The notes under the pieces: generated by a model
The model's database searches: none
The model's input: only the letters and a program-made list of their open reading frames with translations
Told to the model about the DNA's origin: nothing
In this document: in pieces, positions 1 through 64,000 of the stretch
Numbering within the stretch: the stretch's first letter is position 1
Layout of the letters: each line of letters opens with the position of its first letter
From: a bacterium
GTDB taxonomy: Bacteria; Zhuqueibacterota; Zhuqueibacteria; Residuimicrobiales; Krinioviventaceae
Length of the DNA: 64,000 nt
Assembly: GCA_963693055.1 (NCBI GenBank)
Contig: OY843751.1
Location: 4,640,001 to 4,704,000 of the forward strand
Direction: 5' to 3'
Position numbers and translations under genes: made by a program

Positions 1-3000
1 CATCAATGACAACCGGGTATTTGAATCCAGATACACATTCCCGCCACTGCCAATAGTCGAATTATGTGTCAAAGTCACATTTACCAAAATCGGGGCTGAA
101 CCATTGTGCATGGAAACTGCACCGCCATCATAACGCCCAAAATTTCTTGCAATCAACACCTGGTGCATTTGTGGAGAGGATGCATCCAGATAAAAGGCAC
201 CACCGTATCGAGCTGTATTACTAATAAATTGACTCGATTGTATTTCCGGCATAGATTTAACACAGTATACAGCACCGCCAAATTGCCCTGTATTGTTATA
301 AAAAATACAATTGCTGATTAACGGAAAGGATTTGTCAAGATATAACGCTCCTGCCCGGGCCCGCTCCGTATCACTCTCTCCATTCACATCACGGACTGCA
401 CAATATATCAGCGCATCATCACCACCGCTCTCGATAAAGCTCAATCCTCCCCATGTTGTATTGCTGTCTATAGCACAAAAATGTACCGAATCTATTGCAG
501 TACCTTTGCTTATTAGCCTGGCATTCTTTCCAATGGTGAACGTATAGTCTCCGGTAAATTCAACGCGTACCCCGGCCTCAATTTCAAGGGTATGCATAGC
601 GGGAATCTCTATATCCGAATAGATTCGATAAGGCTGCCCCGCAGCTGTCCAGTTACCCCAAACCCATGCAGTGTCAACAACCGTTCCTTTTTGTACGCTT
701 GCTAAAAGTGGAACTGACTTGCACAACCCATTATTCATTTGAACAAAAAGCGTATCCATATACATTTGATTATAGGTACTGTTGGTTTCAAAACCTATTA
801 ACAGGCTGTCTATTGCACCTGAAACAAGTGTATTTGCAGACAGATCGGATAAAATTGTAAAATATGTTGAATCAGCCAGATGGATTGAACCGATTTCTAT
901 TGTTTGATTCGAGCCATTTTTCAAATACAACCATGCTTGTATAAACTCAAAAGGATCAACCAATCCCATATCCAATGGATCCGGAACCAATGCCAATTCG
1001 AGCCCAGTACTTGTAGCTGCAAGCCTGGTTCCACCAAAAGCGCCCATATTTATGCGAAATCCATGCGGAAAGGGTTCATCCCCCACATCATCATTCGGGT
1101 CACCGGCATCAATACCGGCAGAGTTCTCTTCAAGTCTAAAATCATTTTCCACAGCATCCACAAATCCGGGATCATCAAACATTAAACTCATACTCTCAAC
1201 TCTGCTGTCATCAAGCGACCAGTCGTTGACCAAAGTATCCAGACAAGTATAACGTAATTGAACATCATTATCATTGTTCATCCACAATCCGACACCCGTG
1301 TCAACAGAATTATTATTTATTATAGAATTCCTTATAATGACAGCATTTTCCCCACTGAGGCTCAATAACCCCCTAACTGAACAGGAATTGCCATAAATTG
1401 TACAATTGACAAGATTTAAAGATGCTCCGGCTTGCAAATCTGCAATTGCGCCATAATATGCATTATTATTTATTATCAGACAGTTCCTTAATATCGGGGC
1501 CGATTCTTGTCCGCTAACATATAAAGTACCAATATCTCCACTATTGTGCTCAATTATACTGTTTTCAATCGTTGCATGTGATGCGTTAAACGCAACAGCA
1601 CCACCATAAATCGCGACATTGCTTGCAATTCTTGAATGAGAAATAAAGGGATGTGAACCATTTATATTCAATGCTCCCCCTTTGCCCATCCATTCAACTT
1701 TTGACCTGCCATCCTTTATAATGCAATAATGCAGCGAATCATCATCACCACTATCATTGAATGTTATACCATACCAGCCATTATCAGAATTGTCAGCCCG
1801 AAACCGTACCGAATCATTTTCAGAACCGTTTACCAAAAGTTGAGCATTCTCTCCCACCTCAAAATATAAAGGCTCCATAAAAACCACATCAACACCCGGT
1901 TCAATAGTCAGTACAGTATTGGTTTCAACCGCAACTGACTGAAAAATATAATATGGGGAACCATTCTGTGTCCATGTACCCCGTATCTGCCCACTGTTTA
2001 CAACTGTACCTTGTCCGGGTACCCCATATCCTACCAGAGATACCTGCTGCCAGCGGTGTTGATTAGAATACTCGATCATCAAACTGCCATCAAACCGACC
2101 GACACTGTCCGGAGTACATCTTATCCAAACTGAGAAACGGGTTTTCGGCATCAATACTTTACCCAAAATCGGTTTGATAAAGGCACTATCAAATGCTGCA
2201 GAAAAGTTAGGACTGGGAACGATCTGCCCTACATACAGCATTTGCTCACTATCATTAAACAAGGAAATTTCAAAAGACTCGGAAGTTTCATTTACCCTTG
2301 CAGGACCAATAATGGCAACGCTATCAGACAAAACCACAGGAGACACCCATTCATCTCCTACCCGGATATCTACCGTACCCGTTTGCACCACATCATATCC
2401 GGCTCCCATATATTCCGGAATATGATACCACATATCGGCTATGGCTTCCGGTTGGCTGGCACCCCAGCCAAAATTAACATGAAAAAAACCGTTTGAATTA
2501 AAACCATCCACCAAAATAGAATGCCCGGCAACCGGAATAGATTGATTTATGGACAAATGCGCAGGAAGTGCATTCATCATATTTTCTTTCAAATGCTGAT
2601 ACAACTTTTCTCCGGGATCCATATATTCTGCACTCTCGTAACCAAAACGTTGTTTCAAGATACGCGGCAGAATCCCTGAAAATGTACCCGAGTTGCCTGT
2701 AGCAAAATCCATATACAACAATTCAGCGCTTACTGCATTCAATGCTGCAATTTCTTCATTATCCAACATCGAATCAGCCGACCAGGCTTGTCTAATAAGA
2801 TCAAGATATCCGTTCAATGTCTGAAAAGAAGGAAAATCCAGTTCCAGGCTGTCCTGATCGATGGCAACTCCGCGGGTATCGGTTACGTATCGATCATCAC
2901 GTCCCAGAGATACCTCACCAATATTTTGATGATAGTTTAAAAGCTGCGCCAAAACAACACCCACACAACCAACAGGTGTCCGTTGTAATGTTATAGGATC

Positions 3001-3543
3001 CAAGGGGCAAAAACGGTTATACGGGGCACCCTGCTGCCAGGTGGTACTCACCCATCCACCGGTTACGGTAGTTCCGGCTTCAGGCCATTGCAGAACCGCG
3101 GAATCATTTACCACTCCGGGAGCTAACAATTTATCCCAAAGTTTATGATTTTGAGATATAATTACAGGTGCAAGTAATGATCTGTTTTGTAATCGCTCTT
3201 CAAGATCATATTGTAAAAATCGGTATACATCACTGAAAGAAAAATCAACAGGTTGGGTCTGTCTGATATAAGCAATAACAGGTTCTATATCAGTATCATT
3301 CGATAGAATAGCAAAACCACCATCTGCAAAGTCGGCAATATACCCCACATCATCAATTGCAAATATTTTTTGCAGTTCCAGACTTTTTTTCGACTCGCGG
3401 GATTGGAAGGGGGTAACAGCAATATTCTTTTTATAAAACTGCATTGCAGCAGAACCGGCTTGCTCTATACTAACCGGTTCTGACAAGATGATACCTGACA
3501 GGCCGAAAACAAGGATGAAAAATATTTTAAATAATCGACTCAT
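1..3543 (-). CDS. Secreted C10-family (streptopain/SpeB-like) cysteine peptidase with Ig-like and repeated right-handed beta-helix domains; 3' end runs off the window
   Basis: Manual translation from ATG at 3543 (MSRLFKIFFILVFGLSGIILSEPVS...) stays open to base 1. Contains WQQGAPYNRFCP, VGCVGV (Cys about 2965), GHSILVDG (His about 2521) and FHVNFGWG, then GGA-rich beta-helix repeats. Absent from the ORF track because there is no stop in the window. Confidence 0.88.
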   Translation of the reverse strand, partial: MSRLFKIFFILVFGLSGIILSEPVSIEQAGSAAMQFYKKNIAVTPFQSRESKKSLELQKIFAIDDVGYIADFADGGFAILSNDTDIEPVIAYIRQTQPVDFSFSDVYRFLQYDLEERLQNRSLLAPVIISQNHKLWDKLLAPGVVNDSAVLQWPEAGTTVTGGWVSTTWQQGAPYNRFCPLDPITLQRTPVGCVGVVLAQLLNYHQNIGEVSLGRDDRYVTDTRGVAIDQDSLELDFPSFQTLNGYLDLIRQAWSADSMLDNEEIAALNAVSAELLYMDFATGNSGTFSGILPRILKQRFGYESAEYMDPGEKLYQHLKENMMNALPAHLSINQSIPVAGHSILVDGFNSNGFFHVNFGWGASQPEAIADMWYHIPEYMGAGYDVVQTGTVDIRVGDEWVSPVVLSDSVAIIGPARVNETSESFEISLFNDSEQMLYVGQIVPSPNFSAAFDSAFIKPILGKVLMPKTRFSVWIRCTPDSVGRFDGSLMIEYSNQHRWQQVSLVGYGVPGQGTVVNSGQIRGTWTQNGSPYYIFQSVAVETNTVLTIEPGVDVVFMEPLYFEVGENAQLLVNGSENDSVRFRADNSDNGWYGITFNDSGDDDSLHYCIIKDGRSKVEWMGKGGALNINGSHPFISHSRIASNVAIYGGAVAFNASHATIENSIIEHNSGDIGTLYVSGQESAPILRNCLIINNNAYYGAIADLQAGASLNLVNCTIYGNSCSVRGLLSLSGENAVIIRNSIINNNSVDTGVGLWMNNDNDVQLRYTCLDTLVNDWSLDDSRVESMSLMFDDPGFVDAVENDFRLEENSAGIDAGDPNDDVGDEPFPHGFRINMGAFGGTRLAATSTGLELALVPDPLDMGLVDPFEFIQAWLYLKNGSNQTIEIGSIHLADSTYFTILSDLSANTLVSGAIDSLLIGFETNSTYNQMYMDTLFVQMNNGLCKSVPLLASVQKGTVVDTAWVWGNWTAAGQPYRIYSDIEIPAMHTLEIEAGVRVEFTGDYTFTIGKNARLISKGTAIDSVHFCAIDSNTTWGGLSFIESGGDDALIYCAVRDVNGESDTERARAGALYLDKSFPLISNCIFYNNTGQFGGAVYCVKSMPEIQSSQFISNTARYGGAFYLDASSPQMHQVLIARNFGRYDGGAVSMHNGSAPILVNVTLTHNSTIGSGGNVYLDSNTRLSLM

Positions 3544-3611
3544 TTTGCTTCAAATTGTTAATATCAATATACTATACAAAAGCTGACAGAATCTGCAAAC
3601 AATATGTTTTT

Positions 3612-4121
3612 CTATCCCCGGATTTCTACAATTTCTCCAAAATAAACGCGATGATAATCTTTTTTCGGATACAATTTATCAATATCAGAAGCAACAAACT
3701 GAGATGGTTCAAAATCGGCTTTATACATGGTTACGCATTCAATAACCATATTGGCCTCATTAAAACAAGGGGCCTTTACTCTTGAAGACGCTACAGGAGT
3801 CAAACCAGCTTCTTTAATTTTATCACAATCTTTGCCGGAACGACTTCCCAAAATTTGTAATGCCTTGCGGTAATCGATACTAAATGCATTCAGAGTAAAA
3901 GATTCGTATTTTTCCAGAAATTCAAACGTATAACGAGTGGGCCTGACTACAATCTGGGCAAAAGGTTTGTGCCACATGGTACCAAAACTGCCCCAGGCTA
4001 CAGTCATGGCATTAAATTCATTTTTTTCATAATCACCTGCTACCAGGGCATACCACTGGTTTGCCCATGCATCGTGGGGCTTTACTTGAAACGATTCAAC
4101 AGGTATAGTTTTCAAAGACAT
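3612..4121 (-). CDS. Flavin reductase-like (DIM6/NTAB family) protein
   Basis: NAMTVAWG, VRPTRYT, GSRSGKDCDK and H..YFGEI motifs; GGAG RBS favours the ATG at 4121. Confidence 0.85.
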   Translation of the reverse strand: MSLKTIPVESFQVKPHDAWANQWYALVAGDYEKNEFNAMTVAWGSFGTMWHKPFAQIVVRPTRYTFEFLEKYESFTLNAFSIDYRKALQILGSRSGKDCDKIKEAGLTPVASSRVKAPCFNEANMVIECVTMYKADFEPSQFVASDIDKLYPKKDYHRVYFGEIVEIRG

Positions 4122-4136
4122 AAACACTCCCATTTA

Positions 4137-4409
4137 TCAGGATTTGGACGAATTATCACCTCGAACCAGGTGCAATATCCACACAAATAAAGCGGAACCA
4201 ATAATTGACCATACAATAGGAATACGATAAAAATAGAAAAAATCACGAATTCCCAATTCTCTACTTAACCAGGTTCCAATAATCGCGCCAATAAAGCCCA
4301 GCGCAATATTGGTAATACAGCCATTACGGTTCACACCGGCAATGGCACTACCAATGGAACCGCAAACAGATGCTACAAACAATAATATCAAAAAACCAAA
4401 CAAAGTCAT
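4137..4409 (-). CDS. GlsB/YeaQ/YmgE (transglycosylase-associated) small membrane protein
   Basis: 90 aa, three hydrophobic segments, NIALGFIGAIIG and SIIGSALF patterns. Confidence 0.8.
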   Translation of the reverse strand: MTLFGFLILLFVASVCGSIGSAIAGVNRNGCITNIALGFIGAIIGTWLSRELGIRDFFYFYRIPIVWSIIGSALFVWILHLVRGDNSSKS

Positions 4410-4425
4410 GCTAAATCCACCTGGT

Positions 4426-5142
4426 TTAATTTTTCCCTTTCTTTGCAGTCAAAATAGCAATATTTAAAAACCGCCAGGGCATTTCAATTTCTTCAAATCC
4501 TGCATTCTTTAACCATTCAATCTTTTCATTAATTTCACATACATAATGTTGCTGTCTGAGGATATTAGATTCGGTCAGGCTTTCAATCTGCTCTTTACTT
4601 ACCTTGCCCTGCACCATGGCATTCTGAATAATATTTACTTCAATATCATGAAACACCCGGTTTATACGATTATCTTCTGTTGAAAAAAACTCGCAGGAAA
4701 TCCAACGTCCATCCGTATCCAGTTCTTCAATAGCTTCGCTAATCAAATCACGGTGCCGGTCAGTTTCCAGATAATCTAACGTAAAAGACGACATAACCGC
4801 ATGCAGTGGACCCAGATTACTGCACCATTTGGGATCGTTCAGATCTTTATGCATAGGGATAAATTGTCCTTTAAAGTCTTGAAGATTCTCAAGCGCCCGG
4901 TCCAGAATCTCTGTGCGGTTATCCAGCCCCATAATAACAGCTTCGGGGAAAAACTCGTAAATACGTCTGGAGAGTTCGCCAAATCCACAACCCAGCTCCG
5001 CAACCCGAATTCTCTCCTCACGGGGGAAATCCAGCATGGAAACCATAATATCATGGGCTTCACGAAATTTGGGGATTACATATTCATACAGCGATTCCAG
5101 TAAATCAATTTCTTCTAATTGTGTTTGTTTTTTGTCATTCAT
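4426..5142 (-). CDS. Class I SAM-dependent methyltransferase
   Basis: ELGCGFG motif I, GLD motif II, WLKNAGF near the C-terminus. Confidence 0.85.
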   Translation of the reverse strand: MNDKKQTQLEEIDLLESLYEYVIPKFREAHDIMVSMLDFPREERIRVAELGCGFGELSRRIYEFFPEAVIMGLDNRTEILDRALENLQDFKGQFIPMHKDLNDPKWCSNLGPLHAVMSSFTLDYLETDRHRDLISEAIEELDTDGRWISCEFFSTEDNRINRVFHDIEVNIIQNAMVQGKVSKEQIESLTESNILRQQHYVCEINEKIEWLKNAGFEEIEMPWRFLNIAILTAKKGKN

Positions 5143-7432
5143 TTTAACTCGAAATATATTTTACGTGAATAGTTATCGAGACCTGGTTGAACCCGAGTTT
5201 GCACCGTTAGTTCATAGAGTCCCGGTTCATTATTGGCGAGATCCAAAGCAATATATTCAGCAGAGAATTCATTCTGTGAATATCTTTCAACCGTGTTGGT
5301 TGTCATAGGCATTGATTTGGAAAACATTTCTGTTATTTTGGTAAAAAAATTCTTTTTTGCGCGATCCAACAGTTTTATATGATAATCAATCTGATATCTA
5401 ACTGAATGTTGGTTGTTCAAAGGTAAGTTATAAATTTCAAAATAAACATTCAACAGATCATCCCTGCTGAATTGCAATTCCGGATTGGGAAGTATATACA
5501 ATCCCTTTTGAAAATAACTAAAATCAAATTGATTCTCAGAAATACGGTCAGCAAGCAGCAGTGAACTCATACTTAGGGTTTTACCACTATACGAAGACAC
5601 ACCTGAATTAAATTTAAAAGATCCCAACTTGTTTGTATTTTCCACAACAACCGAAATCCCGGCTTTGTAACTACCGCCGGGAACATTGAACGAAAACATG
5701 TTCTGCCATGCACCCTGTTGTTCTGAGGCATCCACAATCTCTTTTGCGTTTACTATTTCCTCCGCTAAAGCCACCGGGTCCCATTGATTCGTATACAATG
5801 CACAATTAACAACAACATTTTGATCTGCATTATATTCGTTATCTTGCCAAATATCACCGGATTTTAGAGAGTAATAGACTTGAAAATCAGTACTACCCAA
5901 ACTATCTCTAAATGTTGAAGCATAAAAAGGCATATTTATAGAAAATATATCATCTTTCCATGAATGTCTGTCAGAATTTAAGCCTTCATAAACATAATCA
6001 ATGCTTTGTTTGGCAAGCTCATTTTGTAAACGCATCTGGTCAGCTTGCGAGTCAGACGTATACATGTATGAAAAAATGGGGTCCCAATGCAGCCTGCTGC
6101 TAACAAGCTCCAAAGGGATTGTGGGTGTAAGTCGCCAGTTATTACCCGCGGCATTTTTATCGATCACAAAATGAAACATTAACTTTTTTTGAAATTGGTT
6201 TTCTTTATAAAGCCAGGATTCATTCTGCTCCAACTCTCGTACATTTTCCTGCTGGGGAACGGGACCATCAAGACCGTGCATTTCACTGCCTGTTCATCCG
6301 GATTGCCATGCCGAATAAAAATCAAACCTTTATCATTATATTTGTTATTGAGAGAAAAAACAACCGGAAATTCCAGATATTTCAACTTGTCGGGATTATT
6401 CAATGTTGTTCGAAATCCTTCAAAACGAAAATATTTATCTGCAAACAGTTTGCGTCTAACATGCTCCTGAATCCTAAAATTTCGATTATATGCAGGCAAT
6501 GGATTGCGTTGGGTCCACATTCTATAAAAAAAAGTCTGTGCGTCAGATATGGTTTCTAAATTCAGATATTCAGCATATTCGTTATCAGACATAATAAAAC
6601 GTACATCATTAAAATACAATGCGGCATCTATAGCGTTTTTTATGGAATCAATGGCTTCCAAATGGTATGCCTCACATGCGGTATAATCTTCCTGTCTGTA
6701 TTTCAAGCGGGAAAATGAAAGGCAGACCGGAATTTTCGATACAGATAAATCCGGATCATTCAAAAGCAGTTGTAAAAGTGAATCTGCCTTGTTATAGTTT
6801 TCAAAATGATTATAATACTCTGCTAAAAATAAAGTACTGCGTTCATGCTCGTAATTATCAATCCAGCTTTTTATTTGGATCTCGTTTCCTGAATATAAAA
6901 ACGATTCAAAATATTCATGCAATGCAATAGTTGCCTTGTTGTTTTGATCAAAACAATCTATTTGCTGTTGCACAGAATTAAGAGCTAGTTCGTATTTTTT
7001 TTGATAAAAATATAGAATTGACAATTGATAATAGACATCTTTATATGCGGGTGCCAGTTCAATAGCAGATAAAAAATATTCTTCAGATTGGCCCCAGTCC
7101 TGCTGCCTGAAAACCATTGCATGCACTTTGCCAGATTCCCGATAACCAATGGCAAGATAATAGTGAGCTATAAAATCATTCGGATCAAGTTCAAGGGCTG
7201 TTTCCATCCAATCTATTGACTGCCCCCAATCATTTCGTTCAGCTTCAATTTGACCGATCATTTTAACAATTTCAATATTTTCGGGATCCTGTTCATGTGC
7301 AAATTTCAATTGCTGAATTGCTTCTTCAAACTCTCCCGCTCTAAACATTTGTATACCCTGATCATAACAATCCTGACCAAAAATATTGACATGTATTAAA
7401 AATAGTATTATAATGTATTTATATGTTGACAT
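5139..7432 (-). pseudogene. Secreted TPR + GWxTD-domain protein split by a -1 frameshift (ORFs 6179..7432 and 5139..6281); may be a sequencing indel
   Basis: ORF1 has a signal peptide, TPRs, FYRMWTQRNPLP and DKGLIFIRHGNPD. The expected continuation (ESWLY...FHFVIDK...NWRL) is in the overlapping ORF2, offset by one base. Confidence 0.7.
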
Positions 7433-7578
7433 AAAATTATATTGGTTTAACTTTCTTTTTCATTATATAAAAAAATTATACAAATTACAAGTGCCAATAA
7501 AGTTTGTCAAAATTTCAGGAATAAATCACCACTCAAATTTTATTATAATCTTTTAAATATTATACTGGAGCTAAAAAA

Positions 7579-8202
7579 ATGGAATTACAACAAGCAATTG
7601 AAACACGAGCAAGTGTTAGGACCTTTACTGAAAAAGCAGTTCCCGTTAACGATTTAAGAGAAATGGTGCGCCGTGCCGGACTTGCACCCAGTATTAACAA
7701 CTCGCAACCCTGGAAGTTTTATGCCATTACTGATCAAAACATACTAAAAGCAATGGCCAACAAAGTTCAGTTAAAAATTGATGAACTGTTCCCGGATGTT
7801 GTTGAAGACTCTAATGTAAAATCAACTGTAAACTTTTTTTCAACAATTTTTGTTAAAGCACCGGCTGTAATTGCCGTTGCCATTGAACCGTATAAAAGCA
7901 TTTCAGACAAACTCTTGAATCATTCTGATCTGACGCATGATGATATGAATGCGTTAAGGAATTTCCCTGATATTCAAAGTATGGGTGCAAGCATCCAAAA
8001 CCTCATTTTATCGGCTGTTGACCTGGGGTATGGCGCGTGCTGGCTGAGTGGTATGCTGGTTGCCAGAGAAGAGCTTGAAGAAATATTAAAAATTGAAAAA
8101 CCATATCGGCTGGTAACATTTGTTGCCGTTGGCCACCCCGAAGGGGTAACAAAACCCAAGCCTAAAAAAGATGTAGATGAAATTTTCTCGGTTATTGAAT
8201 AA
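7579..8202 (+). CDS. Nitroreductase family protein
   Basis: RASVR, APSINNSQPWKF, QNLILSAVDLGYGACW; GGAG RBS. Confidence 0.9.
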   Translation: MELQQAIETRASVRTFTEKAVPVNDLREMVRRAGLAPSINNSQPWKFYAITDQNILKAMANKVQLKIDELFPDVVEDSNVKSTVNFFSTIFVKAPAVIAVAIEPYKSISDKLLNHSDLTHDDMNALRNFPDIQSMGASIQNLILSAVDLGYGACWLSGMLVAREELEEILKIEKPYRLVTFVAVGHPEGVTKPKPKKDVDEIFSVIE

Positions 8203-8207
8203 CCCCC

Positions 8208-9467
8208 TCAATCCGTTTTTGGGGGGTGTTTTAAACGCAATTCAATGATCTGGGGCCGGTGATCAGAAGCATCAAACTTTTTCACTTTGGCACTGCAAAC
8301 ATTAAATTGATCTGAATAAAAAACATGATCTATTCTTAAAAAGTCAAACAATAAAAAGCGTGCTTTTTCAGGTACGCTTTTTACCAGACTTGAGTAACCG
8401 AATGTTCCGCCAATTCCCCAGCCTGCCTTTGCATATGCATTATTTAACGTACTAGAAAACGTTTTATAACTTTTGCTGTTGGGTGTATCATTAAAATCTC
8501 CGGCAAGAATCAACGGTGCATTGACAGGCAATACCTGTTCAGCAATCTTGGCGGCTTCTGTCAAATGACGATTATGCGCAATGGTGACCTGCTTTTTAAA
8601 TGTCTCATAATCCATTTTACCCAAAGCAAACCGGATAAACAAATTCCCACTATTGTACAAATGACAGTTGAACAAATGAACATCCTGACCATAATAATCT
8701 ATAATAGCATGATTCATATTAATGTGCCCGGACATGTACTGGGTTTTGATGTCATAATTCTTTCTAAATTTCAAGGGTAACCGGGAAAAGATAACACCAC
8801 CATTATAGGTTTCAAACTTGTCAGACCAGATTTGATGGGGATACAGGTCCATGAGTTCTTCTTTAAGCAAAACACGGTCCTGCAGATTAATTTCCTGCAA
8901 GAATACAACATCGGGTTTTTCACGCCGAATAAAATCAATAACTGCTCTGCGTTTCTCTCCGGTTTCACTCACCAAAATATTATAGCTCATGAGCTTGAGC
9001 GTGTCTTTTCTATACATGGGTTTAAAACTGGGTAACAACTGCGAGCGGTAATGCAACACCAACGCAAGCAATACCAGTGTATAAACCAGTATATTAACAC
9101 GGATTGTTTTAAAAGTGGTTATATAGTAAACAAACAATGCAAAAAACGGGACAATCATGTAAAACTGATACTTGAAAAACTGTTCAGGGTTACTCACACC
9201 CAACGCCAATATGCAAAGTCCGGCAAGAAAAAATAAAATTTTGATCCAGGTAAATTTGGTTACCTTAGTCAACAAGGCTGAAAGATAAAGCGGCAATGTA
9301 AATGCAATTGGTAACCAGATTGTATCATTGAGTACATTGGCAATAATCTCAACTACCGGATTGATGGAAAACACCAATGAACGGAGCGCGGGCATCCAAA
9401 CCAAAAGCTCAAAAACAAAGTAACAAACCCAAATTACAGTTAAAAATATAAATAATGTCTTTTTCAC
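8208..9467 (-). CDS. Membrane-anchored endonuclease/exonuclease/phosphatase (EEP) family protein
   Basis: N-terminal TM helices; SYNI, LQE, AGDFND, IDHVF and SDH motifs. Confidence 0.85.
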   Translation of the reverse strand: MKKTLFIFLTVIWVCYFVFELLVWMPALRSLVFSINPVVEIIANVLNDTIWLPIAFTLPLYLSALLTKVTKFTWIKILFFLAGLCILALGVSNPEQFFKYQFYMIVPFFALFVYYITTFKTIRVNILVYTLVLLALVLHYRSQLLPSFKPMYRKDTLKLMSYNILVSETGEKRRAVIDFIRREKPDVVFLQEINLQDRVLLKEELMDLYPHQIWSDKFETYNGGVIFSRLPLKFRKNYDIKTQYMSGHINMNHAIIDYYGQDVHLFNCHLYNSGNLFIRFALGKMDYETFKKQVTIAHNRHLTEAAKIAEQVLPVNAPLILAGDFNDTPNSKSYKTFSSTLNNAYAKAGWGIGGTFGYSSLVKSVPEKARFLLFDFLRIDHVFYSDQFNVCSAKVKKFDASDHRPQIIELRLKHPPKTD

Positions 9468-9520
9468 AAATCCGCTCTATTTTTACCAAATCATATAATT
9501 GCATTATCCAAAAAGTGCAG

Positions 9521-9554
9521 AAAATGCCGATCATAACTTGCATGATCGGCATTT
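9521..9554 (-). terminator. Probable intrinsic terminator after tldE
   Basis: 13-bp stem aaatgccgatcat/atgatcggcattt directly after the stop at 9560. Confidence 0.65.
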
Positions 9555-9559
9555 ATTTT

Positions 9560-10882
9560 TTACAGTCCGCTAAAATGAACCCCACTAAACAACATGGACG
9601 GCATCTTGTATGAGGAATAAGGATACGGATCATTTCCCACCTGCTCCAATTTTTGCCAGAATTCTTTAGAATTTCCGGAAATATTCATTTCATTTACAGG
9701 CTTTACAATTTTTCCGTTTTCAACCAGCAGGCCTACAATACCAAATGAAAAATCACCTGTGGTAGAATTGGAATTCCCGCCAATAAAACCAGTCACCAAA
9801 ATACCTTTATTAACATTTTTGATCATATCATCACCACTCTGATCACCATAATCAAACAAAACATTCGATGTAGAGCCTGAATTGGGTTCCCAGCCCAGTT
9901 TATTGCCATAATAATTATCTATCAAATATTCTTTCAATACACCCTTTTCAATCAAAACTCTTTTTTCTGTTTTAAGGCATTCTCCATCAAAAAGTTTAGA
10001 GCCCAAACCACGTTGAATAAATGGGTCATCAATAACAGTTAAAAGAGGTGAAGCAACCGGTTTATCTAGCATATCTTCAAGATAAGAGTTTTTTTGCTGT
10101 ATGGATTGAGCAGACATGGGCCCCAGCAGCAATCCTAATAGACGGCCCGAGGTCCGGTTTTCTACAATCATATCATATTGTCCGGATTCGATTTTGTCCT
10201 GACCTACTTTGCGTAACGCGCGTCGAACAGCATCTTTACCCAGGCCTTCAGGTTTTGTAAGGTCCTGATAATATCGGGAAACCGCCCAGGCCCAATCAGA
10301 GGGTCTGCCGCCGTTTGCATCTTTGACAGTCACTTCGGCACCGCAGTCAAACAAGGTAGATTCTGATTCACCAACAAAACCGTTGCTGCTCATCTTTAAA
10401 TTGTTATAGCGTGTATCAGAGTAACCGGCCGTAACCGAAATAATCTGATCGCTTTGCTCAAGAGCAACAGCCTCTATTGCAGAGGCAATTTCTACACGCT
10501 GCTTGGAATCGATCTTTTCATAGACAGGATCAACCAAATCCAGATTTTTATCAAGAGCTTTAGGATAATATTTTTTATCTGGCAAGGCTCTGAATTTATC
10601 CGGCGTAAGATACTTGGTACTGGCTACCGCTTCTTTTATAAAAGCTTCCAGCGAATCTTTACGCATATCATTTGTAGAATGGCTTGAATATTTCTGTTCT
10701 GTAAATATTTTTAATGACAAACCGTTCTGTGTAGACTCTTCCAGTTTTTCTAGTTTACGGTCACGGATTTCTATACCCACTTCACGCTGGTTGGAAATAG
10801 ATACCAAAGTCTCGCTTGAACCGTACTTTTTTGCCGTTTCAATAACCCATTCGGCAAGATTTATTCTTTCAGATGTTTTCAT
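9560..10882 (-). CDS. pmbA: TldE/PmbA family protein
   Basis: DDPF...GLGSKLFDGE, GGNSNSTTGDFS, PVNEMNISGN; no HExxxH; adjacent to tldD. Confidence 0.9.
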   Translation of the reverse strand: MKTSERINLAEWVIETAKKYGSSETLVSISNQREVGIEIRDRKLEKLEESTQNGLSLKIFTEQKYSSHSTNDMRKDSLEAFIKEAVASTKYLTPDKFRALPDKKYYPKALDKNLDLVDPVYEKIDSKQRVEIASAIEAVALEQSDQIISVTAGYSDTRYNNLKMSSNGFVGESESTLFDCGAEVTVKDANGGRPSDWAWAVSRYYQDLTKPEGLGKDAVRRALRKVGQDKIESGQYDMIVENRTSGRLLGLLLGPMSAQSIQQKNSYLEDMLDKPVASPLLTVIDDPFIQRGLGSKLFDGECLKTEKRVLIEKGVLKEYLIDNYYGNKLGWEPNSGSTSNVLFDYGDQSGDDMIKNVNKGILVTGFIGGNSNSTTGDFSFGIVGLLVENGKIVKPVNEMNISGNSKEFWQKLEQVGNDPYPYSSYKMPSMLFSGVHFSGL

Positions 10883-10906
10883 AATTTTAATTCCTGTTCC
10901 TTTTTT

Positions 10907-12448
10907 TTAAGAGACGCCACCAACAGTAATTTTAGAAACCTTGACTGTGGGCAGTCCCAGAGATACCGGTACACTCTGACCGTCTTTACCACAAACCCAG
11001 CCACCTCTGTCCAACTCAAAATCATCTGCCACCATGGTTATGTCCTTGAGTACCTGGGGTCCGTTGCCAATAATATTGACATCTTTGACGGGGCGTGTCA
11101 GTTTACCGTCTTCAATGAGATAACCGGACTTTACATAAAATGTAAAATCTCCGGCGCCAATAAATACCTGACCGTTGGTAAAGGATTTTGCATAAAGACC
11201 TTTTTTCACACTGCCAATGATCTCATCCTTTTTATGAGGTCCGGGCAGCATATACGTATTTCGCATTCGCGGCAGGGGCGCGTGTCTGAATGACTGCCGA
11301 CGGCCGCTTCCGGTCGGGTTTACTTTATAGTATTTTGCGCTTATACGATCATGTAGGTAGCTGCGTAAAACACCATCCTGTACAAGGAACGTCTTTTCTG
11401 TATCGTTGCCTTCATCATCTATATTAATGGAACCCCGAATATTGGGATTGGTTCCGTCATCTACTATATTGACAATGTTCTCTGCAACAGGTTTGTTAAT
11501 TTGATCTGAAAAAATTGAAATTTCTTTGCGGTTAAAATCCGCTTCCATACCATGGCCAATAGCTTCATGCAACAATATTCCGGAACCACCAGCCGCTAAA
11601 ACCACTTCCATCTCACCCGCTTCGGGTTTGACAGCCTCAAACAGTGATACGGTGCGCTCAACAGCTTCGGTTGCAAGCTCTTCAATACGGTCCGGAGTAT
11701 AAAACTCGATGCCGTACCGACCCGATAGGTTATAACCATTCTGCTCCTTTTTACCATCCTGTTCAGCTGTACAATATACTCCCATATAAGTCAGAGGCTG
11801 ATAATCATAAGCAATCTTGCCTTCTGATGTGGCAATGAGAATCTTGGACACTTCGTTAGTAAACGTAATTCGGGACTTTATAATTCGCGGATCTTTAGCA
11901 AACACCTTGTCGTTTACGGTTTGTAACAGCGGGATCTTGCGATCAATGCTAACATCCTGCCAGGATGTTTTAATAGGATAATAATTCGGGGTTTTTTGTA
12001 GATTAAATTCTACAGGCGCTATAGTCTTTGAACTGTTGGCAATATTTGCCGCTGTTTTTGCAGCCAATAGCATGGCATCTCGGGTCAATTCCTCGGTAAA
12101 GGAATAACCGGTCTGGTCTCCTTTTAACACACGAATACCCACACCCAGATCAATGTCTGAATAGGCACGATTCACAGCCTTGTCTTCAAGACCGACATAA
12201 TTGTATATCTTGTTTTGAAAATACACATCACAATAATCACCACCCATTGACATGCCGGCAGCAATGATTTCTGAAATCAGTTTTTCATCAACGCCAAACA
12301 ATGCAAAATAATCGTTCAAAGATTGGGTTTCCATAGCCATCACCTTTTCTACATCACCCGAAATGATCAGAGGAACACTCAACGAGGCCGCAGCCACCCC
12401 GGTTGCGCTGTTTTTAATAAACTCTCGTCGCGTAAATTTTGGACACAT
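10907..12448 (-). CDS. tldD: TldD family metalloprotease with N-terminal Tat signal
   Basis: LLHEAIGHGME, PRMRNT and CGKDGQSVPV motifs; N-terminus TRREFIK. Confidence 0.92.
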   Translation of the reverse strand: MCPKFTRREFIKNSATGVAAASLSVPLIISGDVEKVMAMETQSLNDYFALFGVDEKLISEIIAAGMSMGGDYCDVYFQNKIYNYVGLEDKAVNRAYSDIDLGVGIRVLKGDQTGYSFTEELTRDAMLLAAKTAANIANSSKTIAPVEFNLQKTPNYYPIKTSWQDVSIDRKIPLLQTVNDKVFAKDPRIIKSRITFTNEVSKILIATSEGKIAYDYQPLTYMGVYCTAEQDGKKEQNGYNLSGRYGIEFYTPDRIEELATEAVERTVSLFEAVKPEAGEMEVVLAAGGSGILLHEAIGHGMEADFNRKEISIFSDQINKPVAENIVNIVDDGTNPNIRGSINIDDEGNDTEKTFLVQDGVLRSYLHDRISAKYYKVNPTGSGRRQSFRHAPLPRMRNTYMLPGPHKKDEIIGSVKKGLYAKSFTNGQVFIGAGDFTFYVKSGYLIEDGKLTRPVKDVNIIGNGPQVLKDITMVADDFELDRGGWVCGKDGQSVPVSLGLPTVKVSKITVGGVS

Positions 12449-12518
12449 AGGCCCTCCAAATTCTGTATTCGTTACGATGCTTTCTATTTTAAATATTTAC
12501 GTAAAAACGGTCCAGGGG

Positions 12519-13658
12519 TTACAATTTGTCCCGTTTAATCAACAATCCGGTAATATTTCTTGTAATTTTATAAATCAGATCACCGGCATTCTGAATTGCT
12601 GCTTCCAATGACATTGGGCCATTGCATATTGAAAAACAACCGCTTAGCCCTGTTTCTTCCAGAGATTTTTGTGACGCGGTTACACTTCCCGCAACAGCAA
12701 TTACCGGCACGTTATATTTTCCCGCAACGTTGCAGATGCCTGCAATAGTCTTGCCAAAAACGATCTGATCATCAATCCGTCCCTCGCCGGAAATTATATA
12801 ATCCGCGTCTTGAATACGCTCCTCAAAACGGCACTCGTTCAAGACCAGTTCCACACCGGATTTTAATTCCGCATCCAAAAATGCTACCAAACCACCGCCC
12901 AGCCCACCGGCTGCGCCAGCACCCGGTATATTGCGAACATCTTTGTGCGCTTGAAGGATATTGGCAAGATGTTTCATATTTCCTTCCAGTTCATCACACA
13001 CTTCCGGTGACGCGCCTTTTTGCGGAGAATAGACATATACCGCACCATTTTCACCCAACAACGGATTGGTTACATCACAAGCGGCAGAGATGTGAATATG
13101 GTATGTATCCAGCTCCAGCCCACTGTTATCCACCCGGCTTACCCTGCCCATCAGGTGTCCGTTCATTTTTTCGGTAATTTCTTTATCTTTAGAGTCAAAA
13201 AATTTCACACCCAATGCCTGCGCCATCCCCGTACCCAGATCTGTGGTGGCCGAACCGCCAATGCCCATAATAATGCGCTTGCAGCCACGCGCTATAGCAT
13301 TACGCACAAGCTCTCCGGTACCAAAAGTAGTAGTTTTCAAAGGATTCCGTTGTTCAACCGGGACCAGCATCAATCCGCTTGCGGCAGCCATTTCAATAAT
13401 GGCAGTTTTACCATCACCCAATATGCCCCATTGCGCGTTTACAGGTTCTCCCAAAGGCCCTGTTACCATCGAGTTCTGCATAGTACCATTCGTTGCCGTA
13501 ACCAGGGTTTCTACAGTGCCTTCTCCTCCATCCGCAACGGGGATGGATTCGGTAATTATAGATGCATCCTGCGCATGGATCGCTTTTTCAATAACCGCGC
13601 ACACCTCTACAGCGGAAAGACTGTCTTTAAAAGAATCCGGCGCAATAATTATCTTCAT
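12519..13658 (-). CDS. glxK: Glycerate kinase (GlxK/GarK family)
   Basis: IAPDSFKDSL, ADGGEGT, GIGGSATTD, GAGAAGG, GEGRID. Confidence 0.92.
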   Translation of the reverse strand: MKIIIAPDSFKDSLSAVEVCAVIEKAIHAQDASIITESIPVADGGEGTVETLVTATNGTMQNSMVTGPLGEPVNAQWGILGDGKTAIIEMAAASGLMLVPVEQRNPLKTTTFGTGELVRNAIARGCKRIIMGIGGSATTDLGTGMAQALGVKFFDSKDKEITEKMNGHLMGRVSRVDNSGLELDTYHIHISAACDVTNPLLGENGAVYVYSPQKGASPEVCDELEGNMKHLANILQAHKDVRNIPGAGAAGGLGGGLVAFLDAELKSGVELVLNECRFEERIQDADYIISGEGRIDDQIVFGKTIAGICNVAGKYNVPVIAVAGSVTASQKSLEETGLSGCFSICNGPMSLEAAIQNAGDLIYKITRNITGLLIKRDKL

Positions 13659-13830
13659 ATGTTATCCTCGGTTTAAAGAAAAGTTAGTGTTTTTACTGCA
13701 AATTGCAAGCAAATAATCTAAAACATTGCTTATAAACAAGATAATAACCGTAATCCTATTCAATAAAAAAAACTTGATATTTTTACTTTTTTCGCTTATA
13801 CTAAAACAGGGTCATTATAGGGGAGTAGAT

Positions 13831-14844
13831 ATGAAATTTTATTATTATATCACAATCATTGGTATTTTATTCGTTTCCTGCTGGAACAAACAAAAACATG
13901 ACATAACCCGCCCTGTTGTGCCGCATTATAATTTTTACGGTACCACTCTGGATTATGTAACCGGGGAACCGGTTCCCAATGCAACTTTAAAAGTCACCGG
14001 GCAATATATGCTTTATGATATTGAATTTCCTACCCAAATTGTACAATCTGACAGTATGGGAAATTACAGCATTGATCCCATTTACCCCGGTACTTATACC
14101 CTGAGTTTGAATATTGATGACTGCTGGTTAAATGAATTCAGGTTACAAATTGACCATGAGGACCGACTCATGGATATAAATATACCGGAAACATTTATTA
14201 CCAAAAATTTTGAAAACGATCCTACATCAATATACAGATATGTGAATGCGAGTTATCCCTGTTTCGCTATAAACAGCCTTACCGGTGTTTTACCCGTCAA
14301 AACTGTGAATAGATCAACAGGTGAAGCAAGATATTTTTTCAGCAAACTATCATTAAAATACGGAGTAGGTATATTTCGTTCCGCCCGGGAAACTGAAACG
14401 GACTTGTCTTTCACTCATCAGCTCTCTATAGGAAATGGATTATACTATACCTTTAAACATCCGGATTCTATCAAAGTATTCGATCAGGTCCAGTGCACCT
14501 TTATACAATCCATTGCAACCGGTATCAATATTAAAGATATTGCTTTTAATATATATGACAGGACCTTGTACGCCTGCACGGACTCACTCCTCTATTCTAT
14601 AGATCCAGACTCGTACGAGCCTACGGAAGTCGCTCCGCTGCCCCTGACCGGTGTGTCTTTATTTACATGGCACAGGAATACTTTATATTTACTCAAAGAT
14701 GATTTGTTATTCAGACTGGATGAGAACCTGGCAATTGACAAGGTTATGGCACTCGTAGACAAGGATTATACCAGTCAATATGTTAGCATTTACGATATGG
14801 CATTTGATGGGTACGATAATTTGTGGGTCAGCATTCAGGAATAA
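13831..14844 (+). CDS. Lipoprotein with carboxypeptidase-regulatory-like domain and beta-propeller-like C-terminus
   Basis: GGAG RBS before ATG 13831; lipobox-like FVSC; D..TGEPVPNA and SDSMGNYSI..PGTYTL patterns. Confidence 0.6.
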   Translation: MKFYYYITIIGILFVSCWNKQKHDITRPVVPHYNFYGTTLDYVTGEPVPNATLKVTGQYMLYDIEFPTQIVQSDSMGNYSIDPIYPGTYTLSLNIDDCWLNEFRLQIDHEDRLMDINIPETFITKNFENDPTSIYRYVNASYPCFAINSLTGVLPVKTVNRSTGEARYFFSKLSLKYGVGIFRSARETETDLSFTHQLSIGNGLYYTFKHPDSIKVFDQVQCTFIQSIATGINIKDIAFNIYDRTLYACTDSLLYSIDPDSYEPTEVAPLPLTGVSLFTWHRNTLYLLKDDLLFRLDENLAIDKVMALVDKDYTSQYVSIYDMAFDGYDNLWVSIQE

Positions 14845-14946
14845 AATTTTGGATATATCAAACGGATTCATATTTCCGCAAATCCTGAAATAATCCTATA
14901 ATATGTATATGTTATACAGATAACATTTAACAACAGGGGTATTTCA

Positions 14947-15900
14947 ATGCATTATGAAGCCATATCCAAAACAGAAAAGAAAAAACTGGAAAAACTGCGC
15001 GAGATCATCCACGATCATAAACTGCCGAGAAAGACACTGGACAGTAATCTTTTAATCTCTACGTTCAACATTCGCAAGTTTGGCAACAAACCACGCGAGA
15101 GCTATGCTATAAACGCTCTGGCAGAGATCTGCTCAAATTTTGATATCATTGCCATACAGGAGCTGCGCTCGAATCTGGATGATTTGGACCGCCTCATGAA
15201 AGTACTGGGTAACCATTGGAAAGCCATATTCAACGATCCTGCCGGTGAGGCCATGAATCCCGGTAACGATGAACGATTGGGATATCTTTACGACAGCCGC
15301 AAATTGACCTTTACCGGTATGGCCGCGGAATTGATGGTAACGGACGATTTCCTGAAAACCGCCGGCATTCCGGATGATCACATGAGCGTGCCCTGGCGGG
15401 TCCCCTATATGGTTTCGTTCAAGACCAGTACTTTTGATTTTGTGCTGCTGACCGTGCACATTCAGTGGAATTCCAAAGGCGGCATTACCGCCCGCTCCAA
15501 AGAGATTGAAATGATCACCAATTGGATTGGTAATCGGGTTAACAAGGCCAAGATCTATGATCCCGATATCTTTGTATTGGGAGATTTCAACATCCCTTCA
15601 ATCCGCAGCAAAACTTTTAAAGCGCTGGAAGAACACGGACTGGTGGTGCACAAAAAGCTGCGCAAAATCAAAACCAACCTGAAACAGAACGCGCATTACG
15701 ACCAGATTGCCTATTACGAACAAAACACGGATTGCGAGGTTTCAAAGGCCGGTGTGATCAATTTTTACGACGCCTTTTTCAAAGACGATATGCCAGACTC
15801 GGCATACAAGGCCCTCACTTTTCAGCTATCCGACCACCTTCCCCTCTGGGCCGAATTCAAAATCAACGAGGTTGAGCTGGACAAGTATGTGTATCAATGA
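14947..15900 (+). CDS. DNase I-like endonuclease/exonuclease/phosphatase
   Basis: TFNIRKFG, IQEL, ERLGYLYD, LGDFN, YDQI, SDHLP. Confidence 0.88.
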   Translation: MHYEAISKTEKKKLEKLREIIHDHKLPRKTLDSNLLISTFNIRKFGNKPRESYAINALAEICSNFDIIAIQELRSNLDDLDRLMKVLGNHWKAIFNDPAGEAMNPGNDERLGYLYDSRKLTFTGMAAELMVTDDFLKTAGIPDDHMSVPWRVPYMVSFKTSTFDFVLLTVHIQWNSKGGITARSKEIEMITNWIGNRVNKAKIYDPDIFVLGDFNIPSIRSKTFKALEEHGLVVHKKLRKIKTNLKQNAHYDQIAYYEQNTDCEVSKAGVINFYDAFFKDDMPDSAYKALTFQLSDHLPLWAEFKINEVELDKYVYQ

Positions 15901-16226
15901 TAAAAAACATGAGTGGATTACAATATTTCCCCCCTCACATTGATCGCAATGCAGATCCCTTCATCGCGGAATATTTTACCGGGATATATATCCCGCTATA
16001 TTTCTTTTAGTACCAGGACAAATATCCTGAAAAATATTCCGCCCGGTACCCGCAATCAAGCAGATACCGGATGATCATACATTCACAAAATCTTATTTGA
16101 TGAACAAAACCTTTTCAACCAACGTCCGGTGCTCCGCATTCATTTTTACAAAATAATCATATGAGGGCAAAACTGCTGACAGTATCATCGGGCAAAAACC
16201 GCAAGAATTCGATTTGGTTTCGAATA

Positions 16227-17540
16227 TTAAAATCCTTCCCAATCTACTGCCGTATCATCCAGACGAATGGCTTCCTGGATGGCCCCCGAATACCCCGGTT
16301 TGATCAGGTTCACATAGTCCCACACAATACGCTTTACCGGAGTAACTTCAAACACCCGGCCTTTGGTAGTCTCGGTTATAAGCAGGTTTCCGTTCGCAAG
16401 CCACTGGTGCTTGCCCATAAGGTTCGAATAAAATGGTCCGTTCTCGCTCCCCTCGTACCAGACCTCAACACTGCCGTCAGTCACATCTTCTATCAGAATC
16501 CGACTTTTGCCTGCAGGACTCTCATCCGGCAGTTGATTATTATTATCATAAACGGATATATGGTTACCATCAATAAAATCGGGATCATGTTGCCGCACAT
16601 ACTTGCCGGTACTGATATATTTAATTTTCAACGTTACCGGATCAAAAACCAGTACCGTATTGATATTTCGTAACGACACCATCACATCCCCGGGTACAAA
16701 CACTCCCGGCTGCATTGAAGACGGGAAAATCTCAACATCGTTCAGATGCAAAAGGTCTCCGGTTACATTTGTATGTTCGTTATCAATATTGGACATGTTC
16801 AACAGTCCCATATAACCATTGTCTTTTAACAGCGAAAACAGTCCAATCTGTCTGAGAATCTCACCTGTATCCGGTGCAATCTTTAGTACAAGCGGTTCAA
16901 TCAGCCACGGCAACAGGTTTGGAAATCCATCTATTGGCTCATCATGATCAATCTGTCCACACACCCATATAAATCCATCTTCATCCACAAAAACCGAGTG
17001 ATGGGTACGGTGCGCCAGTTTCCAAATCACTTTACCTTGCAGGTCCATTCGCACCAGTCCCAAATGATCAAAATTAAATACTATATCGCCATTGGGCATT
17101 AATTTTATGCCGTGTATCTGGGTGCCGGGCAGGGATTTGGGAACAAACTCGTTTTTTACATGTTCACAATCCGGCCAGATTTCAAACCAGTCAATACGCC
17201 ATTGATGGACTATCTCTCCCTCAAAATCTATGCTCTTGACACTCAGAACCTTGTCCGCGTCAATAGAAGATATCAACGTCAATCCCGGCTGGACCGCTGT
17301 ACTGTCATAAACCTGAACAGGCTTGTCTAATTCGGTTTCATGAAAAAACCATGTATCCTGTCCTGTAATTTGGTCTTTAAAATCACTGGCAGTAGTAAAG
17401 GCATTTCTGATCAATGGATACGGAAAAATTTTCATTCGCTGGGTTAAAAATCCATATACAAAAAACAGAAAACACAATGAAAAGATAAATAATAAGAACG
17501 GCAGGTGTTGGAAAAATCGATTTGCGGATTTTGGAGACAA
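16227..17540 (-). CDS. Arylsulfotransferase (ASST) family protein
   Basis: THHSV, LHLNDVE, SLRNIN, QHDPDF and NGNLLITE motifs; GAGGT RBS before the TTG start. Confidence 0.8.
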   Translation of the reverse strand: MSPKSANRFFQHLPFLLFIFSLCFLFFVYGFLTQRMKIFPYPLIRNAFTTASDFKDQITGQDTWFFHETELDKPVQVYDSTAVQPGLTLISSIDADKVLSVKSIDFEGEIVHQWRIDWFEIWPDCEHVKNEFVPKSLPGTQIHGIKLMPNGDIVFNFDHLGLVRMDLQGKVIWKLAHRTHHSVFVDEDGFIWVCGQIDHDEPIDGFPNLLPWLIEPLVLKIAPDTGEILRQIGLFSLLKDNGYMGLLNMSNIDNEHTNVTGDLLHLNDVEIFPSSMQPGVFVPGDVMVSLRNINTVLVFDPVTLKIKYISTGKYVRQHDPDFIDGNHISVYDNNNQLPDESPAGKSRILIEDVTDGSVEVWYEGSENGPFYSNLMGKHQWLANGNLLITETTKGRVFEVTPVKRIVWDYVNLIKPGYSGAIQEAIRLDDTAVDWEGF

Positions 17541-17719
17541 AACATTACCTCATCATCTACTAGGAGACAATGTAACAGGTTTGACAAGAAATTGCAAGTA
17601 CAATGTAGGCGGCCTATATAAAAAAATTCACCAAAATTCGCAATTTTAGGTTGACCGGCTTGAATATTTTCGTTATAATTCAAAATACACATTTTACAAT
17701 TACAACCGGAGAATCCCAA

Positions 17720-19189
17720 ATGGCCAGGCAAATTAACAGACGCAGTTTTATGAAACAGACGGGTGTACTTGCGGCAGCATCCTTGACGCTCACCCATTGT
17801 TCCAAATCCAGCAAAAAACCCAATATTATTTTTGTTATGGCAGACGATCTGGGTTATGGTCACCTGGGGTGCTATGGACAAAAATATATCAAAACCCCCA
17901 ATATCGATACAATGGCAAAAGAGGGCCTCAAATTTTCTCAGGCATATTCCGGTTGTACAGTTTGCGCGCCCTCACGCAGTGCGCTCATGACCGGTACCCA
18001 CACCGGCCATACATCTGTACGAGGCAACGGCGGTGGTGCTTCGCTTCAGGCCAATGATGTTACTGTTGCACAACTGTTACAAAAATCCGGCTACAAAACC
18101 GGACTCTTTGGCAAGTGGGGCCTCGCTGATGAAGGCAAAGCAGGTATCCCTAATAAAATGGGATTTGACCAGTTCTTTGGTTACCTGCACCAATTGCACG
18201 CTCAATTCTATTATCCCGAGTTCCTTTGGAACAATGAGAAAAAACATCACCTGCCCGAAAATGCAAATTTTGGACGTAAAACCTATTCTCCCGATCTGAT
18301 CATGGAAAAAGCCTTTGAATTTGTACGTCAAAATAAAGACAATCCGTTTTTTCTCTATCTGCCTACCACCATTCCGCACCACGAGTTTATCGCTCCGGAA
18401 GAAGATTTAAAAGAGTATCGCGGCAAATTCCCCGAAGTCAAAGTAGCCCATTGGCGCGACAATTACGCTCTGCCCGAAGAACCCAAAGCCACCTTTGCGG
18501 CCATGGTCACCCATCTGGACAAACAAGTGGGTAAACTGTTTGCCTTGATACAGGAACTTGGGCTCGATGATAATACCATCATCTTTTTCACATCGGACAA
18601 TGGCGGCGCGCAGGGCCCGCTTGAAAACGCGGAATTCTTTGAAGCCAATAAATCTTTTCGCGGATACAAAAGAGATCTGTACGAAGGCGGTATCCGTATC
18701 CCCATGATTGTTCGCTGGCCGGGCAAGGTCCAATCCTCTGCCGAAACCGACCAGGTTACCTATTTCCCGGATATGCTGCCCACTTTTCTTGAGCTGGCCG
18801 GAGCAAAATCCATGGTCCCGGCAGATACGGACGGACTCTCGATTGTACCTACTATCCTGAACACTGGCGAGCAAAAACAGCACGATTTTCTCTACTGGGA
18901 AGACGCGGAATATAAACGCACCGGATCATACCTGGAAGAACCGGGCACACTCATGCAGGCCGTACGCATGGGTAACTGGAAGGGCGTTAAAAACAATCCG
19001 GGTGCGGACATTGAATTGTATGACCTCGGTAAAGATATTGAGGAAAAGAACAACATTGCCGATAAACATCCGGATGTGGTAAACAAGATCGCAAACATCA
19101 TGAAAACCGAGCACAGACAAGCTCCCCCACAAGTGGACTTGACCGTTGCCGAAGCCAAAGATCTCTATATACCCAAACCGGCGAAATAA
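17720..19189 (+). CDS. Cys-type sulfatase (S1), Tat-exported
   Basis: NRRSFMK; ADDLGY, CAPSR, GKW, SDNG, LYEGGIRIP. Confidence 0.93.
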   Translation: MARQINRRSFMKQTGVLAAASLTLTHCSKSSKKPNIIFVMADDLGYGHLGCYGQKYIKTPNIDTMAKEGLKFSQAYSGCTVCAPSRSALMTGTHTGHTSVRGNGGGASLQANDVTVAQLLQKSGYKTGLFGKWGLADEGKAGIPNKMGFDQFFGYLHQLHAQFYYPEFLWNNEKKHHLPENANFGRKTYSPDLIMEKAFEFVRQNKDNPFFLYLPTTIPHHEFIAPEEDLKEYRGKFPEVKVAHWRDNYALPEEPKATFAAMVTHLDKQVGKLFALIQELGLDDNTIIFFTSDNGGAQGPLENAEFFEANKSFRGYKRDLYEGGIRIPMIVRWPGKVQSSAETDQVTYFPDMLPTFLELAGAKSMVPADTDGLSIVPTILNTGEQKQHDFLYWEDAEYKRTGSYLEEPGTLMQAVRMGNWKGVKNNPGADIELYDLGKDIEEKNNIADKHPDVVNKIANIMKTEHRQAPPQVDLTVAEAKDLYIPKPAK

Positions 19190-19205
19190 TACAGGACCCC
19201 AACCC

Positions 19206-20207
19206 ATGAAACGTCGAAACTTTATCAAATCAATATCATTGGGTTCAGCCGTGGCTGCTTCCCCTTTTGCCATTAGCGGATGCAGTAAAAAATCTGCCCC
19301 GGCCATCCAAATGACGCACAGCTCTAATGATTATAATGCTACTATCCGTTTTGCCGCATTGGAAAAACCATTGACGGTTATGCATATTGCGGACTCGCAC
19401 ATAACCAAACTCGATGATTCGGAAAAAGAGTTCCATGCTTATGGCAAGCGAATGGACAATGCTTTTCACAAAGTTGAGCATTACCAAACGGGCAAGACCG
19501 CCAGTTCGACCGATCATTTTCTGGAGCTGTTATCTACAATCGACAAGGACATCATCGACCTTTTGGTTCTCACCGGAGATATAGTCAACAATCCTTCCAA
19601 ATCCAGTGTCAACTATGTATGCAGCTTGCTTAAGGATACCGGAGTGCCGTATCTCTATATTGCGGGTAATCACGACTGGCATTATGAGGGCATGCAAGGT
19701 TCCGCGAACAAACTGCGCAAAACCTGGACGCAGAACAGTCTGCTGCCTTTTTTTGATGGATTGGATCCCATGAATTACGCCAAACAGATCAATGGCATCA
19801 ATTTTATTGGTATCGACAATTCTACCTATCAGGTCAATGCGGAACAATTGGCTTTTTTCAAGAACGAACTTGACCGGGGTCTGCCAGCAGTGCTGATGGT
19901 GCACATCCCCATTTACACCCAAGACCACAGGGGTGCCTCGTGCGGTAATCCCCACTGGGGATGGGAAACGGACAGAGGCTACGAGATTGAACGGCGTGAG
20001 CGCTGGCCCAAAAGCGGCAACCTGCAGTCTACACTGGACTTTGTACAGTTGGTCGAAAACAGTCCATGCCCCTTGACAGTACTGGGCGGACATAACCACA
20101 GACCCATCACCGAGGTTATATCGCCATCAACCGTCCAATATACCACAAACGCCGCCAAAGGCGGCGCCGCAAGAGTATTAAAATTTTTACCCATGAATCA
20201 AATTTAA
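19206..20207 (+). CDS. Calcineurin-like metallophosphoesterase, Tat-exported
   Basis: KRRNFIK; DSH, GD, GNHD, HIP, GHNH. Confidence 0.88.
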   Translation: MKRRNFIKSISLGSAVAASPFAISGCSKKSAPAIQMTHSSNDYNATIRFAALEKPLTVMHIADSHITKLDDSEKEFHAYGKRMDNAFHKVEHYQTGKTASSTDHFLELLSTIDKDIIDLLVLTGDIVNNPSKSSVNYVCSLLKDTGVPYLYIAGNHDWHYEGMQGSANKLRKTWTQNSLLPFFDGLDPMNYAKQINGINFIGIDNSTYQVNAEQLAFFKNELDRGLPAVLMVHIPIYTQDHRGASCGNPHWGWETDRGYEIERRERWPKSGNLQSTLDFVQLVENSPCPLTVLGGHNHRPITEVISPSTVQYTTNAAKGGAARVLKFLPMNQI

Positions 20208-20215
20208 CAACGACT

Positions 20216-20243
20216 CCCCCCGATATAAAAGTATCGGGGGTTT
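20216..20243. terminator. Hairpin between convergent genes, probable bidirectional terminator
   Basis: cccccgata-taaaag-tatcggggg between the stops at 20207 and 20255. Confidence 0.6.
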
Positions 20244-20254
20244 AAGATATCCCC

Positions 20255-21526
20255 TTATTTTGTCAGCACCATCTTGATCGTTTGCTCTTCGGTGCCGCTT
20301 TTCAACGTACAGAAATAAACACCAGACGGCAGTTCTTTTGCAGAAAACTGAATCTGATATTGCCCGGGTTCCTGGTAACCATGGATCAATGGCTCAACCT
20401 CTTTTCCCAGGGCGTTGTAAACTTTCACATCCACCAATCTGCGTTTTTCCAGAGTATAGGTTATAGATGTTGTGGGATTAAAAGGATTGGGATAATTCTG
20501 CATTAACCGCATTTCCGTTGGCACCGTCACCCCACTCTCAATTACTGTTTCGTTTTGCATTCGCTCGATTTGAAGCTGCTGTAAATCCGCCCAGCCAATG
20601 AGATGTATGCCTTCACTCTCGATCAGGTTCCGCATTTCTGCCGAGTCAAACACACGGTAATCATAATCCCGATTGCGCCACCGGCTGGTAATGGCCTTGA
20701 TCTCGTCTGATTCCACCGCTGCATGTATATACAACTCGGTCACACCCGGTTCTAAATTTTTAATCATATTACTGTATGCGTTCAGGGCATCCTCATAAGA
20801 ATCGCCATAGTCAGAGATCACTTTGAGATAATCGGGCAATACAAATCCTTCATTCACCATCGAATCCGCCAGGGCTATTAGTTCAGCTTGTCGTGCTTCT
20901 GGAATCGCTTCTGTCCAGGGTGGGGATAATTTCCTCGGCAAACGAAACGGCAGATTGTATTCCCGACTGATGTTAAAAATTGCGTCAAAGAAATCCTTAC
21001 CAAATGCCAGTCCGTAAACACTGCCCATATGATTGTCAATATGAGTGGGGGTAATACCAAAAGTAATGGCCTTTTCCACCTGTGCGGTAAGTTCGGTTTT
21101 TACTTCATCCGCATCACCATGCAGCTCCACATACAGCTCGCTTTCCGGGAAAAAACCTTCCCAGGTCAATAGAGATGGAATAGCGCTCGATGACGCAACG
21201 CCGCCCCATTTGTAATCTCCCCATTCTGCGGTTAGTGTCAAATGCACGCCTACATCCAGTGTAGGATTCTCGACACAAAATTTGGCGGCTTCCCTGAACC
21301 ACCCACACGGCACCATGATTGTTGACGAGGATATCCCACCGCTTTGTAGCAGATCCATAGTTGCCTCGTTCTCGGCATGACACATACCAAAGTCATCCGC
21401 GTTAATGATCAACACCCGGGCATCACTGTCATACCCCAGCATCTCGGCAGTGGACAATCCAAAGCTCATTTGGGGAATTAAAGCACATATAATTACAAAA
21501 ACAATCAAATTGATATCTTTTCGCAT
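20255..21526 (-). CDS. ChbG/YdjC-family deacetylase with C-terminal secretion (T9SS type A-like) sorting domain
   Basis: NADDFG, GVHLTL, HIDNHM, ELYIH; C-terminal QNYPNPFNPTTSITY...LPSGVYF...KMVLTK. Confidence 0.88.
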   Translation of the reverse strand: MRKDINLIVFVIICALIPQMSFGLSTAEMLGYDSDARVLIINADDFGMCHAENEATMDLLQSGGISSSTIMVPCGWFREAAKFCVENPTLDVGVHLTLTAEWGDYKWGGVASSSAIPSLLTWEGFFPESELYVELHGDADEVKTELTAQVEKAITFGITPTHIDNHMGSVYGLAFGKDFFDAIFNISREYNLPFRLPRKLSPPWTEAIPEARQAELIALADSMVNEGFVLPDYLKVISDYGDSYEDALNAYSNMIKNLEPGVTELYIHAAVESDEIKAITSRWRNRDYDYRVFDSAEMRNLIESEGIHLIGWADLQQLQIERMQNETVIESGVTVPTEMRLMQNYPNPFNPTTSITYTLEKRRLVDVKVYNALGKEVEPLIHGYQEPGQYQIQFSAKELPSGVYFCTLKSGTEEQTIKMVLTK

Positions 21527-21713
21527 CCTACATCCGATCCTGTTTTTTTTAAGCTCTTGATGAATTAATTCAATTAAAATAAGCGAAAACCCTCAAAAGC
21601 ACAATCTCTTTTTCTGTCAACTCGGGATTATTCTTTTACTTGCTGAAAAGACTTTTTTCCCTCTCGGTTGCCCGAAACAAAATTAAAATTATGATTATTA
21701 ATTAGGAGGTTCT

Positions 21714-21809
21714 CTTTGCGCCCCTCGCGAATCCTTTGCGTTCCCTGCGTTGTGTTTTAAGATTAAAACACATAACGCAGAGGGTGCAGCGTGAGCAAAG
21801 GTCGCAAAG
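21714..21809. repeat. Long imperfect intergenic palindrome built from ctttgcg-like units
   Basis: ctttgcg...ctttgcg...ctgcgtt tgtgttttaa / ttaaaacaca aacgcag...gcaaag...cgcaaag. Confidence 0.6.
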
Positions 21810-21970
21810 TATTGAAATGAATTTAAACATTGCTTAAATTTTTTAATTATTGCTATCTTGATAGATTAAAATTCAATTATTAACATTGAATATATAAGTG
21901 ACTTTTACAATGGAACATATCTTTACGCCAATCATAAAATAAAATACTGAAAATCAGGGAGGAATGTCCG

Positions 21971-22336
21971 TTGCTGCTCAGAAAAATCCTGGCCATCTTT
22001 TTATTTATCTGCATGCTTTTAAATATTTCCTGCTATACCTATAAAAAAACCGCATATAATGAACATTACAAGCCCTATTACTGGCCGGCAACTTTTCATA
22101 AGGGACAAAAAGTTTTAATTACAACTCATGATGATCAAAAACATTTCTTTAGGATCAAATCTATAACAAAAGAATATATAGAAGGAAAAGATACCCGCGT
22201 TTATTATAAAGATATTAAAGATGTCAATACACGAAAATTCGATCTCAAGACTACGCTTTTACTGTCCCCCGTTTTTGCAATTGCTTTTACATTTGTTTAT
22301 TTCCAACTAAACCCCATAGACTTTGGGGAACTCTAA
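21971..22336 (+). CDS. Hypothetical small lipoprotein or membrane protein
   Basis: GGAGG RBS before TTG, signal peptide with ISC, C-terminal hydrophobic helix. Confidence 0.6.
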   Translation: MLLRKILAIFLFICMLLNISCYTYKKTAYNEHYKPYYWPATFHKGQKVLITTHDDQKHFFRIKSITKEYIEGKDTRVYYKDIKDVNTRKFDLKTTLLLSPVFAIAFTFVYFQLNPIDFGEL

Positions 22337-22414
22337 TGGATAATTCCAATTTGCAGAATAGCAAAATCCGGTCTACTTGAATACTATCCTGATCAGCAAA
22401 CCGGATTCCTAAAA

Positions 22415-24052
22415 TTATTCGTAAATTTTTAAAATGGGTATCAATGCAGGGTCAACATTGAACAACTGACGCGAATCACCTTTTTCCGCCACAAAGACGC
22501 GGATCTTGTGTCCCTTGTTGGTGGTAAATGTACGGATGCCGTCCTTGAACTCATATTTGATCTTGGGCGCTTTGACTTTTTCACCTTTTTCCGCCAGTAC
22601 TACATACATACCAAACCACATGGGTCCATCAGGGAATACATATTCATCATACTCGCGGGGACGTGGATGATAGCGTCCGCTCGAACAGGTATTGTCACGG
22701 TGTTTAAGCTCCAGCTCACAGGGTTCAATCTTTTCATTGCGGACTGTGAACGGAAACAGATGCAGGTCATAACCATATGCTTCCAGCACAATGTGTCCCG
22801 CTGCATTCTCTTTTTCCTGCCAGTCCCCGGAGATACCCATCCCAAAATCATCAATGGTTTCCAGATAGGTGGACATGTCCCCACGCCATTGCGTGAACTG
22901 CCAGTAGGTCGGTAAACGATTATACACACAAAAAGTTGAAGTTTCGATCTGGTCGGTAAATCCGTTTACCGGGGTAAAAGAGCCCTGCAAAAACGCCTCG
23001 GCACGCTCTTTTTCATTTTCACCAACCGCAACCATGCAATGGATCTGCTGTTCATAACAGTTGCCGCCGGTCATGCTGCCCATGCCCGCGTTCGGTAATT
23101 GATAGGTTTGATAGATAAAGGGATTGATAGCCGCTTTTCCTACTGCTTTAAAGGGATATTTACGGTGCTCATTGATCTTTACTGCTTTTGCCGGCGGTGT
23201 ATACCCGTCAATCGGATCTGTGACTACACCGGAACGGACATCATCATTGATGGTAAAGTTGCGGTAATCCCGGCTGATACCGGTTATAGGAATTTTTAAC
23301 ACCGGATGATTGAGCGCAGATTGCAGCAGATAGAGATGGTCCATTACTTCATGCACTTCGCGTTTAATTCGCTCATCGTGGATGCATTCGGCAATATTGG
23401 GCAAATGACGAAAGATCAAATGATTGTAATTGGGTGACGCAAACTCGTCCACGCCAAAAAACTGGATGTGATTATACCAGCGTGTCCATTGACTTTTTGC
23501 CATTTTTTGCAAACGGTAATCATCAAAGCGTTCGCCCGCCAGCGCAAAAGTCTCTACATAGAGAGCAAAAATATTGCTATAGGCAGTAAAATCCCTTCCA
23601 ATATCAAACACCTCGGTTTCCCATCGCCGTACCGCTGCTTCTGTCAGCCGGTTACATGCAATCATGAACTGCTTGCGCGTTTCAGAAGACATTTTACTTT
23701 GCTGTACCCACAGCAGATTAAAAAACCTGTCTGCGCTAAACAACGCATTGTTAAAATCCACTACTTTTTCACCGTTTTCCCATCTCCAACCCCATTGTCC
23801 AAAAGTAATGGATTCCGGATCGGGATCCTGTTTGGCGATATATTTTTCAAGAACAGCATCGGCTGTAACATGGTCAGTCACATCTTCCGAACGGTACAAA
23901 TACCATGCAAGCTCCCACGATACAGCATTGGGATCGGCTTTATAGTTTTGAATTTGGCTTTCAAAACGTGATTGCTCAGCCGGGGATAATGATTGTGCGG
24001 AAACATAAACAGAGGACAACAGTAAACAAGTCAACAACAGCAATTTCTTCAT
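22415..24052 (-). CDS. Secreted hypothetical protein, possibly an alpha-toroid carbohydrate-active enzyme
   Basis: 545-aa ORF with Sec signal; helical N-half with EFASPNY; no confident family. Confidence 0.7.
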   Translation of the reverse strand: MKKLLLLTCLLLSSVYVSAQSLSPAEQSRFESQIQNYKADPNAVSWELAWYLYRSEDVTDHVTADAVLEKYIAKQDPDPESITFGQWGWRWENGEKVVDFNNALFSADRFFNLLWVQQSKMSSETRKQFMIACNRLTEAAVRRWETEVFDIGRDFTAYSNIFALYVETFALAGERFDDYRLQKMAKSQWTRWYNHIQFFGVDEFASPNYNHLIFRHLPNIAECIHDERIKREVHEVMDHLYLLQSALNHPVLKIPITGISRDYRNFTINDDVRSGVVTDPIDGYTPPAKAVKINEHRKYPFKAVGKAAINPFIYQTYQLPNAGMGSMTGGNCYEQQIHCMVAVGENEKERAEAFLQGSFTPVNGFTDQIETSTFCVYNRLPTYWQFTQWRGDMSTYLETIDDFGMGISGDWQEKENAAGHIVLEAYGYDLHLFPFTVRNEKIEPCELELKHRDNTCSSGRYHPRPREYDEYVFPDGPMWFGMYVVLAEKGEKVKAPKIKYEFKDGIRTFTTNKGHKIRVFVAEKGDSRQLFNVDPALIPILKIYE

Positions 24053-24443
24053 ACCTAATCTCCCGATTTAACGTAAACAAGGACCATTCTGCGTATAATG
24101 TAATTACCAGATTACATTTCGAATTTTACTGCGTATAATATATAAATGTCTGTCCCCCAAATATCATATTGTATCGTAATGATAAAGCGAATAAATAGCA
24201 AGAAAATTATATTTAAAAGTTTCACCGGGATTTCTTTTTCATTCGGAAAATCATGGTACCTGATTCCTACCAACATGGCTGATTGTCGTAACTGTTCTAC
24301 CTATCAATAGGTTAGAATCCACCAACCGCTCCGCTTGTGGATACACCCGTGGGCAGACACGCGCAGATAAAAAGAGCAAAAGATTTTTCTTTTTATCTTC
24401 GTTCATCTGTGTTTATCTGTGGTTAATTTTCTTTACCAATGTG

Positions 24444-25442
24444 TCAACTAGATTTTTCCCAGTTATTACTTTCCGCACTGGCAAAAATCGCGTCAATGAC
24501 TTTCATATTATTGATGGCATCGTCAAAGGATACAGGTACCGGTGTATCATTCAGGATTGAATCCGAAAACTGTTCTGCCTGTATCTGGTACTGGTCCGCA
24601 GCATCAATTTTCAACTCCCGGGTTTCATCTTGCGTTACCAGCAAAACTTTTGCTGCTTGATCGGGAGGTACGTTCACCGGGATTTCAATCTCGATCCTGC
24701 CCGTTGTACCCACAATTTGCGCGCGCTGAAACGGCATCATTTGTGTTGAGCAGGTAAACACGGATGTAATACCTTTGGAAAAATCGAGTATCCCGGAGGT
24801 AATTCGATCCGTTTTCATTTCCGGATCCCTGTCGATGATCCCCATCACCCGCTCGGGTTCCTGACCAAAAATAAACCGCGGAAACGAAATGCAGTAACAA
24901 CCGATATCCATCAGGGCGCCGCCACCGATATCTGCCATATTGCGAATATTTTCCGGATCGTTATTAAAATATGAAAAATGGGACTGCACGGTCTTGACCT
25001 CGCCAATGGCCCCCGAGTCGGTCAGGGATTTTACCTTTTGCCATTGCGGATGAAAACGGTACATGAACGCTTCCATCACCTTGAGCTCGGGATGATTATT
25101 GATCTCCGCAGCAAGCAGTTCAGCATCCTGTACATTCAATCCTATGGGTTTCTCGCATAATACATGTTTGCCCGCCTGCATGGCCCTGATCGTCCAGGAT
25201 ACATGCAGATGATTGGGCAATGGGTTATAAATAGCATCGATATCCAGGTCCTCTAACAAGGCTTCATATGAGCCATATGCTTTTTCAATACCCAGCGTTT
25301 TTGCCGCAGCTTGCGCGGTTTCCGAATTACGAGAAGCAATCGCCGTCACCTCGCAATTGGATGCCTTTTGAATGGCAGGTATCACCTTTTGTGTACCGAT
25401 ATTCGCCGTGCTTAGAATTCCCCATCGTATTTTTTTTGACAT
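24444..25442 (-). CDS. Gfo/Idh/MocA family oxidoreductase
   Basis: WGILSTANIG, PLPNHLH, GKHVLCEKP, GGALMDIGCY. Confidence 0.92.
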   Translation of the reverse strand: MSKKIRWGILSTANIGTQKVIPAIQKASNCEVTAIASRNSETAQAAAKTLGIEKAYGSYEALLEDLDIDAIYNPLPNHLHVSWTIRAMQAGKHVLCEKPIGLNVQDAELLAAEINNHPELKVMEAFMYRFHPQWQKVKSLTDSGAIGEVKTVQSHFSYFNNDPENIRNMADIGGGALMDIGCYCISFPRFIFGQEPERVMGIIDRDPEMKTDRITSGILDFSKGITSVFTCSTQMMPFQRAQIVGTTGRIEIEIPVNVPPDQAAKVLLVTQDETRELKIDAADQYQIQAEQFSDSILNDTPVPVSFDDAINNMKVIDAIFASAESNNWEKSS

Positions 25443-25540
25443 TTGTCCTTCTCTCATTATGTGTGTTTTATTTAAAAATGAAACAGCAATATTGTAAGAA
25501 AAATTCATCTAACATTGAAATAACATTCTGCTCTTATATT

Positions 25541-25911
25541 AACCACAGATGCACGCAGATAAAATGTTATCTATTTTTACTTTGTTCATCCATACATTTC
25601 CCATCTGAGGGATGAAATCTATAAAAATTATTTCTTCGTGATCTTTGTGCGCTTTGTGGTAAAAATAAAAAACTATTGAACCACGAAGAAAAGAAGAACA
25701 CGAAGACAATCTACTTATAATCAGCTTTTATAAACTATCTTGTTAACTTTTCGCAGCTATTTTTTTAATGAGCCACAGATCATCACGGATAAACACGGAT
25801 CGAATGTGTTCATTTTTTTATTAAAATTTATTTACAAGTATTAATCATCTTTTTTAAATAATATCTATTTCTAAATTTATTTCTTTGCGCTCTTTGTGTG
25901 CTTCGTGGTTA
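25541..25911. repeat. Cluster of short ~9-bp-period inverted repeats (ccacagat/atctgtgg and cacgaag/cttcgtg types)
   Basis: aaccacagatgcacgcagat, cttcgtgatctttgtgcgctttgtggt vs aaccacgaag...cacgaag, gccacagatcatcacggataaacacggat; related copies at 24354-24424 and 39437-39507. Confidence 0.6.
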
Positions 25912-25918
25912 AAATAAA

Positions 25919-28867
25919 TTAATCCCCCTCACTCCACGCTACCCGTCCCTGTGCGTCCCAGGCGACGACCATCCAGTCGGCTGTTGACGCGGGCGGCAGG
26001 GCAATTTCGGTATGATGCTGTTTCGCTTCATCGGACATCTCGACCCGCTGCCAGTCGTCGGTGCCGAGCAAGCGGTACCACACCACAGCATGGGATTCCC
26101 GGTTGCTCTTTACATCCACGGTCAATACCTGAGCGGATTGCTCTCCTTTTGCCGCTACAATTTCAAGTAGGGATTTCTCTCCCAACTCTAGCGCCTGCTC
26201 AACAAATCCATCTGTAACCTGACGTGATAATCCCAGATCGCCGCCGTTTTCAGCAACGCGAGTGATCTCATGGCTAATTTCTGCCAACGCGGATTTGTCG
26301 TTTGCCAGACATCTCTGCAATAATCGGATGATCTGCCACTGTTCAATGCCTTCCCGCCAGGCTTCCCAACGACGTGAGGTAACTGGAGCATGATTGCCGT
26401 TATAGATCGCGCCACAGTCCGCGTAAAATGTTCCTCCTGAGAGCGGACCGTCATAGTCGTTCCAGGGATCTCCCCGCCACGAGTTGTAGGCCCAGTAGCA
26501 TACACCGTCAAGGTCCAGCATGGCTGCACGCCAGGGTTTGAGCAGGTAATAATCATAAGCCGATTGCGATTTCATCCGGGTGGCACAGGTATATCCATAT
26601 ATCGGTTCATCCATGCTTTTGTAAAGCGCCAGAATCTCTTTGCTGTTTTTATAATTTTGTAAAAATCCAAGGTCCGGAATCCACACATCAATCCAGGGTT
26701 CCAGACGTTTGATATCATTATATTTTTGCGTACCATCCATCACCAGACGCACATTGGGATCAATCTCGCGCATGAGCTTGCATCCCTCAATGGTATAATC
26801 CAGTTCCTCCATCAGGGCTTCATCCCATACCTGCACGCTATAATCGTCATAATCCAGACCCAGTTCTTTTAAATGCGCCAGCCAGTGACCATAGGTATAC
26901 CGAAACGCTTGGTCCCAGGCGTCACTACGATACTCGAACTTTAATTCTTTTTGAATTGCGGTGTTGAACGATTCCAACAGTCCGTACGAGAATAAAATCT
27001 CTCCGCCAGATTTCTCGGCGTATTTCATCTTTATACGGAGCAGCCGATCATAAGCGCTATAATCAATCTCGTTCAGGGCATTGCCGGAGTCGTCAAATTC
27101 CGGTATGGGAATACTGGTTGTCACCAGAAACCGGTTCACCTTGTGCTCGTACAGATCGCGGGCATAGGCGTCTTCGCTGGCATAGTCCCAGTTATAAACG
27201 GCAAAATCAGGACTCGTGCTCAGGCGCAATGGATCCACCTCTAGCTCAATAGCCACAGTCTTGGCTACTGCAGGACCTCCAAGCTCATGCGAGCCAATGG
27301 GCGTACAGCTCAATTGGCATTGGTATTTTCCCGGGGGCAGATCAAGCGCCGGGAACCGCATCCACACCTGTCGGCTCTCCCCTACCGGGATGTCCAGCCG
27401 GCTAGACACTCCCAGCGGCAGCAAGGGATCCGCCATTGTCGTGTCGGTCACCAGATCCTGCCAGTCCGCTACAAACAACTCGGGAGTAATGCCGAAAAAC
27501 TTGACTCGGGTACTGTCATTCTGTACCCATTCATAATCGGTACAGCTCACCCGCAAACGCATGGGTTTTGCGGTCAGGTTCGAGATAATGACATTGCTCT
27601 GTTCAATATCATTCACCAGGGATTTTAACTGAATGGATTCTACATCGCCAAAATCCGCAGGAAATTCTGCTTGTCCCAAATCATCCCAGTTGTTCTTTTG
27701 CCACAACACCCACTGCTTGTCATCCAGATCGGCTATTGCGGATTTGACCTTGTCATTCAGTTCCTGATATTGTGTCAAAGGCATGGCTTTACGGGATTTC
27801 ATGCTGCTTTCAATTGCAGTCTCTAAACTCTCTTTACTTGCAAGCGCCTTTTCCAATCCGGCTTCTAACTTGGATTTTAAAGCGCCATTGTTTAATTGTC
27901 CCGGTATTTCTTTTAACAACGCGTAAACATTTTGCAGTTTTTCCAAAGCCGGTGTATCACCCAAATCCGCCGGAAACACCGATCGCCAAACGATTTTCCC
28001 ATCCATCTCTGCGTTCAATACAATTTCTGTATCTTTCAGTCCCAGGGGATATTCCAACGCAAGCGGACGTTTCGCTCCCGCCTTCATCTCGACAGGTTTT
28101 CCATCCTGTCCACAGAGTTTAGCGGATTCATTCCCTGGTACATCCAGTAAAACTTTGGCAGTATTGTATCCCGGAACAGGAGCGTTAACCTGCAATTCTT
28201 TTTGAATGACCGGTTTCCTCGCAAAACGAATTTGTCCGAATCGTGTGGCATTGGTAAAGGTGCCGTATGTGGCATTCCAGGCAGATCGTTCAAATTCAAC
28301 CTTGCGTTGACGGGTAAAATTGATATTCCAAACATCGCCTTCTTTGGGTGCGCCATCCAAATCAGTCCAGGGAATAGCGACTTCAACACCCCATTGCTTT
28401 TTATCAGGATTCACAAATGTCTTTAAATCCAATTGAGGGTCCCAACCGGCATTTTTAAAACGAGAGTCACTGGTTACGCCTTTACTGTTTATCAGGACAT
28501 GATAAATGCTGATATCTCCCGGTTTCTGCATAAAGATTTCCACACAATCATCCCGCCACACATCCTTGTCCCGCTCGGTATGATCCACTACAAGTTTTTC
28601 CGGTTCCGGTTCGTCGCAGGTAAAGAATGCGTACAATGCATCGCTGTCGTAATACACCCGCACCTGGGTCTGTTCATTTGCGATTCCTGTTCCCATGTTC
28701 TCATAAAAGGGGAATATACGCGCGCAGGACTGCCATGCCTGCTCTTTCATCTCACCATCTACAACAGGTTTTTCATCCATTCCAATCTGCACAAAAGGCA
28801 CAGCGGCGTTCAACTGCAATACAACGCAACATACAAGTACAGCAACTGCAGCGGTCCTACGGAACAT
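25919..28867 (-). CDS. Secreted CBM9-like (DOMON) domain protein with C-terminal DUF4091/GH123-like TIM-barrel domain
   Basis: Signal peptide; DGEMKEQAW, DDCVEIF, VEVAIPW, INFTR (CBM9-like); WDEA, YWAYNSW, SRRWEAWREGIE (DUF4091-like). Confidence 0.7.
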   Translation of the reverse strand: MFRRTAAVAVLVCCVVLQLNAAVPFVQIGMDEKPVVDGEMKEQAWQSCARIFPFYENMGTGIANEQTQVRVYYDSDALYAFFTCDEPEPEKLVVDHTERDKDVWRDDCVEIFMQKPGDISIYHVLINSKGVTSDSRFKNAGWDPQLDLKTFVNPDKKQWGVEVAIPWTDLDGAPKEGDVWNINFTRQRKVEFERSAWNATYGTFTNATRFGQIRFARKPVIQKELQVNAPVPGYNTAKVLLDVPGNESAKLCGQDGKPVEMKAGAKRPLALEYPLGLKDTEIVLNAEMDGKIVWRSVFPADLGDTPALEKLQNVYALLKEIPGQLNNGALKSKLEAGLEKALASKESLETAIESSMKSRKAMPLTQYQELNDKVKSAIADLDDKQWVLWQKNNWDDLGQAEFPADFGDVESIQLKSLVNDIEQSNVIISNLTAKPMRLRVSCTDYEWVQNDSTRVKFFGITPELFVADWQDLVTDTTMADPLLPLGVSSRLDIPVGESRQVWMRFPALDLPPGKYQCQLSCTPIGSHELGGPAVAKTVAIELEVDPLRLSTSPDFAVYNWDYASEDAYARDLYEHKVNRFLVTTSIPIPEFDDSGNALNEIDYSAYDRLLRIKMKYAEKSGGEILFSYGLLESFNTAIQKELKFEYRSDAWDQAFRYTYGHWLAHLKELGLDYDDYSVQVWDEALMEELDYTIEGCKLMREIDPNVRLVMDGTQKYNDIKRLEPWIDVWIPDLGFLQNYKNSKEILALYKSMDEPIYGYTCATRMKSQSAYDYYLLKPWRAAMLDLDGVCYWAYNSWRGDPWNDYDGPLSGGTFYADCGAIYNGNHAPVTSRRWEAWREGIEQWQIIRLLQRCLANDKSALAEISHEITRVAENGGDLGLSRQVTDGFVEQALELGEKSLLEIVAAKGEQSAQVLTVDVKSNRESHAVVWYRLLGTDDWQRVEMSDEAKQHHTEIALPPASTADWMVVAWDAQGRVAWSEGD

Positions 28868-28895
28868 ATTTCTCTCCTAAAATATTGATTGAATA

Positions 28896-30227
28896 CACTA
28901 CTGTCCCAATATTAGTTGAATAAATTCAATTGGTTATCATTTTGTAAGCCATGAGTAAGATTATCATTGTTGCTAAGTAACTGTAAAATAGGAGTTCTTT
29001 GAAACATATTAACGCTTAATATTTGTAAAAAAGTGTAGAGCGGAATCGCAATATTCAAACGTTTCTTTATTATCGCTATAAGCACGTATATACATATTGC
29101 AATCCATATTTGCGATTTAACGGCATTGACTGAAGTGCCATAAAAGGACTTAATTTTTAGGTTTTGTTTTATCCATTTAAAAAACAATTCAATTTGCCAG
29201 CGGCATCTATATAGTTCAGGAATAGTTAATGCCGGCAAGTTAAAAATATTTGTCAACAAAACGAGCGTTCGTTTTTGATCAGTTATGTATATTTTAACGC
29301 GTCTGAGTCTTTCAGGATAATCTCGTGATGCATAGTAATTCACTAAAGAAACTGTTTGATCACATCGAAGACCTGTACTTTTATTAACCGGATGTGAATA
29401 GACCCTTTTAGCTTTAAGGTTCGACTTTGCCGGAATGACAAAAAAGGCTCCAGCTTGATGGAATCTATACAGACGCTCAAAATCTATGTAACCCTTGTCT
29501 AGCAAATATATGGCGCCAGGCTCAGGAATCAACATATCAAGAATGTTAACATCGTGGATTTTCCCTTCAGTTATCTCTATAAAAGTTGGTATGTTACCAC
29601 GAAGGTCCATTTGAGTATGCACTTTTATAGCACCTTTTGATTTTCTAAATCTGGCCCATGGAAATAAAGAAAGGCACAAGTCAATTGTTGTTGAATCTAA
29701 TGCGTAAACCATTTCTTTTAATTCAAGGCCGAATTTTTCATCACGATATAACTTGCGGGCCTGATTAATAAGTATTTGAGCAAATTCAGCATAGATGCGC
29801 CAGTCTCGATGTTCATTTGCATTAGCCAAAGTATTTCGAGCAACTATGCTGCGAAAACCCATGTGGTAAAGTAGTTTTCGTTGTGATCTTAAACAAGCTT
29901 CTATATCTCTCAAACTATCTCGGAAAGTGAGTTGGGCAAAAGCCATGCAATAAAATTGATCAAGACACGAGAAGGATTTAACTTTATACTCTCCTCTGTA
30001 TTTGTGGACGCAACGATGGAATGCCTTTAAAGGCAGGAATTCCATTATTTGAGAAAAAACAGTTTTCCCTTCGTGCATTTCGCCATTCCTCCGCCATTGT
30101 TTTGTTGTGATAGAATGGTGAAATGTAATAATTTAATTCAAATCGTTCCCGTTAAAAATGATAGCGTAAAGATATAATTAACAATTAAATACAATCACTA
30201 CTTTTCCCTAACGTTGGGACAGTAGTG
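28896..30227 (-). mobile_element. Complete IS4-family insertion sequence (1332 bp) with 9-bp TSD GATTGAATA
   Basis: Terminal IRs cactactgtcccaatattag and ctaacgttgggacagtagtg (18/20 match); TSD at 28887-28895 and 30228-30236. Confidence 0.95.
28912..30078 (-). CDS. IS4-family DDE transposase (DUF4372 + DDE_Tnp_1)
   Basis: LDSTTIDL, DKGY and YRCRWQIELFFKWIKQ (YREK signature). Confidence 0.95.
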   Translation of the reverse strand: MHEGKTVFSQIMEFLPLKAFHRCVHKYRGEYKVKSFSCLDQFYCMAFAQLTFRDSLRDIEACLRSQRKLLYHMGFRSIVARNTLANANEHRDWRIYAEFAQILINQARKLYRDEKFGLELKEMVYALDSTTIDLCLSLFPWARFRKSKGAIKVHTQMDLRGNIPTFIEITEGKIHDVNILDMLIPEPGAIYLLDKGYIDFERLYRFHQAGAFFVIPAKSNLKAKRVYSHPVNKSTGLRCDQTVSLVNYYASRDYPERLRRVKIYITDQKRTLVLLTNIFNLPALTIPELYRCRWQIELFFKWIKQNLKIKSFYGTSVNAVKSQIWIAICIYVLIAIIKKRLNIAIPLYTFLQILSVNMFQRTPILQLLSNNDNLTHGLQNDNQLNLFN

Positions 30228-30264
30228 GATTGAATAATAAAAAAATTGACAACCCTACGCTCTC

Positions 30265-30293
30265 ATAATATTGAATATTGTGTACAATTTCAA
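30265..30293 (-). promoter_or_regulatory. Putative sigma70 promoter, probably the native promoter of the CBM9 gene
   Basis: TTGAAA-N17-TATTAT on the minus strand, just outside the IS end. Confidence 0.5.
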
Positions 30294-30392
30294 GTAACAT
30301 TTTTACAGCAAAAGAACACAAATGAAACAAATTGTAATCAATTACCATGCGGTGATAGAAAAAAGATTATTTCCCTTGAATCGCAATCAATT

Positions 30393-30822
30393 CTCCGTCC
30401 CAAATTCCCAGGTTGTGTAAAAAACAAGAAAAATTGTTATGTTTTTGGAGTGCATCGCCTTTATGCGATGCGTCGGGCCGAAGGTCCGATTTAAACCCGC
30501 CTGTTTTTCAAATATTATAGATTTATTATTGTGATGTAAGTTCAATATTCTTATGCAAATATAATTGAGTAGAGGCCGTCTCCGACGACCCGCATTGCAT
30601 AAAGGTAATGCACTCCACGTCTTTTTTAAATTTTGCTCATAAATAACATTTATTTGTTTAAAATTTAATTCATTTTCACACAGTCTGTCCGATTTGGGAC
30701 GGAACTTGGACGCGAAGCTTTGCTTTGCAATTATCAATAAAAAAGAGATTTAAAAACTTTTAAATTTTCCCCAAGCATAACCTGGAACTAACCTTCCTGC
30801 CCAAATTCAATTTAGACAGGAG
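30393..30822. repeat. Composite repeat copy 1: REP-like palindrome interrupted by a ~279-bp MITE-like insert (30409-30687)
   Basis: ctccgtcccaaat [caggttgtgtaaaa...ttttcacacagtctg] gatttgggacggaact...gctttgc...ttcctgcccaaat; homologous to 39539-39964. Confidence 0.8.
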
Positions 30823-30852
30823 AGCAAAATCAATCAATTTGCACTCAACTAA

Positions 30853-30921
30853 TAGTCCCGTTAGGGACGAAATATTTTAAGAAACGTAAAAGAAAAATAT
30901 TCGCATGCCGTTAGGTATGCA
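30853..30921. repeat. REP-like doublet
   Basis: gtcccgttagggacgaaatatt...aatattcgcatgccgttaggtatgca: two small hairpins sharing ccgttagg. Confidence 0.5.
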
Positions 30922-31070
30922 ATAGTATTGTAATTTAATCGATTAATAAAAAACCCGAGTACCCTGCACATTATCTGCTTGAGTATTGAAAGATTTTTAT
31001 GTATCATTCAATACCCCCTTTTGGGAAAAACAGCACATTCTCTTTTGCAATAATCATATAGGATAGTTTT

Positions 31071-32681
31071 ATGAAACGCAGAGAGTTTTTCAAAACAACC
31101 GGAGTTGCCGCACTGGGCAGTCAACTGGCTTGCACTAAACCCGGACAATCTCCGTCCCCCAATCAAGGATACAAAATCAAACCCTTTCCCCTGCTCGAAG
31201 CAACCATCACCGATTTACAGCAAGGAATGCAATCTGGTGAATACACCGCCCATTCCATTACGCAGCTCTATCTTGAACGCGTTGACGAAATCGACAAAAA
31301 CGGTCCTTCACTCAATGCAATCATTGAACTAAATCCTGATGCTTTGGAAATCGCGCAAAAACTCGATCAGGAGCGTAAACAGGGCAACGTCCGCAGTCCC
31401 ATGCACGGCATTCCGGTGCTGATCAAGGACAATCTCGACACTGCCGATAAAATGATGACCACTGCCGGCTCTCTGGCACTTGAAGGATCTATCACATCAC
31501 TGGACGCCCACACCATAACCCAATTGCGCAAAGCCGGGGCAATCATTCTTGGTAAAACCAATCTCAGCGAGTGGGCCAATTTCAGGTCCATGCGTTCTAC
31601 CAGCGGCTGGAGCGGACGCGGCGGCCAGACCCGTAATCCCTACGCACTGGACCGCAATCCCTGCGGATCCAGCTCGGGTTCAGGAGCAGCGGTAAGCGCC
31701 AATCTCTGTGCTGTAGCCATTGGTACGGAAACCAACGGATCTGTTGTCTGTCCCAGTAACTCCAATGGTGTTGTGGGTATCAAACCTACATTGGGACTCG
31801 TCAGCCGTTCCGGCATCATCCCCATTGCGCATTCACAGGATACAGCCGGACCCATGGCGCGCTCCGTTGCCGACGCTGCCCTTCTGCTCAGTTTCATGGC
31901 AGGAGCGGATGCAAAAGATCCCATCACGCAAAACAGCAATACACTTATCGATTATACGCAATTTCTCGATCCAAACGGATTGCGGGGCAAGCGCATAGGT
32001 ATTGCCCGTAATTTCTTTGACTTTCATGACCGGGCAGATGCCCTGATGCAAGAGGTAATCGATGTTCTAAAATCCCAGGGAGCTGAAGTGATTGATCCCG
32101 CCAACATTGAAACCAGTGGAGACTATGGCGACAGCTCGTTCGAGGTGCTGCTGTATGAATTTAAAACCGATCTCAACAAATATCTGGCAAATCTGGGCTC
32201 CAATGTACCGGTCCATTCATTGAAGGAACTGATCGAGTTTAATGAAACCCATCGTGACCGCGAAATGCCCTATTTTGAACAAGAAATTCTGATCATGGCA
32301 CAGGAACGCGGGGACCTTCAAACCCCGGCATATCTGGATGCTTTAAAAAAAGTAAAGCGCCTCTCACAACAGGATGGCATTGACGCCACCCTGAAAAAAC
32401 ACAATCTGGATGCCATCATGGCCCCAACCGGAGGACCGGCCTGGCTAACGGATTGGGTCAATGGCGATCATTATTCCGGCGGTAGTTCATCTCCCGCGGC
32501 ACGGGCAGGGTATCCCAACATTACCGTACCCTGCGGCGACATTTTCGGGCTCCCCATTGGCGTTTCCTTTTTCTCAACCGCATTCACGGAGCCCAAGCTC
32601 ATACAGATCGCCTATAGTTATGAACAGGCAACCCAACTCAGAAAAGCACCGCAATTTTTAAATACATGTAATTTTTCATAA
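31071..32681 (+). CDS. Amidase signature family enzyme, Tat-exported
   Basis: KRREFFK; IKDN, GKTNLSEWAN, GSSSGSG, GTETNGS. Confidence 0.93.
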   Translation: MKRREFFKTTGVAALGSQLACTKPGQSPSPNQGYKIKPFPLLEATITDLQQGMQSGEYTAHSITQLYLERVDEIDKNGPSLNAIIELNPDALEIAQKLDQERKQGNVRSPMHGIPVLIKDNLDTADKMMTTAGSLALEGSITSLDAHTITQLRKAGAIILGKTNLSEWANFRSMRSTSGWSGRGGQTRNPYALDRNPCGSSSGSGAAVSANLCAVAIGTETNGSVVCPSNSNGVVGIKPTLGLVSRSGIIPIAHSQDTAGPMARSVADAALLLSFMAGADAKDPITQNSNTLIDYTQFLDPNGLRGKRIGIARNFFDFHDRADALMQEVIDVLKSQGAEVIDPANIETSGDYGDSSFEVLLYEFKTDLNKYLANLGSNVPVHSLKELIEFNETHRDREMPYFEQEILIMAQERGDLQTPAYLDALKKVKRLSQQDGIDATLKKHNLDAIMAPTGGPAWLTDWVNGDHYSGGSSSPAARAGYPNITVPCGDIFGLPIGVSFFSTAFTEPKLIQIAYSYEQATQLRKAPQFLNTCNFS

Positions 32682-32698
32682 TCCGTAAAGGCAGTAAA

Positions 32699-34099
32699 AT
32701 GAAACGAAGAACATTTTTAAAAGGACTCTCACTTTCCGCTGCTCCCCCCCTGTTTTTACAATGCACCCCAAAAGAAACCATCGAAAAGCCCAATATCATC
32801 TTTATCATGGCGGATGATCTGGGATACGCAGATCTGGGTTGTTATGGTCAAAAAAAGATCAAGACCCCCAACATCGACAAGCTCGCTGCCAACGGTATGC
32901 GTTTTACGCAGTGCTATGCCGGTGCAACCATTTGCGCGCCCTCTCGCAGTGTACTGATGACAGGACAACATACCGGTCATACACGCATTCGCGGCAACAT
33001 GTGCAAATACGGCGGAACCGTTGGGCACAAAGGCAATCGCGAGGTGCGGCGCATGAATCTGCTAAAAGAGGATGTCACGGTAGCCAGTGTGATGCAAACA
33101 GCGGGATATCGTACCTGCCTGGCCGGTAAATGGCATATTGGTGGCTTTAATCCCGATGCCGGACCACTTGACCGTGGATTCGACGAGTTTTACGGCGCTC
33201 TTACCTATTCCGGACGGGAGCACGGTCCCGCATACTGGCCGCGTAAATGGTTCCACAATCGTGAAATGGTAGAGGTTACAGGCAACCAGAATGGCGAAAA
33301 AGGCTATTACCGCACCGATCTAAACACTGACCGGTCCATCTCGTTTATCAAGAAAAACCTGAACCGGCCTTTTTTCCTTTATCTTGCTTACTCTAACCCC
33401 CACAGCCCTTTTGACGCACCAAACACAAAAGCCTATGACCATGAAGACTGGCCCGAGGAGGAAAAGCTGTACGCGTCCATGGTGGACAATCTGGACCGCA
33501 ACGTCGGTAAGCTTGTACAGGCGCTCAAGGATTCCGGTCTTGAAAAGAAAACGCTGGTGCTGTTCTGTTCTGACAATGGACCTCGCTCAGAGCCGTCAGA
33601 GGTACAAACACGGGTCTCGGATTTCTTTGATTCCAACGGTCCCCTGCAGGGATACAAACGCGACTTGTACGAAGGCGGCATTCGTGTGCCCATGATTGCC
33701 TACTGGCCGGATAAAGTACCCAAAGATACCGTCAGTGATGCCATCTGGTATTTTGCCGATGTACTGCCAACCGCCGCGGACCTGGCAGGCGCAACTGCAC
33801 CGGACAATATTGACGGCGTCAGCATGGTTCCCTCTCTGATGGACCCGAAAACACTGCCCAAAGAACGTTACCTGTACTGGGAATTCTTTGAAGGCGGATT
33901 TCAACAAGCGGCACGCTGGAACCAGTGGAAAGCCATACGTCCCGCATTGGGCAAGCCCCTGATGCTATTCAATCTGGACAATGACCTGGGCGAAGAAAAA
34001 AATATTGCGGACCAGCATCCTGAAATCATTGAACAATTTGAAACATACTTAAAAACTGCCCGTTCCGAATCCGAGAACTGGCCGTTGGAGGATGCTTAA
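32699..34099 (+). CDS. Cys-type sulfatase (S1), Tat-exported
   Basis: KRRTFLK; ADDLGY, CAPSR, GKWH, SDNG, LYEGGIRVP. Confidence 0.93.
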   Translation: MKRRTFLKGLSLSAAPPLFLQCTPKETIEKPNIIFIMADDLGYADLGCYGQKKIKTPNIDKLAANGMRFTQCYAGATICAPSRSVLMTGQHTGHTRIRGNMCKYGGTVGHKGNREVRRMNLLKEDVTVASVMQTAGYRTCLAGKWHIGGFNPDAGPLDRGFDEFYGALTYSGREHGPAYWPRKWFHNREMVEVTGNQNGEKGYYRTDLNTDRSISFIKKNLNRPFFLYLAYSNPHSPFDAPNTKAYDHEDWPEEEKLYASMVDNLDRNVGKLVQALKDSGLEKKTLVLFCSDNGPRSEPSEVQTRVSDFFDSNGPLQGYKRDLYEGGIRVPMIAYWPDKVPKDTVSDAIWYFADVLPTAADLAGATAPDNIDGVSMVPSLMDPKTLPKERYLYWEFFEGGFQQAARWNQWKAIRPALGKPLMLFNLDNDLGEEKNIADQHPEIIEQFETYLKTARSESENWPLEDA

Positions 34100-34517
34100 A
34101 CATACATTCAACCTCCCGAGGATTTAAAACCCCGGGTGACTGTTGAAAAACCCATACAATCTCCTTACCAAATTTTATTTGGTAAGGAAAGTTGGCTCCA
34201 AGCTGTGCTTGGAGATAATTTTACAGCGCACAGAACGTTAATTTACAAGCAATTGCGAAGCAGAGCTTTGCACCCTAGTTCCGTCCCAAAGGGACGCTTT
34301 TATCCACCCGGTATTGAAACATTAATTATACTGCGTCCCATTCGCCAGCTGGCGGATGGGACAGAGAGTTAACCGGTTGCCGAGTGTCCCGAAATTGCTT
34401 CGGGACGTATAAAAGCATTGATCGCAATGCAGATTCCTGCATTGCGGGATATTGCACAGGGACATTCGTCCCCAAAGTTAACCATCACTATTGGAAATTA
34501 CACCACAAGGAGTTCAC

Positions 34518-35882
34518 ATGCAATCAACAACATACAATCGCAGAGACATGCTGAAACTTGGCGGTGCGCTCGTTCTGGGCTCCGCATTGAGCGCCAAAGC
34601 CGCTCAAAACAACACATCCGCGCCCAAACCGGACCGTCCCATCACCGCCGTGGTACTGGGGGCCGGATCACGGGGTAACCGATATGCATCCTATAGTGAA
34701 AAATACCCGGACGAGTTGAAAATCGTGGGTGTAGCCGAGCCTATCGACCTGCGCCGTGAACGTTTTTCCAAACGCTACAATATCCCCGAAAAATACCAAT
34801 GGGTCACCTGGGAGCACGCGCTCGAGATCCCCAAATTTGCTGACGCGCTCATTATCACCACACCCGACGCCCTGCATTATGGTCCCGCCATGGGTGGACT
34901 GGCATTGGATTATGATATGATCCTTGAAAAAGTGGTGGCCCAGACCTGGCAGGAATGTAACGATATACTAAAACTCGCAAAAAAACAGGACCGCATTGTA
35001 GCGGTCTGCCACGTACTGCGCTATTCGCCCTATTTCCGCAAGCTCAAAGAGATCATGGATTCCGGTATTCTGGGCAATGTCACCAGCATACAACACAAGG
35101 AAAAAGTAGAGCATGTGCACATGTCGCACTCGTTTGTCCGCGGCAACTGGCGCAACAAGGCAGAATCCAATCCCATGATCCTGTCAAAATCATGTCACGA
35201 TCTTGACATCCTGCGCTGGCTCATTGGCAAGTCCTGCCTGCACCTGTCGTCATTCGGATCGCTCAAACATTTCCGTGCCGAAAACGCACCCAAAGGCAGC
35301 ACACCCCGCTGTACCGATGGCTGCGCTGTGGAAGCCGAATGCCCCTACTCGGCCCTGCGCATCTATTACCGCAACCGCACCTGGCTGCACCACATGGACC
35401 TGCCCCAATCCGGAGATCAGGGTCCCGCTATTCTTGAGCACCTCAAAAATGGACAATACGGACGCTGTGTGTATCATTGCGATAATGATGTGGTAGACCA
35501 CCAGATTGTTGCCATGCAGTTTGAAAACCAGATCACCGCAACCTTTAACATGGAAGCCTTTACCTCTAAACCGGGACGCGAAACGCATGTGATGGGAACC
35601 ATGGGAGATGTGGTGGGAGACGAACATGTCCTCACAACCACAGATTTTCGCACCGGTCAGGAAACCGTCTGGGATGTTCGGGACCATGTGGATTCGCTCT
35701 CCGGGCATGGCGGTGGTGACTACGGACTTGTACACGATTTCGTCCGTGCAGTCGACCGGCACGACGAGTCCCTGTTGACATCAAACATTGAAGCCTCAAT
35801 GGAAAGCCATTTGATGGGATTCATGGCAGAAAAAAGCCGCCTCAACAACGGCACCAGCATAAAAATTGAACTGGATATTTAA
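34518..35882 (+). CDS. Gfo/Idh/MocA family oxidoreductase, Tat-exported
   Basis: AGGAG RBS; NRRDMLK; GAGSRG, HSFVRGNW, KSCHDLD, GHGGGD. Confidence 0.9.
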   Translation: MQSTTYNRRDMLKLGGALVLGSALSAKAAQNNTSAPKPDRPITAVVLGAGSRGNRYASYSEKYPDELKIVGVAEPIDLRRERFSKRYNIPEKYQWVTWEHALEIPKFADALIITTPDALHYGPAMGGLALDYDMILEKVVAQTWQECNDILKLAKKQDRIVAVCHVLRYSPYFRKLKEIMDSGILGNVTSIQHKEKVEHVHMSHSFVRGNWRNKAESNPMILSKSCHDLDILRWLIGKSCLHLSSFGSLKHFRAENAPKGSTPRCTDGCAVEAECPYSALRIYYRNRTWLHHMDLPQSGDQGPAILEHLKNGQYGRCVYHCDNDVVDHQIVAMQFENQITATFNMEAFTSKPGRETHVMGTMGDVVGDEHVLTTTDFRTGQETVWDVRDHVDSLSGHGGGDYGLVHDFVRAVDRHDESLLTSNIEASMESHLMGFMAEKSRLNNGTSIKIELDI

Positions 35883-35942
35883 GGAGCGAACCATCCACTC
35901 GATTATTCTTTAAAAAGCCATAATCTTAAAAAATCTACAACT

Positions 35943-35997
35943 CTCCGTCCCAAATTTGATTTGGGACGGAACTATGGTGCAAAGCTCTGCTTTGCAA
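35943..35997. repeat. Uninterrupted (empty) copy of the REP-like palindrome
   Basis: ctccgtcccaaatttgatttgggacggaactatggtgcaaagctctgctttgc. Confidence 0.8.
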
Positions 35998-36222
35998 AAA
36001 TAAATAAAAGAGGTAGAGTGCATTATTTCAAGGAATGCGGGCCGTCAAAGACGGTCTTGGATTCATACTGATTTAAAAGCCAGGCAGTAAAAATCTGTGG
36101 TACCCATTATAGCACGAATTGTATGATTCCAATATGCTATTATAGAAACCGTATAAAAACCCAAGACCACAGGCCCAGGCCACAGGCTTGTTCTGTGTTT
36201 TTTTATAATACTTTTTAAATTC

Positions 36223-37392
36223 TTATTTATTCCCTTTTGCTCTATTGTGCGTTTTACATAACATTTGACAGTTATTAATATCTGTTGCTCCGCCTTTACT
36301 CCACGCTGTGACATGGTCTGCATCCATTTCACTGAGTTTCCAAATTTTTGTTTTGTTAGAGTCGTGTCCAATTGCACATAAAGGACAGTTCGAAATACTA
36401 TCTTCTTCTGCTTCTGATGTTTGTTTCTTATAAATAGTTTTTTTTGTAGCCTCGTCAAAAACTCTAACTTCTAAAAGCTTTGTATCTGTTGAGCCACCAA
36501 GTATATATTCAAAGACCCCTTTCCGATTCTTAATATAAGGGTCTCCATAAAGTTCATTTACCTGCTCTGACACTTTTTTAGCATTATACGATTTTTTGTG
36601 GTATTCTTCATAAAGACGACCCCATTCAAGCCCTTTCATTTCAGATTCAACGTCTGTAAATACAGTTGAAACCCAGTCAATAACGCAATTGAAATATGTT
36701 TTTAGTTCATTAATATTGGTATCATGACGATGACGGCTCATATATCCCCCAATATTACCTTTGCTTACCCAATCAAATGCACGTTCCAAAAAATCTTGAC
36801 GGTTAGCACTGCCTTTTATATATGCACTCCATTTTTGAATGTTAGCGTTTTGAGAATTACTAAATTCCTCTTTTGCCAAAGTAACAAATTGACCAGAATA
36901 AACAGCATTTAGCAATTCTTGATTGCTTAGCGGAACCCCTGCAATATTGATTGTTTTAAACCATTCTTTAATCTCACTTTCAGTTCCCTCGCACTCATAG
37001 ATAAGAAGTTTTGTATCTAAAATCTTATTCTTTTTATCTACTGCAAAACCACCGAATAATTGTTCATTACCGTTTTCATCTTTGATAGCAAATTTATTTG
37101 TAACGAAACGGCCAAAACTTGTAATGCGTTGTTGGCCATCAAGAACCTCCAATTTATCATCACTAACTTTATTAAAATATATCAATCCAATAGGATAACC
37201 TTTCAGTATTGACTCAATAACGGCAATCTCCCTTTTACCACCATCGGAAGCATAAATGTAATTTCTTTGATATTCAGGTTGTATAGTTAGTTTTCCCGCA
37301 AGTCCAAATAATCCTTTACCTTCAAGTTCATTATAGACAAAGCCTTCACAAATATCTTTTACTGTAATGTCCGTTATTAATGTCGTTATCAT
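36223..37392 (-). CDS. DUF262 (ParB-like/GmrS-type) + C-terminal HNH endonuclease
   Basis: PEYQRNY, LDGQQR, FKTIN.AG.PL; DADHVTAWSKGG...NCQMLCKTHNRAK. Confidence 0.9.
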   Translation of the reverse strand: MITTLITDITVKDICEGFVYNELEGKGLFGLAGKLTIQPEYQRNYIYASDGGKREIAVIESILKGYPIGLIYFNKVSDDKLEVLDGQQRITSFGRFVTNKFAIKDENGNEQLFGGFAVDKKNKILDTKLLIYECEGTESEIKEWFKTINIAGVPLSNQELLNAVYSGQFVTLAKEEFSNSQNANIQKWSAYIKGSANRQDFLERAFDWVSKGNIGGYMSRHRHDTNINELKTYFNCVIDWVSTVFTDVESEMKGLEWGRLYEEYHKKSYNAKKVSEQVNELYGDPYIKNRKGVFEYILGGSTDTKLLEVRVFDEATKKTIYKKQTSEAEEDSISNCPLCAIGHDSNKTKIWKLSEMDADHVTAWSKGGATDINNCQMLCKTHNRAKGNK

Positions 37393-37396
37393 TTGC

Positions 37397-38524
37397 TTAC
37401 CTTTTCTTTATAAAAATTCGCTTGTATACTTTTTTGTTTTTTACATAGGGCTCGTTATGCTTCTTAAAATGTGGTAATTTATATTTTTCATCAACAACAC
37501 CGTTATCACTTGCACCAATTATTTCAAACTGTTCAGGATTGTATTTGTCTAAGAAAGTAATGGGTACACCCATCACACCGTCATAATCACTTGGTATAGC
37601 ATCTGTATAAGGAACCTCAATTGCATCATAATTATCATATTTTGTATACTCTTTTCCTTTAATATTCTTATGGGAGCTAAACCTAATATTATCATTCATA
37701 GTCATCAAAGGTAGTGGTTGGTGTCTTTTGCCGTGGTCTAAATTAGTGAACCAGAGACAATTGTTTGTAGCTACAATTCTATTTCCATCTTCATCAATAC
37801 GAGCTTCTGTTCCAAATAACTCGTATGTTTCCGGCACAATAAAACCAGAAATCCAGCGCCCCATTCCAGTTCCAAGCCACATCTTATTTTCTTTAATCAA
37901 AGGGAATACTTCTTTATATGTAATGGCATTAATATTTGCAATAATTAAAAATTTCTTCTCATATTCGACAAGTTGCCTTATATACTGGCGAAAAAGACTA
38001 AATGGTGGATTGGTAACTACAATATCGGATTGTTTCAATAATGATATAGCTTCATCACTTCGAAAATCACCATCCCCATTTAAAGGTGTCCATTCATTTT
38101 GCTTATTATGTTTTAACTGCAATGCTACATCTTTCAAGCTAAATTCGCCATCGCCATCAATATCCCCAACTGAATTAATTATAAATCTATTGGCTGTTAT
38201 CTTCGGACGTCCTTTTACTTTTATAAGGGTCGAGTCATCGCCAAATAATTTAATTTGCGTATTGGCAATAGGTGAAGGCTTATAACTGGTTGTAATAAGC
38301 TGTTTTAAACCAATTCGCTTAAAGTTTAAAACGAAATATCTAAAAAAATTACTTTCAAATGGATCATCACAGTTACAATAAACAACTTTACTTCGAAATA
38401 CATCAGGATTAAATTCAAGATAAGCTTCAATCTCTTTTTGGATATCATTATACTGTGTATAAAATTCATCACTTTTAGATCTTTTAGCTTTATGTAGTAA
38501 TTTGTTCGTTGCATTTCTTGCCAT
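37397..38524 (-). CDS. Adenine-specific DNA methyltransferase, M.EcoRI family
   Basis: DEFYT, YCNCDDP, GDFRS, VTNPPFSLF, MGVPITFLDKYNPEQF. Confidence 0.9.
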   Translation of the reverse strand: MARNATNKLLHKAKRSKSDEFYTQYNDIQKEIEAYLEFNPDVFRSKVVYCNCDDPFESNFFRYFVLNFKRIGLKQLITTSYKPSPIANTQIKLFGDDSTLIKVKGRPKITANRFIINSVGDIDGDGEFSLKDVALQLKHNKQNEWTPLNGDGDFRSDEAISLLKQSDIVVTNPPFSLFRQYIRQLVEYEKKFLIIANINAITYKEVFPLIKENKMWLGTGMGRWISGFIVPETYELFGTEARIDEDGNRIVATNNCLWFTNLDHGKRHQPLPLMTMNDNIRFSSHKNIKGKEYTKYDNYDAIEVPYTDAIPSDYDGVMGVPITFLDKYNPEQFEIIGASDNGVVDEKYKLPHFKKHNEPYVKNKKVYKRIFIKKR

Positions 38525-39538
38525 GAAATTAAATATCCTTATTTAAATCTAAATTTTACATTTGTAAAAATCAGTTTTCAATTTTGCACTATCGACTCTT
38601 ACACTTACCACTTATAGACGTATATTATCATTGTGCTTATACTGCCATAATAGATGTACAACAATAATTATTTATATATTTCTTTTATCAATTCTGTTTT
38701 AATACTCATACATATGAATAACATTCAACATGTTTGACAACCAACTATATAATGCAAAAACTTGTCGTATAACAAAAATATACAAAGCATGTCAAGCTTT
38801 TAAAAATCAGAATTTTATCATTAAAAAATATGCTGTTGCTTTTATGTTATATGACTTTTATAACATAAAAGCATTTTATTATAATATTGCGCCACTAGGA
38901 TTGTGAATATCTTTATCGTCATAGTTAGATACATAAGAATAGATCGTCGTACGTAAAAATGATTTCCACCAAAAGCCCCATATAATTATATTTTAAAAAA
39001 TAATTAATGAATTTCCATAAAAATATGCAACTAAAAAGTGCCCTAGTTCTTAAAAAATGACGATTAAATAATTTATACACCCTTTGTTATCAACTTACCT
39101 TGCGAAACCAACCCCCAATATTCCCAATCGCTTCGCTGAACTCATTTCCCCAACGGTGCCAAATTTAATAAGAGATGATCAATTCACGACATACCAGAGC
39201 GACTTTTTCATCGAATACCTTTGCCTACACAAAATCGCCGTTTTTTTAACTGGCTCCGTAACTCACATGATCTTCCTTATGCTGTCTAATAGTCCGTAAA
39301 GTCGTCTACTTCAAATGCCGCTTGCTTCAAACTTTCTGTCAGGGATTGAAACATACATACGTAAACCATCCTCCCAAGGGAATCAAAACCCATGGAAAGA
39401 TTCTCCGTATCTCAAGGGGTTCAATTTTCTATTATCATCAGTGTAAATCCGTGGCTAATTTCCCATTCTTTTTTTGAGCCACAGATCTGCAAAGATCCTC
39501 ACGGATTGCTTGTAAAAGTCCTACCCGATCCCCTCATT

Positions 39539-39964
39539 CTCCGTCCCAAATTCGCAGACAGTGTAAAATTAGAAAACAATTTTGTTTTTGGAGTGCATCG
39601 CCTTTATGCGATGCGTCGGACCGAAGGTCCGATTTAAATCCGCCTGCATTTCAAATATTATAGATTCATTATTATGATGTAAATTCAATATTTTTATACA
39701 AATATAGTTGAGTAGAGGCCGTCTTTGACGGCCCGCTGTACATAAAGGTACAGCACTCCACGTCTTTGTCATTTCTCTAAGGATTAATTATATTTCCATT
39801 TTTTTAGTATTAATTTTTTTTCACAGTCTGTTGATTTGGGACGGAACTATGGTGCAAAGCTCTGCTTTGCAAATATCTATAAATTAAGGTATTGTGAACT
39901 GTGCAATTCTCTCCAGGCACAGCCTGGAGCCAACTTTCCTGCCCAAATCCAATTCGGGCAGGAG
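39539..39964. repeat. Composite repeat copy 2: same palindrome with a ~276-bp MITE-like insert (39555-39830)
   Basis: ctccgtcccaaattcg [cagacagtgtaaaa...tttttcacagtctg] ttgatttgggacggaact; internal sequence highly similar to copy 1. Confidence 0.8.
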
Positions 39965-40028
39965 ATTTGTGAGCATTCAACAGTCATACAAGGATTGAGA
40001 ATCCTCGGGAAGATTTGCTATTAGACTC

Positions 40029-41027
40029 TCAAACCATCGGTCGTTTAAAATATTCAACTTTACCATCCGCCAGGTCCTCAACCTGAGCAATCAAATCGTT
40101 GCGTTGGGATTCACTCAAACTGACAAAAGACTTGGCCAGTCCAATTTTCTCCTTTACCAGCTCTGCGTTTTCAGCACCGGTAATCAGCACACTGACCGGT
40201 AACGACCATACAAAATTCAACGCCGATTGGATACTCATCCGATCCGGCACAACCGGGTCCTCTGTCTCCCACTGGGTGTCTCCCAGCTTTTCTTTTTTCG
40301 CAAAGAACCGGCCATCCGCCAGGGTTTTCATAGCCAAGAGGGATATATTCTGTTTCTGCAATTCGGGTACAACTTTATTAATAAAACTGTGGTAACTGGG
40401 ATCAATCACATTAATGGGCATCTGCGCGGTGGTGAACACGTTCATTCCTTTGGTGCGTTCCAGCATACGCAGGTGAGCTTCAGGATTACTGTGTCCTGTA
40501 AATCCTATATGTCGCACTTTGCCTTGTTCTTTGGCTTTGATGAATACATCCAGTACACCATTCTCAATGCGTTTATCCACATCCTCCGGATCGCGCAGCG
40601 AGTGGATCTGCCACAAATCCAGATAATCGGTATTCAGCCGCTTTAACGAAGCATCCAGATGCGCCTGTACGGTTTCCGCATCTTTACCGGTGGTTTTGGT
40701 CATGATAAATGATATATCGCGAAATTGGGGAGTAAGATACTTGCCGTAGCGTTCTTCACTCACATGCGGCCCGTAGGATTCCGCCGAATCAAAAAACCGG
40801 ATGCCGCCTTCAAGCGCGGCTTCAATTGTTTCCTGCGCGTCCCGTTCGGTTGTCCACCCCACATGGTAACCGCCAAGACCCAGCATGGTCACCTTTTCAT
40901 TGGTGCCCAGTAATCGCTGGGGCAACAGAGCTCCCAACCTGTCTTTCGCCTGCTGTTCCGTTGCACATCCCACCAGAATGGCAGAGGTTGCCAGCGACAT
41001 ATTTTTGATAAATTCTCTTCTTTTCAT
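40029..41027 (-). CDS. Aldo/keto reductase, Tat-exported
   Basis: AAGGAGG RBS; KRREFIK; GLGG, FDSAESY, TK, DLWQIH, IGFTGH, AMK. Confidence 0.9.
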   Translation of the reverse strand: MKRREFIKNMSLATSAILVGCATEQQAKDRLGALLPQRLLGTNEKVTMLGLGGYHVGWTTERDAQETIEAALEGGIRFFDSAESYGPHVSEERYGKYLTPQFRDISFIMTKTTGKDAETVQAHLDASLKRLNTDYLDLWQIHSLRDPEDVDKRIENGVLDVFIKAKEQGKVRHIGFTGHSNPEAHLRMLERTKGMNVFTTAQMPINVIDPSYHSFINKVVPELQKQNISLLAMKTLADGRFFAKKEKLGDTQWETEDPVVPDRMSIQSALNFVWSLPVSVLITGAENAELVKEKIGLAKSFVSLSESQRNDLIAQVEDLADGKVEYFKRPMV

Positions 41028-41224
41028 GGTTACCTCCTTGTTGACAAATCTATTACTTCTGAATCGCCAAATCTCAATATATTCAACCATGAATGTATGA
41101 AAATTATTCTATAGGAATGTATTTTCGGCAAGCGCCTGAATCTATATCGAGGCACATTACCTTAACCTGCCAAAGTCTTGATAAACAGTTAAAATAGTCA
41201 CATTATCCTCAAAAGGGAATACCA

Positions 41225-42925
41225 TCATTGTTTTCTTTGCTCATCTTTGATTCGCTCAATCATTTGTTTTCCATTTTCATTATCAGAATTCAATTCAATG
41301 GATTTCTTGTAATATAGCAATGAAAGATCATAGCGCCTGGTGTTATAAAAATATTCCGCATAACTATCCCAAACATTAAACGCATTCGGAAAAATCAATG
41401 TATTAACTTTGAAAACAGATCCTGCTCTTTCCAAATCACCTTTTTGCATCAAAACATAGCCTGCATTATTTATACTCTTTTCAAGCACCTTTTGATCAAA
41501 AATAGTAGACCACTCATAGTTTTTATATTTATCCTTCAAATGATGATAATACTCTAAAGCCGCACTGGCACCATTATCCGCTGCATAATCCGGAACGGAA
41601 ACCAACTCTGTACCATCAATAACCAATTCTAAAGCAGGATCATTACCCGAAAAGTAATCCTTACTTGAAAATGGAGCGGGAACATTGGGTTGAAAATATA
41701 TCGTTTGTGATGACCATGCATTATCTATTTGTCTCGATGCAATACCCAATCCGAACCCACTGTTAGGAAGATTTCCGACAAATTTCATATCACTAAAAAA
41801 ATTAAAAGGAGATGCCGAAGGCTCACCTATAAAAACAGCATTTGTATGTACTGCTAATTCGGTCATTAATATTACTGCTGCACTATATGTCCGATTACCA
41901 ATAAACACAAACACATTTTCTTTACCATTCAATTTATCTCTTTTAATAATTTGATTTATAAATGGTATTAACAGCCGACCATTCCCACCATCATTATAAC
42001 GTATATCCAGCACAAGTTTATCAATCTCATTTTCATGTAGATCAAAGTATGACCAAAAACGCTCAGAGAATTGAAAAAATGTTTCATTATTACCCGGTTG
42101 GTTAGCAACTTGGTTCAGTTGAAAATAAATAATTTTTTCATCAGACAAATGTTCAAACCAATAAAATTTCACATTCTTGTCTTGTTTTCTTAAATGAAGG
42201 GGAGTTGCTTTACCTAGAATTGTAGCCGCATGAACATATTCTCCCTCTGTAGGCCCCATATTTAACCTGTTAGACCAGGTGATTTTGCTGTTATCATGTA
42301 TTGATTTTAATGTAAGACTTTTTCGTTCACCATCTCTTGTCATTAAATCCAAACGTATTCTTTCTAAATTATCTCCTAATCCTAATCCATTCAATACTCT
42401 GGCAAATGTAATTCCCCGAAGCGCCGGACTTTTCCTACCGAACTTGGAATCCAAATTCGTAACACTTTCAAGAACAGACGTCACCTCTTCTATAGATTGG
42501 CCATTCACATTAATAACACGGGAACCCAAATATTGCTCATGTTCTTTATCGATGACTGTTATAAAAACACCATCTGAAAAATGGGCCAACCTAAAAGGGA
42601 ACCTTAAATCAGTTAAATCTAAAAACCCTTGATCAAAAAGTTGTGTATGCCCATCTTGAATGCTTGCAATAACTTTTTTAATTGAATAAAAAGCCCCCAA
42701 ATCCGATTCTGCAGCTTTTATTTCATTCACAGCCTGTTCAACAATAGAATTAAAATCATCTCGGGTTACTCTATAATATAGATTAGGATGATGTAATTTC
42801 AGATTTGATACTACAAAATCAAGATCATTTAACCACTGCTCAGTTGTAAATGCTTTTCCTGTTGTTGCAAAAACCTGAGATATAATACCAAAAACAAGAA
42901 TCAAAGAAATTTTCAAGATCTTCAT
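41225..42925 (-). CDS. Secreted S41-family peptidase-like protein with C-terminal TPR
   Basis: HPN, DGHT, LVLDIRYNDGG, RTYSAA (putative catalytic Ser), IGEP, DPALE; C-terminal FPNAFNVWDSYAE TPR. Confidence 0.75.
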   Translation of the reverse strand: MKILKISLILVFGIISQVFATTGKAFTTEQWLNDLDFVVSNLKLHHPNLYYRVTRDDFNSIVEQAVNEIKAAESDLGAFYSIKKVIASIQDGHTQLFDQGFLDLTDLRFPFRLAHFSDGVFITVIDKEHEQYLGSRVINVNGQSIEEVTSVLESVTNLDSKFGRKSPALRGITFARVLNGLGLGDNLERIRLDLMTRDGERKSLTLKSIHDNSKITWSNRLNMGPTEGEYVHAATILGKATPLHLRKQDKNVKFYWFEHLSDEKIIYFQLNQVANQPGNNETFFQFSERFWSYFDLHENEIDKLVLDIRYNDGGNGRLLIPFINQIIKRDKLNGKENVFVFIGNRTYSAAVILMTELAVHTNAVFIGEPSASPFNFFSDMKFVGNLPNSGFGLGIASRQIDNAWSSQTIYFQPNVPAPFSSKDYFSGNDPALELVIDGTELVSVPDYAADNGASAALEYYHHLKDKYKNYEWSTIFDQKVLEKSINNAGYVLMQKGDLERAGSVFKVNTLIFPNAFNVWDSYAEYFYNTRRYDLSLLYYKKSIELNSDNENGKQMIERIKDEQRKQ

Positions 42926-43197
42926 AATTAACAACCTAAACTTTATTTACACAAAATAAATTCAACCTGGTTAGTAAAAGAAATCCGGTGTATTAGTATA
43001 TTACTTTTTCAGTATTAAGACAATCTTTTTTAGGTAAAATTCACTACAATTGCTTGATCTAAATCAAATCAGTATATAATAATAAAATCCATTTACCAGA
43101 TCAGCTAATACTCACATTTGTGGAGATTTACTATCCCTGTTTGAATAGTGTCTCTCCTTAATCCAATTTAACAAAATTAATAAAAAATATTGGATCG

Positions 43198-43872
43198 TCA
43201 AAACCGGTAGCTCAACAAATCCATTTTAACGCCAGGGCCACCACAGGAATCACGGAAATAACCCACCTGGCCTATAGACACACTTTTCTCTGATTTGACG
43301 GGACCCAGATTGTAGGCAAGCATTGAAAATGCAGTTGGCAAGACATATGTTAAAACGACTCCCAAATTAGAATCTGCGGTTTCAAGCGCTACCATAGCAA
43401 TACCGGTCCCCAAAACAGAGCCGCCCAACGCCCATAGAAACGATCTGTTTTTCTTTGCAATCAATCCTGTAACATGTACGCCACCCGCTATTCCCAACGC
43501 GTAACCTGCAAAAACCGTAAGAAACAATCCTCCCACATCTGTATCCCGATTATTGATAAACTGATTGCCATCAATTGCCAATCCCGCTGCTACACCCAGG
43601 GCTCCCCCCAATTCTGCCATTAGTAACTGCACCACGTAATAGTCGGTTTCATATACAGGCTGCTTCATATCAGACAACCGCAAAGCATTCATCGAAACAC
43701 CCGGTTCTGAATTATACCGAAAAGTATTCATACGCATGTCGTTCTGAAGAGCATTGGAACGGGAAAAAAGATGATGACCGGATGAATTGTTTTGAATTTG
43801 TGCAGAGACTAACGAGCTGATCATAAACAGCAACACCAACATCACTTGTCCAAAAACTATTTCTTTTCTCAT
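43198..43872 (-). CDS. Array paralog 7: exported glycine-zipper protein
   Basis: Signal peptide, GxxxG helices, tail GQVGYFRDSCGGPGVKMDLLSYRF. Confidence 0.85.
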   Translation of the reverse strand: MRKEIVFGQVMLVLLFMISSLVSAQIQNNSSGHHLFSRSNALQNDMRMNTFRYNSEPGVSMNALRLSDMKQPVYETDYYVVQLLMAELGGALGVAAGLAIDGNQFINNRDTDVGGLFLTVFAGYALGIAGGVHVTGLIAKKNRSFLWALGGSVLGTGIAMVALETADSNLGVVLTYVLPTAFSMLAYNLGPVKSEKSVSIGQVGYFRDSCGGPGVKMDLLSYRF

Positions 43873-43895
43873 AACTTATTCCCTCACAAAAAACA

Positions 43896-44606
43896 TTAAA
43901 ACCGATAGTTTAACAAATCCATTTTAACACCAAGGCCGCCGCAGGCATCTTGATAATAGCCAAGCTGTCCCACAGAGATTTCTTTTTTACTTCTGTTATA
44001 ATCTAAATTCGAACTTGAATTATAATAGAGCATTGAAATAGCAGGCGGTAAACCAAATGCCGCAATGAATCCCATAGCGTTCGAATCAAAATCACCTCCC
44101 AGTGAAGCGAGGGTTAATCCAATTCCCGCACCTACTCCAAACATTGTTCCAACCAAAGCACGCCAATAGGAACCATCATCAATTCTATCTTTACCAACCT
44201 TATTCACACCTATTGGTACAGCAAAAAGATATCCAACATAAGCACCCACAATGGAATAACCCAATGCTTCCAAACCACCATCTCCAGCTAGCCCTAAAAC
44301 TAAAAAACCGGTACCTCCAGCAAGTATACCCAGCGCACCACAAACTTGAGACGTAATGAATTGCTCCACATAATAATCAACAGTTAAATTATGATTCTCA
44401 AACGTCTTTGAGCTATTCAATGGATTAGAGTTCAAGTTAGTACAATATCGATCCAAATGAAATGTATTTCCTCCCTGGTAATTATAGGGAATTAACCTTA
44501 CAGAAGGATCACCGCACTCGGCAGACTCTTTCCCCAATAATGTTGCACTCGTGTTCAATAATAAACAAAACATTACAATCCTAAAACCATAATAATCCAT
44601 ATCCAC
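43896..44606 (-). CDS. Array paralog 6: exported glycine-zipper protein
   Basis: LIPYNYQG motif, GxxxG helices, tail GQLGYYQDACGGLGVKMDLLNYRF. Confidence 0.85.
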   Translation of the reverse strand: MDMDYYGFRIVMFCLLLNTSATLLGKESAECGDPSVRLIPYNYQGGNTFHLDRYCTNLNSNPLNSSKTFENHNLTVDYYVEQFITSQVCGALGILAGGTGFLVLGLAGDGGLEALGYSIVGAYVGYLFAVPIGVNKVGKDRIDDGSYWRALVGTMFGVGAGIGLTLASLGGDFDSNAMGFIAAFGLPPAISMLYYNSSSNLDYNRSKKEISVGQLGYYQDACGGLGVKMDLLNYRF

Positions 44607-44712
44607 CTCTCAAAATAACCGTATCCACATGTATTCATCTAACTTTTTTGTTTTCCCAAAATTATCGGGCTACCCTTTTCAAAAATTGATCATCCCTCCA
44701 AAAGTAACCAGA

Positions 44713-45408
44713 TCAAAACCTGTAACTCAACAAATCCATTTTAACACCGAGGCCTCCGCAGGCATCCTGATAATAGCCAAGCTGTCCCACAGAGATTTCT
44801 GGGGAATGATCAGTCTCTTTCAACTCTTTGTGATCTTGGGGTTTTGTTTTTTTATTATACATAGCCATTGAACAAATTGGGGGTAACAAAAAACCAGCTG
44901 TGATACTCAAAGTTGAATTACCGGGATTTGAATCCGTTTCCAATGCTAAAACACCAATTGCTATTGCTGTGCCTAATAGGGAACCCAACAATGCACGTTT
45001 GTAAGATCCGTTTTGCCCAAATGCTTCACCTATACCATATGATCCCAATGAAACTCCCATAGCAAACCCTGCATAAGTAGACAGCACTCCTCCGGCCATC
45101 GAACCGTCAAGAATATTAAAACCTATTAATGCTCCTGCAAATAAACCCAAACACCCCGATACTTCGGCTATAATAAATTGTCCAGCCAAATAATAACCAT
45201 CATAAAAATCTATATTTGTTGCTACAGCAGATTCACGATCATTTAATTGTGGAGATTGATATTGACACAGATTTACCGACCTCTCACCCTGATAATTGTA
45301 TGGTACCAACCGGGGAGTGTTATCGGATTTGCTTTCGGGTTCCTGTGCGTAAACCGTAAAAGAGAATGCCGTGCAGATAGTGACAAGAAACAAAAAGCGG
45401 TTTTTCAA
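44713..45408 (-). CDS. Array paralog 5: exported glycine-zipper protein
   Basis: AAGGAG RBS + TTG; LVPYNYQG; tail GQLGYYQDACGGLGVKMDLLSYRF. Confidence 0.85.
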   Translation of the reverse strand: MKNRFLFLVTICTAFSFTVYAQEPESKSDNTPRLVPYNYQGERSVNLCQYQSPQLNDRESAVATNIDFYDGYYLAGQFIIAEVSGCLGLFAGALIGFNILDGSMAGGVLSTYAGFAMGVSLGSYGIGEAFGQNGSYKRALLGSLLGTAIAIGVLALETDSNPGNSTLSITAGFLLPPICSMAMYNKKTKPQDHKELKETDHSPEISVGQLGYYQDACGGLGVKMDLLSYRF

Positions 45409-45647
45409 AATATGTCTCCTTGATAGAATTATAACCCAAACAGGAATTTCCCCATGCGTTTTTTATTTTAGTTTTTTAATCTGTAATGTATGTATGTACG
45501 AATGGATATGCTCAATGTTCCATTTTGAAACCGCGCAAATCCTGCTAAAGGCCGGGAGTACTTTTGAGAGTTCAACACTAGAAAAAAACAGCATTCAATC
45601 CTATCATCCTTAAATCCTATGAATCATAATTCAGACAGGTAACCAGA
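45409..45647. repeat. 239-bp intergenic direct repeat, copy A
   Basis: 8 mismatches by manual alignment versus 46356-46594; similarity extends into both flanking gene ends. Confidence 0.92.
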
Positions 45648-46355
45648 TCAAAACCTGTAACTCAACACATCCATTTTAACACCGAGGCCTCCGCAGGCAT
45701 CCTGATAATAGCCAAGCTGCCCCACAGTGATTTCAGGGGATAAATCAGTCTCTTTGAATTTATTGGGATATTTGGGTTTAAATTTTCTGTTATAATTTAT
45801 CATGGAACAGATTGTGGGCATAAGAAGCAATGCAGGACCTGTAAATACCGGAGTCTTGCTGTCTTTTTCTATTGCTGCTATGGTCATTCCTATACATGCC
45901 CCAAATAAAGAACCTTTCAGTGCTCGCCAATATGTACCATTTTGTACCTGTTTATAACCTGTTCCGTGTACTCCAAAAGCAACCCCTAATGTATACGACG
46001 TATACCCCACAACGATTGCAGCAGCAAGTCCATCCCATCCCTCTCTCCTGAACAAAGCTGGCCCCACGAGTACACCGGTTGTCATCCCAAGCCCACCTAC
46101 AAACTCTGCCATTAAAAATTGTTTAACAAAATATCCGACCGTAGCGCCTTGACCGGTTTCTGATAAAGGTTCGACAGAACCCTGTAAATTCAATGGACCG
46201 GGATTACACCAATACAAGTTGACAGTACTTTTGCCATGAAAATTATACGGAACCAGCCGGGGAGTATTATCGAATTTGCTTTCGGGTTCCTGTGCGTAAA
46301 CCGTAAAAGAAAATACCATACCAATACTAAGAAGAAACAACAAACTGTTTTTCAA
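45648..46355 (-). CDS. Array paralog 4: exported glycine-zipper protein
   Basis: AAGGAG RBS + TTG; LVPYNFHG; tail GQLGYYQDACGGLGVKMDVLSYRF. Confidence 0.85.
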   Translation of the reverse strand: MKNSLLFLLSIGMVFSFTVYAQEPESKFDNTPRLVPYNFHGKSTVNLYWCNPGPLNLQGSVEPLSETGQGATVGYFVKQFLMAEFVGGLGMTTGVLVGPALFRREGWDGLAAAIVVGYTSYTLGVAFGVHGTGYKQVQNGTYWRALKGSLFGACIGMTIAAIEKDSKTPVFTGPALLLMPTICSMINYNRKFKPKYPNKFKETDLSPEITVGQLGYYQDACGGLGVKMDVLSYRF

Positions 46356-46594
46356 AATATATCTCCTTAATAGATTTATAACCCAAACAGGAATTTCCCC
46401 ATGCGTTTTTTATTTTAATTTTTTAATCTGTAATGTATGTATGTACGAATGGATATGATCAATGTTCCATTTTGAAACCGCGCAAATCCTGCTAAAGGCC
46501 GGGAGTACTTTTGAGAGTTCAACACTAGAAAAAAACAGCATTCAATCCTATCATCCTTAAATCCTATAAATCATAATTCAGACAGGAAACCACA
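46356..46594. repeat. 239-bp intergenic direct repeat, copy B
   Basis: Offset 947 bp from copy A. Confidence 0.92.
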
Positions 46595-47290
46595 TCAAAA
46601 CCTGCAACTCAACAAATCAATCTTAACGCCAGGGCCGCCGCATGCATCCTGATAATACCCAAGCTGCCCTGTAGATATTTCTGGTCCATGGGATTTAGTG
46701 TTGCCTTTATTATATAATATCATTGAAAGCGGAATCGGCAGTAGAAACGTCAATGCCGCCCCCACATTGGCTACTTCTGAACCTTGGCCCGCGATAATGG
46801 CGCCCAGCCCAATACTGGTTCCAATTGCAGATCCCATCAAGGCGCGTAAAAACGGCAAATCCTTATTATTGATGATACCAACCACATGCACACCTGTTGC
46901 AACTCCCAGAGCATATCCCGCATAAGCAAATCCAACCAGCTTTACAAAATCACTGCCTTCTTCATCATCACTGAATTCAACCCCGCTAAAGTTCACTCCT
47001 GCTGCTGTCCCCAACGCTCCCCCCAATCCTGCTATTAAAAACTGTGATATTAAATACCCGCCTTCTGGTGGTTTGCTATTTTTTACGGATATATTATCTG
47101 AATAACTGAATAAAATCGAATTCGCATGATACCGGTTTAAATCCACTCCCATATCCTTTTGCTGAATAAAGGGAATAATTCGGGCTGCATTTTCAAATGT
47201 AATACCTAAACCCGGATCGGTCGCATACACTGCCTGCGCAAATAAAAGACATACCATTAACACACTGCTAAAGCCTAATTTTTTTTTCAT
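46595..47290 (-). CDS. Array paralog 3: exported glycine-zipper protein
   Basis: Signal peptide, GxxxG helices, tail GQLGYYQDACGGPGVKIDLLSCRF. Confidence 0.85.
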   Translation of the reverse strand: MKKKLGFSSVLMVCLLFAQAVYATDPGLGITFENAARIIPFIQQKDMGVDLNRYHANSILFSYSDNISVKNSKPPEGGYLISQFLIAGLGGALGTAAGVNFSGVEFSDDEEGSDFVKLVGFAYAGYALGVATGVHVVGIINNKDLPFLRALMGSAIGTSIGLGAIIAGQGSEVANVGAALTFLLPIPLSMILYNKGNTKSHGPEISTGQLGYYQDACGGPGVKIDLLSCRF

Positions 47291-47377
47291 TCAAGCACCC
47301 CATTCCAGTTTGTAAACCCGGATTTATCCCCGGGAACCTAAAAAAATTCTATACCGATTACAAAGCAATTCCGACTA

Positions 47378-48073
47378 TTAAAATCTACAACTCAATAAAT
47401 TCATTTTAACGCCTGGTCCGCCACATGCATCCTGATAGCATCCAAACTGACCGGCAGATATTTCCACAGGACTGGTTTTATTCGCACTTGCAACAGAATC
47501 TCGTTTATTATAAAGCATTATGGAACATACAGGTGGCAGCAAAACAAGAGACGAAAGACTAATTACGGCCTGGGGCTTGTTATTATCCAATTGAGAGGCA
47601 ATGGCTATTGCCAATCCTGCTCCAATCAAAGACCCTTTTAGCGCCTTACCAAAAGAACTGGAGACATTTGCATAACTCCCAACCTTGTGCACACCAAAAG
47701 CCGAACCCAAGGCATACCCGGCATAAGCACCGATCACGACAAATTCAATACCATCCATGTCTTCACTTTGGCCATCAACAAAAGGTATGCCGCAAATTCC
47801 CCCAACAAAGGACATGACTATACCATCAATTTCTGCAGACACAAATTGTTTAATATGCAATTTCGAATTTATTTTTTTTTGTTCTTTTTGATTAAATTTG
47901 GATAATGCACTTGCAGAGTCCTGTCCGGTATTCATACTATAGAGAACAGATTTATTCTCACCGCTGCTACAAAAAGATACCGGGAATAATTTCTCAACAG
48001 CCAGGATTTTTGAGGCAAACAACAGTATAAAAATCAACAAAAAACTTGAATGTATTAACCGAATGTTCAACAT
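47378..48073 (-). CDS. Array paralog 2: exported glycine-zipper protein
   Basis: GAGGGG RBS favours ATG 48073; tail GQFGCYQDACGGPGVKMNLLSCRF. Confidence 0.85.
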   Translation of the reverse strand: MLNIRLIHSSFLLIFILLFASKILAVEKLFPVSFCSSGENKSVLYSMNTGQDSASALSKFNQKEQKKINSKLHIKQFVSAEIDGIVMSFVGGICGIPFVDGQSEDMDGIEFVVIGAYAGYALGSAFGVHKVGSYANVSSSFGKALKGSLIGAGLAIAIASQLDNNKPQAVISLSSLVLLPPVCSIMLYNKRDSVASANKTSPVEISAGQFGCYQDACGGPGVKMNLLSCRF

Positions 48074-48114
48074 TTCCCCTCTCAAATATTAATAATCGCA
48101 ATAGACAATCAGCT

Positions 48115-48870
48115 CTAAAATTGCCAGCTAAAAACATTCACATTTACAACATTACCCCTCTTTTCATCATGAGAATAGTTGAACGCATTCAGGGATAATC
48201 CTACATTCCCGCCATCAATGCTCACAACCGAATCCAGATAATTCATATGGTTGGTAATATTATAACTTGCTATAGCGCCTATGGTTGGCAAAAAAAGTGT
48301 CAAGACCGAAATACGTCCCTCATCATTAAATTCTTCATCACTATCATCATAAGCATTTTCAATCATTATTCCTATCCCTGTTCCAATTACCGCGCTGGTC
48401 AACGTCCACCAAAACGATCCGTCTCTGTCCGCCTTTTCACCGACCCTATACACACCATCCACAACCCCATATGTATAACCAGCGGATATAACATAATATC
48501 CGGTATCAGACAAATCCCAATCATTCCCCAATTGTGCAGCATATACAACCAGGGCACTTGCAAGCAGACACATTAGCCCTTCGGTTTCTGCCATTAGAAA
48601 CTGTAAACCATAATATTGAATTGAATTAAAAACACTGAGATCCTGGGCCCTGTATCCATCAGACACTGAATTGAGCTTAACATAGTCCAGACTATAGGTT
48701 TCATTACCCTGATAGTTAAAAGGAACCAAAACCGGACCATCGTCAATAGTCTTAATTTGACGGGTCATTGCAAATGTGTTTTTATTACTCTGTAAAAGGT
48801 CTTGCGCAAAAACCATTGAACAAAAAATCAGTGTTACTAAAACCCCGGCCCGTATTGATCTGAGATACAT
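48115..48870 (-). CDS. Array paralog 1 (most divergent): exported glycine-zipper protein
   Basis: LVPFNYQG, QFLMAE, GSFWW and LP...YN motifs shared with the family; different tail NVVNVNVFSWQF. Confidence 0.8.
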   Translation of the reverse strand: MYLRSIRAGVLVTLIFCSMVFAQDLLQSNKNTFAMTRQIKTIDDGPVLVPFNYQGNETYSLDYVKLNSVSDGYRAQDLSVFNSIQYYGLQFLMAETEGLMCLLASALVVYAAQLGNDWDLSDTGYYVISAGYTYGVVDGVYRVGEKADRDGSFWWTLTSAVIGTGIGIMIENAYDDSDEEFNDEGRISVLTLFLPTIGAIASYNITNHMNYLDSVVSIDGGNVGLSLNAFNYSHDEKRGNVVNVNVFSWQF

Positions 48871-49056
48871 TCATATCCCCCAATTTATATAACTGTCGGT
48901 CCGTATTAACAAACCTGCGGATAATAATCACGGTACATTATTGGGAACCAACAATCAGGATAAAAAACTGTCTATTGATTTTTATTGTTTAACTACCCGC
49001 TTAAAGGCCAAGTTCCTTCAAGCGGGTAATTTTTCAAATCAAACAGCCAACGTTAT

Positions 49057-51096
49057 CTATCCCAGTACTCCGGAGCTGTCAACTGCCACAACGACCATCT
49101 TGTGTGCCGGCAGATCTAGCGGAGCATTTGCATCCATTACCACAGGTTTGGGAGATTCAATATCCAGCAAATACAGTTTACCGGAAATGCTGAATTCGGG
49201 TTTCACTTTAAGGCCTGATTCGCCTTCATTGAAAATCATATAGCAATGTAAGCCGTCTTTAACAACATGACGTACCCGAATGTCTTTGGCATCTGTATCA
49301 AATTTAACATCCCGGTCAATCAGTTTGTCTATGGCAGAAACCAGTACAGCATCATCCATATCGGGATTCCAGCGGATGATTCGCCCCGCTTTTTCCAAAA
49401 CGTCTATGGCGGATTTAGCCTCTTGCGGTATTATCACTTCCGGCTCAACAACAAGTGCCTTGTAATGCATACCAGCAATACGGATACCGTCTTTATCGAC
49501 TTTAGCGTCTTCCCACAAATGACGTGCTTCCAGATAATTAAAGTCAATCTGGTTTTGAAAACAGACTTTGGCAGATGGCCAGGGCAAATAATCGTTCAGT
49601 CCCAATATCGCAACATCACACACCTGTGTGCTGTCTGTGTTCAACCAGCACAAACGACTGGTAGCATCGGCAAAGGGCTTGAATTCTCCCCACCAGGTAT
49701 TATTGGGGCCAACATCCGGTGGACGTTCATCAACACGCGGGCCCCGCACAGAATAATAAAACGCATGCGGATACAAGAGATTACACCCCCGAACAATAAG
49801 CCAGTTTGCCAGCCATTTCATTTCACGAAAAGTAAAATCGTGCCCATACGCGCCGCAATACTCGTTGGAATTGCGTCTGCGTCCCAGGTGTACCATCGCT
49901 GATGAAGCGCACTTGCCCATGGTAGATTGGGGTCCTTCCAGTGCGTTGGGTTTACCCGGCTCAACATAGCGCCAGACAATGTCCTGTCCCGGAAAATGGA
50001 AATAACGTAAATGCCCAATATCATCGGGATCAGCCGGGTGCCCGGCTAAAGCGACATTGTGTTCGCTGCACCACTCAGATATAGGTTTGTAATAGGTTTC
50101 TTCCAGTCGTGCTTCCAATGCACGGTCATAATCCAGTCTGTACTTTTCCGCGTTCGGCTCATCATCAAACCACAAGGCAGCCAGATGCGGGGTAAAATCG
50201 TAACCCAACCACTCGTTTACAAATTTAAGCACATCCGCGTTGCCGGGTTTGGCGCCGTGTTCTCCGCGTTTGCCAAAAAACGAAGGCTCATCCGTAAACA
50301 CAGCTTTGATGGTTTTACCAAAATGTTTTGAGAATTCATCATAATACCGTTGATAGACCAGGCGTATAAAGCACTGCATGGCCTCGGGATTTAAAATATC
50401 ACCCAGTTCGGGCATATTTTCAGGGACTTCTTTTTTTTCAGGACGGCGTTTGGCATCCGGATCAACAAAATGCAATCCGCGGATCAGGGAGTATCCATCC
50501 CGGATGTATCGGTCAACAATGGCTATTTGGTGCCCGTCCTGCTTGCGCTTTATTATAGTAATCAGATTCTGGTCTTTTCCAATAACAGGTTTACCATCTG
50601 CTCCGATTTTAAAGCCATACACCTCGTCCCCCGGTTTAACGCTGTCCAGATCGATATAAAACAACCCACGGGGACGATAAGCGCGGTTCTCTGCAACAAC
50701 CTGTCCGCTTGCAGAACCACTGGGATACATGCCTTCATCATAGAGCACCACCCACATGTCTTTTTTTTCTGCCAAATCAATAGCATAACGCATAAAGTGG
50801 ATCATTTTATCACTCATCCAGCCAATATCACGCGGTAATCCGGCACGGGGATGAATCACAAATCCATAAACACCATGATCGCAAAAGTCCTGCATTTGAC
50901 GTGCAATTTCTTTTTCAGTCAAATCATCATTCCAGAACCAGAACGGTGCCTGAGAAAACTCGTGTGGCGGTACAGACCAGCTTTCAAGAAAAGCCTGTTT
51001 AGGAGCTTGGGAACTATTGAAACAATTCAATGCCGCGGCTGAACCGGCCACAGCAACTGAGCCTATAAAATGACGCCGGGATATTTTCATAATCAT
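49057..51096 (-). CDS. Tat-exported glycoside hydrolase, GH106-like N-terminal domain
   Basis: SRRHFIG; PFWFWN, HPRAGL, LYDEGMYPSG, FTDEP, HAFYYS. Confidence 0.7.
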   Translation of the reverse strand: MIMKISRRHFIGSVAVAGSAAALNCFNSSQAPKQAFLESWSVPPHEFSQAPFWFWNDDLTEKEIARQMQDFCDHGVYGFVIHPRAGLPRDIGWMSDKMIHFMRYAIDLAEKKDMWVVLYDEGMYPSGSASGQVVAENRAYRPRGLFYIDLDSVKPGDEVYGFKIGADGKPVIGKDQNLITIIKRKQDGHQIAIVDRYIRDGYSLIRGLHFVDPDAKRRPEKKEVPENMPELGDILNPEAMQCFIRLVYQRYYDEFSKHFGKTIKAVFTDEPSFFGKRGEHGAKPGNADVLKFVNEWLGYDFTPHLAALWFDDEPNAEKYRLDYDRALEARLEETYYKPISEWCSEHNVALAGHPADPDDIGHLRYFHFPGQDIVWRYVEPGKPNALEGPQSTMGKCASSAMVHLGRRRNSNEYCGAYGHDFTFREMKWLANWLIVRGCNLLYPHAFYYSVRGPRVDERPPDVGPNNTWWGEFKPFADATSRLCWLNTDSTQVCDVAILGLNDYLPWPSAKVCFQNQIDFNYLEARHLWEDAKVDKDGIRIAGMHYKALVVEPEVIIPQEAKSAIDVLEKAGRIIRWNPDMDDAVLVSAIDKLIDRDVKFDTDAKDIRVRHVVKDGLHCYMIFNEGESGLKVKPEFSISGKLYLLDIESPKPVVMDANAPLDLPAHKMVVVAVDSSGVLG

Positions 51097-51111
51097 CCTT
51101 TTTGTATATTA

Positions 51112-52767
51112 TTATAATTTTCTATACCAGGGTAAACGTGTCAAAGGTGCATCAATCTCGATCTTTGCCGGGCCTTTAACAATAGAGCCATCATCACCTT
51201 TCCACTTGCCCTCGGGCAGGTATACAATTCGGCTGCGTGCTCCTTTTTCCAAAACAGGTGCAACCAAAATAAAACTGCCCAGCATAAATTGGTCTGTTAT
51301 TCTATCATATCCCCTATTGGGAAATACATAATCCATAGATCGAACAATGGGTTCTCCGCTCTTTGCAGATTCTTTTGCACAAGCCAGAATCTCTGCGCCC
51401 ATATCTGTGTGCAGATTTGCCATTTCCACACATATTTGCAAATTTTCTTTACTCAAAATCCGCCAGGGTGCAACCGAAAACTGCATCATGGGCATCAGTG
51501 CATGACATTGCGCGGCACGCACAACAAGTTCCTGATCAATTTGCTCCAAATCCATGAATGACAAATATTCTCCCCCACCTATCATATCAGGACATGTAAA
51601 GGGATATCCCATCAATCCCTGGTTGACAATTCCGGGAATCAATTTATGCAAATCCTGCCAGTTATGAGACTTGTCCCGCAAGCGCATGGCAATTGGCTGC
51701 CCGCCCATTTTCCAGGCGGCCCGATATTCATTATACGGATAATCCAAACCCACCTTGACAAACAATTCCGAATGTTGGTTGGGGATTATATCTTTTTGAA
51801 AAGAAAGCGTGGGGCTCAGGAACCGTTCCGCGGTATAATGCTTTGCGTCCCCTCCATCAAATTTAAATCCATCAATGCCATAGGTTTCTACTAGATAGTC
51901 AAGTTTTCCGGTAAACCAGGCCCTTCCATCGGGATGTGACAGATCCACAGCATGGCTGAATCCGTTCCACCATTGCATCACAGCCGGGTAATCTGGATTT
52001 TCGGCATTGACTATCCATATTGTATCTTTTTTAGCTTTATAATCTAACCATAATGTTTTCCAATATTGCCCATCCGAAGTAATGTACGGACAAATCCACA
52101 AAATCACCTTGAATCCCAACTGGTGCAGCTCGGTCATCATAGATTTGGGATCAGGGAAACGGGTTGGCTCAAACTCCCAATCGCCATAGGTCTTGAACCA
52201 GCCCTCATCAATCATCAAAACACCGGGTTCAAATCCATTTTCTACTATTTTATGCGCATAGTCCAGTATGCCTTGTTGATATTGATTATATGTAAATTCT
52301 ATCCAGGTGTTAAATTGCGGTTTTAAAAACAGCTCCGGCGCGGGTATTTTCCCGGAAGCGGGGAAATAGCGATTGTTAACATATTTATAAACCTGAGCAA
52401 GGTTTTGCCCATGGTTGCCGCTTTGCAAAGATCCGAATGGCGACTCTACTTTTAACACCTTATTACTGAATTGGAATTTAAACGGATCCTCAGACCAAAC
52501 ATATCTGCCTTTATTGGATAATAACAATGGCTGTCCCTGATTTCCTGCTATATTACCAAAAAAATCAAATTCAAAGCGCTGTTCATGAATGGGCATTAAA
52601 TGAGATTGTGCAACAGCTCCCGCCCACCATTGTTCATCCTCTAAAACTTTGAATTCCAGAACATTATATTCTGAAAAGGTTTGCAATGGTAAGCAAAAAA
52701 AGATACTGGTTATCAGTAAGAAAAAAGTGTTTTTCACAACCCAATCCTTAAAATATATCCCATTCAA
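51112..52767 (-). CDS. Glycoside hydrolase family 31
   Basis: PQFNTW, MIDEGW, DGFKFDGG, PDMIGG, DQFMLG, LVAPV. Confidence 0.88.
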   Translation of the reverse strand: MNGIYFKDWVVKNTFFLLITSIFFCLPLQTFSEYNVLEFKVLEDEQWWAGAVAQSHLMPIHEQRFEFDFFGNIAGNQGQPLLLSNKGRYVWSEDPFKFQFSNKVLKVESPFGSLQSGNHGQNLAQVYKYVNNRYFPASGKIPAPELFLKPQFNTWIEFTYNQYQQGILDYAHKIVENGFEPGVLMIDEGWFKTYGDWEFEPTRFPDPKSMMTELHQLGFKVILWICPYITSDGQYWKTLWLDYKAKKDTIWIVNAENPDYPAVMQWWNGFSHAVDLSHPDGRAWFTGKLDYLVETYGIDGFKFDGGDAKHYTAERFLSPTLSFQKDIIPNQHSELFVKVGLDYPYNEYRAAWKMGGQPIAMRLRDKSHNWQDLHKLIPGIVNQGLMGYPFTCPDMIGGGEYLSFMDLEQIDQELVVRAAQCHALMPMMQFSVAPWRILSKENLQICVEMANLHTDMGAEILACAKESAKSGEPIVRSMDYVFPNRGYDRITDQFMLGSFILVAPVLEKGARSRIVYLPEGKWKGDDGSIVKGPAKIEIDAPLTRLPWYRKL

Positions 52768-52855
52768 AATGTAATAGCTGATCAGCTATTTTATAGTAAA
52801 AATTTTTTCATAGTTTTCCAAGAGCTTTTAAATTACAATTCAAAGAAAAGACAAT

Positions 52856-52888
52856 AAAAAAGCACTGACAAACAGTCTTGTCAGTGCT
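52856..52888 (-). terminator. Intrinsic terminator after the VOC gene
   Basis: agcactgaca/tgtcagtgct 10-bp stem with a U-tract on the minus strand. Confidence 0.75.
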
Positions 52889-52915
52889 CAAATATTGATG
52901 TATTAAAAACCTTTT

Positions 52916-53335
52916 CTAAGCTTCTGCTTCATAGTTGACCATCCAGGTAATTCCATATTTATCTACCAGTTGACCAAACATTGCTCCCCAAAATGTTTTG
53001 CCCCAGGGCATTACTACATTCGCACCCTCTGATAGATTATTAAACCAGGTCTCTCCTTTTTTCTCATCATCTATCTGGATTATTATTTGCACATTGTTGC
53101 CGTTTTCAAGCTTGCTGCCCGGCATTATGTCTGCGCCCATCAAAAGGGCTTTACCATCAATTTTTAACGCCGAGTGCATAATCTTGTTCTGATATTCTGG
53201 CGGCATCTCAGCCTCCACAGGTGTTCCTTTAACCGTCATCGTTTCCAGTTCAGCGTCCAATGCGTTTTTATAAAAAGTCATAGCATCCAAACAGTTTCCA
53301 TCAAATGACAGGTATGGATTTATCGAGATAAACAT
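52916..53335 (-). CDS. VOC/PhnB (glyoxalase-like) family protein
   Basis: PYLSFDGNC, IMHSAL, TFWGAMFGQLVDKYGITW; GGAGG RBS. Confidence 0.9.
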   Translation of the reverse strand: MFISINPYLSFDGNCLDAMTFYKNALDAELETMTVKGTPVEAEMPPEYQNKIMHSALKIDGKALLMGADIMPGSKLENGNNVQIIIQIDDEKKGETWFNNLSEGANVVMPWGKTFWGAMFGQLVDKYGITWMVNYEAEA

Positions 53336-53456
53336 ATTTTCCTCCAAGTTTTGGGATTATAAACGCATAAAACAAATCAAAGAGCTTGAATATTCTTGTT
53401 ACAAGAAAAAAACAAATGTTTTACGTATATCTGATAAAAAAATTATAAAATTTCAA

Positions 53457-53484
53457 TTGTTTTTTAAAAAAAATGGTTTATATT
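53457..53484 (+). promoter_or_regulatory. Putative promoter of leader 1 / ilvB-1
   Basis: TTGTTT-N16-TATATT, positioned like the promoter at 55659. Confidence 0.4.
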
Positions 53485-53511
53485 TACCACCATAATAATA
53501 ATCAGAGAATA

Positions 53512-53718
53512 ATGAACACACAAAATTCCACATATTCACTTTCTTTACCCTCAGCATTTGCTAACGGGCAGGAATCTGTATGCATGTGGAAAAATCTGAA
53601 TATTATATCCTCAATAGTCAACATACCAGGTATGCTTGTGCAACACCTGGTGGTCGTCGTCCCTGTTATTCTTCTTAACCTCTTGTCTGTGGGTGTGGTG
53701 GTTCGCGTCAGCGAATAA
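53512..53718 (+). CDS. Putative attenuator leader peptide 1 (68 aa, Val/Ile-biased)
   Basis: 24 of the last 40 codons are I/L/V (12 V, 7 L, 5 I); homologous to 55721-55930; directly upstream of ilvB. Confidence 0.75.
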   Translation: MNTQNSTYSLSLPSAFANGQESVCMWKNLNIISSIVNIPGMLVQHLVVVVPVILLNLLSVGVVVRVSE

Positions 53719-53723
53719 CAACC

Positions 53724-53816
53724 CGGTGCAAGAGGAAATCTCGTAATACATCCAAACATTTAACACAATGCTTTCAACCCATCCTCTGCACCGTAAGCAC
53801 AGGTATGACTAGTTTT
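53724..53816 (+). promoter_or_regulatory. Attenuator RNA 1 (antiterminator-like stem; degenerate terminator)
   Basis: cggtgcaagagga (53724-36) pairs with tcctctgcaccg (53782-93). Confidence 0.6.
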
Positions 53817-53872
53817 GAATTATTCCAGGCATGTTCGAATTGGCATAATAACTCGTAAACGAAAGGATAGTT

Positions 53873-55594
53873 ATGACTGGTGCAGAAATGATTTTACATG
53901 CTTTAAAAAAAGAAGGCGTAAACGCGGTTTTCGGTTATCCGGGAGCCTCGGTAATCGACATTTTTGATTTACTGTATGAAGGAGAAATCCCGTTTTATCT
54001 GGTCAGACATGAACAGGGCGCGGTACACGCGGCAGACGGTTTTGCCCGCGCATCCGGCAAAGTGGGAGTTTGTCTGGCTACTTCCGGACCCGGTGCTACC
54101 AACCTGGTAACCGGTCTGGCTACAGCTCATATGGATTCTATCCCCATGGTTGCCATTACCGGGCAGGTAGCCACCCACCTGATAGGAAACGATGCGTTTC
54201 AGGAAGTCGACATGGTGGGTATCAGCAGACCCATTACCAAGCACAACTATTTGGTTAATTCAGTAAAAGACTTGCCCAAAATTTTAAAACAGGCTTTTCA
54301 TATTGCACGTAGCGGCAGGCCCGGTCCGGTTTTAATTGACATTCCCAAAGATCTTCAACGAATGGAATGTACCGTTCCCTATCCGGATAAAGTAGAAATC
54401 TCCAGCTACAAGCCAACCTTAAAAGGCCATACGCAGCAGCTTAAAAAAGCGATAACATTAATCGAACGCAGTAAAAAACCGGTCATTTACGCGGGCGGTG
54501 GCGTTATTGCCAGCGAAGCAAGCAGCGAACTGCGGACCTTTGCTGAAAAGATCAATGCTCCTGTTACAACAACCTTGATGGGATTAGGGATTTACGATGA
54601 AACCGCACCCAACGCACTAAAAATGCTGGGTATGCACGGTACCGAATATGCCAATTACTCTATTCAGGCATGCGATTTGTTAATTGCAGTTGGTGCTCGG
54701 TTTGATGACAGGGTAACCGGAAAAGTTGATAAATTTGCACCCAATGCCAAAATCATTCATATTGATATCGATCCCACAACCATCCGTAAAAACGTTCAGG
54801 TAAATATACCTATTGTTGGAGATGTAAAACATGTTCTGGCAGATCTGGTAGAAATGATTGAGCAACAAGATAAAGCAGAATGGATTTCACAGGTGCGGGA
54901 ATGGAAAGAAAAGCATCCCCTGACATTTAAAAACGATGGTTTTATTCAACCCCAATTTGTGATCGAAAAAATCGCAGAAATGACAGACCATAAAGCAATT
55001 ATTACTACCGAAGTGGGGCAGAACCAGATGTGGAGTGCACAGTTTTTCAATTTCAAACATCCGCGAACCTTTTTATCATCCGGCGGCCTGGGAACCATGG
55101 GCTATGGATTCCCCGCAGCTATTGGTGCCCAAATTGCCCACCCGGATAAAGTTGTGATTGATATTGCAGGCGACGGCAGCATTCAAATGAACATACAGGA
55201 ACTGGCAACAGCTGTTTTGTACCAAATACCCGTCAAGATTGTAATCCTTAACAATCGTTCCTTGGGCATGGTAAGACAATGGCAGGCCATATTCTATGAC
55301 AAACGATTTGCTTCAACCTGTATGCGCCGAAATGCCCAATGTCCACCGCAGTGTGAACAAACTGAAGAATTTTGCCCTACCGAATATGTGCCCAATTTCG
55401 TCAAACTGGCAAAAGCCTATGGTGCAACCGGTTTTTACGCGGACAAAGTTGAGGATGTAGTACCCACTTTGGGAAAAATGTTGAATACGCCGGGTCCTGT
55501 TGTTGTTGAATTCAAGATAGAAGCAGAAGAAAATGTTTACCCCATGGTGCCGGCTGGCGCACCTATTCATGAAATGATAAGAGGCATGGCATAA
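53873..55594 (+). CDS. ilvB: Acetolactate synthase large subunit, copy 1
   Basis: FGYPG, RHEQGA, TSGPGATN, RFDDRVTG, GDGS...NN ThDP motif. Confidence 0.96.
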   Translation: MTGAEMILHALKKEGVNAVFGYPGASVIDIFDLLYEGEIPFYLVRHEQGAVHAADGFARASGKVGVCLATSGPGATNLVTGLATAHMDSIPMVAITGQVATHLIGNDAFQEVDMVGISRPITKHNYLVNSVKDLPKILKQAFHIARSGRPGPVLIDIPKDLQRMECTVPYPDKVEISSYKPTLKGHTQQLKKAITLIERSKKPVIYAGGGVIASEASSELRTFAEKINAPVTTTLMGLGIYDETAPNALKMLGMHGTEYANYSIQACDLLIAVGARFDDRVTGKVDKFAPNAKIIHIDIDPTTIRKNVQVNIPIVGDVKHVLADLVEMIEQQDKAEWISQVREWKEKHPLTFKNDGFIQPQFVIEKIAEMTDHKAIITTEVGQNQMWSAQFFNFKHPRTFLSSGGLGTMGYGFPAAIGAQIAHPDKVVIDIAGDGSIQMNIQELATAVLYQIPVKIVILNNRSLGMVRQWQAIFYDKRFASTCMRRNAQCPPQCEQTEEFCPTEYVPNFVKLAKAYGATGFYADKVEDVVPTLGKMLNTPGPVVVEFKIEAEENVYPMVPAGAPIHEMIRGMA

Positions 55595-55658
55595 AAATAA
55601 AATATTTAAAATGATTGACGTTATTTATTTAAAAAACAAGACATAAAAATTTTTTTTA

Positions 55659-55686
55659 TTGACTTTATCAAATAATTAGTTATATT
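55659..55686 (+). promoter_or_regulatory. Putative promoter of leader 2 / ilv-leu operon
   Basis: TTGACT-N16-TATATT. Confidence 0.5.
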
Positions 55687-55720
55687 TATTAATTCAATAG
55701 TATAATATTTAGAAAAATTC

Positions 55721-55930
55721 ATGAGCACACATACGGCCACAAAATCATATCCTTTTTCAAACCCGTTAGCAATAGCTTACGGTAGGGGAGCTGTGTGCGT
55801 ACGTAATACGAATCTGAATATTCTACCATCCTTGTTAGTAAACTTACCGGGTGTGATTGTGCGACGCCTGGTGGTCGTGCCCATCATTATTCTAAACCTC
55901 TTGCTAGTGCTAATTCGCCTAAGCGAATAA
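55721..55930 (+). CDS. Putative attenuator leader peptide 2 (69 aa, Leu-biased)
   Basis: 25 of the last 38 codons are I/L/V (12 L including 5 CTA, 7 V, 6 I); ends RLSE like leader 1 (RVSE). Confidence 0.8.
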   Translation: MSTHTATKSYPFSNPLAIAYGRGAVCVRNTNLNILPSLLVNLPGVIVRRLVVVPIIILNLLLVLIRLSE

Positions 55931-55934
55931 AATA

Positions 55935-56060
55935 CATGGTGCAAGAGGAAGCCAAAAAAATTTAATACACTACACAAAGCCTAAACGACCCGGAAATCGG
56001 GAATATCCTCTGCACCATGAGACAAGGTGTTTTTTAAAATTTGATGAGGTATTTTTTTTT
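55935..56060 (+). promoter_or_regulatory. Attenuator RNA 2 (antiterminator versus terminator)
   Basis: catggtgcaagagga (55935-49) pairs with tcctctgcaccatg (56006-19); competing hairpin gcacc-atgagacaa-ggtgt + T-run (56012-35); second T-run at 56052-60. Confidence 0.7.
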
Positions 56061-56099
56061 GAGCAAAAAACAATACATACAACAAAAAAAAGGATTGTT

Positions 56100-57821
56100 A
56101 TGACTGGTGCAGAAATGATCGTTCACGCTTTAAAACAAGAGGGTGTACGTGCGTTATTCGGTTACCCGGGTGGTTCGGTAATCGATATCTTTGATGTATT
56201 GTACAATTCAGATCTTCCATTTTATCTTGTGCGGCATGAACAAGGTGCAGTCCACGCTGCAGACGGTTTTGCACGTGCATCCGGTGAAGTGGGTGTCTGC
56301 CTTGCAACTTCAGGACCGGGGGCCACAAACCTGGTGACAGGTTTAGCTACAGCTCATATGGACTCTATTCCGATGGTGGCAATAACAGGACAAGTTCATA
56401 CACATCTGATTGGTAACGATGCATTTCAAGAAGTAGACATTGTTGGCATCAGCAGACCCATTACAAAGCACAATTATCTGGTGAGTTCGGTTGATGAATT
56501 GCCTAAAATTTTGAAACAAGCATTTTATCTGGCCCGCACCGGCAGACCTGGTCCGGTATTGGTGGATATCCCCAAAGATATTCAACAAACCGAGTGCAAA
56601 GTCCCCTATCCGGATAAAGTAGAAATTCCAAGCTACAAGCCAACAATGAAGGGTCATTTGCAGCAGCTTAAAAAAGTTGCCAAAGCAATTGAACAGAGTA
56701 AACAACCCGTCATTTATGCAGGTGGTGGAGTTATAGCAAGCGAAGCAAGTAATGAACTCCGCACTTTTGCTAAAAAGATCAATGCTCCTGTAACTACAAC
56801 CCTTATGGGACTTGGAATTTATGACGAAACTGATGATGACGCATTAAAAATGCTGGGCATGCACGGTACGGAATATGCCAATTACTCTATTCAGGCATGC
56901 GATCTGTTAATTGCGGTTGGTGCTCGCTTTGATGACAGAGTTACCGGCAAAGTCGATAAATTCGCAGCCAATGCTACAATTATTCATATCGATATCGACC
57001 CTACAACTATTCGCAAAAACGTTCAGGTCAACATTCCCATTGTTGGTGATATTAAACATGTTCTTACTGATCTGAACGAGCTCATTGAACAGCAGGATAA
57101 AAAAGAATGGATGTCTCAGGTTCATGAATGGAAAGAAAAACATCCACTGGTTTACAAGAACGATGGACATATTCAGCCACAATATATCATTGAAAAACTG
57201 GCTGAAATGACTGATCACAATGCGGTTATCTCTACCGAAGTGGGTCAAAACCAGATGTGGGCGGCACAGTTTTATAATTATAAACATCCACGTACCTTTT
57301 TATCATCTGGTGGTTTGGGAACCATGGGTTACGGATTTCCCGCAGCCATTGGCGCCCAAGTTGCCCAGCCGGACAAGGTTGTTATTGACATTGCGGGTGA
57401 TGGCAGCATCCAGATGAACATACAGGAACTGGCTACCGCAGTATTGTATCAGATCCCCGTCAAGATTGTTATTCTCAATAATCGCTCACTCGGTATGGTG
57501 AGACAATGGCAGGGTATATTTTATGACAGACGCTTTTCATCTACATGCTTGCGGCGCAATGCCATGTGCCCGCCGCAATGTAAACAAACTGAGGAGTTCT
57601 GCCCGAACGAATACGTCCCAAATTTCGTCAAACTGGCAGAAGCCTATGGTGCAGCCGGACTTTATGCGGACAAAGTTGAGGATGTAGTACCCACTTTGAA
57701 AAAAATGCTGAATACTCCGGGCCCGGTTGTTGTTGAATTCAAGATAGAAGCTGAAGAAAATGTTTACCCCATGGTGCCGGCTGGTGCCCCAATCCATGAA
57801 ATGATAAGAGGAATGGCATAA
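56100..57821 (+). CDS. ilvB: Acetolactate synthase large subunit, copy 2
   Basis: Same motifs and same length (573 aa) as copy 1; overlaps the ilvN start (TAATG). Confidence 0.96.
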   Translation: MTGAEMIVHALKQEGVRALFGYPGGSVIDIFDVLYNSDLPFYLVRHEQGAVHAADGFARASGEVGVCLATSGPGATNLVTGLATAHMDSIPMVAITGQVHTHLIGNDAFQEVDIVGISRPITKHNYLVSSVDELPKILKQAFYLARTGRPGPVLVDIPKDIQQTECKVPYPDKVEIPSYKPTMKGHLQQLKKVAKAIEQSKQPVIYAGGGVIASEASNELRTFAKKINAPVTTTLMGLGIYDETDDDALKMLGMHGTEYANYSIQACDLLIAVGARFDDRVTGKVDKFAANATIIHIDIDPTTIRKNVQVNIPIVGDIKHVLTDLNELIEQQDKKEWMSQVHEWKEKHPLVYKNDGHIQPQYIIEKLAEMTDHNAVISTEVGQNQMWAAQFYNYKHPRTFLSSGGLGTMGYGFPAAIGAQVAQPDKVVIDIAGDGSIQMNIQELATAVLYQIPVKIVILNNRSLGMVRQWQGIFYDRRFSSTCLRRNAMCPPQCKQTEEFCPNEYVPNFVKLAEAYGAAGLYADKVEDVVPTLKKMLNTPGPVVVEFKIEAEENVYPMVPAGAPIHEMIRGMA

Positions 57822-58309
57822 TGAGACATATTATTAATTTAGAAGTCGAAAACAATCCGGGTGTACTGGCAAGGATATCAGGACTTTTCAGCGCGCGCGG
57901 ATTCAACATCGAGGCCATTTCGGTTGGAAAACCCGAAACAAATATGACCTCGCGTATGACCCTCGTAGTTAGAGGAAATGATGAAGTTATCGAACAGGTC
58001 AGTAAACAACTCAATAAACTCATTGATGTAATACGTGTAACCGACGTTACCAGCAATTATTATGTCAGCCGTGATCTGGTATTGGTCAAAGTTACTTGTC
58101 CACCGGCAAAACGTACCGAAATCTCTCAACTGATCGGTATTTTTGATGCCAAGGTTGTGGATATCAGCAACAAAACCATGACACTGGAACTGGCAGGCAG
58201 TGAAGCCAAAGTTAACGCCTTTATTGAAACCATTCGACCTTATGGAGTTAAAGAACTTGCCCGCTCTGGAACCATTGCCATGTTGCGGGATTCAAACGGA
58301 AAAATCTAA
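57821..58309 (+). CDS. ilvN: Acetolactate synthase small regulatory subunit
   Basis: ENNPGVLARISGLFSARGFNI ACT domain; KQLNKLIDV. Confidence 0.96.
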   Translation: MRHIINLEVENNPGVLARISGLFSARGFNIEAISVGKPETNMTSRMTLVVRGNDEVIEQVSKQLNKLIDVIRVTDVTSNYYVSRDLVLVKVTCPPAKRTEISQLIGIFDAKVVDISNKTMTLELAGSEAKVNAFIETIRPYGVKELARSGTIAMLRDSNGKI

Positions 58310-58326
58310 CAAACACTATAATTTAA

Positions 58327-59331
<1,005 letters not shown>

Positions 59332-59342
59332 TAGAGGTTATT

Positions 59343-60884
59343 ATGGATAAAAATCGCGTAGTGGTATTCGACACAACCTTGCGCGATGGTGAACAATCAC
59401 CGGGTGCAAGTTTGGATGTACCCGACAAGGTAGCCATTGCACATCAATTAGCACGTTTAAAAGTAGATGTAATCGAGGCGGGCTTTCCGGTATCATCGGA
59501 AGCCCAGTTTAATGCGGTGAAATTGATTGCTCATGAAGTAAAAGGACCGGTAATTGCGGCTCTTGCCCGATGTGTCGATCTGGATCTGGATAAAGCGGGC
59601 GAAGCCTTGAAAGGAGCAGAAAAACCGCGTATTCATACGTTTGTTGCAACTTCAAAAATACATTTGGAAAAGAAATTCCGTAAATCTGAAGATGAAATCC
59701 TGGAAATGGCTGTTGCCGGGGTAAAACGGGCAAGAAATTACTGCGATGACGTAGAGTTCTCTCCCGAAGACTCGGCACGTACCGGTAAAGAGTTTCTGTT
59801 TCGCATTGTTGAAGCAGCTATCAATGCCGGAGCTACAACCATCAACATTCCGGATACTGTGGGATATTCAAATCCCGAAGAATTCGGTAACTTGATCAAT
59901 CAAATCATGAACACGGTACCCAATGTAGACAAGGCCATTATCAGCGTTCACTGCCACAACGACTTGGGTTTGGCTGTTGCCAATACCCTGGCAGGTGTTC
60001 GTAATGGTGCACGTCAAATTGAAGTCACAGTAAACGGTATTGGTGAACGCGCGGGCAATGCTTCTCTCGAAGAAGTAGTTATGGCATTAAAAACCCGTCA
60101 TAACTATTATAATATCAATACCAACATAAACAGTCAAGAGATCATAAACACCAGTCGTATGGTTAGTAACCTGACAGGTATTATGGTGCAGCCCAACAAG
60201 GCAATTGTAGGTGCAAACGCGTTTGCTCACGAATCCGGTATTCATCAGGATGCCATGATCAAAGATGCCAGTACCTACGAGATCATGACTCCCCACGAAA
60301 TAGGTCTCGATGCAAGTAAAATTGTATTGGGTCGTCATTCCGGCCGTCATGGTTTGAAACAGCGTTTGATTGAACTGGGTTATCATCTGAATCCGGAAGA
60401 ATTGAACCATGTTTATGAAAGATTTCTTGAAATTGCTGATAAAAAGAAGGAAGTCTTTGACGAAGATCTCATTGCACTGGTTGGTGATGAATCTCAGGAT
60501 TATGAAGATGCTTATCACCTCGACTATTTTCATATACTCAGTGGCAACAAGGCTATTCCCACAGCTACTGTTGGATTGAAACACAAAGATGAAATAATTC
60601 AGGATGCTTCCGTTGGTGATGGCCCCATTGACGCAGCTTATAAAGCTATCGACAAGATAGTGAATGTTCCCCTGAAACTGGCAGAATATTCTTTACGCGG
60701 TGTAACCGGTGGTAAAGAAGCAATGGGTGAAGTGGTAGTGCGCGTAATTCAGGACGGCAAAAAATTCCTGGGTCGCGGTGCCAGCACGGATGTCATTGAA
60801 GCAAGTATCAGGGCCTATCTTAATGCTGTGAACAAAAGCATGCATATGCATTCAAAAACCACGGAAGAAAAAGCAGAATTATAG
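59343..60884 (+). CDS. leuA: 2-isopropylmalate synthase
   Basis: [30 protein letters not shown], regulatory domain. Confidence 0.96.
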
Positions 60885-60892
60885 GACATACA

Positions 60893-61981
60893 ATGAAAAA
60901 AGACAACTATACAATAGCAGTCCTGCCGGGAGATGGTATTGGCCCCGAAGTAGTGGCAGAGGCTGTCAAAGTTCTGGAAACCATCGCAACGACCAGTAAT
61001 TTTACCATTACTGCAAATTACGCCGATGTAGGTGGTGTTGCCATTGATAAATATGACAATCCCCTGCCAGAAGAAACACTAAATACATGTAAACAAGCAG
61101 ATGCCGTTTTACTGGGCGCAATAGGTGCCCCCCAATACGACAATCTGCCCTCAGATAAACGTCCCGAGCGCGGCCTTTTGGGTCTGCGCGCGGGCCTGGG
61201 CCTTTATGCAAATCTGCGTCCGGCCAAGGTTTACCCCAGTCTTGTAGATGCATCAAGCCTGAAACCCGAACTGGTTTCAGGTATTGATATTCTCATTGTC
61301 AGGGAATTAACGGGTGGTATCTATTTCGGCCAACCGCGCGGATTCGACGATAAAGACAATGGCCGTGGATTCAATACCATGGTTTACACAAAACACGAAG
61401 TTGAACGCATTGCCAAGATTGCATTTGATGCAGCACAAAAACGCGGTAAAAAAGTCATGTCTGTTGACAAGGCGAACGTGCTTGAAGTATCACAGTTCTG
61501 GCGGGAACAGGTTATCGACACAGCCAAAGCGTATCCCGATGTTGAACTGGATCACATGTATGTTGACAATTGCGCAATGCAGCTTGTTCGCTGGCCCAAA
61601 CAATTTGATGTTATTGTTACAGGAAACCTGTTTGGAGATATTCTCAGCGATGAAGCATCCATGCTAACAGGCTCTCTCGGCATGCTTCCTTCTGCCAGTA
61701 TGGGTGATGGAACAGCAATGTATGAACCCGTGCACGGTTCCGCGCCTGATATTGCAGGACAAAGTATCGCGAACCCCATTGCAACCATAGCATCAGTAGC
61801 CATGATGTTACGTCATTCAATGGACCGCGCCACAGAAGCAGATGCGCTTGAACAGGCTATCGATGAAATTCTCAAAGATGGTTACCGTACCAAAGATATT
61901 GCCCTTGCAGGTGAAGACACCGTCTCTACCACTCAAATGGGAGATCTGGTTGCGGAAAAGGTTAAATCTTTACTAAATTAA
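60893..61981 (+). CDS. leuB: 3-isopropylmalate dehydrogenase
   Basis: [41 protein letters not shown]. Confidence 0.97.
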
Positions 61982-62006
61982 CAAATATGAATAATGGAGG
62001 CATCAT

Positions 62007-63605
62007 ATGCCGGAACAACTGATCATATATGATACAACACTACGTGATGGTTCACAAAGTGAAGGAATCTCGTTCTCGGCACAGGACAAGTTAATGATCG
62101 CCCAACGTCTCGATGACTTTGGCGTAGATTATATTGAAGGGGGTTGGCCTGGTTCTAACCCCAAAGATATGGAATTCTTTACCCGTGCCGTTGATGTTGA
62201 ATGGAAAAATGCCAAAATTGCGGCATTCGGCAGTACCCGACGTGTAAAATCCAAAGTGTGGGAAGACGCCAATATAAAATTACTGCTGGAAGCCAAAACA
62301 CCGGTAGTAACCATATTTGGCAAAACCTGGGACTTGCATGTAACCGAAGGGTTACGAACAACTCTGGATATTAACCTTGAATTAATTCGGGATTCTATTG
62401 CCTATTTAAAGGATCAGGGTAAAGAGGTGGTATATGATGCTGAACATTTTTTCGACGGATACAAAGACAATCCCGAGTATGCGCTAAAAACGCTCGAGGT
62501 TGCCAAAGATGCTGGTGCGGACTGCCTGGTGTTGTGTGATACCAATGGCGGCACCCTGCCCAGCGAAGTAAAATCCATTATTGATGCGGTTTATGCAACC
62601 AATATTGACATCCCACTCGGCATGCATGCGCATAACGATGGTGATGTTGCTGTTGCGAACAGCATTGTTGCGCTGGAAAACAAAATCATGCATATTCAGG
62701 GCACAATGAATGGTTATGGTGAACGCTGTGGAAACGCAAATTTGTGCACCATCATTGCAAATGCCGCGTTAAAAATGAATATCGGCACATCTGCCAAACT
62801 CAAACTCAACGAACTGACACAATTATCGCGATATGTCAGTGAGATGGCCAATCTCCCCCACCGGGAAGAAATGGCTTTTGTAGGCAACAGTGCTTTTGCT
62901 CACAAAGGCGGTATCCATGTTAGCGCGATACGTCGTAATCGTCGTACGTATGAACATATTGATCCGCTAACCATTGGAAACCGTCAGCGTGTGCTCATTT
63001 CTGACCAGTCCGGTCAAAGTAATATTCTGCAAAAAGCGGAAGAAATGGGCCTTGATCTTTCAAGCAATAAAGAAGCAGTACATGAAATTGTCAATCGCCT
63101 CAAAGACATGGAGCATCTCGGCTATCAGTACGAAGGTGCAGATGGATCTTTTGAGATATTGATTAACAAATCAACCGGCGAGCACAAAGAATTTTTTGAC
63201 CTTGAAAGTGCCCGTGTGATTATTGACAAGCACGAAAAACTCGGTAAACTCTATTCAGAAGCCATGGTAAAAATGAAAGTTGGCGGTAAAGTAGAACATA
63301 CCGCAGCCGAAGGCAATGGTCCGATTGACGCGCTAGACAATGCCATGCGTAAAGCATTGGAACCCTTTTATCCATCACTGAAAAAGATAAAATTAATAGA
63401 TTACAAGGTGCGTGTATTAAACAGCACCCAGGGAACAGCAGCCAAAGTCCGTGTATACATTGAATCTCAGGCTGATGACATGATTTGGGGAACCGTAGGT
63501 GTTTCTGAAAATATCATCGAGGCAAGCTGGCAGGCGCTGGTTGACCGCATCAACTATATGCTGTTAAAGCTGGAAAAGAACAATCTAAATGGTGCAGCAG
63601 ACTGA
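62007..63605 (+). CDS. cimA: Citramalate synthase
   Basis: DTTLRDGSQ, EGGWPGSNPKD, DAEHFFDG, HAHND, AHKGGIH. Confidence 0.92.
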   Translation: MPEQLIIYDTTLRDGSQSEGISFSAQDKLMIAQRLDDFGVDYIEGGWPGSNPKDMEFFTRAVDVEWKNAKIAAFGSTRRVKSKVWEDANIKLLLEAKTPVVTIFGKTWDLHVTEGLRTTLDINLELIRDSIAYLKDQGKEVVYDAEHFFDGYKDNPEYALKTLEVAKDAGADCLVLCDTNGGTLPSEVKSIIDAVYATNIDIPLGMHAHNDGDVAVANSIVALENKIMHIQGTMNGYGERCGNANLCTIIANAALKMNIGTSAKLKLNELTQLSRYVSEMANLPHREEMAFVGNSAFAHKGGIHVSAIRRNRRTYEHIDPLTIGNRQRVLISDQSGQSNILQKAEEMGLDLSSNKEAVHEIVNRLKDMEHLGYQYEGADGSFEILINKSTGEHKEFFDLESARVIIDKHEKLGKLYSEAMVKMKVGGKVEHTAAEGNGPIDALDNAMRKALEPFYPSLKKIKLIDYKVRVLNSTQGTAAKVRVYIESQADDMIWGTVGVSENIIEASWQALVDRINYMLLKLEKNNLNGAAD

Positions 63606-64000
63606 TGCAAACAAGAAAATTTAAAATTGAAAAAGGATCCATTACTACACCCAAAGGCTTTCGGGCTGCAGGTGTTCATGCGCGTATCAAACAAAAAGGC
63701 CCGGATCTGGCACTTATCATGAGCGATACCCCCGCAACACTTGGGGCCATGTTTACTACCAACAAAGTACCGGCACATTGTATCAATATCGACCGTGCCA
63801 AAGCTGTCTCGGGGCAGGGACAGGTTTTAGTCATTAACAGCGGCAATGCCAACGCCTGCACCGGTGAGCAGGGCCGTCTTGATGCAGAAGAAATGATAGA
63901 TCGTACTGCCAAAGGTACCAGTACTGATCCCGATCTGGTATACGTTGCCAATACGGGTATCATTGGCGAAAAGCTTCCCATGGATTTGCTGCGCAAAGGA
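63605..64000 (+). CDS. argJ: Bifunctional glutamate N-acetyltransferase / ornithine acetyltransferase, 5' part (truncated by window)
   Basis: Manual translation MQTRKFKIEKGSITTPKGFRAAG...DLALI...FTTN...INSGNANACTG...TGIIG; TGATG overlap with cimA. Confidence 0.9.
   Translation, partial: MQTRKFKIEKGSITTPKGFRAAGVHARIKQKGPDLALIMSDTPATLGAMFTTNKVPAHCINIDRAKAVSGQGQVLVINSGNANACTGEQGRLDAEEMIDRTAKGTSTDPDLVYVANTGIIGEKLPMDLLRKG

Follow-up and report, generated by a model that had tools for sequence, protein, structure and literature searches.

The 64,000-nucleotide window contains seven intact minus-strand open reading frames (ORFs) of 224–251 amino acids, a1 to a7, and an ORF check of the window found each of them where the original prediction had placed it (Table 1). 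Pairwise comparison shows that the array proteins are 26–41% identical to the first of them. A profile built from the seven proteins recovered all seven from their own genome at E<1e-75, with unrelated ORFs at E≥0.1. Contigs of runs X1 and X3 agree with the window, their main pieces showing zero differing letters, but are interrupted at the repeats and are possibly the source data. The array is flanked by GH106, GH31, S41 peptidase and aldo-keto reductase genes, and no flanking type I secretion or immunity gene was found. The S41 peptidase gene is missing from the sister genome G001 and is therefore not a fixed part of the locus; it was also rejected as a dedicated partner of the array. Predicted promoters and terminators were about as numerous as expected by chance (20 vs. 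19.0 and 5 vs. 5.4). Close to the locus is a variable hotspot that contains a restriction-modification pair.

Table 1. Features of the array and its downstream neighbour (positions in the window)
Feature	Position	Strand	Description
a7	48115..48870	-	Opens the array; tail longer and divergent, near the family-wide type
a6	47378..48085	-	Paralogue; differs from orthologue b6 by a replaced mature N-terminal segment
a5	46595..47290	-	Paralogue
Constant block 1	46214..46681	-	a5 tail, 239-bp spacer and a4 leader
a4	45648..46355	-	Paralogue; tail differs from that of a3 at 3/84 nt, from that of its own orthologue at 14/84 nt
Constant block 2	45267..45734	-	a4 tail, 239-bp spacer and a3 leader
a3	44713..45408	-	Paralogue; source of the deep AF2 model
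a2	43896-44606	-	Paralogue; mostly inside the 817-bp cassette
817-bp tail-to-tail cassette	43909..44725	-	Most of a2; missing in G001
a1	43198..43872	-	Last gene of the array
Tail repeat, ~97 bp, six copies	43191..47467	-	Encodes the 28-aa beta-hairpin tail
S41 peptidase/TPR gene	41225..42934	-	Adjoins the array downstream, co-oriented; no counterpart in G001

An AF2 model of the a3 protein, built with 141 sequences, fits the earlier description of four hydrophobic, GxxxG-rich segments per protein: it shows four helices (block pLDDT 82–98) and places beta-strands in the last 28 residues, after the helices. Each array protein contains 4–7 GxxxG motifs. All seven begin with a signal-peptide-like sequence, according to visual inspection and a hydrophobicity rule, and reading of the N-termini revealed no lipobox Cys behind it. 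The N-terminal segment of the array proteins has a pLDDT of about 50 and no folded passenger. An LVPYNYQG-like motif, described earlier as frequent, can be recognised clearly in four of the proteins (a2, a3, a4 and a7) and only weakly in a5 and a6; a1 lacks it. It falls in a low-confidence segment of the model.

The tail is modelled as four short strand segments, forming one long bulged hairpin, with no complete barrel per chain. It had been called near-invariant in six of the proteins; the tails of a1–a6 are in fact 64–96% identical, and that of a7 is a divergent homologue of the others (21–32% identity). Nor is the tail Cys conserved family-wide, as any Cys within the last 25 residues occurs in only 28 of 130 outside homologues. 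The C-terminus resembles a beta-signal in part, with Phe at position −1 in 7/7 array proteins. Measured against the motif GXX(aromatic)X(aromatic), which is given for E. coli (PMC13067283) and was defined in that organism, position −3 is aromatic in 5/7 and position −6 is Gly in 0/7. Across the family, a tail closes 99 of the 141 aligned sequences; within this class, itself defined by an F/W/Y/L end, position −1 is Phe in 79%, and positions −3, −5, −6 and −8 are hydrophobic in 87–100%. The tail is missing from 35/141 homologues and from two of the three dispersed paralogues in this genome, and some homologues (P0085, P0089) lack a signal peptide, indicating that the core can function in the absence of a tail as well. 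When a tail HMM was run against 7,193 C-termini of the genome, such a tail turned up on no unrelated protein, which gives no sign of a portable tail within this genome. By eye, the same genome encodes a similar glycine hairpin fused to a beta-rich C-terminal domain resembling an outer-membrane barrel.

The family comprises at least 686 sequence clusters and is present in 30 of 167 genomes of the phylum, with one or two matches in each of the 28 positive genomes outside this genus. Word-index homologue searches gave only 5 and 10 proteins, so that a full HMM scan was needed. It is, as predicted, unannotated, and likely exported. Pfam and NCBIfam yielded nothing at cut-off for the seven array proteins, NCBIfam yielded zero models over cut-off for 44 homologues, and PADLOC and PHROGs matched 0/13 proteins. 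A sequence search of the PDB returned 0 matches with A1 and a best E of 0.28 with A3. Structure comparison by Foldseek gave no match at E≤0.001, listing TraT at E=1.4 only, and the VIA fold search reached best Z values of 7.3 and 7.2 with none ≥8, which is the background level of helical bundles; both barely covered the tail. No family match was found in phages and plasmids, metagenome and viral contigs yielded no relative in pattern scans, and genome contigs yielded only the locus of the sister genome.

Array content differs between relatives, as had been anticipated. G001 carries six of the seven genes, lacks a2, and has one extra gene, bX, whose breakpoints lie in the leader part of constant block 1 (46229–46505). 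Where the a2 cassette is missing, b3 of G001 ends in an a2-type tail. Both indels have breakpoints inside repeats, with the direction of change supported for a2 only. The tail repeat copies start at 43191, 43889, 44706, 45641, 46588 and 47371, and the 239-bp spacers of the two constant blocks are 97% identical. The tail DNA tree is mostly without resolution. Between a3 and a4, 3/84 tail bases differ vs. 156/318 core bases. The "constant" tail is thus partly a product of gene conversion, which homogenises non-coding spacers as well as tails, so that the original reading of the tail as a constant assembly signal captures only part of the story. The gene content of the two sister genomes likely differs because copies swap their shared DNA ends; recombination between these ends, which likely both homogenises tails and adds or removes whole cassettes, is an account of the array dynamics in which we have high confidence. 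As the array shows, gene conversion, and not only selection, can give rise to a "constant domain" among arrayed paralogues. The babA and babB genes of H. pylori, an example of recombining outer-membrane protein paralogues, likewise have shared ends and a variable middle. Intragenomic recombination between these paralogues has been described (PMC3444412), and the array resembles them in both respects; it differs in its adjacent tandem cassettes, its uncultured-type bacterial host, its helical products and the purifying selection on their cores.

Selection on the helices and loops is purifying. In six orthologue pairs from the two genomes, dN/dS is 0.11–0.21 across loops, helices and tail, averages that could mask single sites. 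Loops are 92% identical between orthologues (140/152 residues, dN/dS 0.21) and helices 95% identical (431/456, dN/dS 0.17). Within the mature protein, change is fastest at the N-terminus (dN/dS 0.31). Between paralogues, the mean identity of the loops is only 13%.

Several features point to the outer membrane. The mean net charge is −1.8 for loop 1 and −1.1 for loop 3, and +0.9 and +1.4 for the segments that precede H1 and follow H4; loop 1 is net negative in 82% and loop 3 in 67% of the 99 tailed members. Inner-membrane proteins follow the positive-inside rule. With a cleaved signal peptide and acidic loops 1 and 3, inner-membrane insertion would invert that rule. Acidic loops facing outwards would in turn contradict the positive-outside rule of beta-barrel outer-membrane proteins (PMC13067283). 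The median helix KD is 1.54 in the array vs. 1.95 in polytopic controls that were themselves picked by hydrophobicity, and 21% of the inner-membrane helices in this control set fall below the array median in hydrophobicity. BamA and CtpA score over cut-off in the host genome, and CtpA/Prc is present in both genomes. On balance, the array proteins are probably located in the outer membrane, and their assembly into oligomers is slightly favoured.

By inspection, the closest likeness is to Borrelia P13 and BBA01, a paralogous family sharing a signal peptide, a short N-terminal segment, glycine-rich helices and an aromatic-ended, hairpin-like tail. P13 itself is described as a porin-active, helical outer-membrane homo-oligomer of ~300 kDa, the last 28 residues of which are removed by CtpA (PMC6879480). 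The array differs from BBA01 in having four helices, 224–251 aa vs. 161 aa, and a chromosomal tandem arrangement. Homology to P13 was not detectable: its model PF05628 matched nothing in the array's genome at E≤1, and hhalign aligned A3 with BBA01 at a probability of 1.1% over 10 columns. By analogy of layout, a channel function is possible for the array proteins, if somewhat less likely than not.

We tentatively propose that the seven four-helix, glycine-rich paralogues are Sec-exported outer-membrane oligomers, P13-like channels with recombining shared ends. After cleavage of the signal peptide, the moderately hydrophobic helices would escape stop-transfer, and the amphipathic hairpin ending L-x-(V/Y)-x-F would target the chain to BAM, after which it would either enter a multi-subunit barrel or be trimmed as in P13. 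Packing along GxxxG faces would join the subunits in a ring whose one face carries the acidic loops 1 and 3 and whose other face carries both termini. Through its long-diverged loops, each paralogue would have its own stable preference for a solute or surface. A bolder and rather unlikely extension is that a Phe-ended beta-hairpin serves alpha-helical bundles as a general pass to BAM, that several hairpins close one shared barrel, and that the array forms a combinatorial hetero-oligomer whose interface compatibility is kept by gene conversion. Helical integral outer-membrane proteins are rare; were this extension true, the family would define a class of helical channels in the outer membrane that is widespread yet unrecognised. 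For SlyB, the insertion route is stated to be unknown (PMC13067283). With its natural tailed and tail-less forms, the family makes it possible to test directly if a single C-terminal hairpin is enough to send helical proteins through BAM.

The original prediction also envisaged contact toxins, or proteins that interact with kin or phage, with variable specificity. On this view the array would encode contact-dependent pore toxins or interaction proteins diversifying in an arms race. Glycine zippers do kill in the Cdz system (PMC5380434), paralogous loops are as dissimilar as noted above, and cassettes are gained and lost at a locus close to the hotspot. The purifying selection (dN/dS 0.17–0.21 in helices and loops) and the lack of an immunity or type I secretion gene nevertheless make such an arms race very unlikely, as do the empty PADLOC, PHROGs, phage and plasmid searches and the one or two matches per relative. 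Cdz, which the array resembles in its glycine-zipper helices and in the grouping of several related genes, is defined by adjacent type I secretion and immunity genes and toxins of about 85 aa (PMC5380434), whereas the array proteins have a Sec-type leader, are ~3 times larger and evolve under purifying selection. Ordinary four-helix inner-membrane proteins, with the periplasmic tail as a soluble interaction hairpin, would accommodate the tail-less and signal-less homologues, the overlap in helix hydrophobicity and the inner-membrane helical bundles that head the structural matches (non-significant, Z≤7.2), but are quite improbable given a charge asymmetry inverted for an N-out topology and the terminal Phe and alternating pattern retained across tailed members.

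Structural or stress-guard rings of the outer membrane, in which glycine zippers encircle lipid domains or outer-membrane proteins without conduction, are an unlikely alternative to P13-like channels. SlyB forms ring-shaped transmembrane oligomers (PMC13067283), YfgH is predicted to form similar ones (bioRxiv 10.64898/2025.12.22.696046), and purifying selection is compatible with such a role. SlyB and YfgH (PF05433), like TraT, are outer-membrane proteins whose glycine-rich helical hairpins form rings or helical barrels; PF05433 matched 4/141 members at E≤0.01 (best 0.00048, 20 bits vs. a cut-off of 24.2) and 0/7 array proteins above cut-off. These three are lipoproteins, however, whereas the array proteins lack a lipobox and have two hairpins, with four helices rather than two, plus a beta tail, and neither the patchy distribution of the family nor seven divergent copies would be expected of a generic guard. 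Improbable, too, is an anchor or display module in which helices and tail would keep N-terminal passengers attached to the envelope, those of the array being short and disordered. Array members lack a folded passenger, yet their cores and loops are individually conserved. The mature N-terminus does change fastest, and among 63 homologues scanned the core is preceded by SNase-like domains in six, by TPRs in one and by a YcdB/C domain in one; in the SNase-like domain of P0073, the positions of catalytic Arg35 and Glu43 are occupied by Lys and Asn.

The array is real: a helical envelope family that is both widespread and undescribed has expanded in tandem at the genus level. All seven co-oriented genes of the original prediction were found, each encoding 224-251 aa, and a2-a7 align with a1 over their full length at 26-41% identity. 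By eye, every protein begins with the expected basic, hydrophobic, signal-peptide-like N-terminus, and none of the seven shows a lipobox. AF2 modelling from a 141-sequence alignment predicts a low-confidence segment of ~50 aa after this start, then four helices (block pLDDT 82-98; pTM 0.64) and tail strands at 183-185, 189-193, 199-203 and 207-209 (mature numbering) that form a single long bulged hairpin. The tail is indeed common to a1-a6, but at 64-96% identity it is less constant than the near-invariant end claimed for it, and identity to a7 is 21-32%. The supposedly conserved tail cysteine is local to the array: of 130 homologues from elsewhere, 28 carry a Cys anywhere in the last 25 residues.

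The family belongs to none of those tested, as had been proposed: no above-cut-off match was obtained in Pfam, NCBIfam, PADLOC, PHROGs, PDB sequences or fold searches. Full-text literature searches, with most subscription journals outside their coverage, returned no description of such a family. A full HMM scan gave 686 clusters at E<=0.001, and homologues were drawn from the best 150. The alignment, made up of 11 array sequences of both genomes plus 130 homologues from elsewhere and excluding the longer proteins with fused or duplicated parts, has the Gly-rich consensus G...GY..G...GVY..G, GSF..TL.GS..G...G and P..GA.I.FN; 99 of the 141 sequences carry a tail that aligns with the array tail, 35 end right after helix 4, and 7 end otherwise. 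Extra N-terminal domains among 63 homologues scanned were SNase-like (6), TPRs (1) and YcdB/C (1). Catalytic positions of the SNase-like members (P0045, P0051, P0055, P0069, P0073 and P0128) look degenerate, as checked in P0073. Two proteins have a duplicated core without an evident signal peptide. The unnamed clusters returned by the ESM Atlas occur most often in Aminicenantota, Ignavibacteriota and Myxococcota, a weak placement because the recognition score (2042) is under the 2300 guide.

Across the phylum, matches occur in 30 of 167 genomes. The 28 outside the array's genus have 1-2 each (<=18 candidates scored per genome, many genomes fragmented), and a tandem array was seen only in the source genome (G000) and its sister (G001). 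Neighbours of 18 singleton loci are variable and often exported-looking. Searching all six frames of the 6.5-Mb source genome with the profile recovered the array genes and three dispersed paralogues; the tail profile scores on a7 and on one of these. A separate triplet (L050), with C-terminal ends ...GRF(I)(F/I/L), matches the family profile weakly (E 6e-6 to 2e-4) and has no Pfam match.

Coordinates of the array, related genes and other features
Feature	Location	Strand	Observation
Array	window 43198-48870	minus	seven ORFs
a1	window 43198	minus	array gene
a7	window 48115	minus	array gene
AATCCT-rich element, ~45 bp	window 45592-45637; 46539-46586		in both homogenised spacers; ends AATTCAGACA
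Dispersed tail-less paralogue	G000:C1:53428-53985		early in-frame stop; G001 orthologue intact
Dispersed paralogue	698481		scored by tail profile
L051	G000:C1:5167740-5168875		tail-less paralogue directly followed by gene resembling small beta-barrel OMP; pair kept in G001
L050 triplet	L050:2633-5625 (G000:C1:5094633-5097625)		tandem paralogues; signal peptide, Gly-rich helical hairpin, beta-rich C-terminal domain
Singleton neighbours	L034:2224-2925; L035:281-1156		other signal-peptide and helical proteins with aromatic-ended beta-like tails; they appear P13/DUF5683-like and PAP2-like
Endonuclease/methyltransferase	window 36223-38524		GmrSD_N/HNH and EcoRI-type adenine methyltransferase; low-GC stretch
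Transposase-like ORF	window 28912-30078		presumably IS4-like

The array clearly shows cassette turnover. G001, of the same genus, also has seven genes at this locus: six are orthologues, a2 is absent, and an additional, ancient paralogue, bX, sits between the orthologues of a5 and a4. BLASTN blocks overlap exactly within repeats: for the a2 indel the break falls in the tail repeat, and for bX it falls in the spacer-leader repeat. Informative sites at the b3 3' end change from a3-type to a2-type within the tail, consistent with loss of a tail-to-tail cassette of 817 bp; an identical 817-bp skip occurs in sequencing runs X4 and X5, which may not be independent of G001.

Concerted evolution is equally clear. 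Paralogues a3 and a4 differ at 156/318 core but 3/84 tail bases, whereas orthologues a4 and b4 differ at 7/333 core and 14/84 tail bases (Fisher p=2e-6); a5/b5 shows a similar, weaker contrast (p=0.02), and that of a3/b3 is not significant (p=0.08). Core trees pair every orthologue (support 99-100), and the tail tree is mostly without resolution. Within G000, the two 239-bp spacers of non-coding DNA share 97% identity; to the orthologous G001 spacer the figure is 87%. Their AATCCT-rich element has 17-18 further genomic sites.

Selection also acts on the tail, beside gene conversion: although the synonymous difference between the a1 and a6 tails has reached 0.87, their identity is still 64% (few sites). 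Per-region dN/dS, a check originally suggested, was 0.11-0.21 over six orthologue pairs for helices (0.17), loops 1 and 3 (0.21), and loop 2 and tail (0.11), with 0.31 in the mature N-terminus, 0.53 in the signal peptide, and 0.05 and 0.10 in two flanking enzymes. Loop identity averages 13% between paralogues and is 92% between orthologues, at odds with a variable-specificity arms race; as read from these two genomes' sequences, the diversity is old and maintained, with no ongoing arms race.

Loops 1 and 3 of tailed members are acidic, while basic segments precede H1 and follow H4. Were the proteins in the inner membrane and their signal peptide cleaved, the acidic loops would lie in the cytoplasm, contrary to the positive-inside rule, and we consider that location improbable. 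Helix Gly content is 16% vs. 8% in polytopic controls, and hydrophobicity 1.54 vs. 1.95, with overlapping distributions. A toxin or kin factor seems less probable still. The L050 triplet couples its beta-rich domain to a Gly hairpin similar to the array family's. That the array proteins serve as an anchor module is quite unlikely, and a guard ring resembling SlyB/YfgH is unlikely.

By analogy, the array proteins most likely work like known helical outer-membrane oligomers. We tentatively favour a P13-like helical oligomer at the outer membrane, most likely acting as a channel, because of the loop charges, the Gly-rich, less hydrophobic helices, the BamA encoded by the host genome, the aromatic-ended tail and the P13 precedent. 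The last tail strand has an alternating pattern and terminal Phe, without the Gly that PMC13067283 includes in the E. coli beta-signal. Borrelia P13, the nearest precedent, is described in PMC6879480 and PMC5758756 as a porin-active ~300-kDa homo-oligomer, predicted to be helical, from which CtpA removes the last 28 residues. The P13 paralogue BBA01 is laid out like the array proteins, although no homology to the family was found. Against the P13-like oligomer count the tail-less members, the outward acidic loops, which would oppose the positive-outside rule of beta-barrel OMPs (as outlined in PMC13067283), and the loss in G001 of the adjacent S41 peptidase gene.

Elsewhere in the window, the endonuclease/methyltransferase stretch is a variable hotspot, because G001 has different genes between the same flanks.

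Follow-up and report, generated by a model that had tools for sequence, protein, structure and literature searches.

The locus raises the question of how a non-coding spacer can be almost identical in two copies while the coding sequences beside it are far apart. The window, which is the whole stretch of 64,000 nucleotides that was analysed, holds an array of seven tandem paralogues on the minus strand, from g7 as the first gene to g1 as the last, with a conserved DNA block common to the copies (Table 1). A sequence-only reading had described the inverted pattern for the paralogues that it counted, in transcription order, as 4 and 5, which are g4 and g3 here (its 3-6 are g5-g2), and the description holds in its details: the spacers at 45409-45647 and 46356-46594 have exactly 8 mismatches over 239 nt, the similarity runs on into the gene ends, where 31 of the first 42 and 26 of the last 28 residues are common to g3 and g4, and the middle parts, judged by eye to be about one third alike, are identical at 49 of 140 aligned residues (35%).

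Wherever g3 and g4 encode the same residue, their codons were compared, segment by segment. The codons are identical in 24 of 25 cases in the tail, where saturation would leave about 10, and in 23 of 31 cases in the N-terminal end (12.6 expected), and in the helical core in 16 of 42 cases (15.0 expected), which means saturation. The inverted pattern is one of old cores joined to recently copied ends. The idea that the cores are rapidly diversifying or hypervariable was rejected, as g3 and g4 and their orthologues are 96-98% identical at the nucleotide level, with dN well below dS.

Table 1 Features of the array in the window (positions are those of the window).
Feature	Position	Strand	Remarks
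g7, first array gene	48115..48870	-	251 aa; divergent tail; orthologue present in G001
g6	47378..48070	-	230 aa counted from ATG; ORF-finder call reaches 48085
g5	46595..47290	-	231 aa
Long spacer upstream of g4	46356..46594	-	239 nt; dispersed repeat, predicted ECF promoter and RBS
Dispersed intergenic repeat, copy 2, ~45 nt	46539..46584	.	
Predicted ECF-sigma promoter GGAAC-N16-CGTA	46444..46468	-	g4 start 88 nt downstream
g4	45648..46355	-	235 aa
Core 4, codons 46-188	45792..46220	-	silent divergence 0.034 from sister species; candidate recent import
Long spacer upstream of g3	45409..45647	-	239 nt; 231/239 identical to other copy; dispersed repeat, predicted ECF promoter and RBS
Dispersed intergenic repeat, copy 1, ~45 nt	45592..45637	.	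26 pattern matches genome-wide
Predicted ECF-sigma promoter GGAAC-N16-CGTA	45497..45521	-	g3 start 88 nt downstream
Constant arm: g4 tail, spacer and g3 N-terminal end	45287..45722	.	436 nt; 91.3% identity to 46234-46669
g3	44713..45408	-	231 aa
g3 3' end and 9 nt beyond stop	44704..44883	.	180 nt; 85% identity to 45639-45818 (g4 3' end)
g2	43896..44600	-	234 aa counted from ATG; no copy in sister species
g1, last array gene	43198..43872	-	224 aa
Tail repeat, 97 nt, encoding the terminal beta-hairpin	43889..43985	.	one of six; others at 43191, 44706, 45641, 46588 and 47371

The array was found in two genomes only, that of the window (A) and that of a sister species, G001 (B); no third strain was found, and the runs X4 and X5 match G001 exactly and are not independent of it. 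In G001 the order is 7-6-5-X-4-3-1, and the shared cores have the same order in both of these genomes. Whole cores occur in one of the two species only: core 2 is missing from G001, and an extra core X, flanked by arms, is present there. For the quartet A3, A4, B3 and B4, the informative sites of the spacers group by species (16 against 0 grouping by locus), and those of the cores group by locus (190 against 0 grouping by species; Fisher p = 4e-24). AU tests rejected orthology for the spacers (p = 5e-60) and grouping by species for the cores (p = 9e-94). Because the spacers group by species while the cores group by locus, the spacers evolve in concert; the segment trees are incongruent, and the block is more alike within than between genomes. 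In the last 130 spacer columns, 125/130 positions are alike within A and 127/128 within B, compared with 110/128 and 108/129 between the species. The N-terminal ends of paralogues are alike at only 102-109 of 126 nt, and those of A3 and B3 still follow orthology (118/126), so that the gene ends have been homogenised in patches and the spacer strongly. Support for the tree of the tails is weak.

The point at which g2 was lost or gained could be mapped. In G001 the spacer downstream of g2 directly follows the tail of B3, the orthologue of g3. Over 87 nt the B3 tail has 5 mismatches to the tail of g2 and 8 to that of g3, placing the junction inside the tail repeat. A copy was gained or lost between the genomes with its junction inside the conserved block, in a direction that two genomes leave unpolarised. 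The cores are ancient and under purifying selection, with dN/dS values between the orthologues of A and B in the helical core of 0/0.159 for g3, 0.014/0.044 for g4, 0.010/0.133 for g5, 0.047/0.30 for g1, 0.035/0.22 for g6 and 0.08/0.26 for g7.

Core 4 stands apart in age. Its silent sites (pS = 3.5/101.5) are about 10 times less diverged than the genome background, which has a median of 0.32, and a value as low was found in none of 531 background windows and in one of 218 genes. Codons 1-41 and 194-235 hold most of the differences between A4 and B4. The spacers on either side (p = 0.004 and 0.0005) and cores 3 and 5 (p = 0.024 and 0.014) are all older than core 4. With an age of roughly one tenth of that of the species split, core 4 has likely come in between its flanks by import. 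A central segment younger than its surroundings, the mark of domain movement, is seen in core 4, with a single longer tract as the competing history. Cores 3 and 5 also lie within the lowest 4-5% of the background windows (19 and 25 of 531), which is consistent with a single longer interspecies tract. Background pS varies widely across genes (5-95% range 0.17-0.51), indicating that interspecies recombination is not peculiar to the array locus.

The long spacers contain a motif that is very probably an ECF promoter, as judged from its placement in the genome. For G[AG]AAC-N16-CGTA, 29 of 91 matches are non-coding and 28 lie upstream of a same-strand gene, compared with 26 and 13 among 413 matches at the eight alternative spacings in the 12-20 range. 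The boxes agree with those of sigma-W-type ECF promoters of Bacillus subtilis (-35 tgaAAC, -10 CGTA; PMC5758882). The exact motif was found upstream of none of 21 ECF sigma genes, with 2 near matches, so that this comparison points to no cognate sigma factor. A scan for sigma-70 promoters and terminators gave chance-level results only. The dispersed repeat was also considered as a marker of GxxExxY genes; a crude pattern search returned six short-ORF matches, none of which adjoins a copy of the repeat, and this candidate was dropped.

Several other processes could in principle produce such a pattern. One allelic tract from about g3 to g5 may have crossed the species boundary, with later conversion of the arms erasing its trace in spacers and gene ends, so that the cores were never separate cassettes. 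The three cores beside long spacers all lie below background (pS 0.034, 0.128 and 0.139), g1, g6, g7 and the neighbouring enzyme genes lie at 0.22-0.33, and the equally low window in another sampled gene suits this history too. Against it, core 4 is significantly younger than its two neighbours, and the spacers that flank it still show 14-18% divergence, the variants of each species being fixed in both of its copies, which means that a single tract needs an extra, now lost donor copy; we regard it as unlikely. Selection alone, acting on the export signals and the promoter without ongoing recombination, would draw on the fact that tail and signal peptide are functional modules and that the promoter boxes are (near-)invariant across five spacers (18/18 and 13/14 columns), with a gap that varies. 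Silent sites are shared as well, however, as the g3/g4 tail demonstrates, and the variants that the copies share differ between the species; selection has no means of fixing identical new mutations in both copies within each lineage, and with the quartet pattern contradicting it this explanation is highly improbable.

A dedicated site-specific system, of the integron, shufflon or repeat-directed kind, might instead shuffle cores at the 45-nt dispersed repeat, which sits in the long spacers and, elsewhere in the genome, between Rhs-type toxin/immunity modules. This is very unlikely, as none of the 40 window proteins scanned is a recombinase, the closest tyrosine recombinase lies about 314 kb away, the g2 junction falls in the tail repeat and outside the dispersed repeat, and one G001 spacer without the repeat is nonetheless homogenised. 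The same 40 proteins include no reverse transcriptase of a diversity-generating retroelement. A strongly constrained regulatory RNA had also been offered as a possible reason for the near-identity (97%) of the two spacer copies, and this reading falls away almost completely. Rfam gave no match except one chance hit outside the spacer, the folding z is 0.25, 84 nt are missing from one G001 copy, and the spacer was not found among 19 other relatives searched. Orthologous spacers are 82-86% alike, compared with 420/465 (90%) in five single-copy intergenic stretches, and because they are less conserved between species than other intergenic DNA, a constrained RNA is not supported; constraint is confined to the predicted promoter. 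An assembly artefact, finally, has a negligible chance of explaining the repeat. No listed contig spans the whole stretch, but in the Logan contigs of the runs X1 and X3 the cores recur with 0 differences, as do the two variants of the N-terminal end and spacer, which lie on separate contigs, and the same layout is found in another species whose genome was assembled independently. To the extent that contigs can tell, the repeat is not an artefact; X1 and X3 probably come from the window's own sample and give no independent support. Deletion or circle junctions, proposed as a trace of exchange, were absent from the listed contigs of these probable source runs; contigs drop rare variants.

The explanation that we prefer is an array of anciently diverged paralogues whose junction DNA is copied by homologous recombination, with the arms serving to delete, duplicate or import cores, and as a whole it is probably correct. 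Of the two explanations in the sequence-only reading, recombination between constant flanks stands and the constrained RNA does not: spacers are homogenised within each species, whole cores are present or absent between species, and the age of core 4 falls far short of that of the split. RecA-type gene conversion and unequal crossover would keep copying the tail-spacer-start junction, and homogenisation within the genome is almost certain. The constant arms would be the sites at which variable cores are deleted, duplicated or imported, and gain or loss of cores there is highly probable. That core 4 was imported alone between its arms is the somewhat favoured history. Both RecA and ComEC are present in the genome. 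Since the predicted promoter, the RBS and the signals for export at both ends of the protein are all encoded by the arm (signal peptide, export tail), insertion between two arms would be enough for any core to be expressed and exported. Antigenic variation from silent cassettes (pilS/msp2/vls type) relies on truncated or promoterless donor cassettes that feed one expression site; it does not fit the array, in which all seven ORFs are full length, each with an N-terminal signal-like stretch, and a predicted promoter precedes g3 as well as g4.

The array proteins are predicted to be envelope proteins, in which a Sec signal precedes four glycine-rich membrane helices and an amphipathic beta-hairpin forms the end. 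The structure predicted for g4 comprises a signal helix (2-20), a disordered region (24-67), a four-helix bundle (73-188) and a terminal beta-hairpin (208-234). A signal peptide and a terminal amphipathic strand with an aromatic end, as in BAM substrates, are both found, with a bulge in the beta-signal pattern at positions -5/-6. Among 92 tail-bearing family members the last residue is hydrophobic in 93% and the pattern alternates; in 29 of 121 classified members the tail is short or absent, and a tail-only profile matched no other protein class in the genome. The hairpin likely acts as a BAM-type outer-membrane signal, as judged from these models, and for an outer-membrane location itself the chances appear even. 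The most likely role, again from predicted structure, would be that of an envelope-stress-induced oligomer that stabilises the membrane or forms pores.

The family counts 686 representatives at 50% clustering and received no assignment in sequence searches of Pfam, NCBIfam, PADLOC, PHROGs and PDB; g4 had no match in plasmids and phages. Foldseek returned nothing at E <= 0.001. The best VIA-align Z was 8.0 (rmsd 3.7, 116 aligned, 5mlz) and Tim17-like chains reached 5.9-7.0 (Tim17/NDUFA11 and DPMS-type folds compared), against a helical-bundle level of about 13, in comparisons that barely test the beta-hairpin. The predicted fold is without a clear solved relative. By eye, no conserved neighbourhood was seen around homologues at 20 loci, and the S41 protease next to the array is ruled out as an obligate partner because G001 has no orthologue.

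Resemblance to known outer-membrane proteins was also considered. Borrelia P13 (PF05628, paralogue family 48) is an alpha-helical outer-membrane oligomer from which CtpA removes the last 28 residues, and it shares with the array proteins a signal peptide, glycine-rich helices, a linker and a short tail with an aromatic end; the conserved tail of the array also has about 28 residues (PMC6879480, PMC5758756). Membership in the P13 family, an atlas lead with a score of 0.79, was rejected, as no homology could be detected: at E <= 1 the search of G000 and G001 with PF05628 brought 0 hits, and hhalign against one P13-family sequence gave a probability of 1.7%. The resemblance is an analogy only. 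Glycine-zipper outer-membrane proteins (PF05433, PF13441), such as SlyB and YfgH, are lipoproteins with two helices. They share glycine-rich membrane helices with the array proteins, which differ in their four helices and terminal beta-hairpin and in which no lipobox is evident by eye. Assignment to the glycine-zipper 2TM lipoproteins was rejected, as the array proteins have no Pfam match and PF05433 and PF13441 gave weak hits in only 4 and 2 of 150 family members; atlas neighbours carry PF13441 at 18-21%.

The recombination process itself is already known from the Staphylococcus aureus ssl/spl/lpl clusters and from domain movement in Helicobacter pylori, and a specialist would therefore be little surprised by it. 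According to Tsuru and Kobayashi (2008; PMC2568036), ssl, spl and lpl are tandem paralogues of secreted proteins that homologous recombination rearranges at a block of conserved sequence, as in the array. In lpl the conserved block is the central part and the unit that moves reaches across the junction between genes; here the geometry is reversed and the arm also takes in the tail of the upstream gene, and homogenisation within a genome, undetectable for lpl in that account, is clear. The host here, unlike that of the S. aureus clusters, appears to be free-living. Furuta and Kobayashi (2012; PMC3467074) describe, for H. pylori DoMo and Type III mod genes, a central variable segment swapped through conserved flanks, also across species, with incongruent segment trees resembling ours; there the flanks are short coding motifs within one gene and the cargo is a target-recognition domain, whereas here the flanks are about 450 nt long with a spacer and predicted promoter and the cargo is a membrane helical bundle.

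The present case is unusually clean, with opposed spacer and core trees, a mapped gene-loss junction and a core that apparently passed between species whose genomes are about 90% identical, and its arm spans the gene junction and bundles every predicted expression and export signal. The less ordinary part is the protein family, in which a helical membrane core is joined to a beta-signal-like hairpin; if the hairpin routes a helical protein through BAM, this would be a simple route for helical outer-membrane proteins. A further reaching and rather unlikely possibility is a plug-in cassette system for undescribed, widespread alpha-helical outer-membrane proteins with a detachable BAM-type beta-hairpin for targeting or co-assembly, in which the arm would supply the ECF promoter, signal peptide and export tail, and cores traded between species would form mixed oligomers or pores under envelope stress. 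A second lineage, L072, likewise carries the family as an array whose 3' ends are homogenised, with four members in tandem; between two neighbours, 50 of 56 silent codons agree within the last 63 codons, yet only 38 of 100 core residues do.

A sequence-only reading had claimed near-identical spacers beside divergent coding cores, and direct comparison confirmed it: the spacers at 45409-45647 and 46356-46594 are identical except at 8 of 239 sites, and the paralogues g3 and g4 share 31 of 42 N-terminal and 26 of 28 C-terminal residues but only 49 of the 140 in between. The two spacers with their flanking gene ends form a 436-nt repeat (91.3% identity), a 97-nt tail repeat occurs in six copies in the array, and both spacer variants were reproduced with 0 differences in contigs of the probable source runs. 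Between g3 and g4, silent sites are identical at 24/25 in the tail (about 10 expected at saturation) and at 16/42 in the core (15 expected), which is saturated, indicating that the end similarity is recent and at the DNA level and that the cores split long ago.

Coordinates of the features discussed (plain numbers count along the window; G000 is the window's own genome and G001 a sister species)
Feature	Coordinates	Remarks
Seven-paralogue array, one strand	43198-48870	Numbered g1-g7 from left; transcription g7 to g1
45-nt dispersed intergenic repeat	45592-45637 and 46539-46584	Two window copies
Single family member outside array	G000:C1:53419-53961	Frameshifted in G000, intact in G001
Single family members outside array	G000:C1:698481-699161; G000:C1:5167740-5168330	
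Rhs-core C-terminal fragment runs with downstream small genes	G000:C1:5146500-5162500 (locus L074); ~2229000-2234000	
Tandem acetolactate synthase large-subunit genes	53873-55594 and 56100-57821	
Non-coding element	~39360-40000	Inverted arms of 29 nt separated by 248 nt (39540-39845)
GmrSD-N/HNH nuclease beside EcoRI-type adenine methylase	36223-38524	

The comparison covered 41 relatives and 167 genomes of the phylum, 31 of the latter matching the family; G000 and G001 stood alone with ten matches each, the others having one or two. G001 belongs to the same genus (mean nucleotide identity 90.4% over 224 genes), and its array reads 7-6-5-X-4-3-1, with g2 missing and a core X additional. Spacer identity is 231/239 within G000 and 144/153 within G001, and 203/237 and 126/154 between species at orthologous positions, the orthology of the g4 spacer being uncertain because X is missing from G000; the g4 spacer and the G001 X spacer are alike at 187/234 sites, and single-copy intergenic DNA of the two species at 420/465 (five stretches). 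Over the last 130 spacer columns, identity is 125/130 and 127/128 within species and 110/128 and 108/129 between them. Recombination between constant flanks, as had been proposed, is supported by the differing core set of G001 and by the quartet of g3 and g4 copies from both species, in which informative spacer sites group 16:0 by species and core sites 190:0 by locus, AU tests rejecting the opposite topology for each. The spacers have thus been homogenised in both lineages and evolve in concert. Homogenisation is patchier in the gene ends, with two sites grouping by species and two by locus in the N-ends, three and one in the tails, many singletons, and a weakly supported tail tree.

The tail of G001 g3 differs from the g2 tail at 5/87 sites and from the g3 tail at 8/87, and the spacer after it is the one that lies downstream of g2; the matching joint, which skips 817 nt, is present in contigs. 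The presence or absence of g2 would most simply reflect unequal crossover inside the tail repeat, its direction (gain or loss) being unpolarised with two array-bearing genomes. Core X is flanked on both sides by arms, that is, tail, spacer and next N-end. The helical cores are conserved rather than hypervariable, as dN is below dS in 6/6 orthologous pairs. Core 4 has 3.5 silent differences over 101.5 sites, against a background median of 0.32 in 218 non-array genes from 20 fetched G001 loci; none of 531 non-overlapping 143-codon windows is as low, and 1/218 genes is when any sliding window counts. Genes below 80% identity, 80% coverage or 143 codons were left out, which lowers the background and makes this comparison conservative. 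The g4 differences between species are concentrated in codons 1-41 and 194-235, and core 4 is younger than the spacers on either side and than cores 3 and 5, so that it was probably imported between the arms. One longer interspecies tract followed by conversion is also possible, since cores 3 and 5 are low as well (19 and 25 of the 531 windows). RecA and ComEC are encoded in the genome; a scan of 40 window proteins turned up no recombinase, and the closest tyrosine recombinase lies ~314 kb away. On the features tested, the array fits neither an integron or shufflon nor a silent-cassette system. The feature is real, and homologous recombination among the tandem paralogues accounts for most of it, a process that matches those described for the S. 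aureus ssl/spl/lpl clusters (PMC2568036) and for H. pylori domain movement (PMC3467074). The process is known, and the protein family carrying the array is undescribed. Silent divergence between the two species (loci L053-L068) varies regionally from <0.1 to ~0.6, which suggests patchy interspecies recombination.

The alternative that the spacer is a strongly constrained regulatory RNA was not upheld: it had no Rfam match, its fold was no more stable than those of shuffled sequences (z = 0.25), and a search of 19 other relatives did not find it. It consists of the 45-nt repeat, a GGAAC-N16-CGTA motif and an AAGGAG RBS, the motif lying 84-88 nt ahead of the start codon in 5/5 spacers (AGTA in the X spacer). 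Of the 91 matches to G[AG]AAC-N16-CGTA across the genome, 29 fall in non-coding DNA and 28 lie ahead of a gene on the same strand, compared with 26/413 and 13/413 for the other eight spacings pooled. Box columns are conserved at 18/18 and 13/14 and gap columns at 7/16, which points to constraint on a short regulatory site, a predicted promoter and not an RNA. The motif agrees with the B. subtilis sigma-W-type consensus (PMC5758882) and is predicted to be an ECF-sigma promoter; of 21 ECF sigma genes, none is preceded by the exact motif and 2 by near matches. The 28 upstream sites form a candidate ECF regulon, several preceding TetR-like regulators and secreted proteins (assigned by eye from N-terminal sequence). 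The REP-like 45-nt repeat has 26 pattern matches in G000, 3 overlapping called ORFs and most near gene ends; built from ATCC-type units and terminating in ATTCAGAC, it is also dispersed in G001 and was not found in the 19 other relatives.

The family comprises 686 representatives at E <= 0.001. In the AlphaFold2 model (150 sequences), a signal helix is followed by disorder and then by a four-helix bundle (73-188) predicted with confidence, and the chain ends in a beta-hairpin. A helix-end pattern classified 121 of 153 family proteins, 92 with the tail and 29 with it short or missing; the last residue is hydrophobic in 93% of tailed members (69 Phe), and polarity alternates. Two of the three single members outside the array lack the hairpin. 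Sequence-family libraries gave no name and fold searches no match standing out, atlas neighbours were hypothetical proteins, some weakly glycine-zipper (the class of outer-membrane protein that includes SlyB), and full-text searches of a library with few subscription journals found no description. We infer exported envelope proteins with a BAM-type tail, which resembles the beta-signal consensus; as a hypothesis, they are likely oligomeric and stress-induced. Some members carry extra N-terminal domains (P0017, P0040, P0107, P0149 and others; 6/150 match staphylococcal nuclease), which suggests that helical core and tail could anchor cargo. Borrelia P13 (PMC6879480, PMC5758756) has a similar layout and no detectable homology to the array proteins, and membership in its family was rejected.

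Tandem members recur in two JGI contigs, four in L072 and three in L073, found via the family protein P0012, whose cluster has a protein labelled Candidatus Aerophobetes. In one adjacent L072 pair the 3' ends agree at 58/63 residues and 50/56 silent codons and the cores at 38/100 residues; the L073 tails are only ~73% similar.

Directly after the array lies an S41 peptidase/TPR gene (41225-42934) with no orthologue in G001, and the nuclease-methylase region is without a counterpart at the syntenic locus of G001. The Rhs fragment runs, which include a SitA6-like/SitI6 pair and are separated by a recurring, longer module of 170-190 nt containing the same 45-nt repeat, look like an orphan toxin-immunity cassette array. 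The inverted-arm element is MITE-like, with ~20 partial copies genome-wide. The acetolactate synthase genes have the same residue at 502/574 codons and are identical at 1386/1722 nt; ahead of each lies a 66-nt leader (53607, 55828), the two being alike and possibly attenuators.

Follow-up and report, generated by a model that had tools for sequence, protein, structure and literature searches.

The ilvBN operon of Escherichia coli responds to valine and leucine. The pyrBI operon of the same species (pyrL, 44 codons) has a long leader ORF of which the translation matters and not the peptide, as is proposed here, and it senses UTP via polymerase pausing instead of charged tRNA and carries a strong intrinsic terminator. 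The leaders of E. coli ilvGMEDA and ilvBN are each 32 aa long, with 15 and 11 branched-chain amino acids (BCAA), and that of leu is 28 aa with 4 Leu (available part of PMC6123439). CUA is an experimentally tested control codon of leu (available part of PMC1183508).

The window analyzed here is a 64,000-nucleotide stretch of a bacterial genome (assembly GCA_963693055.1, contig OY843751.1, positions 4,640,001 to 4,704,000), in which two acetolactate synthase genes each follow a leader ORF (Table 1). Sequence comparison across the order shows the two ORFs to be duplicates of a single conserved leader, which very likely works as a ribosome-mediated BCAA transcription attenuator. Like ilvL, ivbL, and leuL of E. 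coli, the locus has a BCAA-rich ORF before acetolactate synthase genes, alternative helices, and CUA codons, and, as in E. coli, two paralogous AHAS operons have differently composed leaders (available part of PMC6123439). Unlike in the E. coli ilv/leu systems, however, the leaders here and in the relatives run to 42-69 codons, their N-terminal half evolves neutrally, the antiterminator consists of a short helix at the base of a 35-63 nt loop, and the terminator is weak or missing. Also unlike the E. coli AHAS operons, the paralogs here are a recent tandem pair.

Mycobacterium tuberculosis ilvB1 and Corynebacterium ilvBNC are likewise comparable, with a uORF of BCAA codons and a stop-bound ribosome that masks an antiterminator arm (PMC13236596, in its available part). 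The actinobacterial ilvB leader RNA, as far as the available part of the source describes it, spans 168 nt in all, contains four control codons, and ends at a Rho-independent terminator, whereas the leader RNA here is about 360-410 nt with a tract of ~25 codons. In Streptomyces coelicolor the mutation of similar ilvB leader codons was without effect (PMC1262725), which counts against codon-sensing at the present locus. Another likeness is to the uORF-dependent Rho attenuators (Salmonella mgtA/mgtL, corA/corL, and tufB; E. coli tnaC and speFL), in which leader translation chooses a rut-exposing or a rut-hiding fold; in the available parts of the reviews, the only amino-acid biosynthetic operon tabled is his, possibly of mixed type, and no BCAA operon appears (PMC5314796, PMC12360218). 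These attenuators are described there as sensing Mg2+, EF-Tu, or a tunnel ligand, and for the present locus we infer the use of Rho. The literature search found no paper on attenuators of KSB1, the name under which the relatives are titled, and surveys of proteobacterial attenuators stand in subscription journals outside that search. The main text of a KSB1 overview contains neither 'attenuat' nor 'leader' (PMC9012183).

Table 1. Features of the tandem ilvB region, in window coordinates
Feature	Position	Strand	Details
P1, predicted sigma-70-like promoter	53457..53484	+	TTGTTT-16-TATATT; weak -35; aligns to P2
Leader ORF 1	ATG 53512 to TAA 53718	+	68 aa; same frame and length in sister genome G001 (L051)
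Hairpin inside leader 1, 5' of region 1	53625..53651	+	-13.0 kcal/mol; candidate pause hairpin; has a leader 2 counterpart
att1 region 1	53679..53686	+	in N-L-L codons; pairs with region 2
att1 region 2	53725..53736	+	starts 7 nt past leader stop; partner is region 1 or 3
att1 spacer	53737..53780	+	44 nt, 13 C : 2 G, no structure; possible site of Rho loading
att1 weak 3:4 hairpin, broken U-tract	53780..53816	+	best U-tailed hairpin -5.4 kcal/mol
att1 region 3	53782..53792	+	antiterminator partner of region 2; duplex -20.3 kcal/mol; covariation
ilvB1, acetolactate synthase large subunit	53873..55594	+	573 aa; TIGR00118 above cut-off
P2, predicted sigma-70-like promoter	55659..55686	+	TTGACT-16-TATATT; consensus match 10 of 12; position conserved in relatives
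Leader ORF 2	ATG 55721 to TAA 55930	+	69 aa
Hairpin inside leader 2	55846..55872	+	-13.0 kcal/mol; homologous to 53625-53651
att2 region 1	55897..55904	+	
att2 region 2	55938..55949	+	starts 8 nt past leader stop
att2 spacer	55950..56004	+	55 nt, 13 C : 8 G; unremarkable alone
att2 region 3	56006..56016	+	duplex -19.5 kcal/mol
att2 weak intrinsic terminator candidates	56007..56060	+	3:4 hairpin 56012-56030 (-5.6), U6; extended hairpin to 56049 (-6.7), U9
ilvB2, acetolactate synthase large subunit	56100..57821	+	first gene of ilvB-ilvH-ilvC-leuA-leuB-cimA run
ilvH, ilvC, leuA, leuB, cimA	57821..63605	+	likely co-transcribed with ilvB2

Leader ORFs and their conservation in the order

The sequence-only reading of this DNA had placed homologous leader ORFs of 68-69 aa upstream of the two ilvB copies. 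The lengths and the codon counts both check out, and the homology is borne out by the alignment of the twin leader regions at 79% column identity, where all five gaps fall within the ORFs and are multiples of three. The downstream ilvB1 and ilvB2 share 87% identity in amino acids and 80% in nucleotides. Leader 2 likely does head the operon that had been assigned to it: downstream of ilvB2, leuA (TIGR00973) and cimA (TIGR00977) pass their NCBIfam cut-offs; ilvH, ilvC, and leuB are presumed from their translations. Searches of the leaders against Pfam and NCBIfam gave no match, and the Rfam scan of 53200-56300 gave three chance-level matches only, all far below the gathering score, and no T-box.

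Promoters were described as similarly placed, and P1 and P2 do lie at like distances from their leaders; a like element occurs upstream of 22 of 27 non-redundant leaders. The consensus scan calls only P2 and not P1. As the scan total (12 promoters) is at the level of shuffles (12.3), the support for the promoters comes from conservation. In 15 of 22 cases, the first ATG past the predicted transcription start falls in the leader frame, with no stop codon before the one that ends the leader. Of 42 loci, 17 have a Shine-Dalgarno (SD) 4-mer ahead of the long start, against one of 36 for short starts (15-32 aa); in the twins themselves, no clear SD precedes either long start. Short leaders of 22-28 aa from internal ATG or GTG codons were rejected, their starts not being conserved (ATG 53632 is GTG in the sister genome) and so rarely carrying an SD 4-mer, as was the 81 aa version of leader 1 given by the ORF finder, whose ATG at 53473 falls within the promoter-like element, so that this form would not be transcribed from that promoter.

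A search of the ilvB upstream regions of related genomes, which had been proposed as a check, found the leader with both motifs in 40 of 42 orthologous regions, a count which, like the other counts and P values given here, overstates independence since the leaders share ancestry. The two exceptions are a second tandem ilvB copy without a leader (genome G004) and a region with an assembly gap. The leader pattern occurs in 37/42 genomes of the order against 14/124 outside it, the latter being near the reversed-pattern control. An all-species scan returned 55 exact pattern matches, of which 25 lie upstream of ilvB and the other 30 were dropped as chance. BLAST with the leader DNA in 125 genomes of the class matched only the sister genome and one further, weak hit. 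Leader divergence is too rapid for such a search, and the other leaders were found by way of ilvB.

In a start-blind window of 677 codons the leader frame holds 5 stops against 31 and 30 in the other two frames, and all seven leader indels are multiples of 3. The N-terminal pN/pS of the leaders is 0.88, against 0.051 for ilvB. Comparison of the leaders thus indicates that selection is acting on the long open frame and not on the N-terminal peptide sequence; the N-terminal half likely needs only to be translatable, with no role for the peptide. The fraction of Ile, Leu, and Val over the last ~25 codons is 0.5-0.74. CTA, which had been put forward as a control codon, is enriched family-wide, forming 59 of 194 Leu codons in the leader tracts (30%) against 14 of 762 (2%) in ilvB of the same loci. 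The proposal that three ATA codons in leader 1 signal isoleucine fails, since ATA is not enriched in leaders (14/110 Ile codons, against 117/923 in ilvB) and makes up 24% of Ile codons genome-wide. Attenuator-type leaders of about twice the enteric length are indeed seen (68-69 aa against 32, 32, and 28 aa), but the tie of this length to the duplication does not hold, the long leader being ancestral to the order.

It is highly improbable that the ORFs are small membrane proteins or nascent peptides that arrest the ribosome by means of their RxSE end or of an N-terminus that has become exposed. The C-terminal stretch is hydrophobic with a lower pN/pS (0.51), and the ribosome exit tunnel holds about 30-40 residues, so that the N-terminus of a leader longer than the tunnel could emerge. 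Against this, the N-terminal half shows the near-neutral ratio given above, the near-invariant residues are those encoded by the region 1 codons, the enrichment of rare codons has no protein-level reason, and the protein family databases returned no match. The suggested RxSE arrest motif is itself unlikely, as it is found in only 4 of 42 leaders, in this genus's two copies alone, among 29 different C-terminal pentapeptides.

Alternative helices and the mode of termination

As in classical attenuators, helices 1:2 and 2:3 flank the stop codon; they are mutually exclusive, overlap the end of the ORF, are conserved, and covary, with region 1 lying inside the Ile/Leu/Val tract. The sequence-only reading had noted neither these helices nor the weak terminator and the C-rich spacer. 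Helix 1:2 is paired in 216/216 cells of 27 leaders, with one compensatory change. Helix 2:3 is 88% paired with 4 cells changed on both sides; none of 500 shuffles paired as highly, and slid controls reached 19-53%. The core of region 2 begins 6-13 nt past the stop in all 42 leaders (42/42), within the ribosome footprint. In one relative (L015), no clear region 3 could be made out.

Equilibrium folding of both twins makes 2:3 dominant at almost every ribosome position (P mostly 0.7-0.9), with a drop only for a ribosome standing on the stop codon (to 0.33-0.55 if its footprint is set to 13 nt; 0.89 if set to 7 nt). This simulation thus gave no clean switch by itself. Helix 2:3 is also as stable as 1:2 or more so (medians -22.6 and -19.3). 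Hence, the OFF state would have to be kinetic.

Control of ilvB translation by occlusion of the ribosome site, or of mRNA decay, in place of transcription termination is quite unlikely. The weak terminators and the extra hairpins found closer to the ilvB start in some relatives would fit it, but regions 2 and 3 sit 80-150 nt upstream of that start and the folds that were inspected showed no conserved pairing to the ilvB ribosome site.

A U-tailed hairpin overlapping region 3 reaches -4 kcal/mol or better in 11 of the 27 non-redundant leaders, -7 in 3, and -10 in none (0/27), and is absent in 9; the att1 counterpart in the sister genome has a slightly better tail (-6.3). By comparison, the his and trp attenuators of the same genome have textbook terminators of -19 and -20, and the leaders of ilvD similarly lack a strong one. 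The family spacers are 35-63 nt long and mostly unfolded, with 371 C : 111 G, C exceeding G in 26/27, and 3-14 YC dinucleotides each; their C-over-G bias exceeds 99% of background windows. The skew of the att1 spacer is in the top 0.5% of the 1563 intergenic windows of this genome, and that of att2 is matched by 15.7% of background windows. Formation of helix 2:3 ties up the pyrimidine-rich region 3 and loops out the spacer, which itself stays unpaired. The genome encodes Rho (PF07497 above cut-off at G000:C1:114130).

Most relatives have only a weak terminator or none, which, together with a C-rich unstructured spacer inside the antiterminator, suggests Rho-assisted termination, to which we give a little less than an even chance. 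At att2, Rho may not be needed, since the spacer is not unusually C-rich and U-tracts are present. The C-rich, G-poor spacers may also serve only to avoid structure.

A fully classical attenuator, with purely intrinsic termination at the weak 3:4 hairpins aided by NusA/NusG and with the spacer as an unstructured timer that lengthens the race of ribosome and polymerase, has somewhat less than an even chance of being right. It accords with the U6 and U9 tracts directly after the att2 region-3 hairpins, with the U-tailed hairpins of 11 leaders, with models that predict a gain in sensitivity when control codons and transcribed bases are numerous (available part of PMC1183508), and with the intrinsic termination of tested ilvB attenuators elsewhere (available part of PMC13236596). 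It is opposed by the leaders in which such hairpins are missing or weak next to those of his and trp, by the spacer bias, and by the similar ilvD leaders.

The hairpin inside the ORF gives a modest signal across the family (mean z -0.84). The standard attenuation model requires a polymerase pause site. Of 27 leaders, 6 show a consensus pause after their best 5' hairpin, against 9.1 expected, and the pause-motif search in the leaders was barely above controls, with no conserved pause site found. The idea that a conserved 5' pause hairpin with a G-10/Y-1/G+1 element caused the leader length was therefore dropped, being unsupported by both searches.

Divergence of the tandem copies

The duplication of ilvB is placed at genus level with clade support 1.0. 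In the last 30 codons, leader 1 has 11 Val, 1 Ile, 6 Leu, and 0 CTA, and leader 2 has 7 Val, 5 Ile, 8 Leu, and 4 CTA; over the whole ORFs, leader 1 contains 3 ATA and 0 CTA and leader 2 contains 5 CTA. The ranges in 25 single-copy relatives are Val 0-9, Ile 2-8, Leu 6-13, and CTA 1-4, so that att1 is at or beyond their edge on all four counts, with the lowest Ile count of all, and att2 is inside on all four. The earlier claim of subfunctionalization stands insofar as the twins differ in composition after duplication, but the ancestral role was not split evenly. The change is better described as asymmetric, with copy 2 remaining in the ancestral state (Ile/Leu, CTA) and copy 1 having taken on Val codons and given up CTA and Ile.

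Amino-acid tuning of the leaders appears plausible, and it is slightly more likely than not that att1 would couple the additional ilvB1 copy chiefly to a lack of valine. Both twins still have a Val run and upstream Leu codons, and hence the tuning may be quantitative. It is also possible, at somewhat below an even chance, that the twins are not differently tuned and that leader 1 owes its Val shift to drift, as a half-redundant copy that has been weakened and has a decaying promoter and terminator. The poor -35 of P1, the broken U-tract of att1, and the longer branch of ilvB1 agree with drift, as does the Trp of the RQWQ motif, presumably involved in 2-ketobutyrate preference, which is kept in both enzymes with no matching enzyme shift seen; the sample, moreover, is only one duplication in two genomes. 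Drift sits less well with the state of att1, in which the 68-codon frame is still open, the 1:2 and 2:3 helices are perfect, and the spacer is the richest in C of all, with the codons inserted after region 1 being Val-rich in both genomes, and with ilvB1 being intact in both.

Proposed mechanism and its meaning

In the attenuator proposed, plentiful charged tRNAs would let the ribosome get to the stop and mask region 2. On its release 1:2 would form before region 3 is synthesized, leaving region 3 and the spacer free, and transcription would terminate via the weak 3:4 hairpin and U-tract where present (att2), likely aided by Rho on the C-rich spacer. When Leu, Ile, or Val is short, the ribosome would be delayed in the tract, 2:3 would form and enclose the spacer as a loop, and read-through would follow. 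After the duplication, att2 (ilvB2-ilvH-ilvC-leuA-leuB-cimA) would have retained the ancestral Ile/Leu-CTA tuning and att1 would have shifted to Val. A broader version is unlikely, namely an order-wide, undescribed design in which shortage is read over the ~25-codon tract of a 42-69 codon leader, the antiterminator loops out a Rho site, ilvB and ilvD are Rho-dependent with his and trp classical, and duplication gave a valine-specific ilvB booster.

The finding would bring an uncultured lineage within the known range of ribosome-mediated attenuation. Its leaders reach twice the textbook length and risk being mis-called as small proteins, and searches demanding short peptides and strong terminators would miss them. 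If Rho does terminate transcription here, this would be a clear case of a Rho-wired attenuator of amino-acid biosynthesis. The tandem pair would be a natural experiment in which the amino-acid preference of a sensor was rewritten by a few codons.

Leader frames upstream of ilvB throughout the order

The leader is a feature of the whole order Residuimicrobiales. Matches to ilvB were found in 40 of the 41 genomes searched, and the 50 upstream regions examined comprised 42 from close orthologues and eight from a 53%-identical paralogue, which belongs to the ilvD operon and lacks a leader. The sequence-only reading had proposed searching relatives for the leader ORF, and a long ORF rich in Ile, Leu and Val (ILV) codons, with the same two motifs, is present in 40 of the 42 orthologous regions. 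The exceptions are the leaderless second tandem copy of the relative G004 (37-nt gap) and a region broken by an assembly gap. When all species representatives were scanned for the exact pattern, 55 matches came up, 25 of them upstream of ilvB; seven of these are titled candidate division KSB1, and the others, labelled 'bacterium' or automatically Bacteroidota, are the same as, or close relatives of, sequences already in the same-order set. Two new leaders were gained. The simple pattern of helix 1:2, in which region 1 (within the leader's end codons) pairs with region 2 (past the stop), is present in 37 of the 42 genomes of the order (two of these matches lie away from ilvB and may have arisen by chance) versus 14 of 124 others of the phylum, about the level of the reversed-pattern control.

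The working set held 42 leaders, or 27 once near-duplicates were removed. Their lengths are 42-69 codons (median 55), but start codons were picked by hand and hence start-blind tests carry more weight. In the promoter-set window (677 codons) the leader frame has 5 stops and the other frames 31 and 30. A promoter match exists for 22 of the 27 leaders (5/27 lack one), and in 15 of these 22 the first ATG past the predicted start site shares the leader frame, which stays open. Upstream of the long start an SD 4-mer is seen in 17/42 leaders, and upstream of a short start in 1/36; no clear SD was seen upstream of the twins' own long starts. At locus L072, which has a 319-nt gap to ilvB, the predicted start site lies ~3 nt from the leader ATG, and the leader may be a leaderless mRNA.

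Among ten close pairs, all seven indels are in threes, and pN/pS is 0.88 for the N-terminal part, 0.51 for the last 28 codons and 0.051 for ilvB. The leaders matched no family in Rfam, Pfam or NCBIfam. On these sequence comparisons the long frame is judged real and the peptide sequence not what matters, and a small-protein role appears unlikely. The suggestion that the RxSE C-terminus acts as an arrest motif was rejected, given the N-terminal pN/pS and the confinement of this ending to four copies in the source genus.

The ILV fraction climbs from <0.2 to 0.5-0.74 across the last ~25 codons. Of 194 Leu codons in the leader tracts, 59 are CTA, versus 14 of 762 in ilvB of the same loci (4.9% genome-wide in the source genome); CTA is most frequent 6-10 codons ahead of region 1. 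No enrichment of ATA was found in the leaders. In the Salmonella leu attenuator, the available text of PMC1183508 describes CUA as a tested control codon.

RNA elements and a candidate mechanism

The leader, codons and alternative helices of a classical attenuator are all present. Region 1 is held in X-L-L codons, and region 2 lies just past the stop, its core beginning 6-13 nt beyond it in 42/42. Pairing 1:2 holds in 216/216 cells with one compensatory change; the helix is near-invariant and its covariation thin (22/500 shuffles as high). The rival helix 2:3 pairs in 88% of cells, with both sides changed in four (0/500 shuffles as high; slid controls 19-53%). Regions 2 and 3 lie 35-63 nt apart in all leaders but one. 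The spacer between them is almost unfolded and C-rich (371 C to 111 G; C>G in 26/27), and its median C-G skew exceeds 99% of 1563 intergenic windows; the spacer of the first twin (att1) is in the top 0.5%, while that of the second (att2) is ordinary (15.7%). A hairpin of -13 kcal/mol lies 25-55 nt ahead of region 1 in both twins. A U-tailed hairpin overlapping region 3 (3:4) reaches -7 kcal/mol in 3/27 and -10 in 0/27, and is absent in 9/27; att2 has U6 and U9 tracts. The his and trp attenuators of the source genome have hairpins of -19 and -20 kcal/mol with U-tracts.

Given the observed frame, codon bias, two exclusive helices and geometry, the following mechanism is proposed. When amino acids are plentiful, the ribosome would reach the stop and cover region 2; on its release 1:2 would form before polymerase has cleared the spacer, leaving region 3 and the spacer free for termination at the weak 3:4 hairpin and/or via Rho. 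Under Leu, Ile or Val shortage, the ribosome would lag in the tract and 2:3 would form. Rho is encoded in the source genome, and exposure of rut sites under leader control is described for mgtA, corA and tufB in the accessible portions of PMC5314796 and PMC12360218. In equilibrium folding, 2:3 prevails at nearly every ribosome position, and its share falls only when a ribosome of 10-13 nt footprint stands at the stop; the OFF state must therefore be kinetic. In this model ribosomes stalled at any point of the tract could bring about antitermination, consistent with the siting of CTA upstream of region 1. In the race model (PMC1183508), the response would be expected to sharpen with a long tract and a long spacer, and a pause site is needed; no conserved pause site was found across the leaders.

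Divergence of the twins

Features of the window and related loci (G000, source genome)
Feature	Position	Strand	Description
Tandem paralogous ORFs	43896-48870	minus	six, 231-251 aa
Hairpin after VOC gene	52860-52889		13 bp, terminator-like
VOC protein gene	52916-53347	minus	YjdN/PhnB-like (under NCBIfam cut-off), divergent from P1
Leader ORF 1	53512-53718	+	68 aa, before ilvB1
ilvB1	53873-55594	+	above TIGR00118 cut-off
Leader ORF 2	55721-55930	+	69 aa, before ilvB2
ilvB2	56100-57821	+	above TIGR00118 cut-off
Genes past cimA	63605 onward (G000:C1:4703605-4708205)		overlapping or short gaps
L139 leader	G000:C1:458025-458293		54 aa, outside window
trp attenuator	G000:C1 ~1871390-1871590	minus	leader 23 aa, WWW-R-W
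his attenuator	G000:C1 ~2919100-2919260	minus	leader 15 aa, His run
L008 ilvB pair	G004:C16:328731-332208		very recent tandem duplication; 37 nt, no leader between copies

The ORF positions and lengths of the sequence-only reading were reproduced, as were its codon tallies (3 ATA and no CTA in leader 1, 5 CTA in leader 2) and the placing of leuA and cimA downstream of ilvB2 (NCBIfam profile matches). The claimed homology also holds, the two regions being alignable from promoter to ilvB start, with 5/5 gaps within the ORFs multiples of three. The six minus-strand ORFs have signal-peptide-like starts and glycine-rich hydrophobic cores, and five share a C-terminus with an aromatic last residue (..GYYQDACGG.GVK..LLS.RF).

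The twin enzymes are 87% identical. FastTree, run on full-length proteins from 28 loci, the source genome's three copies and two partial ones, placed them in a clade (support 1.0) common only to the source and sister genomes, with the ilvB1 branch longer; the tandem pair of G004 is an independent duplication. The final 30 codons of att1 include Val 11, Ile 1, Leu 6 and CTA 0, and those of att2 Val 7, Ile 5, Leu 8 and CTA 4, the latter within all ranges of 25 relatives (Val 0-9, Ile 2-8, Leu 6-13, CTA 1-4). From four codons before region 1 through the stop, att1 has 6 Val and the others 0-2. Codon content therefore indicates that att2, heading ilvH-ilvC-leuA-leuB-cimA, is ancestral and att1 a derived, Val-shifted copy. 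Of the subfunctionalisation proposed earlier, the difference in codons stands, but the change is one-sided, att1 alone having shifted.

A credible alternative is that the Val shift reflects drift in a copy that is weakening, in keeping with the poor -35 of P1, the poor U-tract of att1 and the single event in two genomes. Both enzymes keep the RQWQ tryptophan, which is linked to the substrate preference of acetolactate synthase, and therefore no matching change in preference is seen. No terminator was found between ilvB1 and P2 (best -0.2), so P1 transcripts may reach att2 too. The genes past cimA, which resemble arginine/proline synthesis genes, are tightly spaced, and hence the att2 operon may be longer than the branched-chain genes alone.

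Related leaders and known attenuators

A looser screen, with no chance control, found an ILV-rich upstream ORF in 21 of 30 ilvD loci, mostly of 29-55 codons, with 42 CTA among 136 Leu. In the source genome, L139 is a third long leader, ahead of ilvD-ilvB3-leuC, with 4 CTA in its tract and a different short helix pair past the stop; no U-tailed terminator was found there (best -3.5). The his and trp attenuators are textbook examples with strong intrinsic terminators, and the trp leader has two terminator-like hairpins in tandem downstream. In family f2 (G038, G040, G023, G025, G027, G033, G039) ilvD lies on the opposite strand a few kb from ilvB, divergent wherever both 5' ends can be placed (e.g. 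G038:C169, G040:C26, G023:C88).

The leaders probably work like the attenuators of branched-chain genes in enterics, where leaders are 28-32 aa (PMC6123439). Actinobacterial ones, such as that of M. tuberculosis ilvB1, are likewise comparable (PMC13236596; survey PMC1262725). Paralogous acetolactate synthase (AHAS) operons with differently composed leaders are already known in E. coli, and this feature is shared. No report of a KSB1 attenuator was found in the freely accessible literature searched. What is new here is the leader length, the loop-closing antiterminator with its C-rich spacer, the weak terminator and the order-wide retention, and the design is repeated before ilvD in another form.
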